Shown: piece by piece, positions 1 to 4,348 of the stretch | How positions within the stretch are numbered: position 1 is the stretch's first letter | How the letters are laid out: every line of letters begins with the position of its first letter | Virus record (IMG/VR): IMGVR_UViG_3300007747_000094 | Reading direction: 5' to 3' (one strand) | DNA length: 4,348 nt | DNA from: a virus | Taxonomy: Duplodnaviria; Heunggongvirae; Uroviricota; Caudoviricetes | Translations under genes and position numbers: made by a program | The notes under the pieces: generated by a model | Seen by the model: the letters and a program-made list of their open reading frames with translations, nothing else | Database searches by the model: none | Told to the model about the DNA's origin: nothing

Positions 1-439
1 TTGTGTCCCCCTGTTTTGAGGGATAGCAATCCCCCAATTTGAGGGATGTTTTATCCCTCGTTTTAGGGGATTTTCCCTCGTTTTGAGGGATACACCATTC
101 TGAGATGTTTTTATTTGGTCCAAACATGCCGCCTTGCTGCTTGATAATATTCATTCTGACGAGTTCTAACTTGGCTTCATTGCACCGTTTGACGGGTAAC
201 TTTGTAATCTCGCTAAGTTGAGAATCGGTGATTCTGTCCATTGGTTTATTCCATCCATAGGTTTTACGCAGAATGGCAAGCAGCACTTTAAACTGTCGCT
301 TGGTCAGATCTGCGCCTGAATAAGCCTCAAGCAGCATATTTGATAGTCTGGCGTAACCATCATCGAGATCTGCCACATTACGCTCCTGTTTGGCAAAGTT
401 ACCTCTGCAGAAGTTGAGTATTTTTGCTGTATTTGTCAT
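1..439 (-). CDS. O: Replication initiator protein O, N-terminal iteron-binding part; start codon at 437-439, CDS runs off the window start
   Basis: Reverse-complement translation from ATG (rc of 437-439) reads MTNTAKILNFCRGNFAKQERNVADLDDGYARLSNMLLEAYSGADLTKRQFKVLLAILRKTYGWNKPMDRITDSQLSEITKLPVKR..., near-identical to my recollection of lambda O. SD AGGAG lies 6-10 nt upstream on the minus strand. The ori iterons sit inside the coding sequence as in lambda. Missing from the ORF track only because no stop occurs before the window edge. Confidence 0.9.
   Translation of the reverse strand, partial: MTNTAKILNFCRGNFAKQERNVADLDDGYARLSNMLLEAYSGADLTKRQFKVLLAILRKTYGWNKPMDRITDSQLSEITKLPVKRCNEAKLELVRMNIIKQQGGMFGPNKNISEWCIPQNEGKSPKTRDKTSLKLGDCYPSKQGDT
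4..91. repeat. Four ~19-20 bp ori iterons (O-protein binding sites of a lambda-type origin); the AT-rich part of ori would lie beyond the window start
   Basis: Four copies of a TCCCTC-N(5-6)-GAGGGA-like inverted-repeat unit at about 4-24, 29-47, 53-71 and 72-91 (e.g. tccctcgttttgagggat), phased about 20-24 bp apart. They match the lambda ori iteron pattern as I recall it. Confidence 0.85.
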
Positions 440-442
440 AAT
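414..442 (+). promoter_or_regulatory. pO-like promoter for the oop antisense RNA
   Basis: -35 TTGAGT (414-419), 17-bp spacer, -10 CATAAT (437-442). Predicted start near G450, the same geometry as lambda pO. The -10 overlaps the O start codon on the opposite strand. Confidence 0.6.
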
Positions 443-449
443 GACTCCT

Positions 450-527
450 GTGGATTGATCCAGTAATGACCTCAGAATTCCATCTGGATTTGTTCAGAAC
501 GCTCGGTTGCCGCCGGGCGTTTTTTAT
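450..527 (+). ncRNA. oop: oop-like antisense RNA (about 77 nt), complementary to the 3' end of cII mRNA, ending in an intrinsic terminator
   Basis: Sequence 450-527 closely matches the lambda oop RNA as I recall it. Terminator hairpin 500-519 (CGCTCGG / loop TTGCCG / CCGGGCG, one G-U pair) followed by TTTTTTATT (520-528). Antisense to cII codons for the C-terminal residues. Confidence 0.7.
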
Positions 528-768
528 TGGTGAGTCCATCAAGCGCATACTTAAAAGCCCTGCTAATCGGACTGATGTCTGATGCCATTCCGAAAGCACA
601 CAAGACCGAAGCAATAAATCTCCAGTCCGTTCTGCTTATCTTCGATTCATGACAGCCAATCATCTTTGCCAGACCGCGCTGGGTAATAGCTGACAGATTG
701 ATAAGTAAATCTGTTTCTGCGCGATCAACGTCACGCTGTGATAGTTTGCTGTAACTTGTTCTTTCCAT
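472..768 (-). CDS. cII: Transcriptional activator CII (98 aa), mosaic: divergent N-terminal two-thirds, lambda-identical C-terminus
   Basis: ORF track 472..768(-). The C-terminal 21 residues LTNKKRPAATERSEQIQMEF match lambda CII as I recall it. The N-terminal part (MERTSYSKLSQRDVDRAETDLLINLSAITQRGLAKMIGCHESKISRTDW...) is only distantly similar. Position between cro and O is as in lambda. Confidence 0.9.
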   Translation of the reverse strand: MERTSYSKLSQRDVDRAETDLLINLSAITQRGLAKMIGCHESKISRTDWRFIASVLCAFGMASDISPISRAFKYALDGLTNKKRPAATERSEQIQMEF

Positions 769-778
769 TTCTTAAGAT
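746..778 (+). promoter_or_regulatory. PRE-like CII-dependent promoter (establishment promoter reading toward cI)
   Basis: TTGC (746-749) - N6 - TTGT (756-759) flanking a -35 position, then 13 nt, then -10-like TAAGAT (773-778). This is the same geometry as lambda PRE (TTGC-N6-TTGC, 13 nt, AAGTAT), and it lies inside cII codons 3-8 on the opposite strand exactly as in lambda. Confidence 0.45.
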
Positions 779-853
779 TTCCAATAGTGAATAGTTAGTT
801 GAAAGGTATGCATGGAAACGCATATGGCCTTAGTTGGTCAGATATCTTGGAAC

Positions 854-899
854 TCGCTTTTCAGCGACGTAGGACGAATGTCCGTTGTTACAAAGAGCG
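854..899 (-). promoter_or_regulatory. nutR-like N-utilisation site (boxA + spacer + boxB hairpin) just downstream of cro
   Basis: Minus-strand reading: GCTCTTTGTAACAACG (boxA-like; consensus CGCTCTTTA), a spacer, then TCGCT-GAAA-AGCGA (5-bp stem with GAAA loop, boxB-like). Near-identical in layout and sequence to the nutL candidate at 3536-3580. Confidence 0.6.
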
Positions 900-909
900 G
901 ATCCGCTTA

Positions 910-1125
910 TTAAGCGGCTTTGTGTTCCGGCGGGAACACGTCATCAAGACTGACTTTTGCGCCTAACTTGTTTAGGCACGCAACAAGAGCACGGCATGTT
1001 TTAAGGTCTGGGAAGCGACGACCAGATTCCCAATGTCCGATAGCTCCCTGTGTGCATCCAACTGCCTTAGCAAGTGTTGTTTGAGAGATATTCAGTGACT
1101 CTCGATATTTTCGTAGGTTGCTCAT
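910..1125 (-). CDS. cro: Cro-like HTH (XRE-family) repressor, 71 aa
   Basis: The internal ATG (rc of 1123-1125) of ORF 910..1296(-) gives MSNLRKYRESLNISQTTLAKAVGCTQGAIGHWESGRRFPDLKTCRALVACLNKLGAKVSLDDVFPPEHKAA. GGAGGG SD sits 3 nt upstream of the ATG. The HTH motif is present. It diverges from cI across a 117-bp operator region and is followed by nutR and cII, which is the canonical Cro position. Confidence 0.8.
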   Translation of the reverse strand: MSNLRKYRESLNISQTTLAKAVGCTQGAIGHWESGRRFPDLKTCRALVACLNKLGAKVSLDDVFPPEHKAA

Positions 1126-1242
1126 ATGCCCTCCATAGTAAACACGAATAAAAAAATACAATATGTACTTTGCGAATACAAGTAAAAATACACATTGTGC
1201 ATGGATGGTTCCAGTACAGAGCGTAATAATAAGGACATGAAA
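1126..1242. promoter_or_regulatory. OR-like divergent operator/promoter region (PR toward cro, PRM toward cI)
   Basis: 117-bp AT-rich intergenic region between divergent cro and cI. Half-site-symmetric elements TACAATATGTA (1157-1167) and TACACATTGTG (1189-1199) lie about 32 bp apart. Possible PR on the minus strand: -35 TTGTAT (rc of 1175-1180), 17-bp spacer, -10 TATTTT (rc of 1152-1157). Exact operators and promoters are not resolved. Confidence 0.6.
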
Positions 1243-1896
1243 ATGAAATGGTATGAACTGGCTAGATCCAGAATGAAAGAGCTCGGCATAACTCAAGAGA
1301 AGTTAGCCGAAGAGCTAGGTATGACGCAGGGTGGGATTGGACACTGGTTGCGCGGATCTCGTCATCCATCTCTTAGTGATATTGGTGTGGTGTTTAAATA
1401 CCTTGGTATTGATAACATATCATTCAACCACGACGGGACATTTTCACCTGTTGGCGAATACTCATCGGCCCCAGTTAAAAAACAATATGAGTACCCTGTT
1501 TTTTCTCATGTTCAGGCTGGGATGTTCTCTCCAGAACTCAGAACCTTTACCAAAGGCGATGCGGAGAGATTGGTAAGCACAACCAAAAAAGCCAGTGACT
1601 CTGCATTCTGGCTTGAGGTTGAAGGTAACTCAATGACCGCACCAACAGGTTCCAAACCCAGCTTTCCTGACGGGATGTTAATTCTGGTTGACCCTGAGCA
1701 AGCTGTTGAGCCCGGCGATTTCTGCATAGCCAGACTTGGTGGTGATGAATTTACCTTCAAGAAACTGATCAGGGATAGCGGTCAGGTGTTTCTACAGCCA
1801 CTAAACCCACAATACCCAATGATCCCATGCAATGAGAGTTGTTCCGTTGTGGGGAAAGTTATCGCCAGCCAATGGCCTGAAGAGACGTTTGGGTGA
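1243..1896 (+). CDS. cI: CI-type prophage repressor: N-terminal HTH DNA-binding domain plus C-terminal LexA/S24 autocleavage domain
   Basis: ORF 1195..1896(+). Start chosen at ATG 1243 (AAGGA 1229-1233 about 9 nt upstream); ATG 1237, ATG 1201 and TTG 1195 are alternatives. HTH: [20 protein letters not shown]. The C-terminal domain has the S24 catalytic motifs (Ser in EGNSMTAP, Lys in FTFKKL) and ends ...[13 protein letters not shown]..., closely resembling the P22 C2 repressor C-terminal domain as I recall it. Confidence 0.9.
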
Positions 1897-1935
1897 TGAA
1901 ACCACTTTTATCTACAATTTACAGGGCGGTAAACA

Positions 1936-2493
1936 TTGGCAAAAATAGATGATTATCAGCCAAGCCAAGTAGAAGTTGATAAAGTACTTTATTGTAAAAA
2001 AATAGTTAACTTTTCTGGCGTTAAATGGAAACAGAAACCAAGTCGCTCTGATATGTGGCTACAAGCCCATATCATCCCCTTGGATGAGGATTGTATACCT
2101 ATACAAGGGCTAAAGTTTGAACTGAAATGGAAACCAGATCAGGATTCAGAACCTGATGACCCGATTTCTTACCCTAAAATAAATATTATTGCTTTCTATC
2201 ATAACAAGAGGGTTTTCGCGGTAGATACCTATCACTTTGACAAACACACGAATAGTTACAAGGTCGATCATCCGAAGTACCAAGATATCATTTACGGTGC
2301 TCACTACCATGTATACTATGAAGAAGCTGGATACTATAGTGATAGAATAGCGTTTCCAATCGAAGATGACATAAACCCAGATGACCTGGTAGGGTATTGG
2401 AATTACTTCTGTAAACATCTGAACATAACTTACTCTGGGAGAATACCTTTACCGCTTGAAGATGAGTCGGGGCAAATGGGGTTTGGAATATGA
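1936..2493 (+). CDS. Hypothetical protein A (185 aa), first gene of a two-gene cassette downstream of cI; no recognisable domain
   Basis: ORF 1936..2493(+). The only in-frame start before codon 40 is TTG 1936 (GGGCGG 6 nt upstream); ATG 2053 is the alternative. 39-nt gap after the cI stop with no terminator. Acidic, Tyr/His-rich soluble protein (..AFYHNKRVFAVDTYHFDKHTN..GAHYHVYYEEAGYYSD..). AT-rich relative to flanking phage genes (the first 60 nt are about 27% GC by hand count). Confidence 0.6.
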   Translation: MAKIDDYQPSQVEVDKVLYCKKIVNFSGVKWKQKPSRSDMWLQAHIIPLDEDCIPIQGLKFELKWKPDQDSEPDDPISYPKINIIAFYHNKRVFAVDTYHFDKHTNSYKVDHPKYQDIIYGAHYHVYYEEAGYYSDRIAFPIEDDINPDDLVGYWNYFCKHLNITYSGRIPLPLEDESGQMGFGI

Positions 2494-3242
2494 TGTGCTC
2501 AACAGTGATCTCACAACTAGGTTTCGAATGCCATCCAATAGGCAAGACCTTGAGAATTATCAGTCCATTCACTTACTGTGATGATGGAGAGCATGTCGGT
2601 GCCTTTATCCGTGAAGTCAATGGTAGGTATTTAGTTAGTGACAGATGCGATGCCTTAATGAATATGGAGGCAAGAGGGATCTCGCTTACCAAAAAACGAC
2701 TTGATGAGATACGACAATTACTGCTTAAAGAAGGCGCAGAACTCAATGCTCGAGGAGAAATCATTGCTTGGGCAACAGAAAAGGATGTCGGTGCGATTAC
2801 ATCGAACATAATTAGAGCTGGTATACTCGCATCAACTTTGTCGTTAGACTGGTATCAGCCAGTTCAAGCTGAAAAGTTTGAAAGTATGGTTATTGATTAT
2901 CTATATCACACAGAGCTTAGAGACGCACTTTCTCTTCGTGAAAACGTATATGGCTTGAGTGGACATCAAATTACCGTCCCTGTAACAATAAAAACCGACA
3001 TACCTAAATACGTTTTTACATCAAGCGTGAAACACGGAGGAAGCTGGAATAGTGCTTACTCATTGCTTGGGAAACTAATTGATCTTAAAGCTTCAAGTGA
3101 GGAGTATAACAACAGATTTGTTGTTATAGACAGCGAAGCAATTGGTGATCAAATGCAACAACTCTCCTTACTCTTCCATGAATCAAGCCAAGTTCTACCA
3201 TTCTCCAAAAGAGAGACTTGGGTTAAGAGACTTGCAGCATAA
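2490..3242 (+). CDS. Hypothetical protein B (250 aa), second gene of the cassette, translationally coupled to protein A
   Basis: ORF 2490..3242(+). ATG 2490 overlaps the stop of ORF A (ATGA at 2490-2493). No obvious transmembrane segment or catalytic motif that I recognise. Followed 6 nt later by an intrinsic terminator. Confidence 0.7.
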   Translation: MMCSTVISQLGFECHPIGKTLRIISPFTYCDDGEHVGAFIREVNGRYLVSDRCDALMNMEARGISLTKKRLDEIRQLLLKEGAELNARGEIIAWATEKDVGAITSNIIRAGILASTLSLDWYQPVQAEKFESMVIDYLYHTELRDALSLRENVYGLSGHQITVPVTIKTDIPKYVFTSSVKHGGSWNSAYSLLGKLIDLKASSEEYNNRFVVIDSEAIGDQMQQLSLLFHESSQVLPFSKRETWVKRLAA

Positions 3243-3247
3243 TACAA

Positions 3248-3273
3248 CCCGGCCTCAGCGCCGGGTTTTCTTT
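3248..3273 (+). terminator. Rho-independent terminator ending the cI / ORF A / ORF B transcription unit
   Basis: CCCGGC (3248-3253), loop CTCAGC (3254-3259), GCCGGG (3260-3265), then TTTTCTTT (3266-3273). Confidence 0.75.
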
Positions 3274-3446
3274 GCCTCACGTTCGCCCACCTAAAAACAC
3301 ATAACCAATTATATTTATTGAAAAATAAATAGATGCAACCCACTAAACCACGCAATTCTGATCTCTCCTTACATCGCCGAGGCAATACATCCACGCTAAA
3401 AAACAACACTATTAAATACAAAGCGTTATAAAAAACCACGCCAACT

Positions 3447-3489
3447 TACAACAAATTGTATTGATCTTGTAAAGTACATATCGTACTAT
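3447..3489 (+). promoter_or_regulatory. PL/OL-like region: candidate leftward early promoter with overlapping operator-like elements
   Basis: -35 TTGATC (3461-3466), 17-bp spacer, -10 TACTAT (3484-3489), about 47 nt upstream of nutL boxA and about 190 nt upstream of N. Overlapping symmetric elements TACAACAAATTGTA (3447-3460), TGTAAAGTACA (3468-3478) and TACATATCGTA (3475-3485) resemble the OR elements. Confidence 0.45.
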
Positions 3490-3535
3490 TTAACCGTCAG
3501 CAGGACGCTGGAAGCCAAATGGAACAGACTGGCAG

Positions 3536-3580
3536 GCTCTTTAAACAACGTCGACTCTCGACTACGTGGCTGAAAAGCCA
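3536..3580 (+). promoter_or_regulatory. nutL-like N-utilisation site (boxA + spacer + boxB hairpin) in the N leader
   Basis: GCTCTTTAAACAA (3536-3548; boxA-like, close to rrn boxA GCTCTTTAACAA), spacer with CTACG, then TGGCT-GAAA-AGCCA (3567-3580; 5-bp stem, GAAA loop). Aligns with nutR: boxA GCTCTTT-AACAACG, spacer ending CTACGT, boxB stem-GAAA-stem. Confidence 0.65.
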
Positions 3581-3678
3581 GATCACCCAACCACATAAGC
3601 TGTGGGATGCAATGCCGAAGCAACCGTCTCAGGAGGAGCTTCGAGATTGCATCGCCAAAGTTTATTCGGGAGGAATCC

Positions 3679-3951
3679 ATGTCCAGAAAAACAGAATTTA
3701 AAGGCACCGCAGCTTCTCGCCGTAGAGCTCGTCGCGCAAATCTGCAAAGTCAGGAGGCGATCAGCTCCGACAAGCTACACAGGCCAACCCCTTCACGAGT
3801 GGTCTTGCAATGCAAGCTCAAACCAGCAATGAGAGCAGAAGTGATAACTCTGACAACGTTGACCAGAAAATATGAAGGTTCAACTTGTCTTCCGAACGTA
3901 GCTCTTTACGCGGCAGGCTACCGGAAATCAAAACAACTGACGGCGAGATGA
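3679..3951 (+). CDS. N: N-type transcription antiterminator (P22 gene 24-like), 90 aa, with an arginine-rich boxB-binding motif
   Basis: Internal ATG 3679 of ORF 3607..3951(+), with GGGAGGA SD 3668-3674. Protein MSRKTEFKGTAASRRRARRANLQ... carries an N-terminal arginine-rich motif. C-terminus ...LPNVALYAAGYRKSKQLTAR resembles the P22 N (gp24) C-terminus as I recall it. Located downstream of PL and nutL as expected. Confidence 0.85.
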   Translation: MSRKTEFKGTAASRRRARRANLQSQEAISSDKLHRPTPSRVVLQCKLKPAMRAEVITLTTLTRKYEGSTCLPNVALYAAGYRKSKQLTAR

Positions 3952-3967
3952 TAAATTCATTTGCTAA

Positions 3968-4333
3968 TTACTTGTTTTTGCCATGCTTATCCTGATAGCA
4001 CTCATGTCTATAGCTTTCAGGGATAACGAAACGGTCGGTATCAGGATATCCAACAGCAGGAGGCCTTCGAACGAGGAGTCCTTTTTTGAGCAATGAAATT
4101 GATTCATGAGCGCCCTTTTCCGTTTGTAGCTGGTTATTAGCGGCTACAGCGAATGCCAAATACGCTCTTTCTCCAAGAGTTAACGAATCAAACAAATCTT
4201 GCACATATTTTTCTTCTTTAGATTTGCGCTTCTGAGCAGCGAATACCTCAATTCTTTCAGTCACAGCGTGATAAGCGGAATTAACAACGCCGTTAAGCAC
4301 ATAGCTAACGCAAAACAACAGGATGTAATACAT
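3968..4333 (-). CDS. Hypothetical protein with a hydrophobic N-terminal segment, convergent with N; the reading frame stays open to the window end, so the true start may lie beyond 4348
   Basis: ORF 3968..4333(-), 121 aa, starting MYYILLFCVSYVLNGVVNSAYHAV (probable membrane helix). No in-frame stop between 4334 and 4348. Its stop lies 17 nt from the N stop on the opposite strand. Function not recognisable from sequence. Confidence 0.5.
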   Translation of the reverse strand: MYYILLFCVSYVLNGVVNSAYHAVTERIEVFAAQKRKSKEEKYVQDLFDSLTLGERAYLAFAVAANNQLQTEKGAHESISLLKKGLLVRRPPAVGYPDTDRFVIPESYRHECYQDKHGKNK

Positions 4334-4348
4334 CCAGTAATGAGGAAG

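Follow-up and report, generated by a model that had tools for sequence, protein, structure and literature searches.

Do the two small GAAA-loop hairpins in this viral immunity region mark a matched pair of N-utilization (nut) sites, and, if so, does the N protein encoded beside them read boxB with a specificity other than that of lambda? The original prediction, made from the sequence letters, proposed a nutR–nutL pair that shares a boxA, a spacer ending in CTACGT and a boxB with a GAAA loop, and on re-reading all of these sequence statements were correct. We analysed the whole 4,348-nt stretch of DNA (the window), which is 100% identical to Escherichia phages ev207 and ev017 and to two ECOR-derived phages, and around half of which aligns at about 95% identity to the immunity regions of Stx phages (VT2-Sakai, Stx2 II). 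Its ORFs and Pfam matches follow the order O'-cII-nutR-cro-oR-cI-(two ORFs)-terminator-pL-nutL-N-sieB, as in lambda, and by these marks the window is a lambdoid immunity region. Because this is the classical lambdoid order, the window is inverted relative to the lambda map; transcription from pR runs along the minus strand and that from pL along the plus strand. Its genes and control elements are as follows.

1-440, minus strand: start of O, with iterons (ORFs and Pfam)
472-768, minus strand: cII (ORFs and Pfam)
799-824, minus strand: putative Rho-dependent terminator tR1, downstream of nutR (AP000422 'putative rho dependent terminator for pR transcript')
910-1125, minus strand: cro (ORFs and Pfam)
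1153-1181, minus strand: pR, promoter for cro, nutR and cII (position transferred from the AP000422 'putative major rightward promoter'; region 99% identical)
1243-1896, plus strand: cI repressor with S24 peptidase domain (ORFs and Pfam)
1936-2493 and 2490-3242, plus strand: two overlapping ORFs in the rexAB position (ATGA overlap)
3246-3267: terminator
3461-3489, plus strand: pL, promoter for nutL and N, with −35 TTGATC, 17-nt spacer and −10 TACTAT (read from the sequence; position carried over from the 'putative major leftward promoter' of AP000422, with about 93% identity across the aligned 151-nt pL region)
3679-3951, plus strand: gene for the antitermination protein N, 90 aa (PHROG 271 'anti-termination protein N-like'; match to Pfam PF25694 N_peptide at E = 1.5e-32)
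3968-4333, minus strand: sieB (ORFs and Pfam)

Three further features of the region were observed. The ORFs at 1936-2493 and 2490-3242 (plus strand) match, in the same order, PDC-M24A (E = 4.8e-4) and PDC-M24B (E = 4.7e-10), a candidate defence pair in PADLOC, with weak Pfam matches to DUF6978 and DUF1828 and assignment to PHROGs 2017 and 1960; the pair is likely to be a defence or exclusion module expressed in the lysogen, and it is the segment in which the window and VT2-Sakai differ. An oop-like antisense unit on the plus strand (414-523) lies opposite the 3' end of cII, as does lambda oop RNA, and comprises a promoter-like site (414-442; TTGAGT, 17 nt, CATAAT, with TG) and a strong intrinsic terminator (496-523). 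The repressor encoded by cI (1243-1896, plus strand) is, from sequence comparison, a domain-level mosaic: its C-terminal domain is almost identical to the lambda cI of one IMG/VR locus (L063, described below), and its N-terminal DNA-binding domain is unrelated.

Each early transcript of the window carries one nut site, made up of the following parts.

851-899, minus strand: complete nutR, carried by the pR transcript and lying between cro and cII (covariance-model match, 65.3 bits, E = 1.5e-15)
885-899, minus strand: nutR boxA, CGCUCUUUGUAACAA, with core GCUCUUU at 898-892 (read from the sequence)
872-883, minus strand: nutR spacer hairpin, GGAC-AUUC-GUCC (−5.2 kcal/mol, z = −2.7)
868-871, minus strand: nutR UACG linker from spacer hairpin to boxB (read from the sequence)
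854-867, minus strand: nutR boxB, UCGCU-GAAA-AGCGA, a 5-bp stem with a GNRA tetraloop (−5.9 kcal/mol, z = −3.3)
3535-3583, plus strand: complete nutL, carried by the pL transcript and lying about 96 nt before the start codon of N (covariance-model match, 67.1 bits, E = 5.3e-16)
3535-3548, plus strand: nutL boxA, GGCUCUUUAAACAA (read from the sequence; kept across the family)
3550-3562, plus strand: nutL spacer hairpin, GUCGA-CUC-UCGAC (−4.9 kcal/mol)
3563-3566, plus strand: nutL UACG linker (read from the sequence)
3567-3580, plus strand: nutL boxB, UGGCU-GAAA-AGCCA (−6.5 kcal/mol, z = −4.1)

Written out, nutR (899-854, minus strand) reads CGCUCUUUGUAACAA-C-GGAC-AUUC-GUCC-UACG-UCGCU-GAAA-AGCGA and nutL (3535-3580, plus strand) reads GGCUCUUUAAACAA-C-GUCGA-CUC-UCGAC-UACG-UGGCU-GAAA-AGCCA. 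The first lies between cro (910-1125) and cII (472-768), the second 46 nt past the −10 element of pL and 96 nt before N. As first read, the loop at both sites is the four-nucleotide GAAA rather than the lambda pentaloop. Both boxA elements, each 5' of its boxB, are close to consensus (GCUCUUU..ACAA; the consensus is CGCUCUU(U)A, or GCUCUUUAACAA in rrn), and the GCUCUU core is kept in most family members. The 19-nt core CTACGTNGCTGAAAAGCNA occurs exactly twice in the window, once on each transcribed strand, and had no match in 200 shuffles. A covariance model of the family, whose seed included both window sites, found only nutL (67 bits) and nutR (65 bits) in the window, and the next match scored 5.7 bits; at a permissive threshold Rfam returned no nut or boxB family, only chance matches (E at least 0.3).

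The sites are not new and belong to a well-known kind of system, having been annotated as putative in AP000422 and in the epsilon34 record. In VT2-Sakai (Sp5; AP000422.1), both core sites are identical to those of the window and are labelled 'putative N-utilization leftward' and 'rightward'; nutR differs at two bases only, one immediately 5' of boxA and one immediately 3' of boxB. The two N proteins share 98.9% identity, the pL and pR promoters hardly differ, and the window phage (of the ev207/ev017 type) differs in the genes from cI to pL. Phage epsilon34 (EU570103) has the same 14-nt boxB, TCGCTGAAAAGCGA, annotated 'putative NutR - boxB', preceded by the same spacer hairpin and UACG. Its nutL is unlike the nutL of the window, the boxA being degenerate and the spacer stem GAUUCA/UGAAUC, and its N (gp43) carries a short-type arginine-rich motif (ARM), GRRRERRAALQN, on a remainder that is H-19B-like (120 aa), unlike the window N. 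The epsilon34 paper described the N-terminal 27 residues of this N as divergent and predicted a novel boxB specificity (PMC2629481). The literature that we searched, which covered little of the older work, yielded no experimental study of this N–boxB class. Added here are the spacer hairpin, formal covariation and a rule that links the ARM to loop size.

The second pair of the boxB stem is C-G in nutR and G-C in nutL; the original prediction had taken this difference as compensatory, and such changes were upheld across around 300 related loci with N relatives, gathered from IMG/VR, public assemblies and GenBank phages. Across 27 curated sites, 100% of cells in both helices pair, 7 of the 9 pairs have changed on both sides and the covariation score is 0.49, versus 0.12 for shuffled alignments (0/500); slid-partner controls pair at 25-47%. 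In 130 model matches (54 distinct rows), 99.8% of cells are paired and the score is 0.48 versus 0.11 shuffled. The five boxB pairs are 99.6-100% paired, a percentage inflated by an initial site list that demanded ACG followed by a perfect 5-bp hairpin, and three or four of them have changed on both sides. Searching with the sequence-and-structure model, free of that requirement, recovered one imperfect boxB (nutR of locus L107, with a C-C closing pair). The nutL boxB stems of relatives include AGGCU/AGCCU, CGGCU/AGCCG, UGGCC/GGCCA and UGGCU/AGUCA, closing GAAA or GCAA loops. Position is conserved as well: in around 100 diverse loci, the model search placed one site about 100-150 nt before N and the other, on the opposite strand, in the interval from cro to cII. 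Pairs were counted in a seed alignment of tetraloop sites only (A4) and in an alignment made with the model (A5), and left uncounted in a MAFFT alignment of all loop classes together (A3), which displaced the 3' arms of pentaloops and the GAUUC-type spacers. A pairing-independent regular-expression scan (ACAAYG...YACG) was too noisy to supply a site list and exposed one imperfect site and a class with CGAGAAC loops; a contig scan with the N alignment gave 10 loci only, few of them useful.

RNA folding, proposed at the outset as a check, gave stable boxB hairpins at both sites in isolation (−5.9 kcal/mol for nutR and −6.5 kcal/mol for nutL, with 0 of 200 shuffles as stable). In protein-free equilibrium folding of 61-nt segments (845-905, minus strand; 3530-3590, plus strand), the predicted minimum was a fold that joins boxA to both the loop and the 3' arm of boxB (−16.3 and −14.1 kcal/mol, versus −11.7 and −12.0 kcal/mol for the two-hairpin fold); boxB was populated in only 2-6% of these ensembles, and removing boxA restored the two-hairpin fold as the minimum. 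Such predictions would fit a structural switch in which boxA hides boxB until NusB–NusE capture boxA. We consider this very unlikely, because the boxA:boxB helix shows no covariation (76.0% paired versus 74.5% shuffled; score 0.052 versus 0.044), the base preceding GCU in boxA varies without compensation, the z-scores of the fold are only −1.2 to −1.4, and H-19B-type nutL sites retain all other elements with no boxA able to pair. The alternative helix was rejected for this lack of covariation support, and we regard the complementarity as incidental, arising from a boxA rich in U and a loop rich in A. The same fold could have kinetic relevance if the binding of NusB–NusE to boxA frees boxB.

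Just 3' of the nutL boxB, a third hairpin was seen at 3591-3605 on the plus strand (CCACA-UAAGC-UGUGG, then GAUG). Relatives have CCAAAG-UGAA-CUUUGG, then G(G/A)UG, at this position, so that the stem changes are compensatory. By its position this hairpin may be boxC-like, or it may be part of a structure in the N leader.

The distance between boxA and boxB had also been remarked on as longer than that in lambda, and in length this holds: the gap is 17-18 nt (counting boxA as about 13 nt), versus about 9 nt in the lambda nutR of L063. Describing the spacer simply as long does not, because a conserved second stem-loop, missed at first reading, ends 4 nt before boxB. In all 27 of 27 distinct nutL spacers, picked without any hairpin requirement, a hairpin of at least 4 bp ends exactly 4 nt before boxB, compared with 6.9% of shuffled spacers. 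Its stem pairs are 100% paired in the family, with compensatory changes, and four nutL stems occur (GGUGA/UCACC, GUCGA/UCGAC, GAUUC(A/G)/(U)GAAUC and GGCGA/UUGCC). The loops vary freely and, in close relatives, can be the sole difference (CUC, ACAC, ACUC, AUC, GCAC). The UACG linker that follows is invariant in its ACG by construction, since ACG was a selection criterion, and its U is C in a few relatives.

Much of this architecture is held in common with H-19B. The H-19B nutR (...GGACAUUCGUCCUACGUCGCUGACAAAGCGAG...) has the spacer hairpin, UACG linker and boxB stem of the window nutR, closing a five-nucleotide GACAA loop; it differs from the window site at boxA and in the cro-proximal flank. 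Over the stretch that runs from the spacer hairpin up to where cII begins, the window is nearly identical to H-19B, HK97 and POCJ13 apart from the one loop base; the experimentally studied H-19B nutR differs there by this single-base indel in the loop and a few substitutions. The two-hairpin architecture, the tR1 region and the C terminus of N are common to the window and H-19B, HK97 and 933W. The spacer stem-loop thus agrees with an H-19B-type site; the loop and the motif do not, because the window has GAAA in place of GACAA and the H-19B ARM, RRRERLKAKALANGVLAR, is seven residues longer than that of the window N. The dyad symmetry of the H-19B spacer is the topic of a 2000 paper by Neely and Friedman (PMID 11123680). 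The hairpin was reportedly named the 'reducer', with structure rather than sequence said to matter. H-19B reportedly requires neither NusB nor S10. Both window sites have GCUCUUU, unlike the H-19B nutL, which is without a consensus boxA, and this retention of a good boxA at both sites hints that boxA is used here. In H-19B, nutR was found to contain two hairpins, and N together with NusA and NusG protects the spacer and boxB (PMC3526286).

The N protein itself matches PF25694 at 112.5 bits over residues 1-90, against a curated cut-off of 27.9 bits. Some public records (for example, AP000363 and AP005153) start N at an upstream ATG, giving 114 aa (3607-3951, plus strand). Homologues begin MSRKTEFKG, and a GGAGGA is found 6 nt before the ATG at 3679; this conservation and the GGAGGA favour the 90-aa form, as in AP000422. 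The original prediction called this N P22-like. P22 gp24 does belong to the same Pfam family, and likeness to it, confined to the C-terminal 24 residues, reaches 79%; the best characterised relative is, however, the N of H-19B/HK97 (41.7% identity overall). The ARM, at about residues 9-27, is GTAASRRRARRANLQSQEA and contains SRRRARRA. Its arginine-rich core, RRRARRANLQSQ, looks more like that of lambda N, which is RRRERRAEKQAQ. A PDB sequence search with N found nothing. Lambda N is largely disordered, and the short N of the window is expected to be so too.

When the N relatives were aligned, several N-terminal motifs were found on shared bodies, and loop type followed the motif. All 140 of 140 loci with a short ARM (..RRRA/ERRA.LQ..) have only GAAA or GCAA loops, at nutL and at nutR, and all 83 of 83 loci with a long ARM (RRRERLK..., with 7 extra residues, the H-19B type) have only GACAA at both sites. 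These counts cover the 223 loci in which both sites were found, which are highly redundant prophages with few independent events (two module swaps and the GAAA/GCAA variation), so the argument is carried by the two independent swaps. In the first, of the epsilon34 type (P0046), a short ARM sits on an H-19B-type body, and this N shares 87.5% identity with H-19B N overall, with almost no differences past residue 37; both of its sites have GAAA within H-19B-like flanks. In the second (P0027), a long ARM sits on a Sakai-type body, and the boxB elements are UGGCC-GACAA-GGCCA and UCGCC-GACAA-GGCGA within nut flanks that are otherwise identical to those of short-motif relatives. A Pantoea-type body shows two more combinations: with a lambda-like ARM, MNAQEKRRAARAEKQSAWK, it goes with GAAAA pentaloops and a short unstructured spacer, and with a fourth ARM, KDNAKSRRNARRAEEAIKARE, it goes with a 7-nt CGAGAAC loop.

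The loci with KDNAKSRRNARRAEEAIKARE are L177, L175 and L178-L182. They have nutL about 120 nt upstream of N and nutR at about 2700-2765 on the minus strand. In this class the boxB of nutL reads GGUGC-CGAGAAC-GCACC and that of nutR GCCAC-CGAGAAC-GUGGC, so that the stem differs in a compensatory way, and boxA, the spacer hairpin and UACG are retained.

Because loop type tracks the ARM and the spacer hairpin does not, the co-variation identifies the GAAA hairpin, rather than the spacer hairpin, as the probable partner of the N ARM, and the boxB of nutR would accordingly be a binding site for it. The reverse assignment, with the spacer hairpin (GGAC-AUUC-GUCC / GUCGA-CUC-UCGAC) as the true N-binding boxB and the GAAA hairpin as an accessory, draws on the fact that a conserved hairpin occupies the place of lambda boxB, about 8 nt past the GCUCUUU core, and that the VT2-Sakai nut annotation stops inside the GAAA loop. 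We find it barely credible: the spacer loop varies freely in sequence and length (3-6 nt), the spacer stems of nutL and nutR are unlike each other within one phage that has a single N, and the spacer hairpin stays constant when the ARM changes, whereas the GAAA/GACAA loop changes. Deleting the H-19B spacer symmetry is also said, again in the work of Neely and Friedman in 2000, to have little effect.

With the GAAA hairpin as the partner of the ARM, the match between loop and motif could still reflect linkage of adjacent DNA, not selection. Under that explanation the sites are nut sites, the four-nucleotide loop is no separate specificity, and a Sakai-type N binds any GNRA-like boxB (GAAA, lambda GAAAA, perhaps GACAA). 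The lambda-like arginine-rich core of N would suit it, and linkage should be strong at nutL, which is only about 100 nt from the ARM-coding part of N. One locus, L063 (IMG/VR UViG 2531839234_000006, 58-4149), even joins a Sakai-type N to a lambda nutR: it has the lambda cI, cro, cII and nutR (GCCCUGAAAAAGGGC, GAAAA loop) together with Sakai-type oL/pL, nutL (GAAA) and N. Lambda boxB is, moreover, described in a passage of PMC12027372 that cites Legault 1998 as a GNRA tetraloop with one base extruded. Yet nutR lies 2-3 kb from N, across a mosaic immunity region, and still matches the ARM in 140/140 and 83/83 loci, and both swap cases retain their nutR flanks, with only the loop and closing pair changed. 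L063, the only locus seen with N and nutR mismatched, looks like a non-functional mosaic, as its pL operators also mismatch its lambda cI repressor, and may have arisen as a defective recombinant or through chimeric assembly. We therefore regard linkage as an unlikely explanation.

The co-variation of loop and ARM thus supports a specificity class apart from lambda, as originally proposed, and apart also from the GACAA type of P22 and H-19B. The window sites resemble lambda nut sites in their boxA-spacer-boxB layout, 5-bp stem, U-A closing pair, G..A loop, similar N arginine core and genomic positions. They differ in having GAAA at both sites, in place of the five-nucleotide loop of the lambda and P22 types: lambda has a GAAAA or GAAGA pentaloop with one extruded base and a spacer of about 9 nt without a hairpin (as in the lambda nutR of L063). 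The ARM of lambda N has Trp18, and the window N has Glu at the matching position. P22 has a 5-bp boxB stem like that of the window, but its loop is GACAA and its ARM is GNAKTRRHERRRKLAIERD; P22 nut sites are not known to have a spacer hairpin.

Taking anatomy, position on both early transcripts, conservation and covariation together, the two elements are very probably the nutL and nutR of a lambda-type system of N-dependent processive antitermination, in its VT2-Sakai/epsilon34 variant. The steps of its action, modelled on lambda, P22 and H-19B, would be as follows. Transcription from pL and pR would copy each nut site into the nascent RNA, where boxA (GCUCUUU..ACAA) would serve as the binding element for NusB–NusE, an interaction established for lambda (PMC3177189). 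Folding of the spacer hairpin would take 12-13 nt out of the path and bring boxA and boxB close together, and the boxB GNRA tetraloop (GAAA, though some relatives have GCAA) would be presented, above a closing U-A pair, to the N-terminal ARM of N. RNA-bound N, with NusA, NusG and other Nus factors, would then stay with RNA polymerase and carry it through tR1 and the terminators beyond, so that cII-O-P could be expressed on the right and the genes past N on the left. The tR1 stretch of the window is nearly identical to H-19B nutR/tR1, which served as a Rho-dependent terminator in vitro (PMC3526286), and tR1 is the putative first terminator that N would suppress.

How the ARM reads the loop is a finer question. 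On the simplest reading, N would recognise a lambda-like GNRA fold without the extruded base, given that boxB keeps the CU-G..A-AG frame of lambda. More specifically, an ARM of the Sakai/epsilon34 type may recognise a true four-nucleotide GNRA tetraloop with no extruded base, which would add an N–boxB mode to the ones used by lambda, P22/H-19B and phage 21; a one-base indel in the loop with a seven-residue indel in the ARM may switch phages between this mode and the GACAA one while the rest of the nut sites and of the N bodies stays the same. We hold the case for this proposal to be evenly balanced. In lambda, the extruded loop base is tied to NusA-dependent function. Were a class without this base confirmed, the extruded-base contact of lambda would be dispensable.

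N/nut antitermination gates early expression and, through Q, the production of Shiga toxin in Stx phages such as VT2-Sakai. The loop classes (GAAA/GCAA, GACAA, GAAAA and CGAGAAC) also form a natural data set of orthogonal peptide–RNA pairs, from which recognition rules or tethering tools could be developed. The N/nutL segment is present in 1293 of 5426 complete E. coli genomes.

Follow-up and report, generated by a model that had tools for sequence, protein, structure and literature searches.

A two-gene cassette in the rexAB position of a lambda-like Escherichia coli prophage, a candidate defence module related to PDC-M24

Between the repressor gene cI and the t_imm terminator, phage lambda carries rexAB. 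At the same place, a lambda-like Escherichia coli prophage, which is also present in the probiotic strain Nissle 1917, carries two other genes, here denoted A and B. What might this cassette do for the lysogen that harbours it? We analysed a 4,348-nt stretch of viral DNA containing the cassette (hereafter, the window; IMG/VR record IMGVR_UViG_3300007747_000094), for which an earlier, sequence-only reading had proposed a prophage-encoded candidate defence module. The anatomy of the operon, the conservation of the gene pair and the families and folds of the two proteins make a lysogen-expressed defence cassette plausible.

The cassette replaces rexAB in the repressor operon

The operon lies on the plus strand. 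Its upstream gene (1201–1896) encodes a cI-type repressor with HTH_3 and Peptidase_S24 domains (Pfam, RefSeq coding sequence), and the 3′ half of this gene (1486–1896) is about 93% identical to lambda cI at the DNA level (blastn). The cro gene (910–1125, minus strand) is divergent from cI, and the control region between the two (OR/PRM/PR, 1126–1200), which is marked by AATACA-type operator-like repeats, is the presumed source of the cassette's promoter. ORF A (1936–2493, 185 aa) follows cI after a 39-nt gap (1897–1935) and begins with TTG, the earliest start possible past an in-frame TAA at 1930–1932. ORF B (2490–3242, 250 aa) overlaps the end of A through an ATGA stop/start arrangement (2490–2493), indicating translational coupling. 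RefSeq coding sequences with the same coordinates (WP_001062368.1 for A and WP_000968518.1 for B) confirm both ORFs and their overlap as the sequence-only reading had called them. The unit is closed by an intrinsic terminator (3246–3275), a t_imm homologue whose stem (3246–3267) comprises eight pairs, six of them G–C, followed by TTTTCTTTG, and whose folding energy is −17 kcal/mol (z −2.9). A search of the 39-nt gap found no terminator-like site, and folding there is no better than chance (z +0.49). The earlier claims of a strong terminator after B and of none between cI and A both stand; the placement of that terminator directly before PL/OL does not, as the presumed OL/PL region (3410–3500), a set of operator-like inverted repeats upstream of N (3679–3951, assigned by Pfam family search) whose function we take from lambda synteny, lies about 140–200 nt further on. 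Because A and B share the strand of cI, a gap without a terminator and a common t_imm-like terminator, the arrangement implies that they are co-transcribed with cI, as had been proposed, and the cassette would be expressed from PRM/PRE.

The cassette has a GC content of 39.5%, against 44.6% in the rest of the window, 46.3% in cI and 49.5% in N; the AT-richness attributed to it earlier is real, although modest when set against the rest of the window. An Rfam search of the whole window gave nothing at E ≤ 0.01.

Alignment to lambda places the borders of the cassette precisely. By blastn, positions 1486–1897 align with the 3′ half of lambda cI as far as its stop codon, and positions 3246–3367 align with lambda DNA beginning immediately past the rexB stop codon; between 1897 and 3246, there is no alignment to lambda. 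The segment 1898–3245 substitutes exactly for rexA–rexB, from the cI stop codon to the t_imm terminator, so the assignment to the rexAB position was correct. The two junctions (1897/1898 on the left and 3245/3246 on the right) recur in other phages. Homology with lambda, 2G7b, 2B8 and Stx2a_WGPS8 ends at 1894–1898 on the left, and between the same two junctions 2G7b carries a 283-aa protein without assigned function, 2B8 an NYN-domain protein, Stx2a_WGPS8 a 173-aa protein without assigned function and lambda rexAB. Two of the cargo proteins from these junctions matched no Pfam or PADLOC family. Differing cargo within the same flanks, at the same two junctions, identifies the cI-to-t_imm interval as a swap slot, and the expectation that this would be a cargo hotspot is borne out by the related phages checked, all of which differ in what they carry.

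A conserved pair behind many repressors

The A-then-B order and the stop/start overlap are kept in all nine lineages that we read, among relatives that are 22–70% identical. The overlap is ATGA in eight of these lineages and 13 nt long in clade 2, and the overlapping pair persists down to 22–29% identity. Distant homologues of A (22–36% identity) are always followed by an overlapping DUF1828-type gene of about 231–255 aa (nine of nine lineages), and in the Pseudomonas phage pair A is present though unannotated. Across the same loci, pairwise identity in A correlates with that in B (r = 0.78). For the cassette genes, dN is far lower than dS, which is saturated (above 2 or undefined), so dN/dS is not quantifiable and the dN values and their ordering were used alone; by that ordering, dN is higher in A than in B in five of five same-locus comparisons. 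The A–B pair is a real unit, beyond chance.

Wherever the surrounding sequence extends far enough to tell, a prophage repressor gene lies upstream of the pair. These contexts come from E. coli, Salmonella, Klebsiella, Aeromonas, Thorsellia, a metagenome contig and Pseudomonas phage phPA-G, and their repressors are of at least six different types. The upstream gene, A, has a non-ATG start codon in six of the nine lineages. One distant A–B pair adjoins a resolvase on a mobile element, and a tblastn search of plasmids with B gave no matches. Among 5,426 complete E. coli genomes, 239 contain the cassette clade and 61 more a second clade, with the reference strain ATCC 25922 as well as Nissle 1917 among the carriers.

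Folds and family relationships of A and B

Neither protein has a membrane segment or a signal peptide (the Kyte–Doolittle mean over 19 residues peaks at 0.45 in A and at 1.19 in B), and comparison of both, as single sequences and as family profiles, with PDB sequences gave nothing meaningful. The N-terminal part of B is a DUF1828 domain, which Pfam matches over residues 26–110 at 33.5 bits (cut-off 22) and whose model elements cover residues 1–116; 12 of 13 members of the B family match it too, and B also matches PHROG 1960. The C-terminal domain (residues 129–250) is alpha/beta, with the alpha-beta-beta-beta-alpha-beta core of restriction-endonuclease-like folds, and the best fold matches of the B structure model are PD-(D/E)xK nucleases. 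At the strand 2 and strand 3 positions of this domain, neither the canonical catalytic D...(D/E)xK nor a known variant of it is conserved: strand 2 begins with H159, which occupies the first Asp position, K173 is conserved in close relatives alone and lost in distant members, and strand 3 has no invariant acidic residue. The C-terminal domain has S157, G158, W186, D198, P237 and W244 as its deep invariants and keeps an acidic residue, D or E, at position 214; in the N-terminal domain, D32, D51 and E90 are the acidic positions that do not vary. In one distant B, the C-terminal domain aligns with positions 1–86 of 87 of DUF1829 (E 0.027), a single sub-threshold match. A comparison of the two domains of B with each other gave no sign of internal duplication (hhalign probability 0.1%), and B matched nothing in NCBIfam.

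A is soluble and beta-rich, and fold searches of the PDB and of predicted viral structures returned no structural relatives for it. Residues K22, W31, R92, D97, N106, G121, H123, H125, F158 and P173 are invariant across the family and H104 is nearly so; the C-terminal tail (SGQxG) is conserved and predicted to be disordered. Several candidate identities for A were considered and set aside. A profile match between A and SAKe6AC, a designed Kelch propeller (E 4e-12), is an artefact that sums six weak repeats, in which a short 'RIYAVGGYDG..H.N' motif recurs at E ≥ 32 apiece. An H-Y-H on a strand recalls HUH endonucleases, yet a conserved catalytic Tyr and a Rep-like fold match are both missing. 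The cupin-like HxHxxxE pattern is confined to close relatives and comes without a barrel match, the beta-beta-alpha unit of His-Me/HNH enzymes is missing, and the motif order of LAS metallopeptidases is reversed, again without a fold match. A glutathione-peroxidase match in NCBIfam (E 0.15) is meaningless.

The families that do match point to a single defence candidate. In PADLOC, the A and B proteins hit no family besides PDC-M24A and PDC-M24B. B matches PDC-M24B over its full length (E 4.7e-10; residues 2–249 on profile positions 4–254 of 256), as do all 13 aligned members of its family (best 4.1e-15). The match of A to PDC-M24A is weak and about 60 residues long (E 4.8e-4, 18 bits; residues 104–163 on profile positions 79–134 of 148), and 9 of 19 members of the A family match one of three models at E < 0.01. 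A also matches PHROG 2017 and resembles DUF6978 at 22 bits over residues 104–164, below the Pfam gathering threshold of 29.6, with weak matches in 11 of 19 family members (best E 1.1e-4). PDC-M24 corresponds to the cassette CAS_00098 (FAM_00129>>FAM_00065), one of 145 predicted candidates recognised by their location inside BREX, DISARM or type I RM loci, and in the same cassette table FAM_00065, the family of B, is also paired with another upstream partner (Payne et al. 2024, bioRxiv 10.1101/2024.01.29.577857). The sequence-only reading had placed neither protein in a recognisable family, which these assignments, firm for B and weaker for A beyond its PHROG, contradict. Its proposal of a candidate defence module is favoured by the confinement of the PADLOC matches to PDC-M24A/B; as the wider family had already been catalogued as a candidate, the cassette is less novel than was implied. 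Literature searches for DUF1828, DUF6978, PDC-M24, both protein accessions and the PHROG identifiers returned nothing relevant. A 'phage repressor' paper on Nissle 1917 concerns cII, another gene, and the sole phage-resistance paper on this prophage assayed a gene outside the cassette.

Possible function and comparison with known systems

Our main reading, to which we assign a probability of roughly 0.55, is that A and B form an exchangeable, two-protein cytoplasmic defence module of repressor operons, a branch of PDC-M24 with low expression in the lysogen. Its most likely role, judged from position and family, is to protect the lysogen, and hence the prophage, from other phages. In the mechanism that we propose, A and B would be low-level products of the cI transcript in the lysogen. 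B would serve as the constant core and the effector, its DUF1828 domain being probably a chaperone/YbjN-like protein-binding fold and its C-terminal domain probably a restriction-endonuclease-like one. A would be the faster-evolving specificity subunit, bearing the invariant Asp/Asn/His cluster of D97, N106, H123 and H125 with the nearly invariant H104, and its disordered, conserved C-terminal tail probably docks on B. This division of roles is supported by the higher dN of A than of B and by the occurrence of B's family with a different partner. When a foreign phage infects, A would mediate its detection, and this would release or activate B; B would then act on nucleic acid and halt phage development, possibly at a cost to the cell. 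The scheme presupposes that A binds B and that B is an active nuclease, both of which we infer.

Two translationally coupled genes in a conserved order could also describe an addiction or toxin–antitoxin-like module, in which one protein is toxic, the other neutralises it and the prophage or the cargo slot is thereby stabilised. Such a module would suit the nuclease-like fold of B, the resolvase beside one distant pair on a mobile element and the weak non-ATG starts of the upstream gene in six of nine lineages, which suggest tightly limited expression. However, searches of Pfam, NCBIfam and PADLOC assign neither A nor B to a family of toxins or antitoxins, neither shows the small DNA-binding architecture of an antitoxin, and at 185 and 250 aa the two proteins are large, with conserved polar clusters. 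We consider this reading unlikely; as the category overlaps abortive-infection defence, it is also not really exclusive of the defence module.

The strict linkage to repressors, spanning six or more types in six genera, raises the slightly less probable alternative that the cassette helps to regulate the life cycle of the prophage that carries it, acting on the lysis–lysogeny switch or on induction in the manner of lambda RexA, whose place it shares. RexA is reported to modulate this switch and to bias lambda towards the lytic state (PMC11077077); on that account, cargo of a repressor operon can serve roles other than defence. Against this, the same cassette accompanies unrelated repressors and operators, a portability that is not expected of a regulator of one specific switch; PDC-M24 relatives lie within BREX, DISARM and RM loci, away from prophages; and A and B have neither similarity to RexA nor a recognisable DNA-binding domain. 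We give the least credence to lysogenic-conversion cargo unrelated to phages, that is, a host-physiology, stress or colonisation factor. B2-type strains, both extraintestinal and commensal, commonly carry the cassette (for example Nissle 1917, ATCC 25922, NU14 and APEC O18), and its expression would fall in the lysogenic state, but both proteins are cytoplasmic, with neither signal peptide nor membrane segment, no metabolic or virulence family matches them and their family link is to defence loci. The slot itself points the same way: of its other occupants, the characterised one, rexAB, excludes phages, and the NYN-domain protein is nuclease-like.

A bolder version of the defence-module reading is possible, and we hold it only tentatively. 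In it, A would be a sensor or enzyme with an invariant Asp/Asn/His site and a fold absent from the PDB and from predicted viral structures, B would contribute a nuclease-like domain without the canonical site, and together they would bring a chemistry or an interaction new to defence, portable behind any repressor and protective in about 5% of E. coli strains, Nissle 1917 among them. The family had already been flagged as a defence candidate, and the present case for it is positional and comparative. Should the cassette prove to work as a defence, it would provide the first function for the DUF1828, DUF1829-like and DUF6978-like families and validate the PADLOC candidate PDC-M24. The lambdoid cI-to-t_imm interval would then be a plug-in slot whose junctions, sharp and conserved, could guide the search for further systems, with relevance to phage therapy, probiotic engineering and the phage resistance of carrier strains.

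Among known systems, lambda RexAB shares with the cassette its slot and flanks, the strand of cI, the span from the cI stop codon to t_imm and the two-gene content of the cargo. RexB is a polytopic membrane protein. In contrast to RexB, A and B have no membrane helix, and sequence and profile similarity to RexA and RexB is absent at an hhalign probability below 1% (0.4% for the family profile of A and 0.2% for that of B when compared with RexA, with no RexA family match, and 0.06% for B against RexB), as the sequence-only reading had held. Since A and B have no hydrophobic segment, a membrane-depolarisation mechanism is unlikely. Among the systems closest to B are Can2/Card1, NucS and Bax1, which are PD-(D/E)xK effectors with an N-terminal regulatory domain. 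BstA of prophage BTP1, a lysogen-expressed defence cargo adjoining the prophage repressor (PMC8585504), is likewise repressor-adjacent prophage cargo; it differs in consisting of one protein, accompanied by an anti-BstA DNA element of its own, whereas A and B are two proteins, and the confinement of their PADLOC matches to PDC-M24 indicates that BstA is not homologous to either. GiPD474, a defence gene on the Gifsy-1 prophage (PMC12724215), is a looser precedent, cited here for prophage carriage.

PDC-M24 is, like the pair described here, a two-gene cassette with adjacent, co-directional genes in the A>>B order, an organisation on which all related loci agree. The copies from which it was defined lie in BREX, DISARM or type I RM loci; the A–B branch, in contrast, occupies prophage repressor operons, and such embedding was encountered neither here nor in any longer context read. 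This embedding is how PDC-M24 was discovered, and homology does not require it. In profile matches of the single proteins, the likeness extends over the full length of B and is marginal in A, where it covers about 60 C-terminal residues. DUF1828, DUF1829 and DUF6978 are families without assigned function, B lying above the threshold of DUF1828 and A below that of DUF6978. On these profile relationships, the cassette is most likely a divergent, prophage-borne branch of the PDC-M24 candidate family.

The rexAB slot of a lambdoid immunity region

The window corresponds to a lambdoid Escherichia coli phage immunity region, running from the beginning of O, iterons included (position 1 onward, minus strand), through cII (472–768, minus), cro (910–1125, minus), cI (1201–1896, plus), ORF A (1936–2493, plus) and ORF B (2490–3242, plus) to a terminator, N (3679–3951, plus) and a sieB-like gene (3968 to beyond 4348, minus). 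Phages ev207, ev017, PhiR57_1 and PhiR63_2 are 100% identical to it save for one SNP and one 48-nt deletion, and the defective prophage adjoining icd in E. coli Nissle 1917 is identical with the same two exceptions; the cassette stretch alone (1900–3290) also occurs at 100% identity in ATCC 25922, NU14, APEC O18 and other strains. Set against ev207 and Nissle 1917, the window has an in-frame 48-nt deletion at 3995/3996, through which 16 residues (IRFAGKADSLMDELIA) are absent near the C terminus of the SieB-like protein; the SNP at 812 is the sole other difference. A promoter-like site (414–442) and a strong terminator (496–523), on the plus strand and antisense to the cII 3′ end, match the lambda oop antisense RNA by position; they lie in a segment (1–534) that is 98% identical to lambda, and an Rfam search of the window gave no match for 414–523. 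The non-coding stretch 3290–3450, which separates the terminator from the presumed OL, is A-rich with a strong C-over-G skew (GC skew down to −0.39), and a 60-aa hypothetical ORF in the RefSeq annotation (3519–3701) overlaps the N start.

The sequence-only reading placed the cassette, ORFs A and B, in the rexAB position, and blastn against lambda bears this out. Positions 1486–1897 share 93% identity with the 3′ half of lambda cI, stop codon included, and 3246–3367 share 90% with lambda DNA starting just beyond the rexB stop codon; no alignment was returned between 1897 and 3246. The 1,348-bp segment 1898–3245 therefore substitutes for rexA–rexB, its ends lying no more than a few bases from the stop codons on either side. 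In phages with the same cI allele, homology ends at the same two points (upstream break 1894–1898) around different cargo, of which three other types were found: a 283-aa protein in 2G7b (L008, 2495–3346), a 285-aa NYN-domain protein in 2B8 and a 173-aa protein in Stx2a_WGPS8 (L010, 2467–2988). By these alignments, the interval from the cI stop codon to t_imm, the lambda terminator past rexB, is a slot for cargo exchange whose recombination flanks are conserved; the conserved cI 3′ half and t_imm probably serve as the homology arms. New here are the exact substitution for rexAB and the sharpness of the junctions.

The 283-aa and 173-aa proteins, neither with a Pfam or PADLOC match, sit at identical cI/t_imm junctions and are further unexplored candidates. 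cI itself has a mosaic structure, with 93% DNA identity to lambda cI over the C-terminal S24/oligomerisation half (1486–1896) and no DNA similarity to lambda over the N-terminal DNA-binding half. Between the window and a second E. coli cassette clade (L003, L005), DNA identity is only ~65% in the middle and much higher at the outer ends, over ~44 nt at the start of A and ~35–135 nt at the end of B (window 1898–1979 and 3108–3245), a pattern that suggests recombination between cassette variants within the genes, besides that at the slot junctions.

ORF, gap and folding checks upheld the proposed operon anatomy. ORF A (185 aa) can start only at the TTG at 1936 because of an in-frame TAA at 1930–1932, and its N terminus (MAK...) is kept among homologues. 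The A gene has a non-ATG start (TTG/GTG) in six of nine lineages despite this conserved N terminus (window 1936; L003 5471; L019 6459; L012 1062; L013 64), which suggests that low translation of the upstream gene is selected for. The ATG of ORF B (250 aa) overlaps the TGA of ORF A (ATGA, 2490–2493), as had been read from the sequence. The 39-nt gap between cI and A contains no terminator-like site, and its predicted folding is no more stable than that of shuffled sequence (z = +0.49); B is followed by the terminator, an 8-bp G+C-rich stem (3246–3267) and then TTTTCTTTG (−17 kcal/mol, z = −2.9). The AT-richness claimed for the cassette is real, though modest (39.5% GC versus 44.6% in the rest of the window).

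Distribution and conservation of the A–B pair

A survey of 5,426 complete E. coli genomes finds the window's clade in 239 and the second clade in 61 (≥80% query coverage). Out of 50,697 phage records, B is present in seven from E. coli phages, representing five distinct phages, and in one from a Pseudomonas phage; no match to B was found among 72,556 plasmids. The second clade (A 43% and B 52% identical to the window's proteins) sits in this slot behind two further immunity types, one of which combines a 237-aa repressor with a Cro of lambda type. Close homologues (59–84% identity) occur in Salmonella, Klebsiella, Yersinia, Erwinia, Serratia, Photorhabdus, Providencia, Pectobacterium and Xenorhabdus, and more distant ones (47–54%) in Aeromonas and Thorsellia. 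The A family is small: 1.84 billion cluster representatives, searched exhaustively with a profile, yielded only 20 clusters. Each of five distant A proteins looked up (22–36% identity) is followed directly by a 231–252-aa gene or one cut by the contig end, with a recorded DUF1828 match in three of these downstream genes.

The overlap of A stop and B start is present in nine of nine lineages (ATGA in eight), and pairwise identities of A and B covary across loci (r = 0.78). Both genes are under purifying selection, as dN is far below a saturated dS in each. Wherever the context is long enough for a verdict, the pair is downstream of and co-oriented with a prophage repressor, of which there are at least six types, including HTH-only repressors of 128–131 aa. 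It follows the repressor directly except in Thorsellia, where a gap intervenes (with a small ORF in one assembly), and in a Pseudomonas aeruginosa D3-like phage with the A gene unannotated. In this phage, VB_PaD_phPA-G (PP083311.1), the A-family gene absent from the deposited annotation (L029, 2920–3504) ends ...GQMGFDV and shares an ATGA overlap with an annotated DUF1828-type gene (3501–4256); a 216-aa hypothetical gene separates the CI-like repressor from the pair.

Domains and conserved residues of A and B

Neither protein had been assigned to a recognisable family. For B this does not stand: residues 26–110 match DUF1828 above the Pfam threshold, and B belongs to PHROG 1960 (without known function). 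A in turn belongs to PHROG 2017 (function unknown), and its residues 104–164 match DUF6978 weakly, at 22 bits where the threshold is 29.6.

The AlphaFold model of B (pLDDT 81.6) has two domains. Its top fold matches are PD-(D/E)xK nucleases; DUF2170 and several type III secretion chaperones form a second group of matches, which we take to indicate a YbjN/chaperone-like fold. The fold search gives no aligned residues, and we therefore only infer, from the topology, that the chaperone-like fold corresponds to the DUF1828 domain and the endonuclease-like fold to residues 129–250 (α-β-β-β-α-β-α-β). The canonical D...(D/E)xK motif is not conserved across the B family alignment. Family-wide invariants are P26, D32, D51, G89, E90, W121, F130, V134, S157, G158, W186, D198, P237 and W244; H159 and R209 are near-invariant, and position 214 retains an acidic residue. 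DUF1828–DUF1829 is a usual domain architecture, and the C-terminal domain of a distant B member aligns to positions 1–86 of 87 of Pfam DUF1829 (E = 0.027), which hints at the same arrangement in B.

In A, K22, W31, R92, D97, N106, G121, H123, H125, F158 and P173 are invariant and H104 nearly so; polar clusters of this sort typically mark metal or catalytic sites. At the C terminus, a conserved tail (SGQxG/L) is predicted to be disordered, a combination typical of docking peptides. Searches of the PDB and predicted viral structures found no structural relative of A. This model-based reading is the first structural account of either protein.

Function and relation to known systems

We favour, at a probability of about 0.55, the proposal that the cassette is anti-phage cargo expressed in the lysogen. 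Mechanistically, A and B may form a complex in which A would sense infection and B would use a non-canonical endonuclease-fold domain to act on nucleic acid; the nuclease mechanism itself is doubtful. The pair might instead be an addiction or toxin–antitoxin-like module, provide lysogenic conversion without relation to phages, or regulate the prophage's own switch, a role reported for RexA (PMC11077077).

A published resistance phenotype bears on the same prophage. Bury et al. 2018 (PMC5987069), studying the resistance of Nissle 1917 to lambdoid phages, cloned a gene named phage repressor 'pr' (EcN_1294) and reported it to protect K-12 against lambda and stx phages; their supplementary table lists the cassette genes merely as hypothetical proteins EcN_1291 and EcN_1292. 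The 'pr' primers map to window 445–814, which is the cII homologue and not cI: the qPCR primers match exactly at 513–531 and 554–571, and the cloning primers match at 445–465 and 796–814 with one mismatch each. The reduced plaquing could reflect overexpressed CII driving infecting phages into lysogeny.

As the sequence-only reading held, neither protein resembles RexA or RexB, and neither has a membrane segment. In PADLOC-DB, both point to PDC-M24, a predicted candidate defence system: B matches PDC-M24B over its full length (E = 4.7e-10; 13 of 13 family members match) and A matches PDC-M24A weakly (E = 4.8e-4; 9 of 19), with no other PADLOC-DB family matched by either. Matching both components in the same order gives independent support for the relationship. 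PDC-M24 corresponds to cassette CAS_00098 (FAM_00129>>FAM_00065), one of 145 candidates predicted from copies embedded in BREX, DISARM or type I RM loci (Payne et al. 2024, bioRxiv 10.1101/2024.01.29.577857); the relationship ties the cassette family to defence loci outside prophages. Their supplementary table also pairs the B family with another upstream family, and dN of A exceeds that of B in five of five same-locus comparisons (0.18/0.09, 0.47/0.30, 0.51/0.43, 0.68/0.40 and 0.52/0.42); together these fit B as a putative constant core and A as a diversifying specificity subunit. Defence cargo at a hotspot in the repressor operon is already known, and the wider family is a catalogued candidate; what is new is a prophage-specific, repressor-linked branch across six genera and the deep conservation of its A–B coupling.
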